Below are positions 1 through 64,000 of a DNA stretch of 64,000 bases, one piece after another; position 1 is the stretch's first letter, and every line of letters starts with the position of its first letter. The position numbers and the translations under genes are program-made. Source of the stretch: Verrucomicrobiia bacterium. Lineage in GTDB: Bacteria; Verrucomicrobiota; Verrucomicrobiia; Limisphaerales; UBA8199. The notes below the pieces were generated by a model. It did not search any database and was not told the DNA's origin. It saw only the letters and a list, made by a program, of their open reading frames with translations. The DNA is taken from NCBI GenBank assembly GCA_035946615.1, contig DASYZB010000116.1, positions 16,545 to 80,544 of the forward strand, given 5' to 3'.

Positions 1-200
1 AATATCTTCACAATGCTTTGATGGTTCTCGAAAAAAGCAAAAATCCACCGCAAGGGTGGAGAAAAGCAGCCGGACTCTACCAGCCCCGCCCGAGAGCGCA
101 AGAGGAAAGACAACGCCGTAGTTGCTCACGAGAGGTAATTCGTTACTATCGACGACAGCCGCTGTTGCGCGCAGAATGCGGCGTTGGAAAAGCCCAAAGC

Positions 201-932
201 ATGAACACGAGTCCAGAGAGCTACAGCCGAATTTGTGACGAGGTCTGGGCCCTTTACACCGCCCAGTTGGTGAAGGACAAAAGGCGCGGGGCAAAACGCC
301 ATGTGCTCCTGCCGCCGCCGCCGCGTGGCAGGCCGGTGGATTTGTTGTTTGTAGGGATTTCACCCAGCCAGGTTGCGCCGGTGGCGTACGCCGCCGAACG
401 CAAGGCGGCCGAGCGGTTTGCCGCTGAGTTCGAGTACGTGCGCACAGCAGGCGCTGGCCGCCCCAAATTCAGCAATGACCCTTATTACGAGCCCCTGTTG
501 CAATTCGCCCAGCGCATCGACGAGCGGTTCGGCGTCTGGCCGCAGGTCGCCTCCGGCGCCAAGGCCCTCCTGGTCGAGTTTACCGACGCCCTTCACATTA
601 CCACTGACGAGCGAATCGCCGATGACTTGCTGGGCGTGATGAACCCTCAAGCGGACGATTGTCCTGAATGTTTGAAGTGCAAAGAGATACTTAAGATGGA
701 GCTGGCTCTCTACCGGCCACGGGTCGTTATCTGCAATGGCCGGCTCCCATCCAAGTTCGTTTGGGAGGTTTGCACCGGGCACCCCGTTGAACGCCCGGTC
801 AAGGAGACCGTGTTCAAAGCGGCTCAATTTGGCGGCATCGCGCATTTTTGCGGGTATTTGAACTCCAAAGGGCTCGACGGCTTCAGCAGGGCGCGGCTGC
901 TGCGAGAGGTCCGCGAGAACACCCAATTTTGA
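201..932 (+). CDS. hypothetical protein, possibly uracil-DNA glycosylase-like superfamily fold
   Basis: ORF 18..932. The ATG at 201 (MNTSPES...) is preferred over the R/Q-rich 5' extension. 'LLFVGISPS' and 'HFCGYLNS' loosely resemble UDG-superfamily motifs A and B. Assignment by eye only. Confidence 0.45.
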   Translation: MNTSPESYSRICDEVWALYTAQLVKDKRRGAKRHVLLPPPPRGRPVDLLFVGISPSQVAPVAYAAERKAAERFAAEFEYVRTAGAGRPKFSNDPYYEPLLQFAQRIDERFGVWPQVASGAKALLVEFTDALHITTDERIADDLLGVMNPQADDCPECLKCKEILKMELALYRPRVVICNGRLPSKFVWEVCTGHPVERPVKETVFKAAQFGGIAHFCGYLNSKGLDGFSRARLLREVRENTQF

Positions 933-958
933 CTGCTGTTCATAGGGCCTTCCTTATC

Positions 959-1903
959 ATGCGCTCCTTTGACAGCCTCGATGAACGGGAGATACTGGCT
1001 CTGGCCATCTCGCAGGAGGAGGAGGACGCGCGTATTTACGACGATTTCGCCCATGGCTTGGAGACCAATTATCCGGAGCAAGCGAAGAAATTCGCCGACA
1101 TGCGCAAGGATGAAGACGGCCATCGCCATCGGTTGCTGGATCTCTATCGGACCCGCTTTGGCGAACACGTGCCGCTGATACGCCGTCAGGATGTCCGCGG
1201 CTTCGTGCGCCGGCGCCCCGTCTGGCTGGTGCGCCCTTTGGGGCTGAAAGCGGTGCAGAAAGAGGCCGAGTTGATGGAGATGGAAACCAAGCGCTTTTAT
1301 GAGGCGGCGGCGCGGCGTTCGCCCGACGCGGCCATTCGCCAATTGCTGGGGGACCTCGCCGAGGAAGAGCGGCATCATGCTGAAACGGCGGAGAGCATCG
1401 CGCAGACCAAACTGAGCGAGGAAGAATCAGCCCGGCGGAAGCGGCTGTTTCTGCTGCAGGTCGTCCAACCCGGTCTCGCCGGATTAATGGATGGCTCGGT
1501 ATCTACTCTGGCGCCCCTGTTCGCTGCCGCCTTCGCCACACACCAAAGCCTGGATGCCCTGCGCGTTGGCTTGGCCGCCAGCCTCGGCGCGGGCATCAGC
1601 ATGGGCTTTGCCGAAGCGCTGTCCGATGACGGCAACCTCACCGGACGTGGCCATCCCTGGGCGCGAGGAACGGTTTGCGGGCTGATGACGACCCTCGGCG
1701 GCATCGGACATAGCCTGCCTTTTTTAATACATAATCTTCGGACTGCCACCTCCGTGGCGGTGACAGTGGTCATAATAGAATTGATCGTCATTGCCTGGGT
1801 CCGCCGGCGCTACATGGACACGGCGTTGTCCTCGGCGGTGATCCAGGTCGTTATCGGTGGAGTATTGGTGTTTTTGGTGGGAGTTTTAATCGGGAGCACA
1901 TAG
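959..1903 (+). CDS. ferritin-like (rubrerythrin-type) domain fused to a VIT1/CCC1 family iron/manganese transporter
   Basis: ORF 848..1903, internal ATG at 959 (MRSFDSLDEREILALAISQEEED...). The N-terminal region has paired E..H motifs ('EDGHRH', 'EEERHH'). The C-terminal half is glycine-rich membrane sequence typical of VIT1 ('LAGLMDGSVSTLAPLF', 'GAGISMGFAEALSDDG'). Confidence 0.8.
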   Translation: MRSFDSLDEREILALAISQEEEDARIYDDFAHGLETNYPEQAKKFADMRKDEDGHRHRLLDLYRTRFGEHVPLIRRQDVRGFVRRRPVWLVRPLGLKAVQKEAELMEMETKRFYEAAARRSPDAAIRQLLGDLAEEERHHAETAESIAQTKLSEEESARRKRLFLLQVVQPGLAGLMDGSVSTLAPLFAAAFATHQSLDALRVGLAASLGAGISMGFAEALSDDGNLTGRGHPWARGTVCGLMTTLGGIGHSLPFLIHNLRTATSVAVTVVIIELIVIAWVRRRYMDTALSSAVIQVVIGGVLVFLVGVLIGST

Positions 1904-1976
1904 CTGCTATAGGTGTAGCTTTGATTGACACGCCCGGAAACTGTGAGATTTTACCGGCAAAAATGAGCTAAACGCT

Positions 1977-2414
1977 ATGATTAAGAGATACCTATGCACG
2001 TGCCTGGCCACCCTGAGCGCCTTGGCTCTGCCGATTTGCAACGCTGCAGATAATGAGGCGTCTAAAACCCCGGTAGATGTCAGCAAGCTGCCGCTCCCTT
2101 CCGACCGGAAAGATGTGACCTACGCGGCTGATATCCGTCCGCTGTTCGAGAAGTCCTGCGTCCGTTGCCACGGCCCACAAAAGCCCAAAGGAAAATTGCG
2201 CCTGGACAGTCTCGAGGGTGTCCTCAAGGGCGGCGAGGATGGCAAAGTGGTCCTGCCGGGGAACAGCGCCGGAAGCGTGCTGATCCATAATGTCGCTCAT
2301 ATCGGCGACCCAGATGATTATATGCCGCCGCCGAAAAACAAGGCCGGCATCCCGCCCCTGACGCGTGAGCAGATAAGCCTCCTGCGCGCCTGGATCGATC
2401 AAGGCGCCAAGTGA
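1977..2414 (+). CDS. secreted c-type cytochrome domain protein (planctomycete cytochrome C / PSCyt1-like)
   Basis: Signal peptide 'LATLSALALPICNA'. Heme-binding 'CVRCH' within 'IRPLFEKSCVRCHGPQKPKGKLRLDS', characteristic of PSCyt1 domains. Confidence 0.75.
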   Translation: MIKRYLCTCLATLSALALPICNAADNEASKTPVDVSKLPLPSDRKDVTYAADIRPLFEKSCVRCHGPQKPKGKLRLDSLEGVLKGGEDGKVVLPGNSAGSVLIHNVAHIGDPDDYMPPPKNKAGIPPLTREQISLLRAWIDQGAK

Positions 2415-2794
2415 CCGGGCCTTTACAAGTCGTTACGACTGCTCTTGGTCTTGAAAAATATCAGCGCCATATCTTTTTGTGCGCGGACCAGACGGAGCCC
2501 AAATGTGCCCCGCGCGAGCAGGGTTTGGCTTCGTGGGAGTTCCTGAAAAAGCGATTGAAAGAGCTGCAACTGAGCGAGCCCAGGGGGCTGGTGTACCGCA
2601 CGAAGGTCAATTGCCTGCGGGTTTGTGCGCACGGTCCAATTGCTGTGGTGTACCCGGAAGCCGTCTGGTATCATTCGTGCATCCCGGTAGTCCTCGAACG
2701 CATCATCCAGGAACATTTAATCCAGGGAAAAATCGTCCACGAGTTCGCATTCGCAAAAAACCCGCACTTTGGCCAGGGAGCAGCAAGCTGCTAA
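2411..2794 (+). CDS. thioredoxin-like [2Fe-2S] ferredoxin domain protein
   Basis: GTG start overlaps the upstream stop (GTGA). Cys pattern 'HIFLCADQTEPKC ... NCLRVCAHGPIAVVYP' matches thioredoxin-fold 2Fe-2S ferredoxins. Confidence 0.7.
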   Translation: MTGPLQVVTTALGLEKYQRHIFLCADQTEPKCAPREQGLASWEFLKKRLKELQLSEPRGLVYRTKVNCLRVCAHGPIAVVYPEAVWYHSCIPVVLERIIQEHLIQGKIVHEFAFAKNPHFGQGAASC

Positions 2795-2925
2795 ACTAGC
2801 CCCGAGAGAACCCATCGCGGCGGATGGCGGCTAGAATTTCCGCGGGCTGCGGGAACTTTGCATCTTAGCAGCGGAGCGAACTCAAGCGAATTTTTGAAAA
2901 CCCGTGAAATTCGCCTCTCCCTTCT

Positions 2926-3258
2926 TCACTCCTCCAACAGCTTGTCCACTTTTGCGGCCATAACGAAATCGCTTTCGGTCAGCGCATCGATTTTGTGGGT
3001 CCAAATGGTCAGCTTGACTTTGCCCCAAGCAAGGTAAATGTCCGGATGATGCCCCTGTGCTTCGGCCAGCTCACCCACCCGATTAGTAAAATCAAGTGCT
3101 TCGCGGAAGTTCTTGAACTTATACTCCTTTTCGAGATGGTGCTCCTCGACTACTCGCCAACCCTGCAACTGGCCCGCGAATCCCGCCAGGGCCTTCCCTT
3201 TGAGCGGGGCGACTCCACCCTTGCAAGGCACGCACTCTTTTTCGGCTAATGTTGTCAT
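2926..3258 (-). CDS. 4a-hydroxytetrahydrobiopterin (pterin-4-alpha-carbinolamine) dehydratase
   Basis: 110 aa. 'FKNFREALDFTNRVGELAEAQGHHPDIYLAWGKVKLTIWTHKI' is the canonical PCD core, including the HHP motif. Confidence 0.9.
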   Translation of the reverse strand: MTTLAEKECVPCKGGVAPLKGKALAGFAGQLQGWRVVEEHHLEKEYKFKNFREALDFTNRVGELAEAQGHHPDIYLAWGKVKLTIWTHKIDALTESDFVMAAKVDKLLEE

Positions 3259-3307
3259 AATACGCCTCTCCTTCCTCTTCGATTAATCTCACTTTACCAC
3301 ACAAAAC

Positions 3308-4411
3308 CTAAATATGCTCCCCTAGCACCGGAGGCGGGTGGTAAGGCAGGTCGCGTTCGGGGGTCAGGGGGGCGGTCTCCCGGGCCAGCACACGATATTG
3401 GCGGATTTGGAATGATACTTCCTTGCCATCCTCGAGGCCTTGGCGGGCGTAGTCTTCTTTGCTCATCCGCGCGCGAACCACCAGGCCGCTGGAAAGCTCC
3501 AGCTCAACTCGCAGCATGACACCCAGGAAGAAGGTGCGCCGCAGCACCGCGCGGTAGCGGTGCTCGGCCAGATCGGAGGAAATCTCGACGGCATAGGGAC
3601 GAAACCCGATGCGGAGCTTCTGGCCCTCGGCCTGACCATGCGCGGGGAATTCCAGCTCGCCAAGGCGCGCCACGCCATCGCGAACCTCGGGTTCGAGCAC
3701 ATTCATGACCCCAATGAACCGGGCGACAAATTCGTTGGCGGGTTGATCATAAACCTCGCGCGGCGCGCCGACCTGTTCGAGAACACCGCGCGAAAAGATC
3801 ACGATTCGGTTGGCCACTTCCATCGCCTCTTCCTGGTCGTGGGTGACGAAGATCGTCGTCACATTCAGGTCATGGTGCAGTCTGACGAGCCATTCCCTGA
3901 GTTCCTGGCGGATTTTGGCATCGACAGCGCCGAAGGGCTCATCCAGCAGGAGGACAGTTGGTTTAGGGGCCAAGGCGCGGGCGATGGCAACCCGCTGCCG
4001 CTGTCCGCCGGAAAGCTGGTGCGGATAACGCCTCTCGAGACCGTCGAGGCCGAAGAGCGCCAGCAGTTCGGCAATCCGCGCTTTGATGTCGGCCCGTTTC
4101 CATTTTTTGATCTTCAAGCCGAAGGCGATGTTCTTGAAGACGGTCATGTTTTTGAACAAGGCATAATTCTGAAAGACAAAGCCGATGTTGCGCTGTTGCA
4201 CCGAGAGGTCGTTGACCCGCCTGCCGCGGATGAACACGTCCCCCTGAGTGGGGATTTCCAACCCGGCAATCATCCGCAGGACGGTGGTTTTTCCGCCGCC
4301 GCTGGGTCCCAGCAAGGCCATCAACTCGCCATCTTTGACTGAAAAGGAAACATTATGAACGGCATCGACGTTGCCGAATCGCTTGCTGACGTGTCGAAGT
4401 TCAATGCTCAT
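3308..4411 (-). CDS. cysA: sulfate/thiosulfate ABC transporter ATP-binding protein
   Basis: Walker A 'GPSGGGKTT', signature 'LSGGQRQRVAIARAL', Walker B 'LLLDEPF', plus a C-terminal TOBE-like extension. Last gene of a T-W-A order operon. Confidence 0.9.
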   Translation of the reverse strand: MSIELRHVSKRFGNVDAVHNVSFSVKDGELMALLGPSGGGKTTVLRMIAGLEIPTQGDVFIRGRRVNDLSVQQRNIGFVFQNYALFKNMTVFKNIAFGLKIKKWKRADIKARIAELLALFGLDGLERRYPHQLSGGQRQRVAIARALAPKPTVLLLDEPFGAVDAKIRQELREWLVRLHHDLNVTTIFVTHDQEEAMEVANRIVIFSRGVLEQVGAPREVYDQPANEFVARFIGVMNVLEPEVRDGVARLGELEFPAHGQAEGQKLRIGFRPYAVEISSDLAEHRYRAVLRRTFFLGVMLRVELELSSGLVVRARMSKEDYARQGLEDGKEVSFQIRQYRVLARETAPLTPERDLPYHPPPVLGEHI

Positions 4412-4421
4412 TCAGTTGCGT

Positions 4422-5348
4422 TCATCTGCCTTCATCCACGGTTTTGTAAGGGTTAAAAACCCGGGCATCCACCAGGCCCCGGGCATGCTCGCGGGCCTGT
4501 TTCCATTCGAGAAAGGTCTTGATCGCCAATGTGAGCAAGGCAAGCAAGGCAAGCAAGCTGGCCACCGCAAAGGCGGCCGGGGCGTCGTACTCGTTGTAGA
4601 GCTTCTCGACGCGCAGGGGCATGGTGTCGGTAAGGCCGGTGATATGGCCTGAAACAACCGAGACGGCGCCGAACTCGCCCATGGCGCGCGCATTGCAAAG
4701 GATAATCCCATAGATGAGCCCCCATTTAACCGAGGGCAGCGTGACATGCCAGAAGGTTTGCCATCCGTTGGCGCCCAAGGTGAGGGCCGCCTGTTCCTGC
4801 TCGGCGCCGGTAGCCTGCATCACGGGAATCAACTCGCGCGCCACAAAGGGGAACGTAACGAAAACGGTGGCCAGCACCATGCCGGGGACCGCAAAGATGA
4901 TCTTTATATCGTGGGAAGCGAGCCACGGACCGAAAAAGCCTTGCAACCCGAAGAGAACCACAAACATCAACCCCGCCACTACCGGTGAGACAGAGAAGGG
5001 CAGGTCGATAAGGGTGATGAGGAGCGATTTGCCACGGAATTGAAATTTGGCGATTGCCCATGCCGCTGCCAGCCCGAACAAGACGTTTAAGGGCACGCAG
5101 ATGGCTGCTACTGTCAGGGTCAGCCGGATGGCTGACCACGAATCGGGCGATGTAAGGGACTGGCAATAATAGCTCCAGCCTTTGGCCAGGGCCTGGGCGA
5201 ATACATTCACGAGCGGCAGGAGCAGGAATACAACTGAAAACGCCAGCGCGATGGCGATCAGAAGCCATTTGATGAAGGGCGGTTCATCGGCGCCCCGCTG
5301 CGAGGCGCGCGGTGGCGGTGTCAGCTTGGTTGTAACTGTTCCCGGCAT
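4422..5348 (-). CDS. cysW: sulfate ABC transporter permease
   Basis: ORF 4422..5411. The ATG at 5348 (MPGTVTT...) sits 5 nt after the cysT stop. Multi-TM MetI-like permease ending in 'EWKQAREHARG', typical of CysW. Confidence 0.85.
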   Translation of the reverse strand: MPGTVTTKLTPPPRASQRGADEPPFIKWLLIAIALAFSVVFLLLPLVNVFAQALAKGWSYYCQSLTSPDSWSAIRLTLTVAAICVPLNVLFGLAAAWAIAKFQFRGKSLLITLIDLPFSVSPVVAGLMFVVLFGLQGFFGPWLASHDIKIIFAVPGMVLATVFVTFPFVARELIPVMQATGAEQEQAALTLGANGWQTFWHVTLPSVKWGLIYGIILCNARAMGEFGAVSVVSGHITGLTDTMPLRVEKLYNEYDAPAAFAVASLLALLALLTLAIKTFLEWKQAREHARGLVDARVFNPYKTVDEGR

Positions 5349-5352
5349 GTGG

Positions 5353-6177
5353 TTAATGTTCGAAACGGCTCGCCCATTGTTCGAGCAGGTTGATAGCCGC
5401 CAGCAGCGCAAACGAGAAGACCATCAAAACGAACGCCAGAGCAATGGCGCCGTGATAATCGTACTCGTCCAGGCGCATGACAATGAGATAAGGCGCGATT
5501 TCGGTTTTGAAAGGGACGTTGCCGGAAATGAAAACAATCGAGCCGTATTCACCAACCGCGCGCGCAAAGGCAAGGGCGAATCCGGTTAGCAGGGGTGGCG
5601 CCAGAGAAGGGGCGATGATGCTGGCGAACGTGCGCAATCGGCTGGCCCCCAGAGTAGCGGCTGCCTCTTCGACGTCGCGTTCGAGGTTCTCGAGGACCGG
5701 CTGGAGTGTGCGCACCACGAATGGCATTCCCACAAACGTCAGCGCAATCACCACTCCTAGCGGAGTAAAGGCGCCTTTGATTCCAAGGGGCGCCAAATAG
5801 CGGCCAAGCCAGCCATTGGCCGCGAACAGATTCGCCAGCGTCAGTCCGGCTACCGCAGTCGGTAATGCGAATGGGAAATCAACCATCGCGTCGATAATGC
5901 GGCGGCCTGGGAATCTGTAGCGCACCAGGACCCAGGCAAGAAGCGTTCCGAAAAGGGCATTGGCGAGCGCCGCCAGGCCTGAGGCGCCAAAAGTGAGCCG
6001 GTAAGCCGCCAGGGCTCGCTCGGTGGTCGCCAGCCGCCAAAAATCGTGCCAAGACAACTCGCAAGCCCGAATTATCAGGCCCGCAAAAGGAATCAGGACG
6101 ATGGCGCTGAGATAAAAGAGCGTAAAGCCGAAGGTCAGCCCGAAACCGGGGAGCGCATTGAATTTAGCTCGCGCCAT
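5353..6177 (-). CDS. cysT: sulfate ABC transporter permease
   Basis: 274-aa MetI-like permease ('NALPGFGLTFGFTLFYLSAIVLIP', EAA loop 'EEAAATLGASRLRTF'), directly upstream of cysW and cysA. Confidence 0.85.
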   Translation of the reverse strand: MARAKFNALPGFGLTFGFTLFYLSAIVLIPFAGLIIRACELSWHDFWRLATTERALAAYRLTFGASGLAALANALFGTLLAWVLVRYRFPGRRIIDAMVDFPFALPTAVAGLTLANLFAANGWLGRYLAPLGIKGAFTPLGVVIALTFVGMPFVVRTLQPVLENLERDVEEAAATLGASRLRTFASIIAPSLAPPLLTGFALAFARAVGEYGSIVFISGNVPFKTEIAPYLIVMRLDEYDYHGAIALAFVLMVFSFALLAAINLLEQWASRFEH

Positions 6178-6280
6178 GGAAGTTAGGATTTTAGCGAGAA
6201 TTCCATTACTTGACTATTTGTTTGTAAAGGATGCATAGCTCATAAACTACACTATGTCAATCGGAATACTGTTAATAACC

Positions 6281-6359
6281 GGAATCCTGAGTAATCTTTG
6301 CGTTCTTTGCGTTCTCTCGCGGCTGATCGGGTTGGTTGCGGCTTGCCCGCGCTGCGAAA
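6281..6359 (+). repeat. ~79-nt intergenic repeat, copy 1 (partner at 56309..56386)
   Basis: The first 48 nt 'ggaatcctgagtaatctttgcgttctttgcgttctctcgcggctgatc' are identical to 56309..56356. The next ~30 nt are near-identical ('ttggttgcgg(c/t)ttgcccgcgctgcgaaa'). Contains an internal tandem 9-mer, 'tttgcgttc' x2. Confidence 0.85.
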
Positions 6360-6433
6360 TGCCAGGCTAAGGCCCCTAAACTCCGGGTATTGCCAATCTC
6401 CGCCGGACTGATAACAATCCGGGACTCAAAACA

Positions 6434-8548
6434 ATGACCCCGATCACCCCGCTCTTCGGCGCGATCCCTCACGCGCACCTGCTCTCCCTGTCACCAATCG
6501 ACCTTGTCATCATCGGCTTCTACTTCGCTGTCGTGCTGGGCATCGGATTTTACCTCAAGAAATTTGCGAACACGGGGGAAGATTTTTTTCTTGCGGGACG
6601 GAAGATGACGGCGTGGATAGCGGGCCTGAGCTTTATCTCGGCCAATTTGAGTTCGCTCGAGACGATGGGCTGGAGCGCGATGGCGTATCAGTATGGGATG
6701 TTGGGGGCCCACGCGTATCTCATTGGGGCTATCCCGGCCATCCTCTTTCTGGCAATCGTCATGATGCCTTTCTATTACATCTGCAAGACCCATTCGGTCC
6801 CCGGCTACCTGAAGCTGCGTTACGGGGAAGGTCCCCGCACTCTGGCTGGCATCTCCTTTGCAATCCTCACGGTCATGGTGAGCGGGGCAAGCATGTTTGC
6901 CATGGCCAAAATTCTAAATCTGCTTCTGGGCTGGAACATGCACGCCAGCATTTGGGCGTCGTCTTTCACCGTGCTGATTTACGTGACGCTTGGCGGGTTG
7001 CTCTCGGCGGTGTTCAATGAAGTCCTGCAGTATTTCCTCATCTGGGCGGGGGCGCTTCTCATACCGATTCTGGGCCTGATTGACGCCGGGGGCTGGCACA
7101 AGATGATGCAAACCATCCAACACAATGTGAAAGTCATTCATCCTACTGTTCAGAACGCCGATTTCACCAGCCTCTGGCGCAGCCTGGGTTCTTTCGACAC
7201 CAACCCGATGGGCATCGACTGGTTTGGGATGGTCTTCGGTCTTGGGCTGGCGGTGAGCTTCGGCTATTGGTGCACCGATTTTCTCCAGGTCCAGCGCGTC
7301 ATGGTCGCTAAGGACCTCCGTTCGGCCCAAAACGGCACGATTATCGGGGCTTTTCTAAAAATGCTGGTGCCGCTCATCGTCACGATTCCCGGCCTGCTCG
7401 GTTTGGCGGTGCTTCTCAACCCGGACGGCTCGCCGATGGTGCTTGTCCCCGAGAGCGACCCACGGGCTGGCATCACCCATCACACCTTCAACGATGTCAT
7501 GCCCCTGCTGATGGGCCAATATCTCGGGCCTGGCCTGCTTGGGTTGGGTGTCACGGCCATGATTGCCGGTTTTATGTCCGGGATGGCCGGCAACATCAGC
7601 GCCTTCGCCACCGTGTGGACCTACGATGTCTATAAACCGCTCCTGAGAAAAAACGCCAATGATGCGCATTACCTGCGGATGGGCCGCTGGTGTTCGGCCA
7701 TTGGCATTGTCATCTCGATCGGGACTGCTTACACCCTCTTTCTCTTTTCCAACATTCTCGAGTACTTGCAGGTGCTGGTGTTCTTTTTTATCGTCCCGCT
7801 TTTCGGCACCATTCTGCTGGGCATGCTGTGGAAACGGGCCACACCGGCTGGTGGCTTTTGGGGATTCCTCTCGGCTATCCTCGTCTCGATTGCCATGTGG
7901 GCCCACGTCCACACCTTTCCCGAGGGCTACCGGCCCCAGCCCAAAGCCACCTTAAGCCCCGGCGCTATGGTCACGCTCGTCAGATCACCTGAGGGCCAAA
8001 TCTCACAAGTCATTGTCCAGAGCGGCAAGGTGGATTTCGTCAATGTACCCATCGGTGGCGAGAGTGTTGTCAAAAACTCGCCGCACACGATTCCGCCGCT
8101 CATCAAGAGAGCAGGTGGCGATGTGCCCGTCCAGGTCCTTGCTCCCGACGTCGTCCTTTCCGACTCGAAAGAAACATCGAAGTTCGGCGTGGAATCGGTG
8201 CCGCTGGTGATCGAGCCCGGAGTTGCTGTTCAAACCACGATGGTCTCGAGCACGTTTGTGCCTTCGGCCTTCAACCAGCAGCACGCAAAACTCATCGCCC
8301 GTTCTGAAAAGGCGAAGCCGATGGCCATTAACATGTATAGTTCGTGGTGGTCTTTTGTGGTGTGCGTCAGTGTCACCTTCCTGGTCAGCCTGGTGACCAA
8401 ACCCAAACCTGAATCGGAGCTGAAAAACCTCGTCCTGGGGTTGACGACACTTCCGCCGGAACCGCCGAGCCCCTGGTATCGCAAGCCACTCTTTTGGGCC
8501 GCCATGGTGGCGCTGCTACTCATTGCCGTAAACATCATCTTCTGGTAA
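6434..8548 (+). CDS. sodium:solute symporter (SSF/SGLT-like) with a long hydrophilic insert before the last TM
   Basis: 704 aa. 'FFLAGRKMTAWIAGLSFISANLSSLETMG' is the SSF signature region, with ~13 TMs. A ~135-aa non-membrane segment (aa ~495-630) precedes the final TM helices. Confidence 0.85.
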   Translation: MTPITPLFGAIPHAHLLSLSPIDLVIIGFYFAVVLGIGFYLKKFANTGEDFFLAGRKMTAWIAGLSFISANLSSLETMGWSAMAYQYGMLGAHAYLIGAIPAILFLAIVMMPFYYICKTHSVPGYLKLRYGEGPRTLAGISFAILTVMVSGASMFAMAKILNLLLGWNMHASIWASSFTVLIYVTLGGLLSAVFNEVLQYFLIWAGALLIPILGLIDAGGWHKMMQTIQHNVKVIHPTVQNADFTSLWRSLGSFDTNPMGIDWFGMVFGLGLAVSFGYWCTDFLQVQRVMVAKDLRSAQNGTIIGAFLKMLVPLIVTIPGLLGLAVLLNPDGSPMVLVPESDPRAGITHHTFNDVMPLLMGQYLGPGLLGLGVTAMIAGFMSGMAGNISAFATVWTYDVYKPLLRKNANDAHYLRMGRWCSAIGIVISIGTAYTLFLFSNILEYLQVLVFFFIVPLFGTILLGMLWKRATPAGGFWGFLSAILVSIAMWAHVHTFPEGYRPQPKATLSPGAMVTLVRSPEGQISQVIVQSGKVDFVNVPIGGESVVKNSPHTIPPLIKRAGGDVPVQVLAPDVVLSDSKETSKFGVESVPLVIEPGVAVQTTMVSSTFVPSAFNQQHAKLIARSEKAKPMAINMYSSWWSFVVCVSVTFLVSLVTKPKPESELKNLVLGLTTLPPEPPSPWYRKPLFWAAMVALLLIAVNIIFW

Positions 8549-8553
8549 CCGAT

Positions 8554-8832
8554 ATGCGAGATCACGAAAAGCAAATCCCCATTTGGTTCTTTATCGGTGT
8601 AATGCTCGCCCTGTACGGGTTTATCATCCTGGGGGCTGGCATCTACGGCTGGGTCCATCCCCCGCCTCCGGAGAAAATGGTTAAACTCTGGAATTACCAT
8701 GCGGGAGTCTGGTGGGGCGCCTTGCTGTTTATCATCGGGCTGGTTTATGTGGTTAGGTTTTGGCCCTCCAAGGCAGAAACACTGACTGGGGAAGTTCTCC
8801 AACCGGATGCGGCAGCGAAGTCAAAATCCTAA
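8554..8832 (+). CDS. small two-TM membrane protein (symporter-associated)
   Basis: The ATG at 8554 is 6 nt after the symporter stop. 'IPIWFFIGVMLALYGFIILGAGIYGW' and 'VWWGALLFIIGLVYVV' are predicted TM helices. Confidence 0.6.
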   Translation: MRDHEKQIPIWFFIGVMLALYGFIILGAGIYGWVHPPPPEKMVKLWNYHAGVWWGALLFIIGLVYVVRFWPSKAETLTGEVLQPDAAAKSKS

Positions 8833-9013
8833 GCCGTGTTTAAGCAACGCTTTGAGCGGCCACCAAGAGACCGCGAAAGGTTTTGCGGCTGCCACTGCCA
8901 CTATGCAAGCGCGGTTGAGTCGAATATTTCCGTGGGAATCGTCGTCTTTCTTAAACAAAGGGGCTTGTCCCAGCCCGCGCTTTGAGTTTATGCTCGTAAA
9001 AATAGAGAACGTC

Positions 9014-9733
9014 ATGACAATAGCATTCAGCAACATGCGGCGGTCCGTCCTGCTCTGCGGTTCGCTCCTCATCCTCGCATTAGCGCAGAGCGCCATGGCC
9101 GGCGATGATAGCAGCAACAAATCGGCCGGCTCAGGTCTGGTTCCACTCATCATCAGGCTGCCGGCGCCGGCTTTCAAAGGCACGCCCAAAGACATCCAGC
9201 TCAGCTCGTATGTCGAGCCGCTCTCGGATAAACCGCGCCCGCCGCTGATGGTGCCGCCCGGGCTCAAGAACATTGCCCCAACGGCCAAAATCACGTGCAG
9301 CGATAAGAATGCGCCTTCCGATGCCCTCGCCAAAATCACTGATGGTGATAAAGAAGCCTCCGAAGAGAGCATTATTTACCTGCGCAAAGGCACGCAATGG
9401 GTCCAGATGGATTTTGGTTCGCCGCAGGAAATCTTCGCGGTTGTAATATGGCATGCGCATAACTCGGCCAAGGTCTATCACGATGTGATTGTCCAGGTTG
9501 CTGACGACCAGGACTTCATCCAGAACGTGCGGACGCTTTTTAATAACGACCAGGATAACTCCTCCGGCCTGGGTGTGGGCACGGACCGCGAGTTTTTTGA
9601 AACCAACGAAGGCAAACTCATCAACACCAAAGGGGTCAAAGCGCGTTATATGCGCTTCTACTCCAGAGGCAGCACCGAAAGCGCTCTGAACGAATACACT
9701 GAGATTGAAGTTTACGGCCGCCCAGCCAGCTAA
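9014..9733 (+). CDS. secreted F5/8 type C (discoidin) domain protein
   Basis: ORF 8807..9733. Candidate starts at 8990, 9014 and 9035, followed by the signal peptide 'RRSVLLCGSLLILALAQSAMA'. The C-terminal region 'ITDGDKEA...WVQMDFGSPQEIFAVVIWH...ARYMRFYSRGSTESALNEYTEIEVYGRP' is discoidin-like. Confidence 0.7.
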   Translation: MTIAFSNMRRSVLLCGSLLILALAQSAMAGDDSSNKSAGSGLVPLIIRLPAPAFKGTPKDIQLSSYVEPLSDKPRPPLMVPPGLKNIAPTAKITCSDKNAPSDALAKITDGDKEASEESIIYLRKGTQWVQMDFGSPQEIFAVVIWHAHNSAKVYHDVIVQVADDQDFIQNVRTLFNNDQDNSSGLGVGTDREFFETNEGKLINTKGVKARYMRFYSRGSTESALNEYTEIEVYGRPAS

Positions 9734-9784
9734 GCGGCCCACGCCTCTCTCACAAGGGCAAGCTGGGGCTGGCCGGGAATACTC

Positions 9785-11347
9785 ATGCCCATGAGCCGGT
9801 CTGTTGCATTGGTGCTGCTACTTGCCTTGGCCGCTGCTCTGGGACTGCGCTGGGTGGCTCTGGACAGCCGGCCCATGCACAATGATGAGGCCGTCAACGC
9901 CATCAAGTTCGGCCAACTCTGGGATAGCGGACGCTACCGGTACGACCCAAATGAACATCACGGCCCAACGCTTTATTACGCTACGCTGGCCATGGGCCGC
10001 ATCTCGCGCGGTCCGGATTTCAACCATTACACGGCGGAGCGGCTGCGCTGGGTGACGATTCTTTTTGGATTGGGTCTCATCCTGCTTCTGCCCTTTCTTC
10101 TTGATGGCCTTGGCCCAAGCAGCGTCGGGTGGGCTGCCGTTTTTACCGCGGTTTCGCCCGCTTTCGTTTTCTACAGCCGCTATTACATCCACGAAATGCT
10201 GTTGGTGTTCTTCACGTTTCTGGCGCTGGTTGCGGGCTGGCGCTATTGGCGGAGCCGCAGCCTGGTTTGGATGCTGATAGCAGGGGCGGCCCTGGGGCTC
10301 ATGAGCGCGACAAAGGAAACCTTTGTGATCACCCTCGGGGCGGCGGCAGTGGCTGTTACGCTCAATCAGACCTGGAACCGCCTGATCGATGCCAGTGGGC
10401 GGCCTGTGACTGCCCCGCGCCTCAATCCCTGGCATGTGGTGACCGGGCTGGCGCTGTGGTTGGGAGTTGCGATGCTCTTTTTTTCCTCCTTCTTTACGAA
10501 CGCGGCTGGGCCTCTGGATGCCCTCCGCACGTACCAACCATGGTTCCAGCGCGCCGCGGGCGACTCGCCCCACATTCATCCATGGTCTTTTTATCTGCAT
10601 CGGCTGCTGTTTTTTCATGCGGCTAAAGGGCCGGTGTGGACCGAGGCGCTCGTGCTGGTCCTGGCCTGCGTCGCAGCCCTTGCGGGCTTCCGGCGCAGGA
10701 ATCTGGCCAATGCCAATGCCAGCTTTATCCGGTTCCTGGCGCTCTACACTTTTATTCTGGGCGCCTTTTATAGCCTGCTGCCGTACAAAACGCCCTGGTG
10801 TCTTCTAAGCTTCTGGCATGGAGCGATCCTGCTGGCGGGGGTTGGGGCGGCGGGGCTCGTGTGCAGTCTTCCATCTGTAGGCGCAAAGGTGGGAATAGGC
10901 GCATTGTTGGTATTAGGGGCCGGTCACATGGCCTGGCAAAGCTGGCAGCAGGACACCACTTACGCTGCAGACCCACGCAACCCCTACGTTTATGCCCAAA
11001 CCTCGACAGACCTTTTAAGCCTGGTCCGGCGCGTGGATGCCCTGGCTCAAGTCGACTCGCAAGGGCAGCGCATGCTTATCAAGGTGATGGTCCCGGGGGG
11101 TGATTATTGGCCGCTCCCCTGGTACTTGCGCAGCTTTGACCAAGTCGGCTGGTGGGACCGGGTGCCCGACGACCCCTTTGCTCCGGTGATGATTGTATCA
11201 CCGCACTTCGATGGGCAGCTCGACCAGAATAAGGCCTATATCATGACCGGCATCTTTCAGTTGCGGCCTCAAGTCTTCCTGGAACTGTTTGTGCAGAAAG
11301 AGTTGTGGCAAGACTGGCTGGCCCACCGCCGGCCAGAAAAGGATTGA
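9785..11347 (+). CDS. GT39/ArnT-like integral membrane glycosyltransferase family protein (TIGR03663-like)
   Basis: 520 aa, polytopic membrane protein. N-terminal 'LDSRPMHNDEAVNAIKF...YRYDPNEHHGPTLYY' resembles the TIGR03663 / dolichyl-phosphate-mannose mannosyltransferase-like family. Confidence 0.65.
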   Translation: MPMSRSVALVLLLALAAALGLRWVALDSRPMHNDEAVNAIKFGQLWDSGRYRYDPNEHHGPTLYYATLAMGRISRGPDFNHYTAERLRWVTILFGLGLILLLPFLLDGLGPSSVGWAAVFTAVSPAFVFYSRYYIHEMLLVFFTFLALVAGWRYWRSRSLVWMLIAGAALGLMSATKETFVITLGAAAVAVTLNQTWNRLIDASGRPVTAPRLNPWHVVTGLALWLGVAMLFFSSFFTNAAGPLDALRTYQPWFQRAAGDSPHIHPWSFYLHRLLFFHAAKGPVWTEALVLVLACVAALAGFRRRNLANANASFIRFLALYTFILGAFYSLLPYKTPWCLLSFWHGAILLAGVGAAGLVCSLPSVGAKVGIGALLVLGAGHMAWQSWQQDTTYAADPRNPYVYAQTSTDLLSLVRRVDALAQVDSQGQRMLIKVMVPGGDYWPLPWYLRSFDQVGWWDRVPDDPFAPVMIVSPHFDGQLDQNKAYIMTGIFQLRPQVFLELFVQKELWQDWLAHRRPEKD

Positions 11348-11410
11348 GACGAACGCACAAAAGGTTTTGTGATGAGCGAGCAACCAGTCCCGGGCTTGAC
11401 CAAACCACTC

Positions 11411-11482
11411 GACAAAGTTTCCGACAAGGTTTCCGACAAAGGAATGCGAAAGGCGTCTGCGAAATGTCCAAAAATGTCCAAA
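11411..11482. repeat. two short tandem repeats in a convergent intergenic region
   Basis: 'gacaaRgtttcc' occurs ~2.5 times (11411..11442) and 'aaatgtccaa' twice (11462..11482). Confidence 0.6.
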
Positions 11483-11569
11483 CTCCAGGCGCACCGATAG
11501 GTAGCAGTGCGGTTCACGCGGCTCAGCGCGCACGCCCCCCTACGCTCGACTTAAGTATTCCGCCCCAGC

Positions 11570-13606
11570 TTAGGCCTGGATTGCCAGGGTGGTCTCCATC
11601 GGCAGGGAGATGCGGACCACGCCTGACTGCCCGGATTGCGGGGGGAGAATCTCCAGCTTGCCGTGGTGGGTCTCGATAATCTTGCGTGTAACGGTCAGGC
11701 CCAGACCCAAGCCCACCGTGCGCGTGCTGAAGAATGGGGCTGGGGCTTTTTGGACCGCTTCGGGGCTAAAACCGCTTCCGTTGTCCTGGACGTCGATCTG
11801 CAGCGCGGAAGCGCCATGGCCGTTGGAGTCGGTGCGCAAATGAACGCCGATTTTGGGTTCGGCAGGGTTGGCCTGAAGGGCGTTGAGCATCACCTCGGCC
11901 AGCGCGTGCTTTAAAGCCGCCCTGTCGCCGTTGAGGATAATGGGTTTGTTGGCATTATCGTAGCGGAGTTGGGCCGACTTGGCAGGCTGGTACTTGCAGG
12001 CCTCCTGGTAGGCCTCTTCGATGAGGGGCGCCAAAGGAAATGCTTCCTGTGAAACGAGGCTGTCGCGGGCCAGGAACCGCATCTGGTTGATCAGGCGCGT
12101 GACGCGTTTTACCCCATCGGCCAGGGCCAGGTCCAGCGAGGTGCGGAACTCAGGGTCCTTCCACTTATCGGCCAATAATTGTTGGTGAGTCGAAAGGGGC
12201 ACCATGGCATTGCCGATCTCATGGGTGAGGCGGTCTGCCATCGACTTTATCAAGCGCAGGTTGGCAGTCTCGACTTCGAGTTTGCGCAACTGCTCGCTTT
12301 GTGTCAGGTCCTCGGCCATCAACAAGGCGGAGGCGGGGAGGCCAGCTTGCTGGCGCTGGAAAGGGACGATATTGATGTGATAGACAGTGCCCCCGGCGCC
12401 CTGGGGCTCATATTTAAAGCCGGAGATGGCCGAGCCGGTTTTGAGGACCTGGTAAACCTTGGCGCCCAGGACCTGGGGCAGGTCGCTGAACTCGAGGTCG
12501 CTGCCCCGGCGGTCGGCTCTGGAGAAATACTTGCGCGCGGTTTTATTGGCATGGAGGATGGCCAGGTCGCGGCTGACGACGACGCAGGCGCTGCTGAGTT
12601 CGCGGAGAATCTCGGCCATCATTTCGTGATTGGCGGCCAATTGGTCGTGGAGCCAGATATTTTTGACGGCCAGGCCGAGTTGTTCGAGCAGGTGGAAAAT
12701 GAGTTCGAGCTCGGAATTGACCAGCGGCTCGCCGGTGATGCGCCCGTCAAAGACAGCGACCCCCAGGAGAGTCTCGCGGTCCAGAATGGGGACCGCCACC
12801 TGAGCGCCCAGCAACTCAAATTCCTTCTGCGCCTCAGGGTCGGAGCGGGCTTCTTCGCCGAAACGGCGCAGGATGCGTCCCAGCCGGAAGAGTTGACCTC
12901 CAATGCCGCCTTCGAGTGAGAGTTCGAAATGTTCGAGTAATCCGGGGGAGAGCCCCAGGGCGCAAGCGGCGCGCAAGCGGCGCGTTTCAGCCGGGCTGCC
13001 TACTGCGAAGGAGCTGGAGGGCTGACGCAGGAAGATGGCGGCGCGATTGACGCTCATGATTTCGCGCAGGAGCAGCAGGAACTGCTTGAGCATTGCCTCT
13101 GCATTGAGCGAGTGGGTAAGGATGGCGGAGAAATCGCGCAGAATGGTCAAGGTATGCGGGGCGCCGTAGAACAGGGAGGTGTCGGAAGTTTTCGGAGCTT
13201 CGGCGGGGGGCGATGGCCCGCGAGCCAAGGCGGGCCTCTCGGGGGTTGGAGCGGGCCAGAGCCGCTCGAGGAGCGCCGAGAGCATTCGGGCGCGCACCGG
13301 TTTTTTGAGGATATGGGCCACTCCTTGCAAGTAGGCCTCTTCCTCCCATTCCCATTGGCTGGCGCCGGTAAAGACCAGCAGGGGGCATTTGGGGGCGCGG
13401 CGGCGGAGCTTTTCCATGGGCCAGATGCCCTGGACACTGGTCAGTTCAACATCCAAGAGGCAGGCGTCACCCAGGCCGTGGACCAACAACGGCTCGGCCT
13501 CATCGAGGGTTGCGCGATGAATGACCCGGTAGCGTTCAGCATCCACTGCTGCGCGGACCGTTTCAGCGAAATCGGGATGGCCGGAGACGACCAGGAGAGT
13601 TCTCAT
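11570..13606 (-). CDS. sensor histidine kinase with N-terminal atypical receiver, GAF and PAS-like regions
   Basis: H-box 'LTHEIGNAMVPL'. ATPase motifs 'VMLNALQANP', 'VQDNGSGF', 'GLGLGLTVTRKIIETHHG'. The N-terminal CheY-like fold lacks the usual acidic pair ('VVSGHPD') but keeps 'LLDVEL' and 'KKP'. Confidence 0.85.
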   Translation of the reverse strand: MRTLLVVSGHPDFAETVRAAVDAERYRVIHRATLDEAEPLLVHGLGDACLLDVELTSVQGIWPMEKLRRRAPKCPLLVFTGASQWEWEEEAYLQGVAHILKKPVRARMLSALLERLWPAPTPERPALARGPSPPAEAPKTSDTSLFYGAPHTLTILRDFSAILTHSLNAEAMLKQFLLLLREIMSVNRAAIFLRQPSSSFAVGSPAETRRLRAACALGLSPGLLEHFELSLEGGIGGQLFRLGRILRRFGEEARSDPEAQKEFELLGAQVAVPILDRETLLGVAVFDGRITGEPLVNSELELIFHLLEQLGLAVKNIWLHDQLAANHEMMAEILRELSSACVVVSRDLAILHANKTARKYFSRADRRGSDLEFSDLPQVLGAKVYQVLKTGSAISGFKYEPQGAGGTVYHINIVPFQRQQAGLPASALLMAEDLTQSEQLRKLEVETANLRLIKSMADRLTHEIGNAMVPLSTHQQLLADKWKDPEFRTSLDLALADGVKRVTRLINQMRFLARDSLVSQEAFPLAPLIEEAYQEACKYQPAKSAQLRYDNANKPIILNGDRAALKHALAEVMLNALQANPAEPKIGVHLRTDSNGHGASALQIDVQDNGSGFSPEAVQKAPAPFFSTRTVGLGLGLTVTRKIIETHHGKLEILPPQSGQSGVVRISLPMETTLAIQA

Positions 13607-13898
13607 AGTGCAAGGCCCTGCTGCCCGGGTGGGGGCGAAGCGCAGTTGAGGTAATTGGCCAGAGGCACCATAGCCACAGTAAGGGGCATCCGCATCCCTG
13701 AGGCAATCTTTAGATTGCGGGCTGGAAGCGAGGTGCTGCCGGGTCGGGTCATTGTGCTCTGATCATCCATAGCGCCTGGTTTTCGTCAGACTTAACGTTG
13801 CGTGCCTTTGTAGCAGCGGCCCTGCTCCTATTCAACAACGGAGAATACTGACGGCCACTCTCGGACGAGGAGCGGACGGTTGTAAGGAAAACCCGAAG

Positions 13899-15167
13899 CT
13901 ACTCGGAGGAGATGAGATTTTCCCAAAGTTTATCGTTGAGGAGGGCTTTTTGGAGGAAATCGGTGTCGCTCTGGGGGATGGGGGGAACATGGCTGGGGCT
14001 GAGGGGCAGGCGCAGAGTGAAGGTGGTGCCCTGGCCGGGTTCGCTGTGGGCGTCGATGCGTCCGCCGTGGTGATGAACGATGAAGTAGCAGGCCATCAGA
14101 TGAATGCCATATTCCATGGGGCTGTCGGTGCGGACCACAAAGGGATCGAAGACCAGGCGGAGGGCTTCTTTTGGCAAGCCGGGTCCGTTATCGCTGACAC
14201 GGACCTGGATTTGTTGCTTATCGGGAAGATGGCCATTGAGCAGTTCGGCGGAGATGGTGACGCGCGCGCCGGGAGGCAAACTGGCCAGCTCATCTTTAAA
14301 GAGCAACTCAAACAATCGATAAAACTTAGGCTTATCGACACTCAGCATGGGGAGGGAGTCGGAGAGGTGGTTTTCAATGGTGATCTTCTTGGAGGCGAAT
14401 TCGTCCTTCAATTGTTCGAGGATTTGGGCCACCACGGCATGGAGGCGCACTTGATCGCCGAACTCGAATTTGGGCTGTTCGGAAGCAGACCAGAGGTCTT
14501 TGAGCATGTTGTTTATTTTTTCGATCTGGCCCTGGACGTTCTGGTAGTAATCCTTCCAGAAATCGGGGTTGCGCAGGCCCTCCATATCGAGCTTTTCCTC
14601 CTCCATTTTGGCTGGGGCGAGGTCGAGGAAGGTTTTGACGGCGACGAGGGCGTTGCGGATGTGATGGCTCAGGCCGGCGGCCAGGAGGCCCAGACTGACA
14701 ATCCGGTCGGCGATCATCATATTGTGGAGGACGGAGAGTTTTTCGCGCAGCAACTGGTCTCGCTCGCGCTGGACCAGGAAGAACTCGAGGCCGCGTTTGA
14801 GGGTGGTTTCGAGTTGAGGGGGGTCCCAGGGTTTGGTGACGTATTTGTAAATGGCGCCGGTATTGACAGCGGCGATGGCGGCGTCCATGTCGGCATAAGC
14901 GGTCGCGAGGATGCGGATGATGCGTGGTTCAAGCTGGCGTGCTCGTTCGAGGAGCCAGACGCCCTTTTCGCCCGGCATGCGCTGGTCGGTCATGAGCAGG
15001 CCGATGTCTGCGTGGTGTTGTTCGAGGATTTTAAGACCGTCCTGGGCGCTGGTGGCGGTGAACATGCGGAACTGGTCCTCGAAGGCGCGGACAAAGTTCT
15101 TGAGCGATTTCTCCTCGTCATCGACGTAGAGAATCGCAAATTTTTTGTAGTCGTAAAGGTTGTCCAT
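13899..15167 (-). CDS. response-regulator receiver fused to a histidine-kinase core (PhcR-like architecture)
   Basis: Receiver 'ILYVDDEEKSL...LLMTDQRMPGEKG...YKYVTKPWD'. Followed by H-box 'AAGLSHHIRNAL' and ATPase motifs 'VSDNGPGL', 'GQGTTFTLRLP'. Confidence 0.85.
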   Translation of the reverse strand: MDNLYDYKKFAILYVDDEEKSLKNFVRAFEDQFRMFTATSAQDGLKILEQHHADIGLLMTDQRMPGEKGVWLLERARQLEPRIIRILATAYADMDAAIAAVNTGAIYKYVTKPWDPPQLETTLKRGLEFFLVQRERDQLLREKLSVLHNMMIADRIVSLGLLAAGLSHHIRNALVAVKTFLDLAPAKMEEEKLDMEGLRNPDFWKDYYQNVQGQIEKINNMLKDLWSASEQPKFEFGDQVRLHAVVAQILEQLKDEFASKKITIENHLSDSLPMLSVDKPKFYRLFELLFKDELASLPPGARVTISAELLNGHLPDKQQIQVRVSDNGPGLPKEALRLVFDPFVVRTDSPMEYGIHLMACYFIVHHHGGRIDAHSEPGQGTTFTLRLPLSPSHVPPIPQSDTDFLQKALLNDKLWENLISSE

Positions 15168-15183
15168 AAGGAGTGGGTTTTAG

Positions 15184-15230
15184 TGGGATGGATTACACAC
15201 AGAGGGACCCCTCTGCGCTTCGGAAGGGGG
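15184..15230 (+). repeat. intergenic repeat, copy 1 (partner at 45550..45626)
   Basis: 'tgggatggattacacacagagggacccctct' matches 45550..45580 at 29 of 31 positions. Followed in both copies by a 'cttcggaagggg' hairpin motif. Confidence 0.75.
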
Positions 15231-15390
15231 TATCTGTTTAGCCCGCTCGCGCCGGCGCTTGGTAGCGCAGGTTCTAACCCTTGTCATTACCCACGTTTTT
15301 GGGATTGTGGCGCATGTCCCAGACTGCTCCGTACAGATGCGCTTAGTCATGCTTAGGTCGAAATTCAATTTGGCTTTGATCGATCTCATG

Positions 15391-18024
15391 TCATCCTTTG
15401 ATGGGAAACTCCAGTCTAAACTCTGAAAACTTCCCGGGTTCTGTTCGAACGTTAATCCGGCCGCCGGATTCCTGGACAATCCGGTAGCAGATGGCCAAGC
15501 CGAGGCCCATGCCCTGGCCGACATCTTTGGTGGTGTAGAAGGGGTCGAAAATCTTGTCGAGATGCTTGGCGTCGATACCGGTCCCGTTATCGCGGACCAC
15601 GAGGATGCTCTTACCGGGTTCAAGCAGGCCCTCGATCCAAATGGCAGGCTGCTCGTCTGCAAACTGCTTGCCTTTGAGGGCATCGAGGGAGTTTTGGAGC
15701 AGGTTCACCAGAACGTGGGTGAGCTTATTCTGGTTGGTGCAAATCCTATGGCCTGGCGGAAGGTTTTGGTGAATCTGGACCTTGTTGCGCCATTCGTTGC
15801 TCAAGAAGCGCAAGGAGGCGCGCACCACCTCGGCTACATCCACCTGGTCCTGGCTCTCGGTTTCGGGATGAGAAAAAGTGCGCAGGTCCGAGACGATATT
15901 CTTGACGCGCTTGATGCCTTCCTCGACGTCTTTGAGCACTTCTTCGTATTCTGGCCGCTGTTCGGGGGCGAGGTATTTGCCTTTGTTGCGCAGGGTGAAG
16001 AGTCCCGTTGTGGCAAAGTTGAGCGGGTTATTGATCTCATGGATAATGCCGGCGCTCATGCGGCCAAGGGAAGCCAGTTTTTCGGTTTGGACGAGTTGTG
16101 TTTCGGTGTCTTTGAGCTGCTCGATGGTGGTTTCGAGGACCTGGTTCTGCTTGGAGAGCTTGCGCTGGTATTGATAGGATTCAACGAGGTTCTTGATGCG
16201 CACGTGAAGCTCGGTTGTCGAGAAGGGCTTGGCCAGGAAATCACTGGCGCCTGCCGAGAGGGCGGCCAGCTTGGTTTCCTCATCCGCCCGGGCCGTGAGA
16301 AGGACAATCGGGATGCTTTGGGTTGAGGTATGCTCGCGGATTTCGCGGCAAGCCTGCAATCCATCTTTCTCGGGCATCATCATGTCCAGCAGGATAATGT
16401 CTGGAAGGAACTGGCAGGCCTTCTCGACCGCCTGCTGGCCATCGACCGCTTCAAGCACATGGTAGTGGGAGCTCAACTGCGATTTGAGGAACCGGAGCAT
16501 GTCGGGCTCGTCGTCTGCCACCAGGAGGGTCTGCTCATGACCGTTGCGGGCAAGCTCGATGGGTCGCAAGGAGGAGTTGACTGAGGTCAAGGCTGGGAAC
16601 AGCTCCGCCCGTCTGTAGAGATTGGCCAGCCACTCCTCGGATGCCACTGTGCTGGCCTTTTCGGATGGCTGATCCTCGTCCACCGAATCCTCATCGGCGC
16701 CTGCCTTCTTAACCTCATCCGCTTTCTCGTATGGGAGGCTCACCGTAAAGGTTGTGCCTTTGCCTTCCTGGCTTTGGACGGAGACGGCGCCGCCCTGGAT
16801 TTCGGCCAACTCTTTTACCAGGGCCAGGCCGATACCTGCGCCTTGAAATTTGCGCTTCGAGGAGCTGTCCGCCTGCCAAAAGCGATCGAACACATGAGGG
16901 AGGTTCTTTTGCGAGATTCCCATGCCGGTGTCCGCCACGGTGAGAACCAACTTCGAGTCCTGTCTTTCAGCCTTCAGCTCGACCCTCCCGCCAGAGGATG
17001 TGAATTTCAAGGCGTTGAACAAGAGGTTTAACACGATCTTTTCGAGCTTGTCACGGTCGGCCAGGACGACCCCCAGAACCTGATCGGCCTGTGTTTCCAG
17101 GCCAATGCGCTTATCATCGGCCACTTGGCGCGCCGCGCTAGCGAGGCCCTTGATTAGTTCGCTGATTTGCACCGGTTCCTTTTTAATTTCGATCCGGCCA
17201 GATTCCAGCCGAACCAAATCCAACAGGTCATTAATGAGCTTGAGCAGCCGCATGCCGTTGGAATGCATGGTGGCCAGCAGGTCTTTGGTTTGGGCATCCA
17301 GGTTGAAGCGCTGCAGCATTTTTTCCAGGGGGGCAATGAGCAATGTCAAGGGCGTGCGCAGCTCGTGGCTGATATTGGCGAAAAAGCGGCTTTTAATCTG
17401 ATCCAATTCCATCAGCTTGCGATTGGTCTCTTCCATGGCGCGCCGGCTTTTGTCGAGTTCCCATCGCAGTGTGAATTCCTGAAAGCGTTGGCGGGCGTTG
17501 CTCACGCTGCCCATCACAACGAACGCGGCGGTGAGAAACAGGAAGGTGGTGTTGTTGAGGATGTACTTGACCGGTTGTTGAACTGGCCGGGCAAAGGAAA
17601 CCAGCACGTACATGGCCAGCACAAAGATGGTGATGAAGAAATTCTGTCTGTAAGTCCATGGTGAAATCAAACCCATAGCCAGAAGGATGATGTTCAAGCC
17701 GGCGTAATAGGGCGAGAGCGGATCGGGGAGCGTATAGATCATCCAAAGAATCATCATCAACGGCCCCATAAACCAGGTAACCCCAAAGATTCGGCGGTGG
17801 CAGGGCCGCGGGCTCTTGAACCATGCCCACACCAGCAGCGTCACAATGCCGCAGAGCACGCGCAGCTTGAAGAAGGCCCACATTTTGTCCGGGTACATGT
17901 AGTAGTCCATGACCGAGCAAGACAAGTTGAGCGGAATCGAAACGATTGAGCCAAAGACCGCGTTGCGGATGTAATCGCGCTGATTTTGCTCCCAGTAGGC
18001 CCTTTGGATCTCTGGAGCGCTCAT
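15391..18024 (-). CDS. membrane-bound hybrid sensor kinase with two complete kinase cores flanking a receiver
   Basis: ORF 15391..18153. The ATG at 18024 overlaps the upstream TGA (ATGA). Domain order:
- ~6 TM helices
- 'FFANISHELRTPL' with 'DTGMGI...GAGIGLALV'
- receiver 'LLVADDEPDM...ILLDMMMPEKDG...FLAKPF'
- second core 'AGIIHEINNPL' with 'VRDNGTGI...GMGLGLAICY'. Confidence 0.85.
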   Translation of the reverse strand: MSAPEIQRAYWEQNQRDYIRNAVFGSIVSIPLNLSCSVMDYYMYPDKMWAFFKLRVLCGIVTLLVWAWFKSPRPCHRRIFGVTWFMGPLMMILWMIYTLPDPLSPYYAGLNIILLAMGLISPWTYRQNFFITIFVLAMYVLVSFARPVQQPVKYILNNTTFLFLTAAFVVMGSVSNARQRFQEFTLRWELDKSRRAMEETNRKLMELDQIKSRFFANISHELRTPLTLLIAPLEKMLQRFNLDAQTKDLLATMHSNGMRLLKLINDLLDLVRLESGRIEIKKEPVQISELIKGLASAARQVADDKRIGLETQADQVLGVVLADRDKLEKIVLNLLFNALKFTSSGGRVELKAERQDSKLVLTVADTGMGISQKNLPHVFDRFWQADSSSKRKFQGAGIGLALVKELAEIQGGAVSVQSQEGKGTTFTVSLPYEKADEVKKAGADEDSVDEDQPSEKASTVASEEWLANLYRRAELFPALTSVNSSLRPIELARNGHEQTLLVADDEPDMLRFLKSQLSSHYHVLEAVDGQQAVEKACQFLPDIILLDMMMPEKDGLQACREIREHTSTQSIPIVLLTARADEETKLAALSAGASDFLAKPFSTTELHVRIKNLVESYQYQRKLSKQNQVLETTIEQLKDTETQLVQTEKLASLGRMSAGIIHEINNPLNFATTGLFTLRNKGKYLAPEQRPEYEEVLKDVEEGIKRVKNIVSDLRTFSHPETESQDQVDVAEVVRASLRFLSNEWRNKVQIHQNLPPGHRICTNQNKLTHVLVNLLQNSLDALKGKQFADEQPAIWIEGLLEPGKSILVVRDNGTGIDAKHLDKIFDPFYTTKDVGQGMGLGLAICYRIVQESGGRINVRTEPGKFSEFRLEFPIKG

Positions 18025-19637
18025 AAAGGCTTGCGGACTTCCAGGAAAATATTTGTTCCGGTCGGCTCGGCCACCACTTTGCACTGGTTGGGTGAGACCT
18101 GCTCCGGAGCCAAAGCAGCGAGTTGCCTGGCATCGCGATAAATCAGAAACCATTCCAGAAAGTGCTCGATGAAGTTTCTGACGGGCATGTTTGGGGCAAA
18201 GTTGCCCACGGTCAACAACCCGCCTGGACGCAAGTGGTCGTAGAGGTACGTATTGACGGCTTTGACAACACGATCATTGAGGTAGTCGTAGAGGCCAGAG
18301 CAATAAATCAGGTCATAGCCCTCCTCGCCCGCAACCGGTTTGCCGTTGGCTTTCAACATTTGGTGGACCGATTTCTTGACCAGGGCTACTGAAGTCTTGA
18401 GATGATGTCTCTTTTTGACATGCTCCATTCGGGCGCCGGCATATCCCAAGGTTTCCGAATCAAAATCCAACAGATGAAACTCCGCGCAATCGGCCAGCGG
18501 ATGTCCAGAGAGAAAATTCTCCACCTCTCGGGCGGGGCCGCAGGCGATATTGTAAATCCTTGCTGTTCGTCCGAGTCTCGCAATCCGGCAGGTTTCCTCA
18601 GTGATCTTGCCGCAGAGATAATCGGCGCGGTTTCTCACCGCCTGCGGTCCAATCTGATCGAGCAAATAGGCGTTGGTTAGTTTAGCGTAAAGCGAGTTTC
18701 CCTCCAGACCGTTGCGAAAAATCATGTTCATCATTTCGTAATCACCTGCGTAGCCCAGTGGCTTAGCGTACGTGCGGTGAATGAAGGGGGCGCACAGCAA
18801 GTGAGGGTGGAGTTGACGCTGGCCAAAAGCGCGATGGGCCGCCTGGAAATCGGGTTCGATCCTGGCGCATATCGCCTCAAAACGCTCAAAGATGTTGCCC
18901 AGGGTAGAAGCCACCTGGCTTCGCAACCCATGCGCGATGTCCGACTCAATTCTGGTCCGGTCCATAGACGCGGAGGCTTGGAGAGTCAGTTCCACCTGTT
19001 CGAGCCATAAACGCAAGCTGGATAGAAATGTTTGGAGATCGGCGATGACGACCTTGTAATCATGATTTAGCCGATAAAACTTTTGCCAGCACTTCAGGAA
19101 CTCCCCGAAGCCATTTAAATAAATCTCCTCCGGGTCGTGGAGCGCAAGGGAGCCCCACCCTGGCAGCGGTGTAGGCAGAGCTGCTTCGCATGCTGTGGCC
19201 GTGCCGGTATTGACCAGGCTGCTGACGACCGCTTTGCCACTGTAAACCGGGCGCTTGCCAGCAAGTATTTCGAAGTCATTTAACACCTCCGATACTCTGA
19301 GAACAATTCCCGGACCGTACATCTCGAACGAGACGGAGTGGGGTGTAAGGCGCGCGACAGTTGCCTGGCCTTCGATGCCACTGCTGGTCTTGAAAGTCAC
19401 CGCACTGGCCAGGGGTATCGATGTCGTCGCCATCGGCAGATCGGAGATTTCTTGCATGCGTGCAACCATTTGCGCAATAACCGTGCCTAAATCAGGCCGA
19501 AACCTGAGCCATCCAGATTCGTTGGTGTATAGGAAACCAAAAGTCTCCCGCTGATCCAAGCTCCAATGACGCGCGGCCACGGTACGCCCCCATGGGCAAC
19601 ACAGTTGGTGCGGTAGTTGCTCTTGTAGCAGAATCAT
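18021..19637 (-). CDS. class I SAM-dependent methyltransferase with N-terminal beta-rich (PilZ-like) region; PhcB-like
   Basis: SAM motif I 'IYNIACGPAREV', post-I 'HLLDFD', and 'YDLIYCSGLYDYLNDRV...LRPGGLLTVGNF'. First gene of the kinase operon. Confidence 0.75.
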   Translation of the reverse strand: MILLQEQLPHQLCCPWGRTVAARHWSLDQRETFGFLYTNESGWLRFRPDLGTVIAQMVARMQEISDLPMATTSIPLASAVTFKTSSGIEGQATVARLTPHSVSFEMYGPGIVLRVSEVLNDFEILAGKRPVYSGKAVVSSLVNTGTATACEAALPTPLPGWGSLALHDPEEIYLNGFGEFLKCWQKFYRLNHDYKVVIADLQTFLSSLRLWLEQVELTLQASASMDRTRIESDIAHGLRSQVASTLGNIFERFEAICARIEPDFQAAHRAFGQRQLHPHLLCAPFIHRTYAKPLGYAGDYEMMNMIFRNGLEGNSLYAKLTNAYLLDQIGPQAVRNRADYLCGKITEETCRIARLGRTARIYNIACGPAREVENFLSGHPLADCAEFHLLDFDSETLGYAGARMEHVKKRHHLKTSVALVKKSVHQMLKANGKPVAGEEGYDLIYCSGLYDYLNDRVVKAVNTYLYDHLRPGGLLTVGNFAPNMPVRNFIEHFLEWFLIYRDARQLAALAPEQVSPNQCKVVAEPTGTNIFLEVRKPL

Positions 19638-19701
19638 CGCCCGCGCAGCCTTTCTGCGGGTTGGTTTCAGGACACTGTAATCTAAATAAAAGACATAAAT
19701 T

Positions 19702-20931
19702 ATGGCAAATACACCGAAGTTCGCGCGGATTCGGCTTAGCCATGCGCGATTAAATCAACTGTTTGTGGTTTTGGTCCTGGGCCTGAGTCAATGGCCGAGG
19801 GAGTGTTTGGCGATCGGTTCGCGGATCCCCAACCAGGATGCCGAGGCGATTGGGCGTGGCAACGCATTCGTTGCCACAGCGGATGATCCTGCGGCCATCT
19901 ATTATAACCCGGCCGGAATCACCCAACTGGACGGCCAGAACGTCCAAGTGGGATCGCTCTTTTACCTCGGCATCGATGCGGATTACAAATCGCCCTCGGG
20001 GCAGGTCACGCAGAATAAACGAAACATCATTCCCGTACCGCAACTGGATTATGCTTTTACGCCCAAGGGCCAGCCGTTTTCCTTCGGATTGGGGGTTTAC
20101 GCCCCGTTCGGGTTGGGAATGGAATGGCCGGATAGCGCGCCGTTCCGCAGCGCGGGGCTCAAGGCCGATCTGACCTACCTGACCATCAATCCGGTTGTTG
20201 CTTGGCGCCCACTCTCCACGCTCTCTATCGCGGTGGGCCCGACGTTCAATTATTCGCAGGCGGAATTGGACCAGGGCATCCTGGTGTCTCCCTACCAGCT
20301 TAAGTTCAAAGGCCGGGATTGGGCTTACGGTTTCAATGCCGGTATTTTGTGGCAACCGCATGCCATGTGGTCGTTCGGCGCAAAATACTTTAGCGCGACC
20401 ACCATGGATTATAACGGAACCGCCTCTTTCAATCCGGCGTCCCCTTTCCTGCCCCCGCCCGCATCGACCAAAACTCACCTTGATTTCCCTCAGATGGTTA
20501 GCGGTGGAGTTTCTTTCCGCCCAACGACCAATTGGAATTTCGAGGTGGATATCGATTGGACAGATTGGGACAGAGTCAAGAGCGCGGTCATCGATGGGGT
20601 TGGCGCTCTGCCGTTGAATTGGCAGTCCAGTTTCTTCTATGAATTTGGCGTCACGCGCCAGCTTGGATGCGGTTATTACGTCAGCGCAGGTTATTTTTAC
20701 AGTGAAGCCTCCACCCCGGACCAGTATTATACGCCTCTGGTGCCGGACACGAACCTGCATGTCGGCAGCCTTGGAGTTGGGCATCGCGGGCAGCATTTCG
20801 ATTGGGCTTTGGCGGGCCAGATCATCGGCGGAGCGTACCGCAACGTGCAAGGATCGGTGAACCCATCCGTCAACGGCAGCTATCGCCTTTTTACCCCAAC
20901 GGTCTCCTTTAGTGTCGGTTATCATTTTTAA
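19702..20931 (+). CDS. outer-membrane transport protein, OMPP1/FadL/TodX family
   Basis: 'QDAEAIGRGNAFVATADDPAAIYYNPAGI' is the conserved FadL N-terminal hatch motif. Alternating beta-strand pattern with a C-terminal 'VSFSVGYHF'. Confidence 0.8.
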   Translation: MANTPKFARIRLSHARLNQLFVVLVLGLSQWPRECLAIGSRIPNQDAEAIGRGNAFVATADDPAAIYYNPAGITQLDGQNVQVGSLFYLGIDADYKSPSGQVTQNKRNIIPVPQLDYAFTPKGQPFSFGLGVYAPFGLGMEWPDSAPFRSAGLKADLTYLTINPVVAWRPLSTLSIAVGPTFNYSQAELDQGILVSPYQLKFKGRDWAYGFNAGILWQPHAMWSFGAKYFSATTMDYNGTASFNPASPFLPPPASTKTHLDFPQMVSGGVSFRPTTNWNFEVDIDWTDWDRVKSAVIDGVGALPLNWQSSFFYEFGVTRQLGCGYYVSAGYFYSEASTPDQYYTPLVPDTNLHVGSLGVGHRGQHFDWALAGQIIGGAYRNVQGSVNPSVNGSYRLFTPTVSFSVGYHF

Positions 20932-21240
20932 TCCTGCGTCACGCCGGTAGGCTCGGGTGGCCTGTCCCCGAAAACCGTGTCGAGCGCGCTTCCAACTCGG
21001 GGGCAAAGCCGTCCCTGCCCCGCCGCGAGTCTGACTCGCGAATCATGCTCATGTCCAGATGTGGCCGCAACGTGAGCAGACGCTTCTTGTTCATTTCGAG
21101 ATGCCGCGGTTTGCTCCAACGTACCCCAATAGCCGATAGCAAATGGCCGAGCGCAAATTAAGGCGGGGTAATGCGGAGAAGAGGCGGGAGGGTCAATTAT
21201 GGGTGAAATGGTCATGTATTTGCGGGCCGGGGATTTTTTG

Positions 21241-21280
21241 GTTGGACCAGGGTTGACCAGGGTTGACTTTCATTGACTTT
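21241..21280 (+). promoter_or_regulatory. four phased TTGAC(C/T) direct repeats (iteron/operator-like)
   Basis: In 'gttggaccagg gttgaccagg gttgactttca ttgacttt' the repeats are spaced 10-11 bp apart. Confidence 0.4.
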
Positions 21281-21462
21281 GAAAGGGGCATGGGCGACCA
21301 GGGGTTTGGGGGGGCGGGTGCGTTCGAGGGGGTGGGAAATAAGCAGATGGCAAATAGCGATAGCCAATCGCCAATCGCCGAGCGCAAATGGGCGAGAGCA
21401 GTGACGGATGGTGAGGAGATTTGAATTGGGGGCATCGTTGTGCCGTGTGGGATTGGATGTGG

Positions 21463-22169
21463 TTAGATGTAGGCGAGGGGATCGGGGTCGGGGAGGTCCT
21501 CGACGGGTTTGGAGATGCCCAGGAGTTGCTGGTCGATGAGGTGGACGACTTTGCGGCGCTCTTTTTCCGGGTCGCGATGGGGGTAAAGTTTGGAGTTGAT
21601 GTCGGGGCGTTTGGTCCAGGCCCAGAAGAGCTGGTCGAGCTCTTGCTGGGATTTGGATTGGGTGATGGAAAGGCGCTGTTGTTCGAGGGTGAGGCGGCGG
21701 GAGACGAGTTCGCCGCGTCTAAGGGCGACGACGCCGGTGAGGAACTCGTGGATTTGGCGGAGTTCGGCATTGGGGTCGTGGGCGACGGGGGAATCCTGGG
21801 CAAGAGCGGCAAGACCCAGAAGGAGGTAATGGACGAGGTTATCGAGCATCGGGCCGGATTCGTGCTGGGCGGGCGAGGCAGGTCCGGGCCGGCATCGGAG
21901 AGAAATTCCAAGGCGGCCTGGCGCATTTGCCAGCGAGGGAGAGATTTTTTGCAATACTTGGAGAGGTTTTGTTTGGTAATGGGCCGTCCATCGAACTGGG
22001 TTTTGAGGATGGCCTGAACCTTGGGCAGGGCATTGATCCATTTGAGGATTTGGGCGCCGGAGGCGCCGTCATTGAGGCGGTGGTTGAGCTGGTCGCGGAT
22101 TTGGTGAGGGAGGCGGAGGAGTTTGCCGGGCATAGGATTGGGGATGGTGGCGCGATTACTAACAGACAT
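21463..22169 (-). pseudogene. frameshifted phage-remnant gene (HTH-like N-terminus)
   Basis: The N-terminal ~100 aa lie in the frame of ORF 21270..22169 ('LPHQIRDQLNHRLNDGASGAQILKWINALPKV...'). That frame then decays into P/S/T-rich nonsense. Protein-like sequence resumes in the frame of ORF 21463..22041 ('MLDNLVHYLLLGLAALAQ...RRLTLEQQRLSITQSKSQQELDQLFWAW...'). The switch is near 21870..21900. Confidence 0.5.
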
Positions 22170-22987
22170 AGGCCCAGGGTTCCTCTTTTTGGTTGGCGTG
22201 GGTGTGGGATGCGAGGGCGGCGGCCCAGGCGATGTCGCAGTGGCTGGCAGGGTTAAAGGTGTTGCGGCCTTCGGTGAAAATCCATTTTGTGCCGGTGTAA
22301 CTTTTGCGAAGGGCGAAGAAATCGGCGGCGATGTCTTGCTCGCTGCGGGGGAAGCGTTTTTCAGCGGTGGAGAGCTGGTTCATGAGAGCGAAGCCGAGGT
22401 CGTGTTTTTTGGAGGCGAGGTTGACCTTGAGGAATCGGCTGGAGAATTGGGAAGCGGCTTCCCAGCAAATTTGGCGGCCAAGGCCGGACTCATCTCCTGC
22501 GGCGCGGAGACGAGGCAAGCGGCGGAGGAGGTAGAAGAGAACGGTTTTGAGGAAATGCCAGTCTTCGGTGCGGGCGGTGATTAGAGCGCGGAGAGAGAGT
22601 TGGGAGGCTTCGGGAGCATCGATATAGAAAGCGGCGAGGTCGCCCTGGCCGGAGGCGGCGACATCGAAACCGAGACGGAACTCGGCGGAGCGATTGGGGG
22701 AACTCAAGGGACTCGTCCCTCCGAGGAGGGCTGGGAACTTTTGGTGGAGGAACAGTTGGATTTTTTCTTCGCGGTCATCGGCAGAACGGGGATTAAACTG
22801 GCCGAAGAGGCGGAGGACGTCCTGGGCTTCGAGGTGGACGCGGTCGATGGGGTAATCGGAGCGGCAGCGTTCGATGGCGGACCATTGGACGATGGCGTTG
22901 GTTTGGGCGCCGAGTGGGTTGCACATGTAGGCCTGCTCGAAGGTTTCGTCGGAGCCGGAGCGAGCGCGGCAATCGTCGAGGAACTGT
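22159..22987 (-). pseudogene. phage terminase large-subunit C-terminal (nuclease) fragment
   Basis: The open frame begins just after a TAG at 22988..22990 with '..FTIEQFLDDCRARSGSDETFEQAYMCNP'. It continues with RNase-H-like acidic motifs 'GFDVAASGQGDLAAFY', 'GDESGLG', 'HCDIAWAAALA'. No ATPase half lies upstream. Confidence 0.55.
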
Positions 22988-23143
22988 TCGATGGTGAAAT
23001 GGGCGCCCTACCGGCACGGCACCGCTACGCGGCGCGACTTTGTCCACTGGCCGGGCGCAAAGTCCGAGAGCAGCTTTGCTGCCAGTCTGAGCCATGGGGA
23101 ATGGCTTGTTGCCAGGGCTTTGGCATTGATGCATGATGCGGTC

Positions 23144-23815
23144 ATGAAAGTTCTCTTTTTGAGCATTTTTCTGCTCGGTCTGGCTTTGCCGGCGGCGGGT
23201 TTAGAGAGGGCAGATTTGGATTACCGCATACGGAAGTTGACGGTGAAGTTGGAGGCGATGCAAGCCAAGGCGGATAGGAGCATCCCGGCGCCGATGCTGC
23301 GGGCGGCCCAGGGGATCGTTCTGCTGGACCGGACGAAGGCGGGTTTTATTTTCGCGTACCAGGGCGGCAGCGGCATTGCGATGGTGCGCAATCCCCGGAA
23401 CGGGCAGTGGGGACCGCCGGCGTTTTTGAAGGCTAACGAGGCGAGCCTGGGTTTCCAGATAGGGGGGCAGCAGTCGTTTGTGGTGCTGCTGTTGATGAAC
23501 ACGAATGCGGTGCAGTTGCTGGCGCAGGGAACGGTCAAGGTCAGCGGGGAAGCGGCCGGGACGGCCGGGGATATCAGCCGCGGCACGGAAGCGGGGGTGT
23601 CCTCGCTTGAGCCGCTGATTCGGGTCTATACGGACAAGGAAGGGCTCTATGGGGGCGCGGCGGTGAAGGGGGATTTGCTTGCGCCGGACATCGATGCGAA
23701 TCTGGTGTACTACGACCAGAGCCTGACGTTGCCGGAAATACTTTTCAGCCGAAAGCTCAAGGTGAGCGAAGCGACTGCGGAATTGGCGGGGAAGCTGGGG
23801 CAGATGTCGCGGTGA
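23144..23815 (+). CDS. lipid-binding SYLF (DUF500/Ysc84-like) domain protein, secreted
   Basis: ATG at 23144 with signal peptide 'MKVLFLSIFLLGLALPAAG'. 'GFIFAYQGGSGIAMVRNPRNGQWGPPAFLKANEASLGFQIGGQQ' is the SYLF core. Confidence 0.75.
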   Translation: MKVLFLSIFLLGLALPAAGLERADLDYRIRKLTVKLEAMQAKADRSIPAPMLRAAQGIVLLDRTKAGFIFAYQGGSGIAMVRNPRNGQWGPPAFLKANEASLGFQIGGQQSFVVLLLMNTNAVQLLAQGTVKVSGEAAGTAGDISRGTEAGVSSLEPLIRVYTDKEGLYGGAAVKGDLLAPDIDANLVYYDQSLTLPEILFSRKLKVSEATAELAGKLGQMSR

Positions 23816-23933
23816 GGGCCATTGCTAAGAAGCGAATGAACGAATGAACTGCAAATGAACCATTCCTCACAACAGATTCTCGACCAATGTAATTCGGTAC
23901 TTCATCGATTTAAAGTTACCAATCAAAGGCCGT

Positions 23934-24033
23934 GTAATGCCTCAGTGACTCGGGGCTGCCGGCTGAAGCCGGCGTTCCGGACGCGCGGAACGCCGCCTTT
24001 AGGCGGCAGCGCCCGGCGTCACTAACCGATTAC
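23934..24033 (+). mobile_element. MITE copy 1 (100 bp) with 8-bp target-site duplication
   Basis: Termini 'gtaatgcctcagtgac' and 'gtcactaaccgattac' form imperfect inverted repeats. Flanked by a perfect direct repeat 'aaggccgt' (23926..23933 and 24034..24041). Confidence 0.9.
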
Positions 24034-24050
24034 AAGGCCGTTCTTCAAGC

Positions 24051-24932
24051 TCAGGATTCGCTGAAGGTCCGGCGCATGAAGCGGCAGTTGGCCTGGTAGC
24101 TTTGCAGGATGGGTTTGCCGGGAGGGACGGCCCCTTCGATTTGAATCCAACCCGCATACTGGATGTCGTCCATGGCGACGCGCGCCTTTTTGAAATCGAC
24201 TTTGCCCTGGCCAAGCAGGGCGCCATTTTCTTTGGCGTGAAATTCGCAAATGCGGTGGCCGAGCTGGCGGATTTCTCGGTAGATGTCGTAGCCCATATCG
24301 TTGGAGTTGCAGAGGTCGTAATAGACTTTGACGGCGGGTGACCCGACGCGGTCGAGAATCTCGATGTGCTGGTCGGCGCTGAGCCAGCTTTCGATGCCCA
24401 GGGCGACGCCGGCCTTCTCGGCTTTGGGGGCGACCGCTTTGAGCCGGCGCACGACTTCGTCTGTGCCGGCTTTATCACCGCGCAAATCGTCATTGCTGAA
24501 GAAGGCGAGCAAGACGACGCGCAGTCCGAGGGCCTGGCAGACATCGATGCTGTCGCTGACCCATTGGATGGTGCGCGGGTCGCTCTTGAAAGGGATTTCG
24601 TTGAGTTCGCCGATGGCCAGTGAGGCGATGTGGAGGCCGGCGTCTTTGGCGGCGTCTTTATACTGCTGTTGCACCTTGGGCAGGCGCAGGCGCATCCCGT
24701 TTGCGGCGGTGGCCAGGCTCACCTGGACGCCGTCCAGGCCGATTTGGCGGGCGAGGTCGAATGCCGTGGGGTCGCCCATTTTGCCGATAGACCAATCGCA
24801 AGCGCCAATTTTGAAGCGGCGCTGAGCGGGGTCGGCGAGCAACGGGGCGAGGTTGGGGGTTAAAGCGGCGCCCGCTGCGGCGAGGGCGGTTCGGCGGAGC
24901 ATCGAGCGGCGAGAGAGAGGAGAGGCAAGCAT
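24051..24932 (-). CDS. TAT-exported sugar phosphate isomerase/epimerase (xylose isomerase-like TIM barrel)
   Basis: Twin-arginine leader 'SRRSMLRRTALAAAGAAL'. Also 'LGLRVVLLAFF', 'VALGIESW', 'EFHAKENG', typical of AP endonuclease 2/xylose-isomerase-like barrels. Confidence 0.8.
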   Translation of the reverse strand: MLASPLSRRSMLRRTALAAAGAALTPNLAPLLADPAQRRFKIGACDWSIGKMGDPTAFDLARQIGLDGVQVSLATAANGMRLRLPKVQQQYKDAAKDAGLHIASLAIGELNEIPFKSDPRTIQWVSDSIDVCQALGLRVVLLAFFSNDDLRGDKAGTDEVVRRLKAVAPKAEKAGVALGIESWLSADQHIEILDRVGSPAVKVYYDLCNSNDMGYDIYREIRQLGHRICEFHAKENGALLGQGKVDFKKARVAMDDIQYAGWIQIEGAVPPGKPILQSYQANCRFMRRTFSES

Positions 24933-25165
24933 TTGAAATCGAAGCTAATGGGGCGGCATTGGAGCGGCAACAAGAAAGAGGTTTTAGTGGGAGAGGGAGA
25001 ACCATTGGCCACATTAAGGTGTAGTTCATGTTGGGGGACTGCTGGGGGCGGGGTCATTGGGCATCGAGCATTGAGCATTTTGGATTCTTCATTGTAAGAC
25101 TTGGCGTGCCTGGCTTGTCGGTCGCCAAAGGCCAGTGGGGACCTTAATTGTCTCGATCGAATGGG

Positions 25166-26755
25166 TCAATGGCCGATGCCTGGGGCGGCTTTTCGCGAGA
25201 CCCTCTTGAAGAGGAACACCATCGGGATACAGCAGAGAGAAAACACGCCGAACAGGCGGAAATTCTCGACAAAGGCCCAGAGGCTGGCCTGGCCCTGCAA
25301 GAGGTTATAAATAAGGCCCTGGGCTTGCGCGTGGGCCAGGACCGGCCCGCTTTGGGGCGTGAGGGCGCGGGTCAGCCCGGCGACGGTCTGGACATAGACA
25401 GTGTTGAAGGGGGTCAAGTGAGCGACCATATAGGCATGGTGGACTTGGGCGCGGCGGATGATCATGGTGCTGACCAGGGCGATGCCGAAACTGCCGCCCA
25501 GATTGCGCATGAGGTTATAAATACCGGTGGCGTTGCCCATTTGTTCCTGGCGCAAATGGCCGACTGCGGCGGTAGTCAAAGGGGTAAAGATGAAGCTGAT
25601 AGCAACGCCGTTGAGCACGCTGGGCCAGATGACGTTCCACAAGCCGATTTGCAGATCGATATGCCCCAGCCAAAAGGAAGACAGCGCCAGCAAACCAAAG
25701 CCGAAGGCGATAAGCACGCGGTTGCGAACCCGCCCGACGAGCCGGCCAACAATGAAGGTCGTGATAAAAGCCCCGACGCCGCGCGGGCTGAGGGCCAGGC
25801 CGCTTTCCAGGGCCGGGTACCCCATGAGCGTCTGCAAAAAGATCGGCAGGGCCGCCGTGGTCCCATAAAGCACGGCGCCCAAGGTGGTAATGAGCAGGAC
25901 CCCGGCGGCGAAGTTGCGATTCTTGAGGACGCACAGATCGACGATGGGATGGGCAATGGTGAGCTGGCGGACCACAAACCCCAGGAAGGCAAAAATCGAG
26001 ACTACCGCGAACCAGCGAATCCAAACCGAGGCGAACCAATCCTCCTGCTGGCCCTTATCGAGGATGATCTGCAAGGTGCCCAGCCAAAGCGCCAGCAGAC
26101 CGAAGCCGGCGAAGTCAATGCGCTCGATGCGGGCAAAGCGGATATAGGGCGGGTCTTCGACAAAGGCCTGGACCATCAAGATGGCCATTAACCCCACGGG
26201 CACGTTGATATTAAAAATCCAGCGCCAGGAATAGTTGTCAGTAATCCACCCGCCCAAGGTGGGGCCTAAAATGGGGGCGACGACCACGCCCATGCCGAAG
26301 GTGGCCATGGCGACGCCGCGTTTTTCTGGAGGGAAACTTTCGAGCAACACCGCCTGGGAGACCGGGATGAGCGCGCCGCCACCGGCGCCTTGAATGACGC
26401 GAGCGATGATGAGGAATTGCAGATTGGGCGCTATGCCGCAGAGGACTGAGGCCACGGTAAAGATAGCAATGCAAGTGGTCAGAAGGCGGCGCCGCCCGAG
26501 GAACATCCCGAGCCAGCCGGTGATAGGCAGCACGATGGCATTGGAAACCAGATAACTTGTCAAGACCCAGGTGGCCTCTTCGGGGGTCACCGAGAGGTTG
26601 CCGGCAATGTGCGGCAAGGCCACGTTGGCGACGGAGGTATCGAGAATCTCCATGAAAGTGGCTGCCATCACCGCAACGGCAATCACCCACGGATTATGGC
26701 TCGGACGCCACTGCCCGGATGCGCCGCCCGCCATGGTTGGTGTGCCCTCAGCCAT
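25166..26755 (-). CDS. DHA2-family MFS drug efflux transporter (EmrB/QacA-like, 14 TM)
   Basis: 'FMEILDTSVANVALPHIAGNL', 'GWLGMFLGRRRLL' and 'IARVIQGAGGGALIP' are EmrB-family signatures. Confidence 0.9.
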   Translation of the reverse strand: MAEGTPTMAGGASGQWRPSHNPWVIAVAVMAATFMEILDTSVANVALPHIAGNLSVTPEEATWVLTSYLVSNAIVLPITGWLGMFLGRRRLLTTCIAIFTVASVLCGIAPNLQFLIIARVIQGAGGGALIPVSQAVLLESFPPEKRGVAMATFGMGVVVAPILGPTLGGWITDNYSWRWIFNINVPVGLMAILMVQAFVEDPPYIRFARIERIDFAGFGLLALWLGTLQIILDKGQQEDWFASVWIRWFAVVSIFAFLGFVVRQLTIAHPIVDLCVLKNRNFAAGVLLITTLGAVLYGTTAALPIFLQTLMGYPALESGLALSPRGVGAFITTFIVGRLVGRVRNRVLIAFGFGLLALSSFWLGHIDLQIGLWNVIWPSVLNGVAISFIFTPLTTAAVGHLRQEQMGNATGIYNLMRNLGGSFGIALVSTMIIRRAQVHHAYMVAHLTPFNTVYVQTVAGLTRALTPQSGPVLAHAQAQGLIYNLLQGQASLWAFVENFRLFGVFSLCCIPMVFLFKRVSRKAAPGIGH

Positions 26756-26764
26756 GTCAGCTTT

Positions 26765-27991
26765 TCACCTCCTTCTTTGCGCCAACCACAACCAGAGCCC
26801 GCCAAGGAGCAGCCCGGCTAGAGCAGCGGCCGGCGCAAGGAGGTCCTGGGAAATTGTAAAACTGGAGACTTGCACCGACGGGACGACGGACATCCCTGGT
26901 CCGAGGGTGTGACCAGTACTGAGAGGTTCATCGAATAGAATCTTAACTGGCACCCGCTGCACTACCTTCACATAGTTGCCGACGGCGTTTTCGGGGGGCA
27001 GCAGGCTGAAGCGCGCTCCGCTGCCGGCCATGACGCTGCCCACGTGCCCGTTAAAGGCCTGGCCGGCCAATGAATCAATGGTGATGCGCACCGGTTGGTT
27101 GGCGCGGATGTGGACCAGTTGTGTCTCCTTGAAATTGGCCGTAACGAACAGGCGGTTGGGCACCAAAGCCATCAGACTTTGCCCCGCCTGGACGTAGTTG
27201 CCTTTCTCGACCGATTTTTTCGTCACACGCCCGTCCTCTGGGGCTTTGACTTGGGTGTAGGAGACATTGAGTTGGGCGGCCTGGACATCCCATTCGGCCT
27301 GGCGGGTTTGAGCCTGCGCCCGTTCGTAGCCCATGCGCCCGGCCTGGAATTGGGCCTGGGCCTGCGCCACCTTCGATTGATCGCTGGCCGCCTTCTCAAG
27401 AGCCGCTTTCAGATTGGCCTCCGCCGCCGCGGCGCTCGCTTTGGCTGTATCAAATTCCTGCGGAGAGATCGTGCGGTTTCCTATCAGCTCCTGCGCCCGC
27501 TTCAGGTCCGAGGCCGCCCGTTCGGCCAGGGCTTGCGAAGCCGCCGCTTCCGCCTGGCTCTGTTTGACGGTGGCCTCAGCCGTCGCGATTTGCGTCTGGA
27601 ACAAATCGACGCTGGCTTTGATCAAATTGACGTTTGCCTTGGCGGAATCCAAAGCGGCGCGCTTTTGGTCAAGCTCGACCTGGAGGTCTCTCGGATCGAT
27701 TTGCACCAGCAAATCCCCCTTCTTGACCGCTTCATTATCATCCACCTGCACGGCTTGGATGCGGCCAGCCACCTTTGGGGCTATGGTAACAATATTTGCG
27801 TCGAGAAAGGCATCGTCAGTCGTTTCGTGTGTAAAGGTTTCGACCAGGTAACAGAAGCCAAAGAAGAACAACAACGCCAGGACCGCCGTTCCGATCAAAA
27901 TCACGGGCCAGCGCCTCCAAATGGGGCGCTTGGGTGGCCGGGATTGAACCCCCGGCGCGGTTGTCGGTTCGACCTTCTGCGTTTGTTCCAT
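26765..27991 (-). CDS. HlyD-family membrane fusion protein (EmrA-like)
   Basis: N-terminal TM, then 'TDDAFLDANIVTIAPKVAGRI', a long coiled-coil A/Q/E-rich segment, and 'YTQVKAPEDGRVTKK'. Directly upstream of the MFS gene. Confidence 0.85.
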   Translation of the reverse strand: MEQTQKVEPTTAPGVQSRPPKRPIWRRWPVILIGTAVLALLFFFGFCYLVETFTHETTDDAFLDANIVTIAPKVAGRIQAVQVDDNEAVKKGDLLVQIDPRDLQVELDQKRAALDSAKANVNLIKASVDLFQTQIATAEATVKQSQAEAAASQALAERAASDLKRAQELIGNRTISPQEFDTAKASAAAAEANLKAALEKAASDQSKVAQAQAQFQAGRMGYERAQAQTRQAEWDVQAAQLNVSYTQVKAPEDGRVTKKSVEKGNYVQAGQSLMALVPNRLFVTANFKETQLVHIRANQPVRITIDSLAGQAFNGHVGSVMAGSGARFSLLPPENAVGNYVKVVQRVPVKILFDEPLSTGHTLGPGMSVVPSVQVSSFTISQDLLAPAAALAGLLLGGLWLWLAQRRR

Positions 27992-28117
27992 CGGTGTCCC
28001 TTAAGGCAAATCTGAGCGTTTCGACTCGGTGAATAATCGCGGCAGAAAAGGCGGCTGTCGAGTTGCCAATTCACAGAGAGAGACGGAGGGAGACCGGGCT
28101 TCGTGAACTCGGCCCTC

Positions 28118-30394
28118 TCAGTGCATCACGACATAAAGCGCATCGGTTGGGAACTTGAACCGTTTTTGATCGCCGGAACTTTCCAGCGGGATATCTTTGA
28201 GCGGCATTCCATTGGGGTCCAGGACGGTTGCTGTTGTAATATCAGGGTTGCGGATGATGACCGTTACGTCCGCCTGCACAATCATCCAGGGCGCATGGCC
28301 GAAGCTGACCACTTCTTCGCCGGGACGGCCATGGAGCTGGACGGGCTTGGTTTTCCAATCCAGTGGCCGTTCCGTTGTGCCAACCTGCACGAGGATTTTA
28401 GCGGACTCTGTCAATGCCTTATCATCCATCGCAACTGCCAGGACGGTGGCATAATCGTTGCCGGATTGAATATCGATGGCAGCGAGCTTGAAATCGCGTT
28501 GTGTGCTTAGAAAACCAGTTACCCCCTGCGCCTTGGGCGCATTCAAGGTGCAGAGCCCGTTGCCGTAATCCATTTGTAACTGGCCGGTGATAGATTCAAT
28601 CCGCTTCTTGTCCTCCTGGATGAATGGGCGCAGGTCGGTTACATGGCTCTGAGATGGGTCGCCCCCGTATTTTACCAGGACAGGACCAACGAGGTAGGCC
28701 AAAGGATTCACGCCATCTTTAATATTCGATTCCTTCGAGCGCTCCCCTTTGTCGCGGTTAGGGTCATAGCCGGCGTCCTCGGCGATGATAGGCATTCGGC
28801 GGCGCCAGAGGTCGTCGAGCGCGCGTTGTTCGTACACCACCGGCTGGCCTTCGGCGATATAGCGGCGCCGGTACATCAATGCCGTCGCCGGCCACTGGCC
28901 CATCAGCATCGGTGTGGCGCACACCCATTTGCCTTCGGAAGGCATAAAACCATTGGCCGAGCCAGGCTGGCGCCAGTCCTCCTCGCCGGTTGCGAACCAG
29001 TAAAACGCGTCGATACCCGTCAAGGATTGATAGGCAGCCACCAGAAACGGCCCCTCGGATTGGTAACCTTGTGGCGGAACCCAGGAACTCTCGGTGACGA
29101 GCATCGGGAAGCCATCCACCTGCTTGAGAGTCAGCGGGAACTCGCGAGGATGAAGCAGGACGCTGTCATCGGTGAAGCGGTCTCCATTGATGATGGCCCA
29201 CCCGCTATCTTTTCCTTCATGAAGCCCGCCATAGTAGCGGTTGACGGCCATCACATCGTTGGCGGTGTAGGACCACCGCTCCGCATCGAGCATGACGACA
29301 TTATCAGCCGCGCGCCAGTTACCGGCGTTGACGAGTTGCTTGCATCTAAGTTGGTTTCGCAGGTACTCGCCAATCATCCGGTTGAAATCGCGCATGGTCT
29401 CGGTGAGAAACTGCATCTGGTCGGCACAGCGCTGTTGCTGGCCTGCGCTGCCGCCGTGCTGAGTCAACTGCCAAACAATGTAGAGCGCCGCCTCGCCCTG
29501 GGCGAAGTTGTCGGGCGCATCCTGGTCTGGAGACGGCGCCGCCCCGTTCCAGGCCTGAGCCGCCTTTTCGAGTGAGCCGTATTTGCGGACCAAAAAACCA
29601 CCGAATTGGCGGCGCAGTTCCTTTTTTGCCGAGCCTTTAATGGCCTGGCTGGTCCAAAAGAGGAGCGAGTCTTCGTTTTGGATTTCGACGATGGCCAGGG
29701 CGGGGTCCTGGGCCAGCGGGATGTCCGTGTAGGGGTTCTTCTCTGTGAGCACCAGTTTTAGCCAATGCATGTAGGCCTCCTGGAGCTTGCGATCGAAGAA
29801 TAGCAGGCCCCAATTGCCGGCGCCGCCTGTGTCGAGGATGCCCATCGAGGGTTTGACGCGCGCCGGCCCGGCCCAATAAGGCGAGTAAGTCACGTAGATG
29901 CCTTCTTTCTTCATGGCGGCCACTCCTTTCCAGAGATGGTCGCGGTCCGCCTGGTCAATTTCCATCAGGTCACTGCCGGTTGGGGTGATGTTGCAATGGA
30001 AGCGGACCATGTTGATACCGCGTTTGGCCAGAAACCGGGCGTGGCGGGCCGGGTCTTTGTCGAATGCGAAGTCGTTGACTGCCCAGAAGCGGGCCGGCGT
30101 CCCATCGCTGAAGGAAAAGTCATTACCGTCTTTGGAGCGGGTGAGGAAGCCGTGCTGGCCGGCGATCTGCTCATTGAGCGCGCGCAAATCGAGCAAGGCC
30201 TGGGGATTAAACTGGTCCCGTGCCGGTGTGAAAGCCCAGCGGCCTTGAGCTGTGACTTCCGATGTGGCGGAGTTGGAAACAGCGGATTGGCCCGGCGGCT
30301 CTCCGTTCACGGAACACTCAGCGAACGCAACGGCACAAACCCAAAAACACAATACAAGGTTCATTCTGACCCGAACGGCCAGTTTCAGACACAT
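28118..30394 (-). CDS. secreted glycoside hydrolase, clan GH-A TIM-barrel type (family not assigned)
   Basis: ORF 28118..30751, but the 5' part overlaps the RND gene. ATG at 30394 or 30364 gives the signal peptide '...MNLVLCFWVCAVAFA'. Candidate acid/base 'IVEIQNEDSLLFW' and nucleophile 'MLVTESSW'. Confidence 0.65.
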   Translation of the reverse strand: MCLKLAVRVRMNLVLCFWVCAVAFAECSVNGEPPGQSAVSNSATSEVTAQGRWAFTPARDQFNPQALLDLRALNEQIAGQHGFLTRSKDGNDFSFSDGTPARFWAVNDFAFDKDPARHARFLAKRGINMVRFHCNITPTGSDLMEIDQADRDHLWKGVAAMKKEGIYVTYSPYWAGPARVKPSMGILDTGGAGNWGLLFFDRKLQEAYMHWLKLVLTEKNPYTDIPLAQDPALAIVEIQNEDSLLFWTSQAIKGSAKKELRRQFGGFLVRKYGSLEKAAQAWNGAAPSPDQDAPDNFAQGEAALYIVWQLTQHGGSAGQQQRCADQMQFLTETMRDFNRMIGEYLRNQLRCKQLVNAGNWRAADNVVMLDAERWSYTANDVMAVNRYYGGLHEGKDSGWAIINGDRFTDDSVLLHPREFPLTLKQVDGFPMLVTESSWVPPQGYQSEGPFLVAAYQSLTGIDAFYWFATGEEDWRQPGSANGFMPSEGKWVCATPMLMGQWPATALMYRRRYIAEGQPVVYEQRALDDLWRRRMPIIAEDAGYDPNRDKGERSKESNIKDGVNPLAYLVGPVLVKYGGDPSQSHVTDLRPFIQEDKKRIESITGQLQMDYGNGLCTLNAPKAQGVTGFLSTQRDFKLAAIDIQSGNDYATVLAVAMDDKALTESAKILVQVGTTERPLDWKTKPVQLHGRPGEEVVSFGHAPWMIVQADVTVIIRNPDITTATVLDPNGMPLKDIPLESSGDQKRFKFPTDALYVVMH

Positions 30395-30492
30395 AGCATT
30401 CTGGTTTGATGCTGAGATAAAGCTGTCCGAAAGCAAGCGAAATGACAGCGAAATGGGGGCTGCGATGAGACCAGTGAGACCAGCAGTGGTCC

Positions 30493-33400
30493 TCAAGTCG
30501 TTGGGTGGCTTTCCTGGGCATCCGGGGCTGCGCCTTCGGGCAGGTTGGGTGTCTGTCGCCGATAAATGGAATAATACGCAGCGGGTACTATGAAAACCGT
30601 CAGCACCACTGAGGCCGCCAGGCCGCCAATGATGGCCCGTGCCAAAGGAGCATAGGCCTCGCTGCCCGTGCCCAGCTTGGCCGCCAGCGGCAGCAACCCT
30701 ATGAGCGTCGCCAGCGACGTCATCAGGACGGGACGGAGGCGCACCCGGCACGCCAGCGAGACCGCTTCGCGCAAGGGCTTGCCCTCTCGCCGGAGACGCC
30801 GTGTAAACTCAACGATGAGGATGCTGTTAGACACGACGATGCCTACCATCATCACAACGCCCATCAATGACATCACGTTGACAGTGGTAGCGGTGAAAAA
30901 AAGCATCAGTAAAACGCCGGTCAACCCGGTTGGCACTGCCAGCAAGATCAGCAACGGGTCCAGGAACGACTCGAACTGTGCTGCCAGGATGAGATAGACC
31001 AACAAGGTGGCCAGAATCAGCCCGAGGCCGAAACTTTTAAACGAGGTGCGCATGGCTTGCACCGAACCTCGCACCGATACACGCACCCCTTCGGGCAAGG
31101 GGGTCTGGCGAATCACCTTCTGCGCCCCGTTAAAGACTCCCTGGAGGTCCTCGCCGTTCGGCGCCACGTAAACGTCCACGACGCGCCGCAACTGGTAATG
31201 ATCCACTTCGGTCGGCGCCTGTGACCGCCAGATTTGGCTCAGATTCTCCAGCCGGGTCGTCTTGAGCAACCGCGCCGCCCGCAGCGGCAGTGCGCTGAGC
31301 GCCGCCAGATTCTTCACGTAATCCTCGGGGTACTGCACGGTGAGAAAGTAATCATTGCCGGTTTTGGGGTCCACCCAGTAGCTCGGGGCGATCATCGCAT
31401 CGGAAGTCAGCGCCGTGATAACGCTGCTCACCGCCTCTTTTGCGCTCAAGCCCAATTGATCGGCGCGGACGCGATCGATATTTAAATTCAACGCCGGGTA
31501 ATCCATGTCTTGTGGCACCAGCACGTCACTGACGCCCGGCAGACGACGGACCTTCTGCGCGATTTGGGTCGCGGTCGCGTGCGCGGCCGCCAGATCCAGG
31601 GCACTGACGGCGATATCCATGGGTGCGGGCATCCCCAGGTCAAGGATGGCGCCCACGAGGCCGCCGGTGCGGAAGTAGGCAGTTACTTGGGGCAGATCGC
31701 GTTTGACCCGCTGGCGCACGCGTTGCATGTACTCAAAGGAACTCTGATGAGAGTGAGGTTGGAGACCCACCTGAATAAACGCCGTGTGCGGGCCGGAGTT
31801 GGGGGTGTAGATGGAGGAGAAGCCCGGCATGACACCGATGTTAGCCACCACGATCTTGATGTCCTTAGCCGGAACGACTTGCCTGACGATGCCCTCGACC
31901 TTGCCGACGAGTTTATCGGTCAATTCCAGACGCAGGCCGGTAGGGGCCTTGATGTTAATGACGAACTGGCCCGGGTCGGTCTGCGGGAAGTATGCCTTCC
32001 CGATGAATGGATACACGGCCAGGCTTAATACGAACAAACCGGTGATCCCCAGTACCGTAGCCGCGGGCCGAATCAGCGCTAGGTTCAACACCGCCGCATA
32101 TTGGTCGAGCATTTGCTGGAACTTGCGATTGAACCAGTCATTGAACCGCCGGCCCCAACCCTTGCGCTCGACCGGCCCGCCAGCGGACCCTTGCCCATGA
32201 GCTTTAAGCAATTTGGCACAGAACAGTGGCACGACCGTTAGCGCCACGAAATAAGAGGCGAACAGCGATAACACGACGCCCAGAGCCAGCGCCGTGAAGA
32301 GGAAGCGGCTGACGCCGTAGAGGAATGTCACCGGAAAAAATACCACCGCTGTCGCGAACGTCGCCGCCAGAACCGGCAGGGCCACTTCTTTACCACCTTG
32401 CTCTGCCGCGATGTGCGGGGGTTCCCCACTTTCGAGGTGGCGGAAAATGTTTTCCAGCACGACGACTGAATTGTCGATGAGCCGGGAAAAGGCCAGCGCC
32501 AGCCCGCCCAGCAGCATCACGTTGATGGTGCTACCGCCCAAGGACAAGCCAATGAATGCGGCCAGCGCCGAGAGCGGAATGCACAGAAACACCGCCGCCG
32601 TTGCGCGCAGGCTGCCGAGGAAAACGAGGATCAGCAGCCCCGTCAGAAGCAAGCCGATCAGCCCTTCATCGATGAGGTTGCGAATTGCCGAGCGGACAAA
32701 GAGCGACTGATCGAATACGACATCGGGCGCCAGTTCTTTTGGGACATCCACCAAGTTTCGCACCACTTTCTTGATGCCGTCCACTACTGCAATGGTGTTG
32801 TCCTCACCCCCTTGCTTGAGTACCGGCAGATAGACCGATGGCTGGCCGTCCACCCGGACGATACAGTTCTGAATCTGGGAGGCGTCCTCGGCTTGGCCGA
32901 CGTCACCCACCAACACCGTGGCCTGGCCAACGCTTTTGAGCGGAATTCGGTTGATTTCCTGGATGGCGTTGATTTGGCTGTTGGCATAGACGTTGTAGTC
33001 GAAGGGGCCGATCTTCACGTCCCCCGCGGGCAGGATCAGATTGGCGTCGTTTACCCGCCGCACGACATCCATCACGCTTAGCCCATATGCCTCCAGCTTC
33101 AGGGGGTCCACATAAACCATAATCTGCCGATAGCGGCCGCCGAAAGGCTGGGGTACGGAGGCGCCCTGGACGTTTGCCATCTGATCACGCACCTCAAACT
33201 GCCCCAGATCGCGCAATTGCGTCTCATTGAGTCCCTTGCCTTTCAAGGTCACCAGGCAAACCGGGAGGCTCGAAGCATCGAACTTGAGCACCACCGGCGG
33301 CAGTGTCCCGGGCGGTAGCCGTCGCAGGTCTGCCATCGCCAGGTTCGCGATCGTTGTCACGGCAGCGTCCGGGTTGACTCTGGGCTGGAAAAAAATCTTG

Positions 33401-33666
33401 ATCAGGCTCACTCCGCTGAGGGAGCGCGATTCAATGTGATCCAGGCCGGCGGCCAGCGTGAAAAAACGTTCAAATCGCCCGGTGATGTCGTTCTCGACCT
33501 GCTCCGGTGGCATGCCCGAAAAAAATGTTGCCACCACGACGACCGGGATTTTGATGGGCGGAAACAGGTCCACCGGCATACGGAGCAGGCTGGTCAGGCC
33601 GACGACGCATACGATGAGGCAGGCCACGATGATCACGTAAGGATGGCGAATGGAAAAGCGCGACAT
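30493..33666 (-). CDS. RND (AcrB/HAE1-type) efflux permease
   Basis: 1057 aa. 'MSRFSIRHPYVIIVACLIVCVVGL' with a 12-TM, two-large-loop architecture. 'VLENIFRH' and 'VEFTRRLRREG' are typical of the family. Confidence 0.9.
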   Translation of the reverse strand: MSRFSIRHPYVIIVACLIVCVVGLTSLLRMPVDLFPPIKIPVVVVATFFSGMPPEQVENDITGRFERFFTLAAGLDHIESRSLSGVSLIKIFFQPRVNPDAAVTTIANLAMADLRRLPPGTLPPVVLKFDASSLPVCLVTLKGKGLNETQLRDLGQFEVRDQMANVQGASVPQPFGGRYRQIMVYVDPLKLEAYGLSVMDVVRRVNDANLILPAGDVKIGPFDYNVYANSQINAIQEINRIPLKSVGQATVLVGDVGQAEDASQIQNCIVRVDGQPSVYLPVLKQGGEDNTIAVVDGIKKVVRNLVDVPKELAPDVVFDQSLFVRSAIRNLIDEGLIGLLLTGLLILVFLGSLRATAAVFLCIPLSALAAFIGLSLGGSTINVMLLGGLALAFSRLIDNSVVVLENIFRHLESGEPPHIAAEQGGKEVALPVLAATFATAVVFFPVTFLYGVSRFLFTALALGVVLSLFASYFVALTVVPLFCAKLLKAHGQGSAGGPVERKGWGRRFNDWFNRKFQQMLDQYAAVLNLALIRPAATVLGITGLFVLSLAVYPFIGKAYFPQTDPGQFVINIKAPTGLRLELTDKLVGKVEGIVRQVVPAKDIKIVVANIGVMPGFSSIYTPNSGPHTAFIQVGLQPHSHQSSFEYMQRVRQRVKRDLPQVTAYFRTGGLVGAILDLGMPAPMDIAVSALDLAAAHATATQIAQKVRRLPGVSDVLVPQDMDYPALNLNIDRVRADQLGLSAKEAVSSVITALTSDAMIAPSYWVDPKTGNDYFLTVQYPEDYVKNLAALSALPLRAARLLKTTRLENLSQIWRSQAPTEVDHYQLRRVVDVYVAPNGEDLQGVFNGAQKVIRQTPLPEGVRVSVRGSVQAMRTSFKSFGLGLILATLLVYLILAAQFESFLDPLLILLAVPTGLTGVLLMLFFTATTVNVMSLMGVVMMVGIVVSNSILIVEFTRRLRREGKPLREAVSLACRVRLRPVLMTSLATLIGLLPLAAKLGTGSEAYAPLARAIIGGLAASVVLTVFIVPAAYYSIYRRQTPNLPEGAAPDAQESHPTT

Positions 33667-33702
33667 GGACTGGGCTGCTCCCTCTCACGGCAGCATGGCG
33701 GT

Positions 33703-34437
33703 TCAGCCTTTCGCGATGGCGGCCCGGAGTTTTTCGAGCGAAAACTCCGGCGAGCGACAGAGGGCGATGATGGCCCGTTCTTTAGCGTCGATTTCCGCCG
33801 CGATGGCCGGAATCTCAGCGGCGATGGTCAGGGGAACGGATTGGATACCATGGCAATCCCCGTGAAGCAAATCGCCGGAGTGGATCTTAAGTCCGCCGAT
33901 TTCGACCGGCTGTCCGATCTCGACGATGTGAACATAAGAGTGCGACACCGCCAAGCCGCCGGCAAAGTAATGGAATCCGGCGCTCTCGGCCGCCGGCAGA
34001 TCGCGCACCCCGCCGTTGGTGACCACGCCAACACATTGGAGCGCTCGCAGAATATTCATGTGCACGGCTCCTATTAGCGAGCCGAGCCCGGGACGAGTGG
34101 CTATATCTTGCACCACTGCCACCCGGGGCACGGGCAGGGACAAGACGTAATCCCACCAGTCGGTCCGTTCCGGGTACACCCCCCCCGCCGTCGGAGGCGC
34201 TGAACCGCGAATCCGCAGCGTGGCCGCATAGCCAACCATCGGCTCAAGGCGCGGACAGAGGCAATGCACGGTGTGGTCAACAAAGCCTTCATTGCGCAAG
34301 CGCCTCTGAAAAGTCTCAATCGCATTGGCCAGGGTGCCTGCGGGCAGGCGCCTTAAGGCTTCCAGCAGGTTTGCTTCCAGCGGTTCAATCTTGCGATCTT
34401 CTGCGAGGCCATCGGCAAATTTTCCCGGAGTCTGCAT
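33703..34437 (-). CDS. RraA-family protein (putative 4-hydroxy-4-methyl-2-oxoglutarate aldolase/demethylmenaquinone methyltransferase-like)
   Basis: 'GSLIGAVHMNILRALQCVGVVTNGGVRDL' and 'GDLLHGDCHGI' match the RraA/HMG aldolase fold motifs. Confidence 0.75.
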   Translation of the reverse strand: MQTPGKFADGLAEDRKIEPLEANLLEALRRLPAGTLANAIETFQRRLRNEGFVDHTVHCLCPRLEPMVGYAATLRIRGSAPPTAGGVYPERTDWWDYVLSLPVPRVAVVQDIATRPGLGSLIGAVHMNILRALQCVGVVTNGGVRDLPAAESAGFHYFAGGLAVSHSYVHIVEIGQPVEIGGLKIHSGDLLHGDCHGIQSVPLTIAAEIPAIAAEIDAKERAIIALCRSPEFSLEKLRAAIAKG

Positions 34438-34589
34438 GGTTTATTGATATGGATTGGTTTACCTCTTGACGCAGTGCCGGTTTATTGTCGCCGCGATAGT
34501 GAAGGAGAATTGGTCTTGCGTCCCGCTCATGCTCAGGCGCATCGTACCATTGGTGATCGTCTGCGTCAACCCCTAATTCCCTCCTTCCC

Positions 34590-34690
34590 GTAATCGGTTA
34601 GTGACGGCGGGCGTGGCGGCCTAAAGGCGGCGTTCCGCGCGTCCGGAACGCCGGCTTCAGCCGGCAGCCCCGTAGTCACTGAGGCGTTAC
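34590..34690 (-). mobile_element. MITE copy 2 (101 bp, inverted orientation) with 8-bp target-site duplication
   Basis: The reverse complement is ~95% identical by eye to copies 1 and 3. Flanked by a perfect 'tccttccc' repeat (34582..34589 and 34691..34698). Confidence 0.9.
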
Positions 34691-34767
34691 TCCTTCCCAA
34701 ACCCTCGCCTTAGCGCCCTTGCGAAAGCGCGCAGGATGAGCGAAAGTAGCCTAACAAAGGAAAACCT

Positions 34768-34995
34768 ATGGAAGAACCAAATCGGGTGAATGCACAGGCG
34801 GGTGAAATGAAAGCTAAACTCCAAAACGTTATCGAAAAGGCCAACGGGGTTTGCGAGCGTCTGCGAGACCAGACGGCTGCCGCCGCCAAGACCACCGACA
34901 AAACCATCCGCGACTATCCGTATCAGGCTATGGGAATCGCGTTGTGCGTGGGTGTGCTCGTCGGCGTGCTGGCGATGCGGAGCAGGCGCGACTGA
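34768..34995 (+). CDS. DUF883 (ElaB/YqjD/YgaM-like) tail-anchored membrane protein
   Basis: 75 aa. The helical N-terminus ends in 'IRDYPYQAMGIALCVGVLVGVLAMRSRR', the family's hallmark C-terminal anchor. Confidence 0.7.
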   Translation: MEEPNRVNAQAGEMKAKLQNVIEKANGVCERLRDQTAAAAKTTDKTIRDYPYQAMGIALCVGVLVGVLAMRSRRD

Positions 34996-35140
34996 GAGCG
35001 GGCCAATCAAAGAGACCAAAAATACGAAAAGTCCTTGAACCCATCAGGGATTAGATGGTATCTGAAAATGATGCGGCGAATCGGCGCCCGGTGGCGCATT
35101 TGGCGGAAGGAATGCACTCGTGTTGGTTACAAGAATATTC

Positions 35141-35845
35141 ATGCGTTTGAGAATCTGGACATCCTACGTTGCGGTGGTTTGCGCTGGCTTCGTCTCCTTT
35201 TTGTTTTTCCGCTTCCCCTTCAATTTTACCCGCGTGCGGGGACGGAATAATATTCCCCCGCGTGGGGAACGGGTGCTTTTCGTCTCGAATCACACCACTA
35301 TGTACGATTCGTTTCTCATCGCCGTAGCCGCCTATTTTCCGCAAAATATTTTTTACCCGTCCCTCCCCTTTGTGAATTTCGCCGCCCGGGAGAATTTCTT
35401 CCGCACCCGGTTTTCCAAGACCCTCTTTACTCTCCTACGAACTGTCCCGGTTGAACGGCGCGATCATCCTTGGCTGATGCGCAAATACGTCGATTTTCTG
35501 CAACGCAACAATCTGCTCATCTTCTATCAAGGCACGCGCAGTGATGATCTTTCGGTCATCAAGAATGGTCCCGCCTATGCCATCGCGCACACTCAGTCTG
35601 CGATCACCGTCATCCCGGTGTACCATCAGGGCATCGAACGGATTTTCAGCAAAGGCGGACCAAAAACCCGGGGACTGTGGCGCTGGCTGCCCCGCAGCAT
35701 CTTCCGCCGCCCGATTGTCGTTTTCGGCCAGCCGATTGATTTCTCTGAATGCTTTCGGCTCACCGAAACCCGCGAGCGCATCACTGCCATCAACCAGCGT
35801 ATCGTCGCCAGCATCGTCTCTCTGCAAGCGCTTGCCACCGCTTGA
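35141..35845 (+). CDS. 1-acyl-sn-glycerol-3-phosphate acyltransferase family protein (PlsC-like)
   Basis: HX4D motif 'FVSNHTTMYDSF', 'FYQGTRS' and 'VIPVYHQG'. The ATG at 35141 is preferred over the GTG at 35120. Confidence 0.75.
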   Translation: MRLRIWTSYVAVVCAGFVSFLFFRFPFNFTRVRGRNNIPPRGERVLFVSNHTTMYDSFLIAVAAYFPQNIFYPSLPFVNFAARENFFRTRFSKTLFTLLRTVPVERRDHPWLMRKYVDFLQRNNLLIFYQGTRSDDLSVIKNGPAYAIAHTQSAITVIPVYHQGIERIFSKGGPKTRGLWRWLPRSIFRRPIVVFGQPIDFSECFRLTETRERITAINQRIVASIVSLQALATA

Positions 35846-35872
35846 CTTCAACAATTGAAGGCGGGGACCCGG

Positions 35873-37405
35873 TTAACGGGGAATGGCGGCTTCCAATTGG
35901 AACGGTTCGTTGATGCCGTAGCGGTTGAGGACTCGATCGGTTGCCTGGCGCTCGGTTTCTCCAGCCGCCAAAATCATCCGCCGCAGAGAATCGCTCTGCA
36001 TGAATTCGATGATATGATAGCCGTTCTGCGGTTTGTCCAGGGCCTGGCGCAGGTCGGAAAGACGGCTGATGCGCTGGCCATTGACCCTGTCGAGCACAAG
36101 CCATTTCTGCTCCTGGTAACCAATGTTGTACGGGTCGGGCAATACTTGTGACAACAGCACCAGCGCGGGGCGCTCTTTTGAAGGCGGCTGGTTCCGGTAA
36201 TACGAAAGCCGGAATGGGGCGCGGTGTTTCCAATCCGCTCCCCAACTCTGCAGGTACGATTCGGTCAACGGCTGGAACACCAGCCCGCCCACGATGAGAT
36301 ATTTGGGGTCCTGATCGTAATTGGCGGCAGGCACCAGCGCCGTTGAGTAGTCGAACTTCGGCAGACGATAACTCACTTCCATAGATTTGCCGTCGCGCCA
36401 GATTTGCATTTTGATGTCGTCGCCGGCCCACTTATGGCGCGTAGCAAGGTTCTCAATCATCAGATGGCCATATTGCGGGTCCTCGTAGTCTCCTGAGGTA
36501 TCCAGGTCAAAGCCGTCGATGCGCAGGATGATGTCTTGAGGTTTGAGGACATTGGGGAGGCCGTCGTCGCGCTTGGCCACCTGGATGACAATCACTCCGC
36601 GCCGTTCGCCGGGCAGCTTCAGCCGGTCCAGGGATGCGGGGTTCTCGGCCGGTTGCCAGTAGAAATGGAAATAGCCCAAGCCGTGATATTGCCCCTTCTT
36701 TCGCGCATCGAGGATGGATTGGATAAATGAAGACGGCACAGCGGTGCAGGTGCGGCCATCCTGCGCAGTCAGAAGTCCGACGATATGTGAGTTGGCAATA
36801 AGGGGCTCGCCCCAACCAGCGCCTTGGATGTCCGAATCAGCCTCGATGAAGACATGGTTCACAGCGCTCAGTTGCCCTTCCTTCACAGTGAACTGCGTGA
36901 ACTCCGCCCGGCGATTCTCCAGGTTACCGGTCCGCCAGCGCAGAATCTGCAGGTTATCCTCGGGCGAGACAGGTCCCAGTGCGACGGGCTTGAGGTCGCG
37001 CCAAAAATCCCCTTCCGCGACGGATATCAACGCCAGGTTGGCGTAATAATCTATCCAGGTCACTTCCCCAATCCACCAGCGGCCTCGTCCGCCCTTTTGC
37101 AGACGGATGAGCGTGCGGTCGAATGCCCCGTCGGCCGTGGTAAGGATTTGCCGGTCTGCGATGACGATGCCGGGTTTCTGAACTCGTGCCGTTCGGGTGG
37201 TCCAAGGCTGGTAGTAGTCGTATTGCTTGCGAGCGACATCGATGGTGACAATGGAATGTTCCCACGGCGAAAGCCCGCCTCGCTTCGCTTGTTGCGCGCA
37301 GAGCGACCCGGGCACAAGAAAGGCCACCAGTAGAAGGACTGCCCAGAAGGACCGGCGGATGCGGGAGGCGCTAAGCGAAAAACACACTCGATTGCAAAAG
37401 CTCAT
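35873..37405 (-). CDS. HtrA/Deg-like paralogue with all three catalytic residues substituted (pseudoprotease)
   Basis: The ATG at 37405 overlaps the upstream TGA (ATGA), followed by the signal-like 'FWAVLLLVAFLVPGSLCA'. It aligns along its length with the upstream protease, but 'TTADGA' replaces 'TNAHVV', 'ANLALI' replaces 'CDLAVL', and 'GAGWGEP' replaces 'GNSGGP'. Confidence 0.75.
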   Translation of the reverse strand: MSFCNRVCFSLSASRIRRSFWAVLLLVAFLVPGSLCAQQAKRGGLSPWEHSIVTIDVARKQYDYYQPWTTRTARVQKPGIVIADRQILTTADGAFDRTLIRLQKGGRGRWWIGEVTWIDYYANLALISVAEGDFWRDLKPVALGPVSPEDNLQILRWRTGNLENRRAEFTQFTVKEGQLSAVNHVFIEADSDIQGAGWGEPLIANSHIVGLLTAQDGRTCTAVPSSFIQSILDARKKGQYHGLGYFHFYWQPAENPASLDRLKLPGERRGVIVIQVAKRDDGLPNVLKPQDIILRIDGFDLDTSGDYEDPQYGHLMIENLATRHKWAGDDIKMQIWRDGKSMEVSYRLPKFDYSTALVPAANYDQDPKYLIVGGLVFQPLTESYLQSWGADWKHRAPFRLSYYRNQPPSKERPALVLLSQVLPDPYNIGYQEQKWLVLDRVNGQRISRLSDLRQALDKPQNGYHIIEFMQSDSLRRMILAAGETERQATDRVLNRYGINEPFQLEAAIPR

Positions 37406-38889
37406 AAGCGTCGATCTCTCCCGATGCCGTAGGTCTGAAGTATCCTTGGATTGGCCTTGGCCACATCGGCCCGTTCCAGGCATTCAAAGCTCTCATGGGG
37501 TAGAAATTCAATAATGTCGGTTGTGTTGGTGTTGGTCTCGAAAGCGCGCACGACGTCTTCGAGCTTATCAATGCGCACGCCATTGATGCGGTCCACCAGC
37601 ACCCGCCCACGAACCGTCACGTTGGCATTGACGGCATCAGCCAGGACCGAGGCCAAAACGATTGGCTCAGGCCGGGCCTTGCCGGGCGTTTCAAAGCGGC
37701 GATAGAACAGCTCGTAATAGCCTTCGCCAAAAGCTCCCTCGGTCGGGCCGCGCCCCAGCGTTCGCAGGTAATCCAGGCTCAATGGAGTAAAGACCAGGCC
37801 GCCATAAACAAAGTAGCGCGGGAGAGTGTCGTATTCGTAACCGGCAGCCCGGTCTTTATTATAGACAAAGAGCGGCAATGAAACCTCCTTGGCCGCGCCA
37901 TCGCGCCACAGTTCCACAGGCACACTCTGGCCATTCTGGGCGAACTGAAAGGCCAGCGCAGCCGAAACCCGGTTTCCCTGATAGAGAATCGTGCCGTCAC
38001 TCGCAATGGGGAACTGCCCAACCCGCAGCAGCACGTCATCATCCTGGATGACCTGCTCCGTGCTGGGGATTTGTAAAATGCCATCGATGCGCGCGCCCTG
38101 GTTGTTATCAGGCAACTTGAGAAATGCGCGGTAGGTGGGATTCTGAAGCGCCGTGACGCGCAGGCCCGCCTGAGGGAACCCGTCGTACTGTTTGTCCTCA
38201 ATGTCCTTTAGAAAGTGCTCAATCACGGGAGGAGGAATGAAAAAACCGGCATTCTGCAAACCGGGCATGCCCTGAAAGGCGACGCCGACGACTTTATCGT
38301 CCTGGACGACCGGGCCGCCGCTGTTGCCCGGATTGATGGCGGCGTCGGTCTCGGCGCTGAGCAACCGGCGGTTGCCAATGTGCGCGTAAGTCTCGAGATC
38401 AATCCTCGAAACCACTCCGCGCGTATAAGAGATTTCATCGCCCCCTGCTGGATAACCATAAGTGACCACCGTCGAGCGGACCTTTGGCAAATCCCCGAGC
38501 TCGAGAGGCTGGAGGTTCTCGAAAAAACGGTCATCAGCCACGGTAAGCACCGCCAGATCGCAATCATGCCCGACGTATTCGACCTCGGCCACATAGGGGC
38601 GCGGGTCCTGGTAACGGCGCACGATAATCTGCCGGCCCCAGCTCACGACGTGCGCGTTTGTCATGATGCGTTTGCCCTTGATCACAAAACCGGACCCGCC
38701 CAGAGCCCGCACTGGGTCGAAGCGCCAGGGCGCATCCCAAACCGGTTGTTGCTCGAAGGTGAGGATTTGGATGACTGACCGCTCCGGGTCCGCCGCGCGC
38801 GAGACGGCCAGCCCAGCCGCGAGCAGCACGAGGACTAAACTCTTTTTGAGCACCGTGAGAAAATGGGGTGTTTCCAAGCAGCAGGTCAA
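37402..38889 (-). CDS. S1C (HtrA/DegP-like) serine protease with C-terminal PDZ-like region
   Basis: Intact triad contexts 'IMTNAHVV', 'DCDLAVLTV' and 'NPGNSGGPVV'. TTG start at 38889 per the ORF track. An in-frame GTG at 38853 would give 'MLKKSLVLVLLAAGLAVSRA'. Confidence 0.8.
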   Translation of the reverse strand: MTCCLETPHFLTVLKKSLVLVLLAAGLAVSRAADPERSVIQILTFEQQPVWDAPWRFDPVRALGGSGFVIKGKRIMTNAHVVSWGRQIIVRRYQDPRPYVAEVEYVGHDCDLAVLTVADDRFFENLQPLELGDLPKVRSTVVTYGYPAGGDEISYTRGVVSRIDLETYAHIGNRRLLSAETDAAINPGNSGGPVVQDDKVVGVAFQGMPGLQNAGFFIPPPVIEHFLKDIEDKQYDGFPQAGLRVTALQNPTYRAFLKLPDNNQGARIDGILQIPSTEQVIQDDDVLLRVGQFPIASDGTILYQGNRVSAALAFQFAQNGQSVPVELWRDGAAKEVSLPLFVYNKDRAAGYEYDTLPRYFVYGGLVFTPLSLDYLRTLGRGPTEGAFGEGYYELFYRRFETPGKARPEPIVLASVLADAVNANVTVRGRVLVDRINGVRIDKLEDVVRAFETNTNTTDIIEFLPHESFECLERADVAKANPRILQTYGIGRDRRL

Positions 38890-39258
38890 GAATTTCCGCT
38901 ATTTGGGGTGGATTTTGAGCGCCAAGGTTGACATTGTCCCAAAGACCGGACGAGGCAATTGTGGTCGAGGGCCTTTTTTGAGCATCCGAGCAAGCCGGCG
39001 GGAATCCTCAACAGAAGCCGCCATAACCCGCAACTGACTTGCGGGGCGCTCTTTCCCAGAGCCGAGAATCAAATTGCTGTTCAAAAGACAACCGGGTTGT
39101 TACAACCCGAATTGCGGCTCTGAACCGCCAGGCAGCTCAAGCGGTACCGCATTGCCTGGCGGACGAGCTAAGACTGACTATGCGAAGGATTATCGTCCGC
39201 CACATTGGATTTCAGTTACGATCGAGACAATCTTCCGGAAACCGTGTACAACTACGCC

Positions 39259-40140
39259 ATGAAAAAGACATTGGCTCTCGCTTTCTTATTTCTCTTCGCT
39301 CTCGCTACCATCCGCAGTTCGGCCGCTGACGCCAAAAAGATCGTTTTTATCGCCGGCAAACCCAGCCATGGCCCGGGCGAACACGAACATCGGGCCGGAT
39401 GCCTTTTGCTGGCCGGTTGCCTGAGGGATTTTCCTGGCGTGGTCTGCGAGGTTTACAGCAATGGCTGGCCGGCAGACCCGGCCCAGGCCTTCGCCGATGC
39501 CGCCACCGTCGTCATCTACAGCGACGGTGAAGGAGGCCATCCGCTGCTGCAGCAAAACCACATCCAAACCATGAGCGATTTGGTCAGCAAAGGCGTCGGC
39601 CTGGCTTGCCTGCATTATGCTGTCGAGCCCACGCGGGAACGCGGCGAGAAAGAATTCCTCGATTGGCTGGGCGGCTGTTTCGAAGTCCATCACTCGGTCA
39701 ATCCTGTCTGGACAGCGGATTTCCAAACCCTGCCCGATCACCCCGTTACACGTGGCGTGGAGCCGTTTCGCCTCCAGGACGAGTGGTATTTTCACATGCG
39801 GTTCCGCGACGGGATGCAGGGCGTGACGCCAATCCTCACCGCGATTCCACCCGAGAGCACCATGAGCCGGGCCGACGGCCCGCATGAAGGCAACCCTGAT
39901 GTGCGCGCTGCTGTCCGGCGCCATGAACCCCAGACCGTCGCCTGGGCCTTCCAACGAACCGGCGGCGGGCGCGGCTTCGGCTTCACCGGCGGCCATTATC
40001 ATAAAAACTGGGGCAACGATAATGTCCGCAAGCTGGTCCTTAACGCAATTATTTGGACCGCCCACCTGGAAGTGCCGCCCAGCGGTGTGCAGAGCCAGGT
40101 CACCCCGGCCGACCTGGCGCGCAACCTCGACGCCAAGTGA
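39259..40140 (+). CDS. ThuA domain-containing protein (secreted)
   Basis: ATG at 39259 with signal 'MKKTLALAFLFLFALATIRSSA'. 'KIVFIAGKPSHGPGEHEH', 'ACLHYAVEP' and 'RGFGFTGGHYHKNW' are ThuA-like. Confidence 0.8.
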   Translation: MKKTLALAFLFLFALATIRSSAADAKKIVFIAGKPSHGPGEHEHRAGCLLLAGCLRDFPGVVCEVYSNGWPADPAQAFADAATVVIYSDGEGGHPLLQQNHIQTMSDLVSKGVGLACLHYAVEPTRERGEKEFLDWLGGCFEVHHSVNPVWTADFQTLPDHPVTRGVEPFRLQDEWYFHMRFRDGMQGVTPILTAIPPESTMSRADGPHEGNPDVRAAVRRHEPQTVAWAFQRTGGGRGFGFTGGHYHKNWGNDNVRKLVLNAIIWTAHLEVPPSGVQSQVTPADLARNLDAK

Positions 40141-40420
40141 CCCCTCGCCGGAGGGTCGAGTTCCCCCCGAGTCCCCATCTGAAAGAGTTGAACCACGCCC
40201 CAGCCAACGCCTTTCAAGCTAAGCTGAACGCAAACTCATGAATCTGGCATGTGGTTCATGTTCCGCTTGTCCCGAATCATCGCGTCGGTGTCATCGGCCT
40301 TCCGAAGCGACGCGGTATCGGCGAGCGTGGTTTTTACGCGCGCTCCAAAGTCGTTTGGATGGCTATCTTTTTGTTCGGTTTCGGTATCCAGCGGCGCTTT
40401 ATTAGTATGGTGAGCGCGAC

Positions 40421-40814
40421 ATGACGGAAACCGGAAAATTATTGGTCGAATATGCCAGAAATGGCTCGGAGGGTAATGCCTCAGTGACTACGGGGCTGCC
40501 GGCTGAAGCCGGCGTTCCGGACGCGCGGAACGCCGCCTTTAGGCGGCAGCGCCCGCCGTCACTAACCGATTACCTCGGAGGCGGCGTTCGGGGAATTGGT
40601 GAGCCGTTACATCGACTTCGTTTATTCGACTGCGCTGAGGCGCGCTTTTGGAGACAGCCATTTGGCCGAGGACATCACGCAAACGGTTTTTGCGGATTTA
40701 GCTCACAAGGCCGGAAGACTTTCAACCGAAGTGATGCTTGGCGGCTGGCTGCACCAGCGCGCGTGTCATGCTCAACGCGCTGGAGCGGAAATCGCCGTAC
40801 GTTTTGGCCACTAA
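40421..40814 (+). pseudogene. ECF (sigma-70 family) sigma factor, interrupted by a MITE and 3'-truncated
   Basis: Before the MITE the gene reads 'MTETGKLLVEYARNGSE'. After it, in another frame, 'AAFGELVSRYIDFVYSTALRRAFGDSHLAEDITQTVFADLAHKAGRL...GGWLHQ' (sigma region 2). Removing the element plus one TSD copy restores one frame. No region 4 remains before the convergent glycosyltransferase gene. Confidence 0.75.
40473..40573 (+). mobile_element. MITE copy 3 (101 bp) inserted in the ECF sigma gene, 8-bp target-site duplication
   Basis: Same termini as copy 1. Flanked by a perfect 'ctcggagg' repeat (40465..40472 and 40574..40581). Confidence 0.92.
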
Positions 40815-40835
40815 TTTGTCACGTTCCTCACCAAT

Positions 40836-42074
40836 CTATTTGCTGAGCGTTTCGGATGCAGGTTGGGTTACTTCCTGAGCCTCCCGGCTGCCGGGTAATT
40901 GGCGATAGATGAACTCGGCTGCGCGCCGGCCTTGTTTCTCCCAGGCGTAGTTTTCGATCAAGCGTTTCTGCAAACAAGCTCCACGGCGGCGCAGTTCCGC
41001 TCGGGGGATACCTGCCACTTTGTCGAGCGCCGCCCGCATATTCGCGTCAAAATCCGCCGGGTCAAAGTAAAAGGCCTCCTCGCCTAAGACCTGATCGACT
41101 CCCGAAATGGGTGAGGTGAGAATCGCGCGCCCGCTCAAGGCATATTCGAAAACCTTTGAAGGGAAATTGTTTTCGTTGCCAGGCCAAATGGGGCGCGGAT
41201 TAACCAGCACGTCCCAGGTCTGGCTCAAGCGCAGGCAGGCATCGGGAGTGCGCGGTTCGTGGAATTGGAGTCGCTCGTTGTGCCGGCAGAGCGCGGCGAC
41301 TCGGGCTTTAGGCATTCCAAACCCGCAGATGTGCAGCCTCTCTGTGCCTTCACGCGCCAGAAACACCCGCAGCAAATCTTGCGCGCCTGCGTGGGCGCCC
41401 AACGAGCCGATGTAACCAAACTGTATCGGTCCGTTGCCCGGGTGCTCAGTGGACGGCTGCAATGCGCGGCCTGAATTGCATCCGTTAGGCAGCCAAAGCC
41501 AGGGCAACCGGCGGTCCGCAAAGAACTTTTCGGTTGAAGCGCTCACGCCGATGCAAGCGTCCACCAGCGAGACCATTTCCGAGTCAGGCCAGGTCAAGGG
41601 CTTGAGCGCATGACGAACTCGCCGGGTCCAGGGGAATGCCTGCTGCAGGTTCATGCTGTCAGCGAGGTAAAGCACCAGGCAGGGGGCGCAGGGTTGGCGT
41701 TTGAGCCAGCGAATGAACCCATTATAGACGGGGGAAAAGTTGTACATCAGGATGGCATCGGGAATCCAGCCGGACCTGGTCCAGCGCTGGTATTGGCGCT
41801 TGAGCCGCGCCAACGAGCGCCAGCGGTGAAGCAATTCCGGCGGCTTATCCAGCAGGTTCAACGCGTGCGGTAAGCCCGGCGAGGTGTTGTCCGGGGTAAT
41901 CTTTTCGACCTCAATCCACGAGATGCCGGCCGATTTGATTTCGAACCATGGCCGCAGGGCATTGACCAGGTTGGTTTCCATCAGGTGCCCGGCCGGTTGG
42001 GCATCCGGAAATAGGCCGGAGATGCCTGGCGGAAAGGCGAAGCCAAAGTAAAGTAGTTTTGCCGGTGCTGTCAT
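40836..42074 (-). CDS. glycosyltransferase family 4 (GT-B fold)
   Basis: 412 aa. The C-terminal 'NFPSKVFEYALSGRAILTS' matches the E-x7-E region of GT4 enzymes. Confidence 0.75.
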   Translation of the reverse strand: MTAPAKLLYFGFAFPPGISGLFPDAQPAGHLMETNLVNALRPWFEIKSAGISWIEVEKITPDNTSPGLPHALNLLDKPPELLHRWRSLARLKRQYQRWTRSGWIPDAILMYNFSPVYNGFIRWLKRQPCAPCLVLYLADSMNLQQAFPWTRRVRHALKPLTWPDSEMVSLVDACIGVSASTEKFFADRRLPWLWLPNGCNSGRALQPSTEHPGNGPIQFGYIGSLGAHAGAQDLLRVFLAREGTERLHICGFGMPKARVAALCRHNERLQFHEPRTPDACLRLSQTWDVLVNPRPIWPGNENNFPSKVFEYALSGRAILTSPISGVDQVLGEEAFYFDPADFDANMRAALDKVAGIPRAELRRRGACLQKRLIENYAWEKQGRRAAEFIYRQLPGSREAQEVTQPASETLSK

Positions 42075-42216
42075 TCCTTCAATTCGACGGACCTTGGACT
42101 TGTAGCACGCTCCACAAGATTGTCACTGCGTAAGTTCCGCGTTCAGGACTGCAGGCGGGGCTAATGACAGAGTCCAAGCAACGAGCCGCCATTCCTGAAG
42201 GTTTGGAACGGACCTG

Positions 42217-43395
42217 TCAGCCGTCCTGGAGCCGGCGATAAAGCGCCAGGGTCTTCTGGGATGCGACTTGAACTGAGAAATGCATGTGGATTCTTTCGTG
42301 AAGCTCCTGCTGGCGCTGAGCAGTCAAGCGCGTCTCTCGTGCCCATTTTAAAAGCGCCTCGGAAAGCTGCTCGATTGAGCCGGGTAGGATTAATTCGCCC
42401 AAGGCGCCGGCGGCAAAGGCTTCCGGAATGCCATCGAGCCGAGAGGCAATCACCGGTTTGCCGCAAGCGTAAGCTTCCAGGACAACGCCGGGAAAGGCCT
42501 CGGTGCCGATTTGAGGGTGAACCAGGCAATCAATGGCATTCATCGCCCGGGGCATGTCCCGGCAGTAGGGAGTCAGGATGGCTTTTTCTTTCAAACCCAA
42601 CCGGACAATATCGTCTTTGAGCGCGGCTTCCATGCTGCCTCGGCCAATGATCAAAAACCGGGCGTCAGCAATTTTTTCATGCACGCGCGCGGCGGCCTGC
42701 AAGAACTCGCGCTGGCCCTTGCCGCGCGGAAGGTCGTATCCGCCGACTACGCCAAAGGCGAAGTGTTCTGGAGCAAGCCCCCAGGCCTGGCGTTGTTCCT
42801 GGGCATCCAAGGGGCGGAATTGATTTGTATCAATACCGCCATGAATGACAAGGATTTTGGAATGATCCCCCAGCAAAGGTGGCCGCGCGCGTCGTTCAGG
42901 CTCGGGTGACGCCGGCTCATAGGCCCCCTGGCTCAAAACGTCCGCGACAAATTGCGAAACGGCTATGATGGCGTCGCATTGGCCTAAAAGAAAACGCCGC
43001 GTGAACCACGAACTCGGGCTCTTTGCCAGGTGACGCGTCTGGACTACCTTCGGGTGAGAACCGGAAAGGCGCGCCGCGAAGATGACTGGCCAAAAGTCGC
43101 GTCCATGATGCCCATGCAAAATCCGGACGTTTTCGCGGCGAACAACTTTTGCCGCCGCTAAAATCAGGCGCAACCGAAAGGGGCCAGTTGGCGGGAGGCT
43201 GTGAAAAGGCACCGCCAGGTCGCGCACGCGCCCGGAGAGTTCGTGCTGGTCTGGACCGGCGACCCAGACCCGCTGGCCTAATTGACGCAGCCCCTCGGTG
43301 AGCTTGAGACATTGATCATCGGTGCCGCCGCCGTTCAACAGTGAATTGAACTGCAGGACCGTAATGGGTTTCTCAATGACAGCAGTGTCAGGCAT
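42217..43395 (-). CDS. glycosyltransferase family 4
   Basis: 'VLQFNSLLNGGGTDDQCLKLTEGL' is the N-terminal GT4 motif. 'EAFPGVVLEAYACGKPVIASRLDGIPE' is the E-x7-E region. Confidence 0.85.
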   Translation of the reverse strand: MPDTAVIEKPITVLQFNSLLNGGGTDDQCLKLTEGLRQLGQRVWVAGPDQHELSGRVRDLAVPFHSLPPTGPFRLRLILAAAKVVRRENVRILHGHHGRDFWPVIFAARLSGSHPKVVQTRHLAKSPSSWFTRRFLLGQCDAIIAVSQFVADVLSQGAYEPASPEPERRARPPLLGDHSKILVIHGGIDTNQFRPLDAQEQRQAWGLAPEHFAFGVVGGYDLPRGKGQREFLQAAARVHEKIADARFLIIGRGSMEAALKDDIVRLGLKEKAILTPYCRDMPRAMNAIDCLVHPQIGTEAFPGVVLEAYACGKPVIASRLDGIPEAFAAGALGELILPGSIEQLSEALLKWARETRLTAQRQQELHERIHMHFSVQVASQKTLALYRRLQDG

Positions 43396-44575
43396 TCGGA
43401 AAAAAAGGCGAGGGCAGCCCGATGCACTGCAGGAGCGCCGCGCGATAGGCCTGGCGTGAATAGTGCCGCGCGTACTGCTGCGCCGCAGCGCGCCATGCAG
43501 CGGCCTGAGCGGCGTTGGCTTCCATGGCCTGCTCCAATTTCAGGCGCAACCGCTGGACCTCGCCGCTGGGAAAGACCAGGCCAAGTCCGCGCTCGCGCGT
43601 CAGCCGACCCAGCAGTTGTTCATCGGAGACAACCACCATTTTGCCTGCCGCCATCGCCCGGGAGAGCACGCCGCTGGTGCCGAAGTGGTTGATATAAGGC
43701 AGCAGAACCGAATCGCAAGCCGCGAAACAGAGCTTTTCTTCCGCAGCCGAGACGTAGCGGTTGATGAGCCGGGCGCGTCCCTTTTGGGCAAGCTGTTGGA
43801 GACCCTCGGCGGTTGTTCCTTGCGGGTTCAACTGGCCGGCGCAGAGCAGGAACGCCGGACTATTGGAGTCGAGCTGCAGCATGGCCTCGACAGCCAGATG
43901 AAGCCCTTTGCGCCGATGGCCCAAACCGAAAAAGAGGAAAATCCATTTCTCGGCAGGCAAGCCCAGTTGCCGCCTGGCCTCGGCGGTATTTCCTTCGTAA
44001 CCTTCAGGGCAAGGATCGGGCAGGAAAAAGAGCGGCGCGCCGGGAAATCTCTTTTGTAAGTCGGCCGCGAGGAATTCATCCACGAAAAGCAGTTGGCGTA
44101 TCCAGCCCTGTCTGAGCATGCGGCTGAATCCGGTCCATTTGAGCCAGCGGTTTGGCGACCACCGGGGCGCAATCATAAATCGCGGGCGATGGTAGATGCC
44201 TCCAATCTGCCCGCGCAATTGGGCTGGTGGATAAAACCCAAGAGCGGCCCGCCGCCACCAACCCGAGGCCACTTCATCAAAGGCCGGCAGGAAAACGCGG
44301 CCTGCGCCGCTCTCATGCAGGCACTGGATTATGGAAGCAGTTGTGCTGCCGGCCCGCTTGGCTCCAGCCAGATTGCCTGCCGAGAGCAATTGCGCTTGCC
44401 CAAGCAGGCCGGAAAGATGGTCTTCCACTTGGGGGTGCGCTTTGGGGCGCAAATCCACCGCCAATGAGAGCTGCCAGTTGGCCGAAAGCAAATCCTCGGT
44501 TAGAAACCGCAACCAGCCCAGGTGATGCCCCTCGGTTCGAGGTTCATAGAGCAACAGATGCTCGCGGGCAGCCAT
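43388..44575 (-). CDS. glycosyltransferase (GT-B fold, GT4-like)
   Basis: 'FLFFGLGHRRKGLHLAVEA' and 'FGTSGVLSRAMAAGKMVVVSD'. Overlaps the downstream GT4 gene by 8 nt. Confidence 0.7.
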   Translation of the reverse strand: MAAREHLLLYEPRTEGHHLGWLRFLTEDLLSANWQLSLAVDLRPKAHPQVEDHLSGLLGQAQLLSAGNLAGAKRAGSTTASIIQCLHESGAGRVFLPAFDEVASGWWRRAALGFYPPAQLRGQIGGIYHRPRFMIAPRWSPNRWLKWTGFSRMLRQGWIRQLLFVDEFLAADLQKRFPGAPLFFLPDPCPEGYEGNTAEARRQLGLPAEKWIFLFFGLGHRRKGLHLAVEAMLQLDSNSPAFLLCAGQLNPQGTTAEGLQQLAQKGRARLINRYVSAAEEKLCFAACDSVLLPYINHFGTSGVLSRAMAAGKMVVVSDEQLLGRLTRERGLGLVFPSGEVQRLRLKLEQAMEANAAQAAAWRAAAQQYARHYSRQAYRAALLQCIGLPSPFFPNA

Positions 44576-44586
44576 GAGCAGTGCGG

Positions 44587-45396
44587 TTAACGAGGCGGGA
44601 CGACAGGAACGCCGGTGGGTTCGGCTGCCTGCCCCTTTGCGAGTTGGGCTTCGCGCGCTTTGGCGTAACGGAGAAAGGTGTAAAAGGATGTCATCCAGGC
44701 AATGGTATAACCCTGCCAGCCATCCAGAAGCCCCAATTTAAAGAAATATGCCCTCGCAAAACGCCATGCAGGACGAGTGAGGAGGTCGGTGAACGTGACG
44801 CGGCGGCCTGTCTGCTGGCAGTGGCGGACAAAATCATCGGCGTAACTCATGGTCTTAATCACCTGCCGATCGAGGGTATCGGCAGTGAAATGGAACAAAT
44901 CGTGGCGCAGTTTGTAAACCGACCCTTCGACTTGAAGGGCCGCGTGAGGATCAACACCCGCCCAGCGCCCGCGCGTGCGCTGCCACAAGCGCACACAGCG
45001 GTCTGGGTACCAATCGCCATGTCGAATCCAGCGCCCCAGGTAGCGCGTGAGCCGCGGGAAGCTATAGGCAGCGTGCCGTTCGGGTTTTCCGGCAAAGAAA
45101 TCGATTATCTCGTCGCGGAGTTCGGGGCAGACCGCTTCGTCGGCGTCCAGGCCAAGCACCCAGGGCTGGGTGGCCTTGGCCAGGGCGGAGTTCTTTTGAG
45201 CGACAAACCCGCGCCAAGGCTCGGGAAAGACCTTGGCCCCGCGCTCGACAGCGAGTTGCGCGGTCCCATCGCCGGCGTCCTGGTTGAGAACCACAATGCA
45301 TTCGCTAGTCCAGGGCATCACACTGTCGAGGGCTTGACCGATGCGCTGGACTTCGGCGCCGGAGATCATGCAAACCGAGATGGGCAGCTTTGGCAT
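44587..45396 (-). CDS. glycosyltransferase family 2 (LPS-core type)
   Basis: 'ISVCMISGAEVQRIGQALDSV', 'VVLNQDAGDGT' and 'VLGLDADEAV' (the DxD region) are GT2 signatures. Confidence 0.85.
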   Translation of the reverse strand: MPKLPISVCMISGAEVQRIGQALDSVMPWTSECIVVLNQDAGDGTAQLAVERGAKVFPEPWRGFVAQKNSALAKATQPWVLGLDADEAVCPELRDEIIDFFAGKPERHAAYSFPRLTRYLGRWIRHGDWYPDRCVRLWQRTRGRWAGVDPHAALQVEGSVYKLRHDLFHFTADTLDRQVIKTMSYADDFVRHCQQTGRRVTFTDLLTRPAWRFARAYFFKLGLLDGWQGYTIAWMTSFYTFLRYAKAREAQLAKGQAAEPTGVPVVPPR

Positions 45397-45549
45397 CGTT
45401 GGAAGGGCGGGCCTCAGAGCCAGACCGGCCCATTAGGGCTTGGCGGACTTCTACAACAACTCGCGCCCCGTTAGCAACTCAGAATAAAGGGAGGACAACG
45501 TTGGGAGTCGAGATTCCCTCATCTCGACCGGCATCGACTGGGAGGACCA

Positions 45550-45626
45550 TGGGATGGACTGCACACAGAGGGACCCCTCTCTCCGGCCACTCCCCGGCCC
45601 ATTCCCCTTCGGAAGGGGAGAGGGAG
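45550..45626 (+). repeat. intergenic repeat, copy 2 (partner at 15184..15230)
   Basis: 'tgggatggactgcacacagagggacccctct' followed by the 'tcccctt-cgg-aagggga' hairpin. Lies between two same-strand genes, as copy 1 does. Confidence 0.75.
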
Positions 45627-45689
45627 AAGCATCGGCAGATTAAAGATGTAGTTCGTGCCAGGGACTCCTCAGGAGCTCCGCGGGAATGG

Positions 45690-46748
45690 TCAGGTTGCAA
45701 GGACATCCGAAAGCGCTCGGGCGTGCTCGACGCCCGAGGGATTATACACCAGCGCCTCGGCGGGCCGGCTGAGGCGATGACGGTTTTGGCGGGCCATCGC
45801 AATGGCACGGCTGGCTGCCTGGCGGATTGTCTCCAGGTCTCTTGCGGAAAATGTAAAGACTGCCTCAGGCTTTATCGCCGCCAGGCAGCCAATGTTCTCC
45901 TCGAACACCAGCCGCGTCCCGCACAACACCGATTCCGGACCCACCAGCCCGAAGGGTTCATAAGAGGACCCCAGGATAGTGAAATCAGCGGCTCGGTACG
46001 CTTCGGTCATGTCCTGAACATAACCGAGGTACTGAATCCAGGGGCGGTTGAGTCCGCCCGGTGGTTTACCGGCTACGGCCAGGATAAGGTTGTCAGACAA
46101 TGACGATAAGGCGCGGTAAATCCGGTCAAGGCCCTTGCGCCGATGGCCCATGGATGGGAAAAGGAACACCACCTTGCCGTCAGGGAACCCCAGTTTTCGG
46201 CGGCCCTCAGCCCGGGCCAAATCGTCCGCCGGCGGGGTGAAAGCCGAGTCCACGGGTGGAAACAACGTGACGATTTTCCCGGCAGGCACTGCATACAGGC
46301 GGGTCAGTTCGCCCGTGCAGAGGTTCGAATGCGAAATGACCGCGCGGGCGTAGCGGTAACCCTCCTGCTCCATCCAAATCTGCAGCCAGTCAAATGGGCC
46401 GGCCAGTTTTCGCGCCCGGCTCAGATAGCCGCGGTGCGTTCCGCCGCAAATCACCAGGTCATTGACTCGCACGCGGGTCAGGGCGATTTGCCAGCCATCG
46501 GCTTGGCGGCGCGCCTGTTCGACCTGCCGAAAGAACCTGAAGTCCTGCAGTTTCCTGGGAAAGCGTCTGACCTTGGCCAGGCGTAATTCGATACCCAACG
46601 ATTCGGCCATTGCCGGGTCAGCCCGATGCGCATGAAAAACCACCGCATGCCCAAGGTTTTTGAAGCTCTCCGCCAATCCCAGCGCGTAACGTTCCATCCC
46701 CCCTCCCCGCCGGAAGGTGTGGTGAAAGAGGTGAATGGTTTTTTTCAA
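45690..46748 (-). CDS. glycosyltransferase family 4 (RfaG/WaaG-like)
   Basis: 'IHLFHHTFRRGGGMERYALGLAESF', 'FLFPSMGHRRKGLD' and 'YEPFGLVGPESVLCGTRLV'. Confidence 0.85.
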   Translation of the reverse strand: MKKTIHLFHHTFRRGGGMERYALGLAESFKNLGHAVVFHAHRADPAMAESLGIELRLAKVRRFPRKLQDFRFFRQVEQARRQADGWQIALTRVRVNDLVICGGTHRGYLSRARKLAGPFDWLQIWMEQEGYRYARAVISHSNLCTGELTRLYAVPAGKIVTLFPPVDSAFTPPADDLARAEGRRKLGFPDGKVVFLFPSMGHRRKGLDRIYRALSSLSDNLILAVAGKPPGGLNRPWIQYLGYVQDMTEAYRAADFTILGSSYEPFGLVGPESVLCGTRLVFEENIGCLAAIKPEAVFTFSARDLETIRQAASRAIAMARQNRHRLSRPAEALVYNPSGVEHARALSDVLAT

Positions 46749-46919
46749 GGCATTCCGGAGACCAATCGGATGTGCGTTGCTTCAGGTCCCGTTCGCGCGC
46801 AGTGGTAGCCCAGAAGGCCCGCGCCGTCCACAATCTTTTCGGATGCGTGATTTCCACGCAAATTCCCACAAAAACTGCCTTGAGGCTTTTACAATATTTA
46901 GCGCCTAGGAAAAAACTAG

Positions 46920-46948
46920 TTGACGCTTTTAAAACATTGGCGCCTAAT
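46920..46948 (+). promoter_or_regulatory. possible sigma-70-type promoter for the 47037 operon
   Basis: TTGACG (46920..46925), a 17-nt spacer, then CCTAAT (46943..46948). Embedded between ~19-nt direct repeats 'gcgcc(t/c)aggaaaa..(c/g)t(a/t)agt' at 46901 and 46950. Confidence 0.25.
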
Positions 46949-47036
46949 CGCGCCCAGGAAAAGTTAGTGCCGAGTGTTTGCTTAAGGGAATCTGCCGGCT
47001 AGGGGGTGAAGCCTTCTGCACTACAGAACGGAACGC

Positions 47037-47588
47037 ATGAAAACTATTCTTCTCACCGGACTTATTTTAGGCGCCCTTTCCATGCCCGTCTTCTCGCAAA
47101 GCGTTGGTGCCCCGGGCAGCACGAATGCTTTTGGGCAAACACCCGTGTTTGCTCTCACGGCAACGAAGGGAGCGCCACCCGGTTCGGATATCACGCAAGG
47201 ACAAAACGCGAATACGAATGCGAATGCAATTACCACCGAGCACTGCCGTTCGTCTGATCTGGTAAGAGCAATCCAGCCGGACGTGGACGGGGCCCAAGCT
47301 GGATTTGCGCTCCACAAAGTTCACTTCGCCAGCGATGCCGCCGATCCTCAGCCGATTAAAATCGTTACGCCCAGTGGCGAAACCCTGATTTGCCGGCCTG
47401 CCTTTTTGTCGCTCAATTCCGGCTCTTTTGTCTTGGAAGGGACTTTGAACAACACTGAGGGCGTAATCTTCCGCAGTGCAGCACCCGGACCCGGCGGAGT
47501 GGGTGGCGGTTTGCCGGAAGTGTTTGTTCCGAATCCCGCAACGCAAATCAACATCAACAGAGTTTCGGGAGTCAACCCGCCGTTTTGA
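47037..47588 (+). CDS. secreted hypothetical protein
   Basis: Signal peptide 'MKTILLTGLILGALSMPVFSQS'. No recognisable domain. First gene of a tightly packed three-gene set. Confidence 0.6.
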   Translation: MKTILLTGLILGALSMPVFSQSVGAPGSTNAFGQTPVFALTATKGAPPGSDITQGQNANTNANAITTEHCRSSDLVRAIQPDVDGAQAGFALHKVHFASDAADPQPIKIVTPSGETLICRPAFLSLNSGSFVLEGTLNNTEGVIFRSAAPGPGGVGGGLPEVFVPNPATQININRVSGVNPPF

Positions 47589-47589
47589 G

Positions 47590-47985
47590 ATGGAAGCGAA
47601 GCCTGATTTCTTTTTGTCGGCTGCTGGAGAGAACGAGGGGCTTGCAAGCCCTCGTGCGTGTTGGAAAAAAGCACGTTTGAAAGACCCGGTGCGAGATGAC
47701 CACATGCTGGTTGAGATCGAGCCGTCGCTCATCGGGCAGAACTATGGGTTGGGAAGTCAAGACATCACGAATTTGATACTCTCGGCCCGGCACGAAGGCT
47801 TCTCGCTTTTTCCAGTCCAGGAATGGCCTTGCCACGTCTATGTTGCCCGCATCCTGGACGATACCATTACCCGGACACTGGCGTTTACACGGAGCCAGGT
47901 TGAAGTCATCGCGTGGGGAATGATTTTCCGCACTCTCCACGAAGCGAACACCCACGCCAAAAAGTTCCAGCCATGTCGTTCTTGA
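47590..47985 (+). CDS. hypothetical protein (131 aa)
   Basis: The ATG at 47590 is 1 nt after the upstream stop (tgagATG). Non-repetitive, protein-like composition. No family recognised. Confidence 0.5.
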   Translation: MEAKPDFFLSAAGENEGLASPRACWKKARLKDPVRDDHMLVEIEPSLIGQNYGLGSQDITNLILSARHEGFSLFPVQEWPCHVYVARILDDTITRTLAFTRSQVEVIAWGMIFRTLHEANTHAKKFQPCRS

Positions 47986-48344
47986 AACCATCGCGTAAAA
48001 AATCCGAGGAAGTCCGTGTCCCGGAAATCCGGTTTTTGGGCGAGCAAGACGGCCCTCCCGAACGACTTTTGAAGGACAGGCTTGCTGACTTTTTTCGCCG
48101 CGACAGAAGTGTCAGCAGGGCGTATTTGGCACGGGTTGATTTTGGCGAAGGAAAAGAAGCCAGTGTGGTGTTGGCGTTGTGAACGCAGTTTGGCCCCGAC
48201 AAAGACATGGTCGAGAAAGTGGGCACAATCTTCGCGGACGTTTTTAACGCCAAGGAACACCTGGACATCATGTTCCTGACAGACAGCCAGGAAGCGCAAT
48301 TAGCGAGGGCGTGCAAACCATTCTTTGATGAATCAGCGGCCTGA
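47973..48344 (+). pseudogene. SseB C-terminal-domain-like small protein interrupted by an in-frame TGA
   Basis: '...RAYLARVDFGEGKEASVVLAL*TQFGPDKDMVEKVGTIFADVFNAKEHLDIMFLTDSQEAQLARACKPFFD', with the TGA at 48180..48182. Both halves together resemble a single SseB_C-type domain (by recollection). Confidence 0.5.
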
Positions 48345-48347
48345 CTT

Positions 48348-48590
48348 TCACGTTGAGCCTTTGGCAATGGGCGTGATGGTGATGGAGGCGACGAAGGGCA
48401 TGTGGCGGTCAACCTCGGCGTAGCGTTTGGCGAGGGCACGAACGGCGGCCAGGTCGTTTTCCTGGAGCTTGTCGGCCAGGAATCCGAGCCGCCAGCCCAA
48501 CAGCACCACATCGGCGGTGGAGAAGGCGAGCGCGAGTTTTTGCGGCGGCTCGTTCTTGTCGTCGCCCGCGTCCGGGTTGGGTTCCAGCAA
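48348..48590 (-). CDS. hypothetical small protein (possible gene remnant) downstream of the DNA methyltransferase
   Basis: 80-aa ORF with a TTG start, no obvious Shine-Dalgarno sequence and no ATG. Its composition looks more protein-like than the antisense ORF 48402..48602. Confidence 0.3.
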   Translation of the reverse strand: MLEPNPDAGDDKNEPPQKLALAFSTADVVLLGWRLGFLADKLQENDLAAVRALAKRYAEVDRHMPFVASITITPIAKGST

Positions 48591-48598
48591 GTATTCGA

Positions 48599-49654
48599 TT
48601 AACTGCTGGGGCCGCTCTCGTGGAAAAGGCCTACGGCTTCAAGCAAGCGAGCATGGGCTCTGGCGAGATACTTCCCCTCGATATCCACGCCAATGCTGTT
48701 GCGTCCGGTATTCAAGGCCGCAAGGGACGTCGTGCCGGCGCCCACAAACGGGTCCAGCACGGTGTCGCCGGCAAAGGAAAACATTTTGATCAAGCGCTGG
48801 GCCAGGGCAAGTGGGTAAGGGGCGGGGTGGCCGTTGCGGGTGGATTCGCCGCGGATATCACTCCAGGACGAGCGCATCCAGTTCTGCATTTCCTCCCTGT
48901 TCAACATCGAGAGCGCGCGCTGGACCGGTGAAGGGGAGCGGTATTCGCCGCCTTTGCGCAGAAAGAGGATGTACTCAACATCGTTCTTAATGATTGCGCC
49001 CGGTTGGTAGGGTTTGCCGTAGAAGCCGGCCCCATTTCCCTGAGCTTCGGTGGCGCCGTTGGCGATCTTTTGCCAGAGAATCGGGGTAAGACAATCCAGG
49101 CCGAACCTGCGAGCGCACACCTGAATATCGGCGTGCAGGGGCATAACGTGATGGCGTCCATTCTGCTTGCGCGGGAGGCAGACATCCCCTACCACGCAGC
49201 AAATGCGCCCGCCGGGCGCTAGCACCCTGGCGCACTCTTGCCAGACCTTGTCCAGTTGATCGAGGAAGCTCTCGTAATCAACAATGGCGCCCATTTGAGC
49301 CTCATTGCTCTCGTACTCTTTCAGCGTCCAGTACGGCGGGGAAGTCACGACGAGGTGGACGCTGCCGGTGGGAATCCATTCCAACCGGCGCGCGTCGCCC
49401 AACTGCAGGCGGTGCGTCGTCACGTCGAAGGGAGCGGGCCAGGGGGAATTGCGCAGAATAGCGTTGGCGCGGAGCATTTTTTCGACCGCGCCGGGTTCGT
49501 TATCTGCCTCGGGCAGCCCTTCGAGGATATGTTTGATGGAATCGAGGGTCTCGCGCAGCGCCGCCGGAGCTTCATTGTTCGGTGGATAGGCCTTTTTTTC
49601 GCGAGTGCCACGGCGGCGGCTGTTCTGAACCGGGTTGCCTGCTGAACTGCGCAT
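48599..49654 (-). CDS. beta-class DNA amino-methyltransferase (SPPY motif; N4-cytosine or N6-adenine)
   Basis: Motif IV 'LVVTSPPYW' precedes motif I 'VLDPFVGAGTTSLAA', which is the beta-class order. No intact restriction endonuclease gene is adjacent. Confidence 0.85.
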   Translation of the reverse strand: MRSSAGNPVQNSRRRGTREKKAYPPNNEAPAALRETLDSIKHILEGLPEADNEPGAVEKMLRANAILRNSPWPAPFDVTTHRLQLGDARRLEWIPTGSVHLVVTSPPYWTLKEYESNEAQMGAIVDYESFLDQLDKVWQECARVLAPGGRICCVVGDVCLPRKQNGRHHVMPLHADIQVCARRFGLDCLTPILWQKIANGATEAQGNGAGFYGKPYQPGAIIKNDVEYILFLRKGGEYRSPSPVQRALSMLNREEMQNWMRSSWSDIRGESTRNGHPAPYPLALAQRLIKMFSFAGDTVLDPFVGAGTTSLAALNTGRNSIGVDIEGKYLARAHARLLEAVGLFHESGPSS

Positions 49655-49765
49655 GGGCTGAGTATTGCGTCATGAACCGAACCGTAAAGGAGAAATTGCG
49701 GCTTGGACGGGCGACAGCTCTATCTCGGTGTGTTGATGCCGATGATCATCAGGCCCCGAATGCGC

Positions 49766-50275
49766 CTACTGCCCAATATCCGATTCGCCTAACTGTTCGT
49801 TGAAGTCACGCTGCCCACCGTTGAATAAGGCGGCGTCGAACCCGTCCTCGAGTTTGATCGCTTTAACTGAGACGGCTGCAGCAGCCGTCAGATGCTGGAC
49901 GAATTTGAACATCGTATCGCTGTCGTCCGTCACAACGAACTCCGCCCCGGCAAGTTGGGCTTGGGCTATGAGCTTCAGGTCGTCCTTCAGGGCATCGCGG
50001 CTGAGCCCTGCCGCAGCGTAGCGCAGCTTGTGCAACTCTGCGCTCTTCAGGGCATCCTGGTAATTGAACGGAAGGACGACACAGTGGCGCAGAATCTCAG
50101 GCCCGAGCGCCTGTTTCACGCTGAATTCGGACACCACTATAGTCGAAAGGTACAACGGGACTTGGTTCTCCAGGAAATACTTCCAGTACTGCTTAGCCGC
50201 CTGGTGGTTGGCGCGGTCGCGGCCAGCCAGTGTGATTAGGAAACTGGTGTCGAGCAGGGCACCAGCGGGCATCAT
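49766..50275 (-). CDS. PIN-domain nuclease (VapC-like)
   Basis: The ATG at 50275 overlaps the upstream TGA (ATGA). Acidic quartet contexts 'LLDTSFLI', 'VVSEFS', 'LKDDLKLIAQA' and 'VVTDDSD'. Confidence 0.75.
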   Translation of the reverse strand: MMPAGALLDTSFLITLAGRDRANHQAAKQYWKYFLENQVPLYLSTIVVSEFSVKQALGPEILRHCVVLPFNYQDALKSAELHKLRYAAAGLSRDALKDDLKLIAQAQLAGAEFVVTDDSDTMFKFVQHLTAAAAVSVKAIKLEDGFDAALFNGGQRDFNEQLGESDIGQ

Positions 50276-51054
50276 GAGCCTCCCCTCAGGTCTCGGACCC
50301 AAGCAGCGGCGTTAGGTACGTCAGCCCAGGCCTTCGTTCCCTCCTCAATGAACTTTTCCAGTTCCTGTTCGTTGTAGCTAGGGTCGTACTCTTCAAAATC
50401 AATCAAGCGGATGTTGCGCAACTCCCCCGTCCGGCTGTGCTGTTCGGCGCGGACGCGAAGCAAGGCTTTATGGTAAAGCCGGTTCTCTTTCTGCTCGCGC
50501 AGGAGTTCCTCGCTCGCACCCACGATCTGAATTCGTCCTGTGCCCTCCACGGCCAGATGCACGTTGGCCCTCTGGGCTCCGCCCATATCCACAATCCGGC
50601 CAAACAGGTATTGTTCCACGGCGACCCAAGGCGTCGTTTTCCCGACATGGTAGTCCGTGGAGCCGGTGACCTGCACTTTCGCGGGCGCTTCTCCCGCCGA
50701 CCTCACTTCGTACTGCAGGTCCTGGTCGGACTTGGCGCGGGCCTGCCAGCGCTGGATGATCTTCGCGCGCTCAGGATCTATTTCACCCAGCGAGTCCTGG
50801 CGATTGAGCCGCTGCAGGTCGGGTCCGAAACTCGCCAGGAGAGAGGCAGTCAGGACGACCTTCAGTCTGTAGGAACCCTCCTCCACCCGGACCCTGGCCT
50901 CTGTCAGCTTGAGCGCTCTTTGGCTGCCGACGATGAGGTCCTCGACCTCGGCATTGAACTGGTTGAACAGATGAAGGCCGATGGTCTGAGGCGTGATGTC
51001 CACGCCCTCCAGCTTGCCACGGAGAATGAATTCAACTGTTTGTTGCCGAGCCAC
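50272..51054 (-). CDS. 260-aa protein of unknown function, translationally coupled to the PIN gene
   Basis: GTG start at 51054. No recognisable domain. The C-terminal tail 'GTKAWADVPNAAAWVRDLRGGS' resembles the C-terminal ends of some PIN-associated antitoxins. Confidence 0.65.
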   Translation of the reverse strand: MARQQTVEFILRGKLEGVDITPQTIGLHLFNQFNAEVEDLIVGSQRALKLTEARVRVEEGSYRLKVVLTASLLASFGPDLQRLNRQDSLGEIDPERAKIIQRWQARAKSDQDLQYEVRSAGEAPAKVQVTGSTDYHVGKTTPWVAVEQYLFGRIVDMGGAQRANVHLAVEGTGRIQIVGASEELLREQKENRLYHKALLRVRAEQHSRTGELRNIRLIDFEEYDPSYNEQELEKFIEEGTKAWADVPNAAAWVRDLRGGS

Positions 51055-51078
51055 AGTGTTCGTGAAGCAAATCGCTTA

Positions 51079-51361
51079 CCGAAATCTACTCCATGAGATG
51101 GTCACACAGCAAGCCCCCGGCGTCGCGCCATTCAAACCGACCGGGATGACATTGCTGATGAAGTCGTAAAACTCCCGTTTGTGCTGGATGAAGCGAACGG
51201 GCGAAGTCCGCCTCCGTCAGCTTTTCGACGGCCTGCTCGCAGGCTGATTCGGGCAGGGTAGGATTGAGGCGCTTGAGAGCGGCGCGGAGATTCCGGCCGA
51301 GGATGACTTCGCGCTCGCTGGCGCGGCTGAGAGTGCCCGCTTGCGGTCTCTCGTTTTCTGG
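51079..51361 (-). pseudogene. type I restriction enzyme R subunit (HsdR) N-terminal fragment, frameshifted
   Basis: 'GTLSRASEREVILGRNLRAALKRLNPTLPESACEQAVEKLTEADFARS' is followed, after a 1-nt frame change near 51190, by 'FIQHKREFYDFISNVIPVGLNG'. This is the conserved HsdR N-terminal pattern (LraALerLNP...Aieel). No helicase region follows. Confidence 0.55.
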
Positions 51362-51591
51362 CGCGTCATAATGTCAGCTTTGGAATGGGACTACCCGTTC
51401 GGCGATGGGCTACTGGAAATTTCCGGTGGCCCTTCGTTTTTTACGTCATGGGGCGGCATTTTGTCGAATTGCAAAAAGGAAGATAGCGGGTTCGTTCTGG
51501 TTTGATTAAAACCGGTAGCTGCTCGAAAGTGGGTGGCGTTAACCTTTAAGCGAACGCGCCAGACGAACCGTCCGGCCACGACATCGATATT

Positions 51592-53070
51592 ATGCAACGC
51601 CTTTTCCAGACTTTTGTTCCCGCTCTCTGTCTTCTGGCACACGGCGCGCCGGGCCAAAGCAATGACGCCCTGTTCCACCGAGCGACGGCGGCCCTGGAGG
51701 CTGCCATACCACGCGCGCAGGCTGACCCCGCCCATCCCATATTTCATGTCGCCGCGCCCGCGCAATGGATGAATGACCCGAACGGGCCGATCTTTTACAA
51801 GGGCTTCTATCATCTTTTTTACCAGTTGCATCCCTTTAGCGACGCGAGCGGGCCCAAGTATTGGGGCCATGTCCGCAGCCGGGACCTGGTGAAGTGGGAG
51901 CACTTGCCCATCGCCTTGTGCCCCTCGGTAGAATCGGGCGAGGCGGAGGTGTGGTCGGGTTGCTGCACGGTCAATGGGCGAGGCCAACCTATGATTTTCT
52001 ACACCAGCATCGCCCAGGGCCGCTCCGCCATGGACCACTCGGAACAATGGGCCGCCACCAGCGACGATGACTTGATTCGCTGGCACAAATGTCCTTCCAA
52101 CCCGGTGCTTTCTGAGGCGTTGCACGGTGACAGGAAAATCTACGACTGGCGCGACCCGTTTATTTTCCACGCCGGCGGCAAAACGTTTCTCGTCGCGGGC
52201 GGCAATCTAAACAAGGCGAAGGGCGGGCAGGCCGTGGTGAACATTTATCAGGCCCAGAACGCCGAGTTGACCCAATGGACCTATCGCGGCGCGCTGTTTC
52301 AGCATCCGGACTCCGAGGCGCGCACGGTCGAGTGCCCGAACTTTTTTCAACTGGGCCGCCAGTGGGTGCTGCTGGTGTCGCCTTATGGAAGGGTGCAGTA
52401 TTTCATAGGCGATTTTGACGAGGCGACTTGCCGGTTTCACGCCCGCGCGCGCGGGCTGTTGGATTACGGGCCTGGCTTTTACGCCCCCAACACGATGCAG
52501 GTCCCCGATGGCCGGCGCCTCGTGTGGGGATGGGTCAACGGCTTTCCTGGCGGGCACGGCTGGAACGGCTGCCTGTCTTTGCCCCGGCAGTTGAGCTTGT
52601 CCCGCGAAGGTCGATTGCGTCAGGAACCTGCGCCGCAATTGAGCCGGCTGCGGGGCCAACCGAGCAAGTGGCGAAATCTCTCGCTCTCGGAGCATGGCGA
52701 GGTTCTGACCTTGCCCAAGACGAATACGCTGGAGGTTTTGGTCAGGATTGATTTGCGAAGTGGAGGCAAAATTGCCCTGGAATTTGCCAGCGCCGGCAAT
52801 GATGCGCCCCCGCTTGAAATGAGCTTCGACGGCTCGGACCTTGGCGTGATGGGGACAAAAATCGCGCTCTCTTCCGTGGGGAGCCGCCAGAAACTAAGCC
52901 TCCGGGTTTTTATTGATCGCTCGGTGATGGAGGTTTTCGCCAATGACAGCGCGTGCTTCACCCGGACGATCAAGCCACTGGCTGCGAATGTTACCTTGTC
53001 GATGCGGGCCGAGCACGGCACGGCCCGGGCGCAACTGGTTGAAGCCTGGCCGATGCAGACGATCTGGTAG
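51592..53070 (+). CDS. glycoside hydrolase family 32 (beta-fructofuranosidase/levanase-type), secreted
   Basis: 'WMNDPNGPIFYKGFYHLFYQ' (nucleophile motif), 'WRDPFIF' (RDP) and 'VECPNFF' (EC motif). Confidence 0.9.
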   Translation: MQRLFQTFVPALCLLAHGAPGQSNDALFHRATAALEAAIPRAQADPAHPIFHVAAPAQWMNDPNGPIFYKGFYHLFYQLHPFSDASGPKYWGHVRSRDLVKWEHLPIALCPSVESGEAEVWSGCCTVNGRGQPMIFYTSIAQGRSAMDHSEQWAATSDDDLIRWHKCPSNPVLSEALHGDRKIYDWRDPFIFHAGGKTFLVAGGNLNKAKGGQAVVNIYQAQNAELTQWTYRGALFQHPDSEARTVECPNFFQLGRQWVLLVSPYGRVQYFIGDFDEATCRFHARARGLLDYGPGFYAPNTMQVPDGRRLVWGWVNGFPGGHGWNGCLSLPRQLSLSREGRLRQEPAPQLSRLRGQPSKWRNLSLSEHGEVLTLPKTNTLEVLVRIDLRSGGKIALEFASAGNDAPPLEMSFDGSDLGVMGTKIALSSVGSRQKLSLRVFIDRSVMEVFANDSACFTRTIKPLAANVTLSMRAEHGTARAQLVEAWPMQTIW

Positions 53071-53114
53071 GGAATCCGAAACGGCAAGCTGCGTCGCTGT
53101 CGTGACCTTGACTT

Positions 53115-53366
53115 TCAACGCTGAAGATCGAATAGCGAACCCGCAGAATCGTCGATGGGTTCCTCCGCATCCTCGAACAGGCTCAGCAGCAGTGAAAGCA
53201 CGCAGAACCCCAGGCAGATGAAGAAGAAGACATGAGCGAAAACAACGGCCATCTCGAGGGTTGGATCGCGTCCGGGCAAGACCGCTTTGTCACTCCATCT
53301 CACGGCCAGGCTCAGAAGCGCAGCGAATGCGCCGATGACCAGCCAAATGAAGGCGCTCTTTATCAT
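53115..53366 (-). CDS. small membrane protein (2 TM), hypothetical
   Basis: 'FIWLVIGAFAALLSLAV' and 'VFFFICLGFCVLSLLLSLF' are hydrophobic helices, followed by an acidic tail. Confidence 0.45.
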   Translation of the reverse strand: MIKSAFIWLVIGAFAALLSLAVRWSDKAVLPGRDPTLEMAVVFAHVFFFICLGFCVLSLLLSLFEDAEEPIDDSAGSLFDLQR

Positions 53367-53516
53367 GTGTTGATGCTCACCTGAGCGACACCGTCATTCA
53401 ATCGGGTGTATCCCTTTGGGACGCGGGGGTGTTCCACCCAAATCCGATGCCGCCACGAGAACTCGCCTGGCTCATTTCCGCTTTGCTTTGGCAACTACTT
53501 TGTTAGAATTGTGAAC

Positions 53517-54380
53517 ATGAACCCCAAAATAATGGTTAGTTTGATCGTAGCGGCTGCCGGATTATTTTGCGCAGACAGCTTGCGCGCCCAGAACCCAAAA
53601 GTTGAATTCCCATCGCCTAGCCCGACCTGCACCCTCAAGCAACGGGTCGGCCTGACCGATATTGAAATTGTCTATTCCCGGCCAGGGGTCAAAGACCGGA
53701 CCATCTTCGGCGGGTTGGTTCCCTACGGGGATGTGTGGCGGACCGGAGCGAATGGCTCGACCAAAATCACCTTCAGCACCCCGGTAAAGCTCAACGGACA
53801 CGAGGTTCCCGCAGGGACTTATGCCCTTTATACCATCCCTGGGGAAAAGGAATGGACCATCATTATCTACAAAAACCCGAAGTTGTCTGGGGCCTTCGGG
53901 TATGACCCGAAAGATGACCTGGTGCGGTTCACGACCGAGCCGGTTGACTTCGCCGAGAAGGTGGAGACGTTCACCATCGACCTGGGCAATATTCGCGACG
54001 ATTCAGCGATGCTGTTTCTGGCGTGGGACCACACCCTGGTGCCGGTGAAGATTGAAATGGACCTGGTCCCCAAACTGGCGGCCCAAATCGAAGAGGCCAT
54101 GAGCGGCCCGGGGGACCAGAAACCCTATTACCAGGCGGCCATGTTCTATTACGACCACGACCAAGACCTCCAAAAGGCCCGCAAATGGATCGAGGCCGCC
54201 GTTGCCCAGCACGAGACCTATTATATTGACCACCTGCAAGCCAAGATTCTCGCCAAGCTGGGCGATAAGGAAAAGGCCATCGCCGCCGCGAAGCGTTCCA
54301 GCGAATTGGCCGTCAAAGCCGAGGGCCCAAAGAGCGGTTATGTCAAAATGAACCGGGACCTCATCTCGAGTTTGGAGTAA
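53517..54380 (+). CDS. DUF2911 domain-containing protein with C-terminal helical (TPR-like) region, secreted
   Basis: ATG at 53517 with a signal peptide. 'CTLKQRVGLTDIEIVYSRPGVKDRTIFGGLVPYGDVWRTGAN' and 'AGTYALYTIPGEKEWTIIIYK' are DUF2911 hallmarks. Confidence 0.75.
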   Translation: MNPKIMVSLIVAAAGLFCADSLRAQNPKVEFPSPSPTCTLKQRVGLTDIEIVYSRPGVKDRTIFGGLVPYGDVWRTGANGSTKITFSTPVKLNGHEVPAGTYALYTIPGEKEWTIIIYKNPKLSGAFGYDPKDDLVRFTTEPVDFAEKVETFTIDLGNIRDDSAMLFLAWDHTLVPVKIEMDLVPKLAAQIEEAMSGPGDQKPYYQAAMFYYDHDQDLQKARKWIEAAVAQHETYYIDHLQAKILAKLGDKEKAIAAAKRSSELAVKAEGPKSGYVKMNRDLISSLE

Positions 54381-54424
54381 AGGGCCAGGGCCGCGAGGGG
54401 GCCCCGGCCAACTGCCATTTTCGC

Positions 54425-55435
54425 TCAACGATTGCCCTGCTGAATCTGATCGAAGACTCCCCCTCCGCTGAAATGAGTTTTCTGGGCCTTCTGCCACCCA
54501 CCAAAAACCTCATCGATAGCAAAGAGATTCATTCTGGGGAACTGCGCGGCAAATTTTTGAGCAATCGCTTCGAGGCGTGGGCGGTAAAAATGGCGGGCGG
54601 CTATCTCCTGGCCCTGCGCCGTATAGAGGTACCTAAGATACGCTTCGGCAACGGCGCGCGTGCCATGCTTTTCCACGACGTTATCAACCCACGCCACCGG
54701 GGGTTCGGCCAGGATGCTCACCGAGGGCCTGATCATTTCAAACTGCCCCTTGCCGATGTCGTTAATGGCCAGAAACGCTTCATTCTCCCAGGCAATCAGC
54801 ACGTCGCCAATGCCACGTTGGACGAAGGTGGTGGCCGCCCCGCGCGCGCCGGTATCGAGCACCGGGACATTTTTGTAGAGCGCGGCGACGAACTCCCGCG
54901 CCTTCTCTTGGCTGCCATTGTTTTTTTTCAGGGCATAACCCCAGGCGGCCAGATAATTCCAGCGCGCTCCGCCTGATGTCTTTGGATTGGGCGTGATGAC
55001 CGACACGCCCGGTTTGACCAGGTCATCCCAGTCTTTGATGCCCTTTGGATTGCCCTTCCGCGCCAGCAGAACGATGGTCGAGGTAAACGGGGCGCTATTG
55101 TCAGGCAGCCGTTTTTGCCAGCCGGTTGGAAGCAAGTGCGCTTGCTGGGCGATTGCATCGATGTCGTAGGCCAGCGCCAGCGTCACCACATCGCCATCCA
55201 GGCCATCAATCACCGCGCGCGCCTGCTTTGCCGAACCGCCGTGCGATTGCCTGATTTCCACCGTTTGTCCCGTCTTCGCCTTCCAGTAACGGGCAAAGGC
55301 GCCGTTGAAGTCGTCGTAGAATTCCCGGGTCGGATCGTAGGAGACGTTCAGAATCGTGAGACTTCCGCCATGGGCGGGGCCAACCGGCGTCAGCGCCGTT
55401 AGCATGATGAGAATCGGCCAAAGAATAGTTTTCAT
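54425..55435 (-). CDS. sbp: sulfate/thiosulfate ABC transporter substrate-binding protein
   Basis: '[68 protein letters not shown]' is the conserved Sbp/CysP N-terminal block. Confidence 0.9.
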
Positions 55436-55477
55436 TCCTTCCGAATGGGTTTGAGCTTTGATTCGTCTCGTCTCCTG

Positions 55478-55849
55478 CTACCACGAAACCTGGATGCGGC
55501 TCAAGAGCGCATGTTCCGCCGGCCTGTTTCCGTGCGGCGCGCCACCGTCAAAATGGGTTTGGTCGTAGTCTATCATCAGCTTGATGTCCGTGTTCAGGTA
55601 CCAATTGAGTCCAACGCCCCAGGAGTCCGCTTGCGAGGCAGCTTTGGTGGCATCGGCCAGCACAATTGGCGTTCCACCGGTGCCGAAATTGTGAAAAGCG
55701 TTCGGATCAACGTGTAATTGTCCCGCCCGCGCTGCGAGTTCTACGGCTCCCCCGTCCACATCTTTATCGTCGTTTTCGTCTGAATCTTCGCTGCCGTCGT
55801 CGCGGACCCCGTTAAAGACACAGGCAATCGAATTTGGATTTTTATTCAT
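55478..55849 (-). pseudogene. C-terminal stump of an OprO/OprP-type (phosphate-selective-like) porin
   Basis: 'WGVGLNWYLNTDIKLMIDYDQTHF...LLSRIQVSW' matches only the last ~70 aa of porin O/P proteins. Upstream is AT-rich non-coding DNA rather than the barrel. Confidence 0.55.
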
Positions 55850-55978
55850 AAAGTTTCCCAGGAGGCGATTTCTAAATTTGTGTCTTCGAACTTAAACGCT
55901 AAACTCTAGTATGTAAATCGTTATACTTATATTTAGCTTATAAAGGACGACATTCTGGTTACACCGCTGGAAGGCTGC

Positions 55979-56044
55979 GGTAGGTTATGGAAGGTTGCAG
56001 TAGGCAACGGTAGTTTGTGATAGGCTATGAGGCTACGGTAGGTT
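55979..56044 (+). promoter_or_regulatory. cluster of GTAGG-type short direct repeats in an AT-rich spacer
   Basis: 'ggtaggtt' occurs at 55979 and 56037. 'gtaggca', 'ggtagttt' and 'gataggct' lie between them at roughly 10-bp phasing. Confidence 0.3.
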
Positions 56045-56308
56045 GAGGTAAACGGACTCGTTGTACGCGTTTGAACTATTTCAATTTCAGCAGTTTGCTG
56101 CCCGGCCGAAAAGCCTTTGAAACGGCTCGAATCCTCGCCGGGCGGCCCGCCACCGGGCTAAAGCCCCGGTGTTAATGAGATCTCCCCGCTGGGGTGTCTT
56201 CCATCACTGCATCACTCCACTAATCCATCAGTCCCCTTTGGTTCCGGCTACTCCGGTCTGGATCATTATCTTGAAAAGTCTTTGATTTTCGCGACGATTT
56301 CGTGGGGA

Positions 56309-56386
56309 GGAATCCTGAGTAATCTTTGCGTTCTTTGCGTTCTCTCGCGGCTGATCCTTTGGTTGCGGTTTGCCCGCGCTGCGAAA
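56309..56386 (+). repeat. ~79-nt intergenic repeat, copy 2 (partner at 6281..6359)
   Basis: See copy 1. Same orientation, and again ~75-90 nt upstream of a plus-strand start codon. Confidence 0.85.
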
Positions 56387-56476
56387 AAAACGGCTTAACA
56401 AGGCAGCGAGGTTCAGCAATCGCTTGCCAGGGTTACGAACCCGTGTAATGGTTTGGTCAAGCAGTTCAAGCAATTT

Positions 56477-57136
56477 ATGAGCGATCCTTGTTCCAAGGAC
56501 GGCCTGGCTGTTTCGCGCCGTTCATTTCTCAAAACCTTCGGCACCACCGCCGCTGTGGCCGCAACGGCTCAGGTGGAAACGGTTGCCCAAGGGCTGGCCA
56601 ACGCAAATGCGGAAAGGGCCTACGGGCCGGAGGCGGTTCCCATTACCCTCCAGATCAACGGCAAGAGCCTCAAGCTGCAGGTCGAGCCTCGAGTCACCCT
56701 GCTCGAGGCATTGCGCAACCATTCCAACCTGACCGGCTCAAAAGAGGTCTGCGACCGCGCCACGTGCGGGGCTTGTACGGTTCTGTTTGATGGCACGCCG
56801 GTGTATTCCTGCTCGAAGCTCGCCATCGAAGCCCAGGGACACCAGATCACAACCGTCGAGGGCCTGGCACAGGATGGCAAACTCACGCCCGTGCAGCAGG
56901 CCTTCGTGGACCAGGACGGCCTGATGTGCGGATATTGCACCCCTGGCTTCGTGATGAGCGTCACGGGCCTGGTGAGGAAAAATCCGCATCCCAGCGTCGA
57001 GGAGGTCAAGCATGCCTGTGCGGGGAATCTGTGCCGGTGCGGGACCTACCCGCGGGTGATGCAAGCGGCCTTGAAAGCGGCTGGCGTTCCCATAACCCAT
57101 AACGTCGAGGTGATACCTTATGCCAAGCTGGCCTGA
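56477..57136 (+). CDS. TAT-exported [2Fe-2S] small subunit of a xanthine dehydrogenase-family molybdoenzyme (PaoA-like)
   Basis: Twin-arginine leader 'SRRSFLKTFGTTAAVAATA'. Cluster motifs 'CDRATCGACTV' and 'CGYCTPGF...CRCGTY'. Confidence 0.85.
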   Translation: MSDPCSKDGLAVSRRSFLKTFGTTAAVAATAQVETVAQGLANANAERAYGPEAVPITLQINGKSLKLQVEPRVTLLEALRNHSNLTGSKEVCDRATCGACTVLFDGTPVYSCSKLAIEAQGHQITTVEGLAQDGKLTPVQQAFVDQDGLMCGYCTPGFVMSVTGLVRKNPHPSVEEVKHACAGNLCRCGTYPRVMQAALKAAGVPITHNVEVIPYAKLA

Positions 57137-59216
57137 ACAACGAACCGTCATCGGCTCGCGCACTAAACGCCTGGACGGCCCCGCGAAAGTTTCCGGCGCC
57201 GCCAAGTATTCATCGGATGTCCAGCCCGAGGGCTGGCTTTACGGGATGATCCTGCGGTCGAAATGGGCGAAAGCCAAAATCACGAACATCAATTTGGACA
57301 AGGCGCGCCAGGTGCCTGGAATCAAGGCAGCAGTTTTGGTGCGGGAAGGTGAGCGGACGGTGCGCTATTACGGTGAAGAACTGGCGGGGGTGGCAGGCAC
57401 CACCAAGCAAGCCTGCCTGGATGCCCTGCGGCTGATCGAGGTCGAAGCAAAACCGCTCCCGTTTGTCGTTCGTGAAGAAGATGCCAGAGAGGAGGGCTCT
57501 CCGCGCGTATGGGATGATACGCCCAACTTGTCCAAACCCGGCCTCAACGAACGGGGCGAGGTGGACAAGGCCTTTGGTGAATGCGCCACGGTTGTCGAGG
57601 GCTTTTTCACCACGCCAGTCCAACTGCATCACCCCCTCGAGACGCACGGCAACACCGTTTCCTGGACCGACGAGGCCATTACAGCGTGGGCCTCGACACA
57701 GGGAATCAGCAGCGTGCGCGACGGGCTGGCGGGCAATCTGCAAGTGCCTCAGAGCCAGGTTCGCGTTATTTCCGAGTACATGGGTGGCGGGTTCGGTTCC
57801 AAGTTCGGTCCGGGCATCGAAGGGGCGGTGGCAGCCCGGCTTTCTAAAGAGGCCAAAGCCCCGGTCAAATTGATGCTGCCGCGCTTTGACGAAGCGCTGG
57901 CAGTAGGAAATCGGCCATCAAGTTTTCAAAAGATTAAACTCGGCGCCAAAGAGGATGGAACGCTCCACGCCTTCGAGCTGGAGTCTTATGGGACGGCCGG
58001 CGTCGGCAGTGCCGGTTCAACCGAAGGCGGCGGCGGGGGGGCCGGGTTCCCCGCACCGTATATTTATCATGTGCCCAACACGCGCGTGAAACAGTCGGCG
58101 GTCAATATCGATGCCGGGTCGGCGCGCGCGTTTCGCGCTCCGGGTCATCCGACCGCTTCGTTCGGGATGGAATCCATCATGGACGAGCTGGCTGCCAAGA
58201 TGAATATCGACCCGGTCGAGCTGCGCCTGAAAAATGACCCATCGGAAGTCCGCCGCAAGGAGTATCGGCTTGGCGCCGAGCGGTTCGGTTGGAAGGAAAA
58301 ATATAAAAAGCCGGGCAGCTCGCCGGGACCGGTGAAGAGTGGCGTGGGGTGCGCGGGGGCTACTTGGGGCGGAGGCGGTCGAGGCACCCAGGCCGAGGCG
58401 CAGATAAGCCCGGATGGCAGCATTGAAATCCGCTGCGGCACCCAGGACCTCGGGACCGGCACCCGCACGGTTATCGCTGTCATCGCTGCCGACTTGCTCG
58501 GCCTGCAGCCTGACCAGATTACCGTGCGCATTGGGGATACCAATTTCCCTCCGTCCGGCGGCAGCGGCGGGAGCACAACCTGCGCGTCGGTATCGCCTGC
58601 GATTTACGATGTCTGCACCAAAGCGCTGCAGGAATTGCAAACCCAATCCGGTGTCGCGGACGGCCGTGGGGTAAACTGGAGGGCTGCCTGCAAGAAACTC
58701 GGCGTCAATCCGCTGGTTGTCTCCGGGCGCTGGCAGGAAGGCTTGTCATCGAGCGGGGCCGGTGGGGTGCAGTTCGCTGAAGTCGAGGTGGACACCGAAA
58801 CCGGGTTTGTGAAGGTGAAAAAGATTACCTGCGTGCAGGACGGCGGGTTGATCATGAACAAACTGACCGCCGAGAGCCAGGTCAATGGCGGCATCATCAT
58901 GGGCATCGGTTATGCCCTATACGAGGAACGAATCATGGACCGTCAGTCGGGCGTGGTGCTGAATCCTAATTTTGAGACGTATAAACTGACGGCGCTGGGC
59001 GATGTCCCGGAGATAGAAGTCATCATGCTCGACATGCCCGAACGCGGCGTGATTGGAATCGGAGAGCCGGTCACCATTCCGACCGCCTCGGCGCTGGCCA
59101 ACGCTGTGGCCAACGCGCTGGGGGTGCGCGTCGGCAGCCTGCCAATGACCCCCGCGCGCGTCCTGGCGGCGCTGGGGAACAAATCCGCCACCCCTCCAAC
59201 CAGCGGGCCAGCCTGA
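57120..59216 (+). CDS. xanthine dehydrogenase-family molybdopterin-binding large subunit (aldehyde oxidoreductase-like)
   Basis: 'RLDGPAKVSGAAKYSSD', 'GGGFGSKF', 'FRAPGHP' and 'GIGEPVTIPTASALANAV' are the conserved Moco-subunit blocks. Confidence 0.9.
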   Translation: MPSWPEQRTVIGSRTKRLDGPAKVSGAAKYSSDVQPEGWLYGMILRSKWAKAKITNINLDKARQVPGIKAAVLVREGERTVRYYGEELAGVAGTTKQACLDALRLIEVEAKPLPFVVREEDAREEGSPRVWDDTPNLSKPGLNERGEVDKAFGECATVVEGFFTTPVQLHHPLETHGNTVSWTDEAITAWASTQGISSVRDGLAGNLQVPQSQVRVISEYMGGGFGSKFGPGIEGAVAARLSKEAKAPVKLMLPRFDEALAVGNRPSSFQKIKLGAKEDGTLHAFELESYGTAGVGSAGSTEGGGGGAGFPAPYIYHVPNTRVKQSAVNIDAGSARAFRAPGHPTASFGMESIMDELAAKMNIDPVELRLKNDPSEVRRKEYRLGAERFGWKEKYKKPGSSPGPVKSGVGCAGATWGGGGRGTQAEAQISPDGSIEIRCGTQDLGTGTRTVIAVIAADLLGLQPDQITVRIGDTNFPPSGGSGGSTTCASVSPAIYDVCTKALQELQTQSGVADGRGVNWRAACKKLGVNPLVVSGRWQEGLSSSGAGGVQFAEVEVDTETGFVKVKKITCVQDGGLIMNKLTAESQVNGGIIMGIGYALYEERIMDRQSGVVLNPNFETYKLTALGDVPEIEVIMLDMPERGVIGIGEPVTIPTASALANAVANALGVRVGSLPMTPARVLAALGNKSATPPTSGPA

Positions 59217-59224
59217 GATGTGAT

Positions 59225-60187
59225 ATGAGACCTTTCCAATACGCAACCGCAACATCACCCCAAAACGCACAGGAACTCGTGACGCCCCAGGGCCGTTATC
59301 TGGCTGGTGGAATCGACCTGCTCGGCGAGATGAAGGAGTACATCGCCGAACCTAAAATCCTGGTTAATATCAAGTCCCTGCCTGGGCTGGACAAGCTCGA
59401 GTCCGGCGGTCAGGTTTGGTCCATCGGCAGCAACGTGACTATCGCCGAACTGGAAAGCAACGCGGAGCTGAAGAGGGTTTTCCCAGGCATTCAGCAGGCT
59501 GCCGCCGAGGTCGGCTCGCAACAGATTCGCAATGTGGCCACGGTGGGCGGCAACCTCGCCCAGCACTCGCGCTGCTGGTACTATCGGCATCGGGACATCG
59601 TTTGTCTCAAAAAAGGCGGAGACACCTGCTACGCCCGGCACGGGGAGAACAAGTATCACAGCCTGTTCACTGGAAACACTTGCATCAGCCCGGTCGTGTC
59701 GAACCTGGCCATTGTCCTGGATGCCTTGAATGCCACCGTCATCATCCAGCGCGCCGGCAAGCCAGCGCGGATGAGCATCGCAGAGTTTTACGCCAAGGCA
59801 TGGGACAATCCCACCGCGCACAATTCACTCGAACCCGCTGACCTGGTGCTGCGGGTCGAGATACCGGTCCAACAGCGGCGCAGCGCTTATCTGCAGATCA
59901 GCGAGAAATCCGCCTTTGATTGGGCGCTGGTCAGTTGCGCCGCCGCCGCGAAGGTCGATGGGGGAACATTCACCCAGGCCCGCGTGGTGCTGGGGGCGGT
60001 GGCCAATGTCCCTTACCAGGTCAAAGCCGCCAATGACCTGCTCGAAGGCAAAACACTCGATGACTCTTTGGCGAACAAAGTCGCCGATGTTCTCCTGGAA
60101 AATGCCCAGACCCATACCGAGACGGGCTATAAAATCCCGATTGCCCGCGCGCTCATCCGCCGAACGCTTGCGCAACTCAATGCCTGA
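59225..60187 (+). CDS. FAD-binding subunit of the xanthine dehydrogenase-family enzyme (CoxM/PaoB-like)
   Basis: 'MRPFQYATATSPQNAQELV...YLAGGIDLLGEMK', 'IRNVATVGGNLAQHSRCWYYR'. Confidence 0.85.
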   Translation: MRPFQYATATSPQNAQELVTPQGRYLAGGIDLLGEMKEYIAEPKILVNIKSLPGLDKLESGGQVWSIGSNVTIAELESNAELKRVFPGIQQAAAEVGSQQIRNVATVGGNLAQHSRCWYYRHRDIVCLKKGGDTCYARHGENKYHSLFTGNTCISPVVSNLAIVLDALNATVIIQRAGKPARMSIAEFYAKAWDNPTAHNSLEPADLVLRVEIPVQQRRSAYLQISEKSAFDWALVSCAAAAKVDGGTFTQARVVLGAVANVPYQVKAANDLLEGKTLDDSLANKVADVLLENAQTHTETGYKIPIARALIRRTLAQLNA

Positions 60188-60189
60188 TT

Positions 60190-60396
60190 ATGAATGCGAG
60201 CAGCCTCTGCAAACATCTCCGCACAAAATCCATGTTCATCCCGGCCCTGGCCGCCCAAGACCAGGCCGAGGGCGTTCAGCAAACAGGCCGTTCCTCGCAT
60301 TGCTGGTGCAATTGCACGCTCACCGAGACCGGCCCCGACGACCGGCCCGTCGGTGAGGAACGGTGCAGCGCTTCGCGGGCTTGTTTTGAGGAATAG
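60190..60396 (+). CDS. small Cys-rich protein (68 aa)
   Basis: Starts 2 nt after the FAD-subunit stop. 'CKHLRTKSMFIP...HCWCNCTLTETGPDDRPVGEERC...RACF' resembles a small conserved Cys-rich ORF family I recall from PVC and Acidobacteria genomes (unverified). Confidence 0.5.
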   Translation: MNASSLCKHLRTKSMFIPALAAQDQAEGVQQTGRSSHCWCNCTLTETGPDDRPVGEERCSASRACFEE

Positions 60397-60420
60397 GCCG
60401 GCAGCCGAGGCTCGTGCGTT

Positions 60421-61164
60421 TCAATGCGCCCTGAAGAACACCCGCGCATAGACATAGGCCACCGCCTCATCCACCACCGAGCGGACCCCGGCGCTGTAGC
60501 GCCACCAATGCCTCGCATCATAATCGCGGGAAGGAATTGACCTAACCCCGACCTTGACCCCATTGCCAAACGCCCGTTCAACCAGCAACCTCGATCGGCG
60601 CGCATGCGGCCCTTCGCTGATCAGATAAATCTTTGACGCAGAAATGCCATGCGCGCGCAGCCAATCCCTCAGGCTCACCGCAGCGGCATAAGTGCGGTCC
60701 TGCCGCACTTCGGGCGCGGGGACCGCCTGAACCTGGTTGCTGTTCAGGCCGAGCTTGACCAGGGTAGCCGCCCCCAATTCGGCATAGGTTTTGTATTCGG
60801 AAAGCGGTCCGCCCATTTGCAGCGGACCTCCTACAACATAGACTTTCTCGTAATGGCCACCTTTGACCTCGGCTACGACCTTTTCAAGCGCATAGTCCGG
60901 CGCCCATCCCTCGACCATGAGCAACCCTCCTGGCAGCGGGTCGTTCACGGCAAGGAAAGGATGAATCTCCAGCACGGCGGCAATGGCCAGACCAACACAG
61001 AGCAGCGCCAGAGCCAGGCAACCACGCCAAGTCGGCGCCAGGCATTGCCGGCGCTTCAACAATCCGCAAATTTTCGTCTGCTCGTCCAAGTTTCTTTCAG
61101 CGCCGAATAAGTAGCAACGCGTTCCAGCGCATTCTCTTTGAGACGTTGCCGGAAACTGACCCAT
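60421..61164 (-). CDS. DUF218 (YdcF/ElyC/SanA-like) domain membrane protein
   Basis: TM 'CLALALLCVGLAIAAVL', then 'LLMVEGWAPDYA', 'VYVVGGP' and 'IYLISEGPHARRS'. Start uncertain (ATG at 61164 chosen; ORF extends to 61284). Confidence 0.7.
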   Translation of the reverse strand: MGQFPATSQRECAGTRCYLFGAERNLDEQTKICGLLKRRQCLAPTWRGCLALALLCVGLAIAAVLEIHPFLAVNDPLPGGLLMVEGWAPDYALEKVVAEVKGGHYEKVYVVGGPLQMGGPLSEYKTYAELGAATLVKLGLNSNQVQAVPAPEVRQDRTYAAAVSLRDWLRAHGISASKIYLISEGPHARRSRLLVERAFGNGVKVGVRSIPSRDYDARHWWRYSAGVRSVVDEAVAYVYARVFFRAH

Positions 61165-61255
61165 TTTTCCAGTATATACGTTCCGCGGCTCCAAAAAGGC
61201 GGCAGGCGAGGTTTTGGGCCTTTGCACACCGATTGACTTATGGTTGCATTGTGGA

Positions 61256-62017
61256 ATGTCGAAGGCATCTCTTTCTGAGATCACCCGCTATTGCGACCGG
61301 TTGCTGGACACCGCCGGGAGGGAAGATTATCAGGGCGCATTTAACGGTTTGCAGATGGAAAATGCGGGTATTGTTACGCGGATAGCCGCAGCCGTCGATG
61401 CGAGCCTGGCCACTGTGCGTCTGGCGATTGAAGCCAAAGCGGACCTGTTGCTTGTGCATCATGGGCTGTTCTGGACCCCTTTGCATCCATGGGCCGGCAA
61501 GAATTACCAATTGTTGCGCCTGCTTTTGGACAATCAGCTTGCGGTGTATAGTTCCCACCTGCCGCTTGATTCGCACCCGCGCCTTGGCAACAACGCCCAG
61601 CTTTGCGCCCGGCTGGGCCTGCGCAGAAGAAGCCCCTTCTTTTTTACCAAGGGGCATTTTATTGGATTTAAGTCTGCCACACGGATGCGGCGCACCGAAT
61701 TGATACGCAGGCTGACCATCGCGCTCGGCGCCACACCGCGCAGCATTCCGGCGGGCCCGGAGATTTGTCGTTGCATTGGAGTGGTGACCGGCGGAGCGGG
61801 CGATCACCTAAGAGAAGCCGCTCTCGAAGGGGTCGATACGTTTATTACAGGTGAGGGAGAGCACTGGACCTATGCGCTGGCCGAGGAGTTGAACCTGAAC
61901 GTGCTGTACGGCGGCCACTACGCTACCGAAACGTTCGGAGTCAAAGCATTGGCCGAGCATCTCTCGCGCCGTTTCAACGTGCCTTGGGTCTTCGTGGATC
62001 ATCCCACAGGATTGTAG
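61256..62017 (+). CDS. Nif3-like dinuclear metal centre protein (YbgI/GTP cyclohydrolase 1 type 2 homologue)
   Basis: 'NGLQMENAGIVTRIAAAVDASL', 'DLLLVHHGLFW', 'AVYSSHLPLD', 'GGHYATETFG'. Confidence 0.85.
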   Translation: MSKASLSEITRYCDRLLDTAGREDYQGAFNGLQMENAGIVTRIAAAVDASLATVRLAIEAKADLLLVHHGLFWTPLHPWAGKNYQLLRLLLDNQLAVYSSHLPLDSHPRLGNNAQLCARLGLRRRSPFFFTKGHFIGFKSATRMRRTELIRRLTIALGATPRSIPAGPEICRCIGVVTGGAGDHLREAALEGVDTFITGEGEHWTYALAEELNLNVLYGGHYATETFGVKALAEHLSRRFNVPWVFVDHPTGL

Positions 62018-62097
62018 AAGCCCGTGGCCGCTCAAATCTTCTCCAACCGACGATGGATTTGCAGGAGCGATTAGCCAAGCCTTCTCGTTAAATGAAC

Positions 62098-62124
62098 AAA
62101 AAAAGGCGCCCTTTCGAGCGCCTT
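62098..62124 (-). terminator. intrinsic terminator for the prepilin-like gene
   Basis: The minus strand reads 'aaggcgc-tcgaaagg-gcgcctt' followed by 'ttttttt', 25 nt after the stop at 62150. Confidence 0.6.
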
Positions 62125-62149
62125 CTTTGGGAGGGACTATGGTTTTTGG

Positions 62150-62974
62150 TTACGGGAACATCAGGATGTTGCCGCCTGCCGTTGCGATGCCCGTTCTTTG
62201 CGATGTATCACCGCTGGTGCGGCATTGGTCGCGAAACTTGGAACTGCTCAACTGCTGCACGCTGCCGTCGCATATCAGAACGTTGCCGTTGCCCTGGTGC
62301 ACCTTATCAGTCCAGCACGGCGCCTGGGCGGTTCCCACAAAGTTACTGCCCATGCCGTCACTGGTGTTGTCGGCATGGCCAAACCCATTATACGGGAAGG
62401 GGCTCGGGATGGTCTGTTGGCCGCCACCAGTGCCGTTGCCGTAAATATTTCGATCGCCTGCCAGCATCATCTGGGGATAATTGTCATTCCCGTCCGGGTC
62501 CAGAAAATAAGACACTTTCCAGTTGTTAAACTTGGCCGGTTGGGGGTCGCTTGTAGCGCCCGGGCCGCCGGATTGATCATTCGCGAAGAACAGCCAGTTT
62601 GTGCCCACGGTGTGGCCATCGTCCGATGGGCAGGACACGATTTTGGGTGTGCTCAGTTCGTTCGACATCACACCGAACACCTGGTACATATAAGTCGCCT
62701 GCGGGTTTTGGCCGCTGGCGAAAGCGGTTTGGTTGGGGGGGCCACCCTCGGTCGCCGGCACCGCCAGTGGGTAACGGTCTCCGTTATCCAAGGCCCAGGT
62801 TTTAGTCGCCAAACCTATTTGTTTTAGGTTATTGGTGCAACTGATGCGCTGTGCGCGCGCTTTGGCGCGGGCCAAAGCCGGCAGCAACATCGCCGCCAGA
62901 ATGGCTATAATCGCGATCACGACGAGCAACTCGATCAACGTGAACGCTCGGATTTTTTTTCTTAAGTTATTCAT
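62150..62974 (-). CDS. prepilin-type N-terminal cleavage/methylation domain protein with H-X9-DG motif (DUF1559-like)
   Basis: '[46 protein letters not shown]' and the C-terminal '[14 protein letters not shown]'. Confidence 0.85.
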
Positions 62975-63134
62975 ATGCTTCTGCTGGTTGTGTTTGGTTT
63001 AGCCGCCAGCCCTGAGCTGGGGCCAGTCAGCCTAACCTATCTGGTTTCCTTTAAGCAACAGCAATGCCACTTGGCAAAACCTTCGGATTTCCAAGGAAAA
63101 CCGCAGAAAACGGATTAATGTCAAGCCAGCAAAG

Positions 63135-63169
63135 GCGTGATTTTCACGCCTTTAGCGTGATTTTCACGC
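63135..63169. promoter_or_regulatory. two tandem copies of the perfect palindrome GCGTGA-TTT-TCACGC
   Basis: Copies at 63135..63149 and 63155..63169, 20 bp centre to centre. They lie ~160-195 bp upstream of the 62974 start codon. Confidence 0.45.
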
Positions 63170-63182
63170 GTCCTGCTTACCC

Positions 63183-63623
63183 TCACCGATGAGAACCGGG
63201 CCGGTGCTTGGCAATGACATGGTTCCAATGGCCGTTCTTGTCGAGGTTCCGGGCAAAGTACATAAACAGCCTGTAAAAGCTCCACAGGACAATCAGTATC
63301 AAAGCCAGGCTGGCCAAGAGGTTCAGGAGCAGATTCAGCGTGGGATAATCGCCTCGCCAAAACTCATTTGCGCGGCTTAGTCGTTCCTGGAGCACAGCCT
63401 GATACGCTTCAAGATGGGCAGATTGGCCCGACTCAAGCCAAGGAATGACAAAGCCAAAAAGCCATACCGCACCGATCAGAATGAACACGATGGAGGCCAG
63501 GGAGATCGCCACTGCCAGGACCTGCTGTTTCCAGGGGCTTTCCAGCCTTCTCGAATAGCGCGGCTCAAACTTCGCCTTCACTATTGATCCAATTGGGCGG
63601 CGGCCACCGGATCGATAGTCCAA
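63183..63623 (-). CDS. hypothetical membrane protein (2-3 TM)
   Basis: 'VLAVAISLASIVFILIGAVWLFGFVIPWL' and 'LLLNLLASLALILIVLWSFY'. The start overlaps the end of the upstream gene, so the exact start is uncertain. Confidence 0.5.
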   Translation of the reverse strand: MDYRSGGRRPIGSIVKAKFEPRYSRRLESPWKQQVLAVAISLASIVFILIGAVWLFGFVIPWLESGQSAHLEAYQAVLQERLSRANEFWRGDYPTLNLLLNLLASLALILIVLWSFYRLFMYFARNLDKNGHWNHVIAKHRPGSHR

Positions 63624-64000
63624 CCGGGTACCGCGTCACCCTCATTGCCGTCGTGGGCCAAATTATCGTTGTTCCACCGCCGGCGCCAGGTGGGATTGGA
63701 AGGGCTCACCATGTCTGGCCGCTTGGCGCTATCGACATGGGCGTCGGCCCAAAGGATATCGGCCCGGTAATCATGCCTGTTGGAGGGCCATTGGCTGTGA
63801 CCGGGTGTGCCATCCGTGGGGTCGAGATTGGCATCGAAGCTGATCAAAGCCGGGTTCTGCTGGCCTTTGACATCCGCCAGCATGATCATGTCGGCTGGGC
63901 GTTTAACCATGGCATCGGTGACTTTGCCAAGATAATACCCCCCATCGACATCCCCTCCCAGGCCCAGTTGCGGTTTATGGCCGATAAACAGGCCCCAATC
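63581..64000 (-). CDS. DUF1559/prepilin-like protein, C-terminal part (5' end outside the window)
   Basis: The open frame runs to the window edge. 'PSNRHDYRADILWADAHVDS' is an H-X9-D(G/A)-type motif like that of the 62150 gene. Confidence 0.65.
   Translation of the reverse strand, partial: DWGLFIGHKPQLGLGGDVDGGYYLGKVTDAMVKRPADMIMLADVKGQQNPALISFDANLDPTDGTPGHSQWPSNRHDYRADILWADAHVDSAKRPDMVSPSNPTWRRRWNNDNLAHDGNEGDAVPGWTIDPVAAAQLDQ

Follow-up and report, generated by a model that had tools for sequence, protein, structure and literature searches.

A distant relative of the phcBSR(Q) operon with a linked FadL-family channel

The locus at 11570-20931 of the window (the whole 64-kb stretch of DNA analyzed here) is a genuine, though very distant, relative of the phcBSR(Q) operon of Ralstonia and Cupriavidus, set in a Verrucomicrobiae genome and equipped with a longer relay of kinases. 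We favor, with moderate confidence, a signaling system based on a self-produced lipid ester, a methyl-ester autoinducer. An analogy to phcBSR had been drawn in the original prediction from shared logic. The alignments to PhcB, the PhcS sensor, and PhcR support it and point beyond it to homology, since the sensor domain is of the PhcS type and the receiver-kinase aligns over its full length with PhcR. The Phc-type signaling family probably extends far beyond the plant pathogens in which it has been studied.

Organization of the locus

The ORF listing and Pfam reproduce the predicted arrangement, in position and in domain content, of four co-directional genes on the minus strand and one divergent FadL-family gene on the plus strand. 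The features are as follows.

11570..13606, minus: REC(atypical)-GAF-PAS-HisKA-HATPase kinase, 678 aa (Pfam)
13899..15167, minus: PhcR-like REC-HisKA-HATPase protein, 422 aa (Pfam)
15391-18153, minus: ORF of the membrane hybrid kinase HK1 (Pfam)
15391..18024, minus: HK1 gene, 877 aa; sensor, HisKA-HATPase, REC, PhcS-type HisKA-HATPase (Pfam; BLASTP to PhcS and PhcR)
17434..18012, minus: HK1 six-helix membrane sensor domain, residues 5-197, homologous to the PhcS sensor domain
16726..17394, minus: HK1 kinase module 1, HisKA and HATPase, H220 (Pfam HisKA, HATPase_c); part of an insertion relative to PhcS
16195..16524, minus: HK1 internal receiver, D547 (Pfam Response_reg, 99 bits); part of the same insertion
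15403..16182, minus: HK1 kinase module 2, H662, HEINNP type; counterpart of the PhcS kinase core
18021-19637, minus: long ORF of the methyltransferase, class I SAM methyltransferase (Pfam)
18021..19457, minus: PhcB-family methyltransferase, proposed signal synthase, 478 aa, M61 start
19179..19409, minus: N-terminal six-stranded beta-barrel of the methyltransferase, residues 17-93, PilZ-like fold (Foldseek)
18033..18563, minus: Rossmann-fold class I methyltransferase core, residues 299-475 (Pfam Methyltransf_12/20/25, AF2 secondary structure)
19458..19701, no strand: methyltransferase/FadL divergent intergenic region, presumed promoter site
19702..20931, plus: FadL/TodX-family outer-membrane channel, hydrophobic-compound type (Pfam Toluene_X)

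The methyltransferase stop and the kinase start overlap in the predicted ATGA at 18021..18024. Where does the methyltransferase begin? M61 of the long ORF (position 19457) is the most likely start, because the resulting 478 aa matches the length of P0001, a 100%-identical NCBI protein, and that of most homologues. The divergent gap is therefore about 244 bp rather than the 64 bp first proposed, and here the minus strand gives a single weak sigma-70-like match (19708-19679), at chance level. As predicted, neither the locus nor its flanks show a DNA-binding domain in Pfam. In the 64-kb window, the search found no further REC or kinase ORFs beyond the locus and no output regulator, PhcA-like LysR genes lying outside its scope.

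Conservation of gene order

Is this grouping of genes fortuitous? The reference loci, from Ralstonia and Cupriavidus, are real phcBSRQ operons. We examined ten non-Burkholderiales loci (L003, L004, L005, L086, L087, L088, L089, L090, L092, and JGI 3300047160), a set that includes the cultured Verrucomicrobium spinosum. The order methyltransferase, PhcS-type (MASE8) sensor kinase, REC-kinase is found in 10/10, with the L087 contig ending inside the kinase gene and the L004 contig inside the REC gene. The methyltransferase-kinase linkage, which the original prediction had singled out for checking, is thus one of adjacency in all ten. At the junction, the overlap is 1-4 bp in five loci and, as called, 62 bp in L089, where a stand-alone PilZ gene lies downstream; the other four loci have a gap of <=~30 bp. 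In V. spinosum, a receiver is fused to the methyltransferase. Judged from this synteny, the grouping is not due to chance, because the order is kept in independent contigs, with methyltransferases that share just 31-66% identity with that of the window.

The methyltransferase

BLASTP aligns the methyltransferase, collinearly and over the full length, with PhcB of Ralstonia sp. R-29 (37.6% identity, 457 aa, E 9e-105, PhcB residues 10 to 460) and with that of Cupriavidus necator (34.6% identity, E 5e-96). Alignment A1, which includes a PhcB orthologue, has 75 invariant columns, among them KPLGYAGDY, CGPAxE, and EWxLxYR. Homologues carry the automatic JGI label '3-hydroxypalmitic acid methyl ester biosynthesis protein'. 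An NCBIfam scan of the enzyme gave no match at E<=0.01, and the sole Pfam model above cut-off was the generic Methyltransf_20, 'Putative methyltransferase' (24 versus 21 bits). Our literature search found no relevant paper, although JGI auto-labels the enzyme as PhcB. Full-length BLASTP, A1, and the JGI names all group the methyltransferase with PhcB and not with another family, so the proposed family check came out in favor of the prediction, and membership of the PhcB family is shown by homology. At 35-38% identity, the enzyme could use a different substrate from PhcB and make a different product.

The AF2 model (mean pLDDT 86) contains an N-terminal beta-barrel whose best Foldseek matches are PilZ domains (2rde, YcgR, BcsA, MrkH, and Alg44; TM ~0.55, rmsd 2.1-2.5 A, E 7e-3 to 6e-2). 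A SAM methyltransferase with an extra N-terminal beta-rich domain had been described. Both the enzyme and the beta domain stand, but the domain is not extra: by A1 and BLASTP, PhcB has it too. The c-di-GMP motifs RxxxR and [DN]xSxxG are absent from the window methyltransferase and from PhcB. Foldseek relates the Rossmann core to small-molecule O-methyltransferases, the best match being 3ocj, of unknown function. A PDB sequence search gave no match for checking substrate-binding residues, Foldseek returning only generic small-molecule methyltransferases, and we know of no PhcB structure or mechanism with which such residues could be compared.

The kinases

Against a profile built from 78 Burkholderiales PhcS N-termini, the HK1 sensor domain scores 92.3 bits (E 7e-28, profile positions 9-203 of 205), the maximum among 500 control shuffles being ~6 bits. 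Precomputed Pfam labels on homologues name this domain MASE8 (PF20968), which our own Pfam scan did not report on HK1 itself. The six predicted transmembrane helices can be read in the sequence; five of them stand out as peaks in a hydropathy plot with a 19-residue window, helix 1 (residues 22-45) being weaker.

HK1 is a receiver-bearing membrane kinase, as the label 'hybrid kinase' implied, but not a single kinase, since two complete modules flank the receiver. Module 1 is of the classical type, with H, N, G1, F, and G2 boxes intact by reading; the receiver has the DD pair, D547, Thr, and Lys; and module 2 is 36% identical to PhcS residues 188-444 (BLASTP, E 2e-49). Between the sensor and the PhcS-type core lies a HisKA-HATPase-REC segment of ~400 residues. 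We interpret it as an insertion because L090 pairs the same downstream proteins (66-67% and 63% identical to those of the window) with a canonical 453-aa PhcS-like kinase, the core of which is 70-72% identical to HK1 module 2. HK1 orthologues of 887-956 aa lie 3' of the methyltransferase in L003, L004, L005, L086, L088, and L092, and that of L087 is ended by the contig edge at 801 aa. Homology accordingly assigns both the membrane sensor domain and the kinase core of the first kinase to the PhcS type.

The second protein, a PhcR-like receiver-kinase by homology, aligns with C. necator PhcR over its full length (27% identity, E 9e-39, BLASTP), and its REC and linker are 39-42% identical to PhcQ. 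It had been described as a receiver fused to a kinase-like output; the REC domain is confirmed, with D61 and H168 kept along with a conserved C-terminal tail, and the correction concerns the ATP-binding domain, where 4/4 aligned full-length orthologues (window, L003, L005, L086) have Asp in place of the N-box Asn and a degenerate G2 box. Orthologues 63-79% identical occur in L003, L005, L086, L090, and L092. The third kinase (D52, H462) does have the atypical receiver attributed to it, SG replacing the acidic DD pair, but retains D52, Thr, and Lys. Its orthologues, 63% identical, occupy the same position in L005, L086, and L090, and JGI 3300047160 has a 679-aa REC-GAF-HATPase gene there; the gene is absent from L003, L088, L089, and L092.

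Between the window and L090, identity is 44% for the methyltransferase and 31% for the sensor, as against 70-72%, 66-67%, and 63% for the relay parts; among Ralstonia species it is 72% for PhcB and PhcS and 91-94% for PhcR and PhcQ. Synthase and sensor domain thus diverge together and faster than the relay, as in Ralstonia, a pattern that is only suggestive because membrane domains often evolve fast.

The FadL-family channel

The divergent gene product scores 145.9 bits against Toluene_X (Pfam cut-off 29.7) and has a signal peptide and an N-terminal hatch motif; the E. coli FadL equivalog was rejected (NCBIfam, 49 versus 585 bits). Orthologues with 37-74% identity adjoin the methyltransferase in L003, L004, L005, L086, and L087, and relatives occur in L089 (33%) and L090 (40%). 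A FadL gene is adjacent in 7/10 non-Burkholderiales loci (eight with the window) and lies within 8 kb in only 1 of ~79 Burkholderiales phcBSRQ loci. By this distribution, the linkage is a trait of the window's branch, not of Ralstonia's. Both L086 and L090 have a second FadL and a GDSL lipase among the neighboring genes, and L086 has a fatty-acid desaturase as well.

Signal production or another role?

Why place a methyltransferase and a porin beside three kinases? FadL channels are best known for nutrient uptake, and the locus might handle outside lipids, FadL importing fatty acids or hydrocarbons that the kinase senses and the methyltransferase esterifies for detoxification, storage, or metabolism. 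The lipid-related neighbors of L086 and L090 fit such a role, which we nevertheless consider unlikely: enzyme and sensor are homologous to a characterized synthase-receptor pair, in 9/10 loci their genes share 1-4 bp or are at most ~30 bp apart, and in Ralstonia they abut, the V. spinosum receiver-enzyme fusion is easier to reconcile with feedback on signal production than with bulk metabolism, and the locus has no beta-oxidation or fatty-acid activation genes. Much less probable still is a methyltransferase acting inside the pathway, by CheR-like kinase methylation or as a PilZ-like second-messenger regulator, with no diffusible signal. The PilZ-like fold, the PilZ gene in L089, faint CheR-family matches on the window protein (E 0.08), and precomputed CheR labels on two homologues speak for it. 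Against these stand the missing c-di-GMP motifs, a CheR score far under threshold (12.8 versus 27 bits), the resemblance to small-molecule O-methyltransferases, and the product of the characterized homologue PhcB, 3-OH PAME or MAME (PMC13532016). An ordinary two-component cluster beside an unrelated methyltransferase and porin would be in keeping with the abundance of histidine kinases and with the high scores of all three proteins against generic kinase families. To that coincidence we give almost no credence; it is refuted by the synteny between diverged loci, the conserved methyltransferase/kinase start/stop overlap, and the specifically PhcS-type sensor of HK1.

Under the preferred reading of autoinducer signaling, the methyltransferase would make the methyl ester of a fatty-acid-like carboxylate, possibly a 3-hydroxy fatty acid. 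FadL would let this hydrophobic molecule cross the outer membrane, and the six-helix domain of HK1 would sense it within the inner membrane. Module 1 (H220) may then phosphorylate the HK1 receiver (D547), which would switch on the PhcS-type module 2 (H662), as shown for the Rec-controlled kinase LvrB, and the phosphoryl group would pass to D61 of the PhcR-like receiver. Having a conserved His (H168) but a degenerate ATP site, the PhcR-like protein may serve in phosphotransfer or as a phosphatase rather than as an autokinase. The REC-GAF-PAS kinase could add a further tier or a second input, and the final output would be encoded elsewhere. We infer the order of phosphotransfer solely from gene order and domain logic.

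Comparison with known systems

The Lvr phosphorelay of pathogenic Leptospira comprises a hybrid kinase, LvrA, and a Rec-controlled kinase, LvrB, whose phosphorylation target is LvrC. LvrA is the best NCBIfam match of HK1 and LvrB is among the best for the REC-kinase, but both fall far under the family cut-offs (318 versus 1200 bits and 65 versus 500 bits). Both systems lack a DNA-binding domain and use receivers to control a series of kinase domains, and LvrB structures reveal how phosphorylation of the receiver releases the catalytic domain (PMC13269768). The similarity is limited to generic domains, however: the Lvr proteins are cytoplasmic, with no membrane sensor, and the Lvr paper mentions no methyltransferase (PMC5863495).

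FadL is reported to affect long-chain AHL signaling in Sinorhizobium (PMC9938287). That system likewise connects an outer-membrane channel of the FadL family with a hydrophobic signal for quorum sensing, but it uses an acyl-homoserine lactone and a LuxR-type receptor; in the window, the proposed FadL-signal link comes from the genome alone.

In the phc system, PhcS is the sensor kinase and PhcR and PhcQ are receivers. PhcB makes 3-OH PAME or MAME, which PhcS senses, but even in Ralstonia deletion of phcS alone does not abolish quorum sensing (PMC13532016). The window differs in its phylum, in an identity of only 27-38%, in the ~400-residue HisKA-HATPase-REC insertion of its PhcS-like kinase, and in the degenerate N-box and G2 box of its PhcR-like protein. 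It has no separate PhcQ gene, its PhcR-like receiver being closest to that of PhcQ, and it adds a linked FadL channel and a REC-GAF-PAS kinase with no Phc counterpart. The two systems nevertheless share a synthase with full-length homology that takes in the PilZ-like N-terminal domain, a homologous six-helix sensor domain and HEINNP-type kinase core, and a homologous REC-kinase-like protein. They also share gene order, with synthase and sensor genes that abut or overlap (directly abutting in Ralstonia), an operon devoid of DNA-binding domains, and relay proteins that diverge more slowly than synthase and sensor.

Organization of the Locus

Phc signaling in Ralstonia is encoded by phcBSRQ, a quorum-sensing operon of a methyltransferase signal synthase (PhcB, whose product is methyl 3-hydroxypalmitate or methyl 3-hydroxymyristate), a sensor kinase (PhcS) and two receivers (PhcR and PhcQ). 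Judged by sequence comparison, the locus described here is very probably homologous to this system. All five open reading frames of the original prediction are present, and their domain content by Pfam matches what had been claimed:

18021-19637, minus strand: methyltransferase; class I SAM methyltransferase
15391-18153 (ORF), minus strand: first kinase, HK1; receiver flanked by two HisKA/HATPase modules
13899-15167, minus strand: REC-kinase; REC-HisKA-HATPase
11570-13606, minus strand: third kinase; REC-GAF-PAS-HATPase
19702-20931, plus strand: FadL; Toluene_X/FadL, 145.9 bits against a cut-off of 29.7

The methyltransferase stop and kinase start do overlap in an ATGA at 18021-18024, as can be seen in the sequence, and from this start HK1 is 877 aa long. 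Where does the methyltransferase itself begin? An NCBI protein (P0001, "MAG TPA: Verrucomicrobiae bacterium") is 100% identical to it, and both P0001 and most homologues are ~478 aa long, so the true start is probably 19457; an exact look-up of P0001 gave no record. With that start, the divergent gap to FadL is ~244 bp rather than the 64 bp claimed.

The flanking genes are unrelated in function (glycosyltransferase, lectin-like protein, solute symporter and hypotheticals), and receiver and kinase profiles built from the locus detected no further ORF of either type across the 64-kb window. Scans of the region returned promoter-like and terminator-like matches at a frequency no higher than chance. 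A GC-rich hairpin followed by a T-run lies at 13892-13907 on the minus strand, overlapping the stop codon of the REC-kinase gene and separated by a 292-bp gap from the third kinase gene. Transcription may terminate internally at this hairpin, with the third kinase gene perhaps forming a separate transcript.

The Methyltransferase and PhcB

A search of 5.8 billion proteins with the window methyltransferase gave 2570 homologues among the scored candidates. Most of those that are named carry the JGI product name '3-hydroxypalmitic acid methyl ester biosynthesis protein', which we take to be KEGG's wording for phcB; NCBIfam gave no match at E<=0.01. A plasmid search identified a full-length homologue on a Paraburkholderia graminis plasmid, with genes for a 445-aa kinase and two receivers downstream of it. 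The best 80 loci of a genome scan seeded with Paraburkholderia PhcB are all from Burkholderiales, Ralstonia and Cupriavidus necator included, because that protein was the first query. Their gene order is phcB-phcS-phcR-phcQ, with products of 464, 447, ~375-384 and 339 aa, and phcB and phcS directly abut in Ralstonia.

The window enzyme is 37.6% identical to PhcB of Ralstonia sp. R-29 over 457 aa (residues 19-473 against 10-460, E 9e-105) and 34.6% identical to C. necator PhcB. This homology is collinear and full length, running through an N-terminal beta domain, a helical region and the class I core. The beta-rich domain had been described as extra; since it aligns with PhcB, it is part of the PhcB architecture and no addition. 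Eight aligned methyltransferases, a PhcB orthologue among them, share 75 invariant columns, and the invariant motifs common to the window enzyme and the orthologue include KPLGYAGDY, CGPAxE, YCxGLxDYL, PGG and EWxLxYR, the SAM-binding loop included.

In an AlphaFold2 model (pLDDT 86), the methyltransferase folds into a six-stranded barrel at residues 17-93, followed by a helical region at 109-293 and a Rossmann core at 299-475. Foldseek with the full model retrieved only generic small-molecule methyltransferases, the best being 3ocj, a Bordetella protein, and gave no clue to the substrate; a PDB sequence search with the enzyme matched no solved structure of a PhcB-family member. When the barrel was modeled alone, its best Foldseek matches were consistently PilZ domains (TM ~0.55, rmsd 2.1-2.5 A over ~80 residues), with weak E-values of 7e-3 to 6e-2. 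Pfam finds no PilZ match on the window methyltransferase. The c-di-GMP motifs RxxxR and [DN]xSxxG are absent from it and from both PhcB sequences, and both patterns occur anywhere in the first 100 residues of only 3 of 65 family members.

HK1 as a PhcS-Type Kinase

MASE8, the Pfam label for the PhcS-type six-helix membrane sensor domain, is precomputed on HK1 homologues. Because a Pfam scan reported it on neither HK1 nor Ralstonia PhcS at E<=1, the sensor was compared using a profile of 78 Burkholderiales PhcS N-termini, from which three Verrucomicrobial sequences were left out. This profile matches HK1 residues 5-197 at 92.3 bits (E 7e-28, 195 of 205 profile positions), against a best score of ~6 bits for 500 shuffles of the same segment. 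The first 175 residues read as six hydrophobic helices, as predicted, of which a hydropathy window separates five; the first helix is weaker. A protein search restricted to the sensor domain retrieved mainly fragments under generic names.

At the other end of the protein, HK1 615-874 is 36% identical to PhcS 188-444 (E 2e-49), and H662 corresponds to H235 of Ralstonia sp. R-29 PhcS through a shared HEINNP motif. A classical HisKA-HATPase module (H220) and a receiver (D547) link the sensor to this PhcS-type core, and all catalytic motifs read as intact. Thus, whereas PhcS comprises ~445 aa with a sensor followed by a single kinase core, HK1 reaches 877 aa with HisKA-HATPase-REC inserted.

In which direction did the change occur? 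Canonical PhcS-like kinases of 453-460 aa are present in two of the loci compared, L090 and L089. In L090 the sensor kinase has the canonical PhcS-like form at 453 aa, and its core shares 70% identity with HK1 module 2; the L090 REC-kinase and REC-GAF kinase are 66% and 63% identical to those of the window. The same downstream relay with a canonical kinase settles the direction: by this comparison, HK1 is a PhcS-type kinase with ~400 residues inserted in its linker. L090 (4090-13259), which is metagenomic, also contains a GDSL lipase gene as well as two FadL genes, and provides a natural counterpart to HK1 'before insertion'.

The REC-Kinase, PhcQ and the Third Kinase

The 422-aa REC-kinase aligns over residues 12-388 with C. 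necator PhcR 27-382 (27% identity, E 9e-39), and Pfam assigns the same three domains to both. Its REC and linker are 39-42% identical to PhcQ residues 13-214, and D61 and H168 are retained. PhcR has an intact N-box Asn and G2 box; in contrast, the 422-aa protein has Asp for the N-box Asn (LLFKDE) and a degenerate G2 box (EYGIHLM), two features found in all four orthologues aligned (window, L003, L005 and L086). A C-terminal tail of ~35 residues (window 13899-14003, consensus DFLxKALLNDxLWExL) is likewise kept in the four aligned Verrucomicrobial orthologues and is absent from PhcR, PhcS and HK1.

No separate PhcQ gene (REC plus the PhcQ C-terminal domain) was found among the only three REC proteins in the window. 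PhcQ itself (e.g., L085 11928-12947, a Ralstonia locus) aligns with REC-kinases through the linker helix and the phosphoacceptor/catalytic-domain region, where it lacks the phosphoacceptor His and the ATP-binding motifs. Loss of these residues suggests that PhcQ is a decayed REC-kinase, which may help explain how the signal passes through PhcS, PhcR and PhcQ.

The third kinase, of 678 aa, has the atypical receiver that was predicted: the acidic pair is missing, while D52, the Thr and the Lys are kept. Downstream of it are GAF, PAS and an intact kinase (H462). The gene for PhcA, the LysR-type output regulator of the Phc regulon, is not known to be linked to phcBSRQ in Ralstonia, and a locus without it would therefore carry no information on this point.

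Conservation of Gene Order and Neighbors

The linkage of methyltransferase and kinase holds in relatives: the order methyltransferase, MASE8 kinase, REC-kinase recurs in 10 of 10 other non-Burkholderiales loci (L003, L004, JGI 3300047160, L005, L086, L087, L088 of Verrucomicrobium spinosum DSM 4136, L089, L090 and L092), which are not fully independent, as a single methyltransferase protein, P0027, is shared by L004 and JGI 3300047160. Contigs end within the kinase in L087 and within the REC gene in L004, and the L092 contig begins just upstream of the methyltransferase. In all ten, the methyltransferase and sensor-kinase genes overlap (by 1-4 bp, or 62 bp as called in L089) or lie a short gap apart.

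FadL adjoins seven of these ten loci, divergent in six and co-directional in one (L005). Among ~79 Burkholderiales phc loci, FadL lies within 8 kb of one, in a Methylotenera MAG (L063, ~12929 onward), where a homologue 25% identical to the window FadL sits just downstream of phcQ. The window FadL covers profile positions 10-368 of 421 in Pfam PF03349; as an equivalog of E. coli FadL it was rejected (49.4 against 585 bits).

Individual loci carry features of their own. In L086 (3908-8883), the gene divergent from the methyltransferase encodes a fatty-acid desaturase; immediately beyond it come two FadL genes and a GDSL lipase gene, with a fragment of a fatty-acid hydroxylase at the edge of the locus. 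The signal in this lineage may be a modified acyl chain. L089 (8405-14625) is ordered as FadL (divergent), a PhcB-like enzyme, a 460-aa PhcS-like kinase, a 422-aa REC protein and a 136-aa stand-alone PilZ protein. The L089 kinase is 37% identical to Ralstonia PhcS over its full length (E 2e-96), and the enzyme has entries in 94 blocks of the collection, its longest contig being 5.8 Mb.

The cluster is also present in a cultured Verrucomicrobium, V. spinosum DSM 4136 (L088 10001-18523, GCA_000172155.1). Here the PhcB-like enzyme (WP_009961516.1, 668 aa, annotated only as 'response regulator') carries a fused N-terminal receiver, and downstream lie a 956-aa HK1, a 414-aa REC-kinase and a PAS-kinase-REC protein. 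Within 10 kb of this cluster there is no FadL. The fused receiver suggests that the phosphorelay feeds back directly on signal synthesis.

Divergence and Size of the Family

Between the window and L090, identity is 44% for the synthase and 31% for the sensor, against 72%, 67% and 63% for relay proteins. A similar comparison of Ralstonia species (L077-L084 with L085) gives ~72% for PhcB and PhcS and 91-94% for PhcR and PhcQ. In both cases synthase and sensor have diverged more rapidly than the relay, by a wide margin in Ralstonia, a pattern that fits co-diversifying signal-receptor pairs, although membrane domains often evolve fast anyway.

When 1.84 billion cluster representatives (clusters at 50% identity) were searched exhaustively, 4664 matched at E<=1e-3, and the PhcB family comprised 677 clusters at E<=1e-30. 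Among the best 150 representatives listed and the cluster members fetched, only one cluster (P0195) is close to Ralstonia/Cupriavidus PhcB, at 55-57% identity. The median identity to full-length representatives is 35% for Ralstonia PhcB and 35% for the window methyltransferase; by this measure Ralstonia PhcB is no nearer to the family at large than the Verrucomicrobial enzyme.

One homologue, P0017 (64% identical), is labeled 'Candidatus Nitrosotalea sp.', an archaeon; the label is probably a MAG binning error rather than a sign of an archaeal Phc system. Most plasmid tblastn matches are from Rhizobium, align with the methyltransferase half only and were set aside as a shorter related family. 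These methyltransferases of ~280 aa, from ~126 Rhizobium plasmids and a plasmid of Pseudanabaena sp. PCC 7367 (L002 5971-8590), correspond to the catalytic half at ~31% identity and may be a related, reduced family; the Pseudanabaena enzyme adjoins a HAMP kinase and a receiver.

Discussion

To our knowledge, Ralstonia and Cupriavidus are the only bacteria in which Phc signaling has been investigated, and we know of no characterized quorum-sensing system in Verrucomicrobiota. Our literature search retrieved no paper meaningfully linking phcB and Verrucomicrobia and nothing relevant on MASE8; the only prior recognition of this type of locus that we found is the automatic JGI product name.

How widely might such signaling extend? 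Tentatively, and with somewhat less than even confidence, we propose that Phc-type lipid-ester signaling is not a Burkholderiales specialty but a large cross-phylum autoinducer family in which Ralstonia is one small branch and the Verrucomicrobial branch has features of its own. These would be a dedicated outer-membrane signal channel, a novel form of sensor kinase with a full kinase-receiver unit placed ahead of the PhcS-type core, and as many as three receiver-controlled kinases acting in cascade; co-diversification of synthase and sensor would generate many private signal dialects. Should these loci prove to produce and detect lipid esters, soil and water bacteria would have an entire class of cell-cell signals that has so far escaped study. 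The presence of the locus in cultured V. spinosum DSM 4136 makes the idea testable at the bench, and the canonical and inserted kinases of L090 and the window are a natural experiment on the wiring of receiver-controlled kinases.

For the locus itself, we consider a function in lipid-ester signaling reasonably probable. By alignment, its synthase, sensor and REC-kinase are homologous to Phc proteins, their linkage is conserved and the neighbors are lipid-related. The methyltransferase would produce a hydrophobic methyl ester, which FadL would pass through the outer membrane and the six-helix domain of HK1 would detect. Within HK1, H220 would then phosphorylate D547, and the D547 receiver would free the PhcS-type module, much as a receiver has been shown to release the catalytic module in LvrB (PMC13269768). 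From there the phosphoryl group would move to D61 of the PhcR-like 422-aa protein. The REC-GAF-PAS kinase could serve as an extra tier or a second input, and the output would be encoded elsewhere in the genome.

How does this scheme compare with known systems? The Lvr proteins are cytoplasmic and LvrA has no membrane region (PMC5863495). LvrA and LvrB (NCBIfam NF047465/NF047466) were the top NCBIfam names, but membership was rejected, at 318.3 bits against a cut-off of 1200 for HK1 with LvrA and 65.3 bits against 500 for the REC-kinase with LvrB. We therefore draw on the Lvr system as a mechanistic analogy only. The Ralstonia Phc model and its open questions are summarized in PMC13532016. Set against phcBSR, the window locus has no PhcQ gene, departs from the PhcS layout and carries a PhcR-like protein whose ATP-binding domain is degenerate, and it goes beyond phcBSR with FadL and a third kinase.

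Follow-up and report, generated by a model that had tools for sequence, protein, structure and literature searches.

Two adjacent genes on the minus strand make up the module described here: one encodes a 260-aa protein, termed A, and the one that follows encodes a PIN nuclease. Their positions in the window, that is, the whole stretch of 64,000 nucleotides that was analysed, are collected in Table 1 together with the features around them. Both reading frames and the ATGA overlap that joins them are present as the first-pass annotation had described. The GTG of gene A is the furthest upstream start that is possible after the preceding stop codon, while for the PIN gene an alternative TTG start is also open, which would extend the product to 178 aa. 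That the two genes constitute a conserved, tightly coupled PIN module, as had been proposed, is borne out by the recurrence of the pair in more than 140 independent loci, because of which the arrangement is far from a chance combination of reading frames. In relatives, the spacing between A and PIN mostly ranges from an overlap to about +10 nt. The composition of the module is not atypical, with a GC content of 59% compared with 58% in the window. Scans for promoters and terminators across positions 48400-51700 gave counts not above those of shuffled sequence, no flanking direct repeats were found by repeat search, and the sole match in Rfam was a subthreshold snoRNA (20.6 vs 40 bits), judged to be noise.

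Table 1. Features of the A-PIN module and its immediate surroundings, in positions of the window.
Feature	Positions	Strand	Basis and remarks
hsdR 5' stump, ~95 codons, frameshifted	51079..51373	minus	Three-frame translation; directly upstream of A
Gene A	51054..50272	minus	ORF reading; 260 aa, GTG start, TGA stop at 50274..50272
A residues 1-112, predicted acidic alpha/beta ferredoxin-like N-domain (beta-alpha-beta-beta-alpha-alpha)	50719..51054	minus	AF2 model
A residues ~141-224, predicted basic OB-fold (beta1-beta2-beta3-alpha-beta4-beta5)	50383..50634	minus	AF2 secondary structure
A residues 225-260, predicted acidic two-helix tail, W243...W252...R257	50275..50382	minus	AF2 helices 229-242, 249-256
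ATGA overlap of PIN start and A stop	50275..50272	minus	Read from sequence; translational coupling
PIN gene	50275..49766	minus	169 aa from ATG
Beta-class N6/N4 DNA methyltransferase	48599..49654	minus	Pfam N6_N4_Mtase 4.8e-39; PADLOC MTase_II 1e-58

The downstream protein is recognised by Pfam PF01850 over residues 7-120 with 33.2 bits, the gathering cut-off being 23.6, and its Bordetella homologue reaches 24.1 bits. The acidic active site is intact, as the earlier reading had assumed, since the tetrad D9, E50, D99 and D118 is invariant in 25 PIN sequences, down to 26% identity. Against the NCBIfam VapC model TIGR00028 the protein scores 20.1 bits, below the cut-off of 73.6. The nearest PIN of solved structure is VapC20, with a weak similarity (E 0.13, family profile). 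Moreover, the protein carries a C-terminal extension of about 40 aa. Taken from sequence, these features point to a divergent VapC-like subfamily and probably to a metal-dependent nuclease in which the catalytic residues are kept.

Protein A belongs to a family of 731 clusters (50% identity) at E<=1e-3; more than 141 homologues, each of about 258 aa, are annotated as hypothetical, and conservation extends over the whole length of the protein. Searches with A gave no match in Pfam (best E 0.044), NCBIfam or PHROGs and nothing consistent among PDB sequences, either by phmmer or with the family profile, and PADLOC (PADLOC-DB v2) returned 0 families at E<=1 for A and PIN alike. The suggestion that the upstream partner lies outside any described family is thus upheld in Pfam, NCBIfam, PADLOC, PHROGs and the PDB sequences. 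Across 64 diverse members of the family, Pfam gave no consistent match and none to DUF6575, and antitoxin DNA-binding domains of the AbrB, RHH, Phd/YefM and HTH types were absent.

The association of A with PIN was observed from both sides: of 78 genome loci searched from A, about 68 have PIN directly behind it, and of the 72 metagenome loci that were searched from PIN and had room upstream, 71 have A in front. In the databases searched, the partner matches no characterised, unrelated family; the two genes are conserved as neighbours, and the acidic PIN residues are in place, three points on which the first-pass annotation had staked its proposal. Furthermore, A and PIN co-evolve as one unit, at equal rates (r=0.93; 136 pairs, 9171 pairwise comparisons). 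The conservation of A equals that of the enzyme, and its length is three to four times that of a typical VapB; this suits an active part, for instance in recognising the substrate or in sensing, at least as well as that of a passive plug. The decay of the pair is asymmetric. An intact A is found beside a lost or frameshifted PIN in seven loci (L005, L045, L046, which is a complete genome, L049, L030, L168 and L024), and an intact PIN beside a damaged A only in L102 and L074, both of which keep the C-terminal part of A; these counts are small and come mostly from MAGs, in which assembly error can mimic a frameshift. The tail of A alone is retained in L102, and the OB region together with the tail in L074. 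The frameshifted PIN genes apparently include that of Achromobacter sp. M1 (CP159308). Toxicity of PIN in the absence of A would lead to such an asymmetry. Mutual information between the two alignments placed 94 of the 100 top pairs at A positions >100, a signal that is confounded by phylogeny and is exploratory only, because the effective sample is about 89 sequences with strong clade structure.

In the full-length AF2 model of A (pLDDT 85.8), three parts are predicted: a ferredoxin-like N-domain that is acidic, an OB-fold that is basic, and a two-helix tail, again acidic. A separate model of residues 1-135 reached a pLDDT of 85.5 and a pTM of 0.80. The N-domain has a median pI of 5.4, and Foldseek comparison of it with the PDB gave weak and mixed matches to ACT domains, IS200 transposase and aIF2-alpha (E>=0.03, TM<=0.48), so that no function is assigned to it. 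For the earlier proposal that the large N-terminal region is a sensor or decoy domain freeing PIN on infection, these weak ferredoxin/ACT-like matches speak neither for nor against it. A short variant of A in L074 lacks this domain, and PIN is intact there. For the second part, the model shows the OB topology at residues 143-221, and OB-fold proteins or domains account for most of the 50 PDB matches listed, the best ones included, among them ExoVII XseA, the SSB Rim1, IF1, the anticodon-binding domain of LysRS and cold-shock domains; the values are weak, with E from 3.8e-3 at best to 0.1 and a target TM of about 0.5. The OB region has a median pI of 9.1, and G152, G158, G159, N164, H166 and Y194 are near-invariant within it. 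It had been noted earlier that no DNA-binding fold was recognised in A; the model instead predicts, with weak Foldseek E values, a basic OB-fold of nucleic-acid-binding type at residues ~141-224. The C-terminal stretch of about 20 residues was rightly singled out, being among the most conserved of the family: W243, W252 and R257 are kept in at least 90% of 64 representatives, whose identity goes as low as 22%. This tail is proposed as a candidate segment for PIN binding.

Directly upstream (5') of A lies a fragment of hsdR. The first-pass annotation had recognised it correctly as an HsdR stump; it is found at about 51373..51079, upstream and not downstream of A, and it is also frameshifted. 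By phmmer it matches full-length HsdR reading frames of related loci with E values from 8e-22 to 1e-5, and an HsdR profile derived from these loci matches it at 4e-22, while Pfam HSDR_N remains subthreshold (16-19 bits vs a cut-off of 25.1). The same stump is present in the close relative L082. Judged from sequence, it is a remnant of a restriction-modification (R-M) context, the R-M partner having decayed in the window. No match to hsdM or hsdS was obtained across the entire 64 kb, and on that ground a working or recently working type I system in the window was rejected; only the frameshifted fragment is left. The methyltransferase on the other side was also rejected as a partner of the cassette, since the relatives L081, L082 and L083, at 77-91% nucleotide identity, have other genes at that position. 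The label of a defence island given to this neighbourhood was overstated, because hsdM and hsdS are missing from the 64 kb and, further out, the pair is surrounded by genes for a GH32 hydrolase and glycosyltransferases.

In related loci, the association with R-M genes that had been suspected from the window is much stronger than could be seen there. About 45% of the loci are located inside type I operons or directly behind Type ISP genes, and the other 55% or so have no R-M gene within 6-10 kb and stand alone. Genes of the hsd type occur at a distance of <=10 kb in 35 of 78 genome loci, mostly adjacent and co-oriented, and they adjoin the pair in 14 of 31 long metagenome loci, again mostly in the same orientation. 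The order hsdM-hsdS-A-PIN-hsdR was observed in L002, L006, L008, L009, L023, L026, L038 (Prosthecobacter), L117, L122, L130, L170 and others, and in many loci the hsdR reading frame opens only a few nt after the stop codon of PIN. In a Burkholderiales clade, the pair lies directly behind a Type ISP enzyme (Type_ISP_C 3e-83). In most cases the pair has the same orientation as the R-M genes and is therefore probably co-transcribed with them. In one locus, L048, a true AAA_13 protein adjoins A as a separate gene. Elsewhere, the gap between hsdS and hsdR holds unrelated genes (DUF3800, DUF488, HIRAN, IS200, AAA_13), and this variability indicates a hotspot for cargo rather than a place for a dedicated regulator. 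A general link between PIN proteins and type I R-M has already been published (Matelska et al. 2017, PMC5499597).

The cassette is distributed patchily over distant phyla and occurs in Verrucomicrobiota, Planctomycetota, Lentisphaerota, Burkholderiales, Gammaproteobacteria and Bacteroidota, and the flanking genes differ even among relatives that are 77-91% identical. Stand-alone copies are found between unrelated housekeeping genes (ychF, queA, hflX, dus, ribD, lipA/lipB), a copy in Achromobacter adjoins a tRNA gene, and one copy is carried on a phage-like Bordetella plasmid. This is the mobility typical of toxin-antitoxin modules. Carriage by phages looks rare: IMG/VR contains one contig with the cassette, and tblastn against 50,697 phage records gave no credible match (best E=2).

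In our judgement, with confidence a little above even, the locus is a self-contained mobile two-gene PIN cassette of the toxin-antitoxin or abortive-infection kind, which frequently travels as cargo of ATP-dependent restriction systems. It would thus resemble VapBC in being a PIN cassette, with a partner that is new, large and predicted to bind nucleic acid, and A may serve as inhibitor, targeter or sensor. Concerning the mechanism, the C-terminal tail of A (W243/W252/R257) would hold the two proteins together in a complex and would occlude the acidic active site of PIN, as the tails of VapB and FitA do. The OB-fold would bind nucleic acid, possibly its own operator, its own mRNA or the RNA target of PIN. 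Loss, titration or conformational change of A would then release or redirect PIN, and the freed nuclease would cleave RNA and bring about growth arrest. The embedding in R-M loci suggests a back-up defence of toxin-antitoxin type. Since the cassette occupies the slot that prrC has in EcoprrI, it could plausibly provide the R-M locus with a second-line RNase, with an addiction module or with both. In the window it looks intact despite the decay of the R-M genes, and therefore it probably persists there in stand-alone form.

A tentative extension, to which clearly less than an even chance is given, is that A-PIN constitutes an unrecognised anti-phage system, an abortive-infection guardian of R-M with A as its sensor, analogous to PrrC and not homologous to it. 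The trigger perceived by the OB-fold or the ACT-like N-domain would be a nucleic acid of the phage, an anti-restriction protein or a breakdown of the adjacent type I or Type ISP enzyme, and this sensing would cause the release of the PIN RNase. It is rather unlikely, to a slightly greater degree, that A acts as a targeting subunit instead of an inhibitor. The two proteins would then form a two-subunit nuclease whose OB-fold brings in either ssDNA or a particular RNA, such as the anticodon loop of a tRNA, with control exerted from elsewhere, such as by the R-M complex, as with PrrC. The full-length conservation of A, its slow evolution at the pace of PIN and its basic OB-fold are consistent with such a role, as are the many Foldseek matches to LysRS anticodon-binding domains (class IIb), IF1, cold-shock domains and SSB, although the resemblance to OB domains that bind anticodons is weak and unspecific. 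In type I operons the cassette sits, moreover, where the anticodon nuclease PrrC is found, and Matelska et al. described R-M-linked PIN genes without antitoxins, which were taken to suggest another kind of regulation (PMC5499597). However, half of the cassettes stand alone, with no R-M enzyme by which the nuclease could be silenced, and an orphan A is tolerated while PIN essentially never occurs without at least the tail of A.

It is improbable that the cassette is an accessory or regulator of R-M itself, processing hsd mRNA and so the R:M ratio at establishment, or modulating the motor of HsdR or Type ISP for restriction alleviation. The narrow junction with hsdR, the position immediately downstream of Type ISP genes and the probable co-transcription would be accounted for by such a role. 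The larger share of loci has no R-M gene nearby, however; the pair is intact in the window and its close relatives, where R-M is decayed or absent, and unrelated, variable cargo is also accommodated between hsdS and hsdR. Still more improbable is a housekeeping role in RNA processing, unconnected with conflict systems, in which, for instance, the nuclease would mature rRNA or tRNA with A as its RNA-binding cofactor, since the strong conservation of both proteins and the presence of some copies among housekeeping genes are outweighed by the patchy distribution, changing flanks, frequent pseudogenisation, the copy on a phage-like plasmid and the strong enrichment in R-M operons.

If the mobile-cassette reading is correct, a distinct PIN subfamily has a large unannotated family of 731 clusters as its near-constant partner, and the regulators of PIN nucleases extend beyond small DNA-binding antitoxins. 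It would also represent a second, non-homologous case of the PrrC principle, that of an RNase riding in a type I operon, and a candidate defence system for the poorly studied PVC phyla (Planctomycetota, Verrucomicrobiota and allies). The cassette would furthermore offer a tractable system for the manner in which bacteria back up restriction under inhibition by phages, a question that the fixed slot beside hsdR or after Type ISP makes testable with the anti-restriction proteins Ocr, ArdA and Stp. Were A merely an unusually large antitoxin, the result would be a useful annotation and no conceptual advance.

Compared with known systems, the only full-length structural matches to A are the phage proteins A0A8S5QA00, annotated as DUF6575, and A0A8S5T657 in BFVD, with Foldseek E values of 1.6e-7 and 2.9e-7 over 267-298 columns and a TM of only about 0.3. 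Among the anti-phage systems found by Vassallo et al. 2022, one contains a DUF6575 domain; an assignment of A to it was rejected, as Pfam and PADLOC gave no sequence support and the supplement of that study did not list it. The genes for PIN-like proteins analysed by Matelska et al. are similar in that PIN occurs inside hsd operons, at times without a recognisable antitoxin; that work did not define the A family, its architecture, the near-constant pairing with PIN or the fixed order hsdM-hsdS-A-PIN-hsdR. That a type I locus can house a nuclease is known from PrrC (PMC1484252, PMC12707154). The likeness to PrrC and RloC (EcoprrI) consists in an RNase gene within a type I hsd operon, located between hsdS and hsdR in the relatives of A-PIN, and this slot suits a "second-strike" nuclease acting once restriction is compromised. 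PrrC and RloC, however, are single proteins with an ABC-ATPase and a C-terminal ACNase, whereas A-PIN comprises two proteins with no NTPase and no homology to them; PADLOC, Pfam and NCBIfam gave no match of A or PIN to PrrC, RloC or AAA_13. Moreover, PrrC is always linked to R-M, while half of the A-PIN copies are not.

With VapBC and FitAB, A-PIN has in common the four acidic PIN residues, the partner gene upstream and the 4-nt overlap, as well as mobility, patchy distribution and frequent loss of the toxin. The C-terminal segment of A is also conserved and contains a near-invariant Arg; in FitA and VapB, an Arg of this kind inserts into the active site of PIN. There are also several differences from VapBC. 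A has 260 aa compared with about 70-90 aa for a VapB-type antitoxin, it carries a predicted ferredoxin-like domain and OB-fold in place of AbrB, RHH, Phd or HTH, and its rate of evolution is as low as that of the toxin. The PIN protein, for its part, scores far under the NCBIfam VapC cut-off and has the extension of ~40 aa at its C-terminus, and about 45% of the A-PIN copies are embedded in R-M operons.

The genes for protein A and the PIN nuclease are coupled, since the minus-strand ATGA at 50275..50272 carries both the start codon of PIN and the stop codon of A; the gene coordinates and 4-nt overlap read from the sequence in the first-pass annotation are correct. The assignment of the second gene to the PIN family is likewise sound, with a score of 33.2 bits against Pfam PF01850 (gathering cut-off 23.6). 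On alignment, the expected acidic active-site residues are present, with D9, E50, D99, and D118 invariant in the family down to 26% identity, which implies that the nuclease should be active. By its sequence, PIN is a divergent subfamily, scoring 20 bits against NCBIfam VapC (cut-off 73.6); even the nearest solved PIN, VapC20, matches the family profile at no better than E 0.13. Conservation of the pair was tested with A as the starting point in GTDB species genomes and with PIN as the starting point in metagenome contigs, the two samples being independent. The former yielded 78 loci, hosted by Verrucomicrobiota, Planctomycetota, Lentisphaerota, Burkholderiales, other Gammaproteobacteria, Bacteroidota, and a few others. 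PIN lies downstream of A in approximately 68 of these; in most cases the two genes overlap or are separated by no more than ~10 nt, and the loci without PIN are mostly contig ends. From PIN, A was found directly upstream in 71 of the 72 metagenome loci with room upstream, and the two genes are thus kept as neighbors elsewhere. Furthermore, pairwise identities of A and PIN over 136 pairs are strongly correlated (r = 0.93), with nearly equal rates. A and PIN are inherited as a single unit, and A is constrained as much as the enzyme. In an exploratory mutual-information scan, 94 of the top 100 A-PIN position pairs fell at A positions >100, a signal that counts for little given the clade structure.

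Among the new results, the link to restriction-modification (R-M) is the strongest. Using profiles built from the hsd genes of two related loci, L002 and L038, it was found that hsdM, hsdS, or hsdR lies within 10 kb of the pair in 35 of the 78 genome loci, in almost every case adjacent to it and in the same orientation. The arrangement hsdM-hsdS-A-PIN-hsdR recurs, and often only a few nt separate the PIN stop from the hsdR frame. In the independent metagenome sample, 31 loci span at least 6 kb, and R-M genes accompany the pair in 14 of them. In a Burkholderiales clade, a single-chain Type ISP enzyme (Type_ISP_C, E 3e-83) is located directly upstream of A, with lipA/lipB downstream. The gap between hsdS and hsdR also hosts variable cargo (see table), and is therefore a cargo hotspot in which A-PIN is the recurrent tenant beside hsdR. 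A mosaic type I locus (L048, 5801-13103) carries hsdS followed by a 742-aa AAA_13 ATPase of the PrrC/RloC type (E 1e-136) and then A, after which comes a SocA/Panacea-domain protein (E 3e-16) in place of PIN. Farther along, the ~45 C-terminal residues of A occur a second time, fused to a Macro-domain ORF, and a DUF3800 gene comes next; this layout points to partner swapping and to recombination at the A tail. Stand-alone copies make up approximately 55% and are situated amid unrelated housekeeping genes. Upstream of A in one such copy from Verrucomicrobiota (L084, 6794-8001), a ~1.2-kb stretch without a called gene can be observed, which may be what remains of decayed hsd genes; ~4 kb away lies a type II R-M pair (N6_N4_Mtase and a BglII-like endonuclease). 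True phage carriage of the cassette appears rare. A distant A homologue (28% identity) and PIN (Pfam 24.1 bits), both called hypothetical proteins by RefSeq/PGAP, are present at 3326-4591 of locus L090 on Bordetella bronchiseptica plasmid pA (NZ_CP132331.1), a 39-kb circular phage-like element with YqaJ recombinase fragments and many small ORFs.

Features of the window, and cargo found in related type I operons (L numbers denote related loci)
Feature	Position	Strand	Evidence or content
hsdR 5' stump, frameshifted, upstream of A	~51373..51079	minus	matches to HsdR ORFs of related loci
Gene A, 260 aa, GTG start	51054..50272	minus	ORF
PIN gene, 169 aa	50275..49766	minus	ORF; Pfam PF01850
Methyltransferase, N6_N4_Mtase	48599..49654		Pfam
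Variable cargo between hsdS and A in type I operons	L101 2867-5108; L035 1584-4041; L009 9201-9656; L039 9081-9830		DUF3800, DUF488, TPR protein, HIRAN-domain proteins, IS200 transposase

In the window itself, an HsdR stump does exist as first annotated, matching full-length HsdR ORFs of related loci (E down to 8e-22) and the HsdR profile built from such loci (E 4e-22), with subthreshold scores of 16-19 bits against Pfam HSDR_N (cut-off 25.1); its position had to be revised, and it is frameshifted. The description of the neighborhood as a defence island does not hold. Neither hsdM nor hsdS occurs in the whole 64 kb, and the wider neighbors are a GH32 hydrolase and glycosyltransferases, therefore the locus is a small remnant. 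The closest relative, L082, is 91% identical in nucleotide sequence over window positions 51341..49733 and has the upstream stump in common (L082 122-380). Downstream of PIN, L082 contains a second hsdR 5' region (1714-2652), a 312-aa HSDR_N ORF that is 82% identical to the window stump; the cassette is thus bracketed there by direct repeats of the hsdR 5' end, an arrangement that, speculatively, would fit insertion via a single crossover within hsdR. The place of this downstream copy is occupied in the window by the methyltransferase. As a partner of the pair, the latter was rejected: the relatives L081 and L083 (77% identity) have neither stump nor methyltransferase, therefore the methyltransferase is a chance neighbor and the cassette outlives its R-M host. 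The ~1-kb stretch downstream of the methyltransferase (47600-48590) contains overlapping ORFs on both strands, e.g., 47906-48511 (minus) and 47913-48182 / 48207-48344 (plus). None of the ORFs in this region matches Pfam; one may be a decayed gene or may encode the cognate restriction endonuclease, so the methyltransferase may not be solitary, as it was first described. A G+C-rich palindrome with an 11-bp stem (51403-51442), located between the hsdR stump and the GH32 gene, is followed by a T-run on the plus strand; it is terminator-like, with no obvious plus-strand gene ending there, and such sites in the region are not above the count in shuffled sequence.

That the partner has no domain recognizable by sequence is borne out: A has no match in Pfam (best E 0.044), NCBIfam, PADLOC, PHROGs, or PDB sequences, the A-family profile has none in PDB, and no Pfam family recurs among 64 diverse members scanned individually. 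The family is undescribed in the literature searched. More than 141 close homologues, all ~258 aa, are without exception annotated "hypothetical". An exhaustive profile search gave 731 clusters at 50% identity with E<=1e-3 (463 with E<=1e-10); most of the best 150 of the 731 keep the same length, the shorter ones span just part of the profile, and none is long enough for a fusion to PIN. A is highly conserved end to end, and G60, S61, G152, G158, G159, N164, H166, Y194, W243, W252, and R257 survive down to 22% identity in a broad alignment. The AlphaFold2 model (46-sequence alignment, mean pLDDT 85.8) predicts three modules. Residues 143-221 adopt classical OB topology (beta1-beta2-beta3-alpha-beta4-beta5), and OB-fold proteins or domains form most of the 50 Foldseek matches listed against PDB, including the best, at modest E-values of 3.8e-3 to 0.1: ExoVII XseA, mitochondrial SSB Rim1, IF1, the LysRS anticodon-binding domain, cold-shock domains, DNA-ligase OB domains, RPA, Teb1, and Stn1. 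Hence the earlier view that A lacks a nucleic-acid-binding fold is probably wrong. The predicted OB-fold is basic (median pI 9.1), while the N-domain (5.4) and C-terminal tail (4.6) are acidic. Modelled alone, the N-terminal 135 residues form an alpha/beta sandwich (pLDDT 85.5, pTM 0.80), whose ferredoxin-like matches (ACT domains, IS200 transposase, and aIF2-alpha) are weak (E>=0.03); no function is drawn from them. Among predicted viral structures, two phage proteins align with almost all of A (E 1.6e-7 and 2.9e-7, TM ~0.3). One is annotated DUF6575, a domain known from one of the anti-phage systems that Vassallo et al. 2022 (PMC9519451) described; because sequence support is absent (Pfam, PADLOC, 64 family members), this connection is a lead.

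Decay of the cassette is asymmetric. A is intact with PIN missing, truncated, or frameshifted at seven loci (L005, L045, L024, L030, L049, L168, and L046), while PIN is intact with A damaged at two only, L102 and L074, both of which retain the C-terminal part of A. In L102 (4110-4883), the sole exception in the metagenome search, an 84-aa ORF upstream of intact PIN consists of unrelated sequence that runs into the final 12 residues of A ("...PDAAQWVREVRGG"). In L074 (1693-2724), a 175-aa A, comprising an unrelated N-terminus of ~55 residues, the OB-fold, and the tail, adjoins intact PIN and an hsdR fragment; it lacks the ferredoxin-like N-domain, and at least one lineage can therefore do without this domain. 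Such a pattern is expected if the C-terminal part of A is needed to keep PIN harmless; the counts are small and come mostly from MAGs. L046 (10001-11263; Achromobacter sp. M1, CP159308.1), the sole cultured isolate with a complete genome in the set, has an intact A and a PIN frame that breaks after ~45 codons. Spurious ORF translations typical of tRNA sequence make its cassette appear to adjoin a tRNA gene. This strain could be an experimental handle, although its toxin may be a pseudogene.

We infer that A would hold PIN in a complex via the W243/W252/R257 tail. The tails of VapB and FitA hold their PIN partners in this way in solved complexes. The OB-fold would bind nucleic acid, serving autoregulation or recognition of a substrate or trigger, and release of PIN would lead to RNA cleavage and growth arrest. 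In the main rival, A would be a targeting subunit and not an inhibitor; the length of A, its slow evolution, and its predicted OB-fold suit this view equally well. The large N-terminal region of A may also have the sensor or decoy role first suggested for it. In R-M operons, the cassette may act as a second-line nuclease or an addiction module, following the logic established for PrrC in EcoprrI (PMC1484252; PMC12707154). In comparison with known systems, the cassette would work like VapBC but is not a member, since A has no VapB-type DNA-binding domain and PIN falls under the curated VapC cut-off. It occupies a prrC-like genomic position, but no ABC-ATPase or ACNase homology places it with PrrC/RloC. 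Matelska et al. 2017 (PMC5499597) already reported that PIN genes can be coupled to type I subunits, in some cases with no antitoxin; the A family and its fixed position are not described there.
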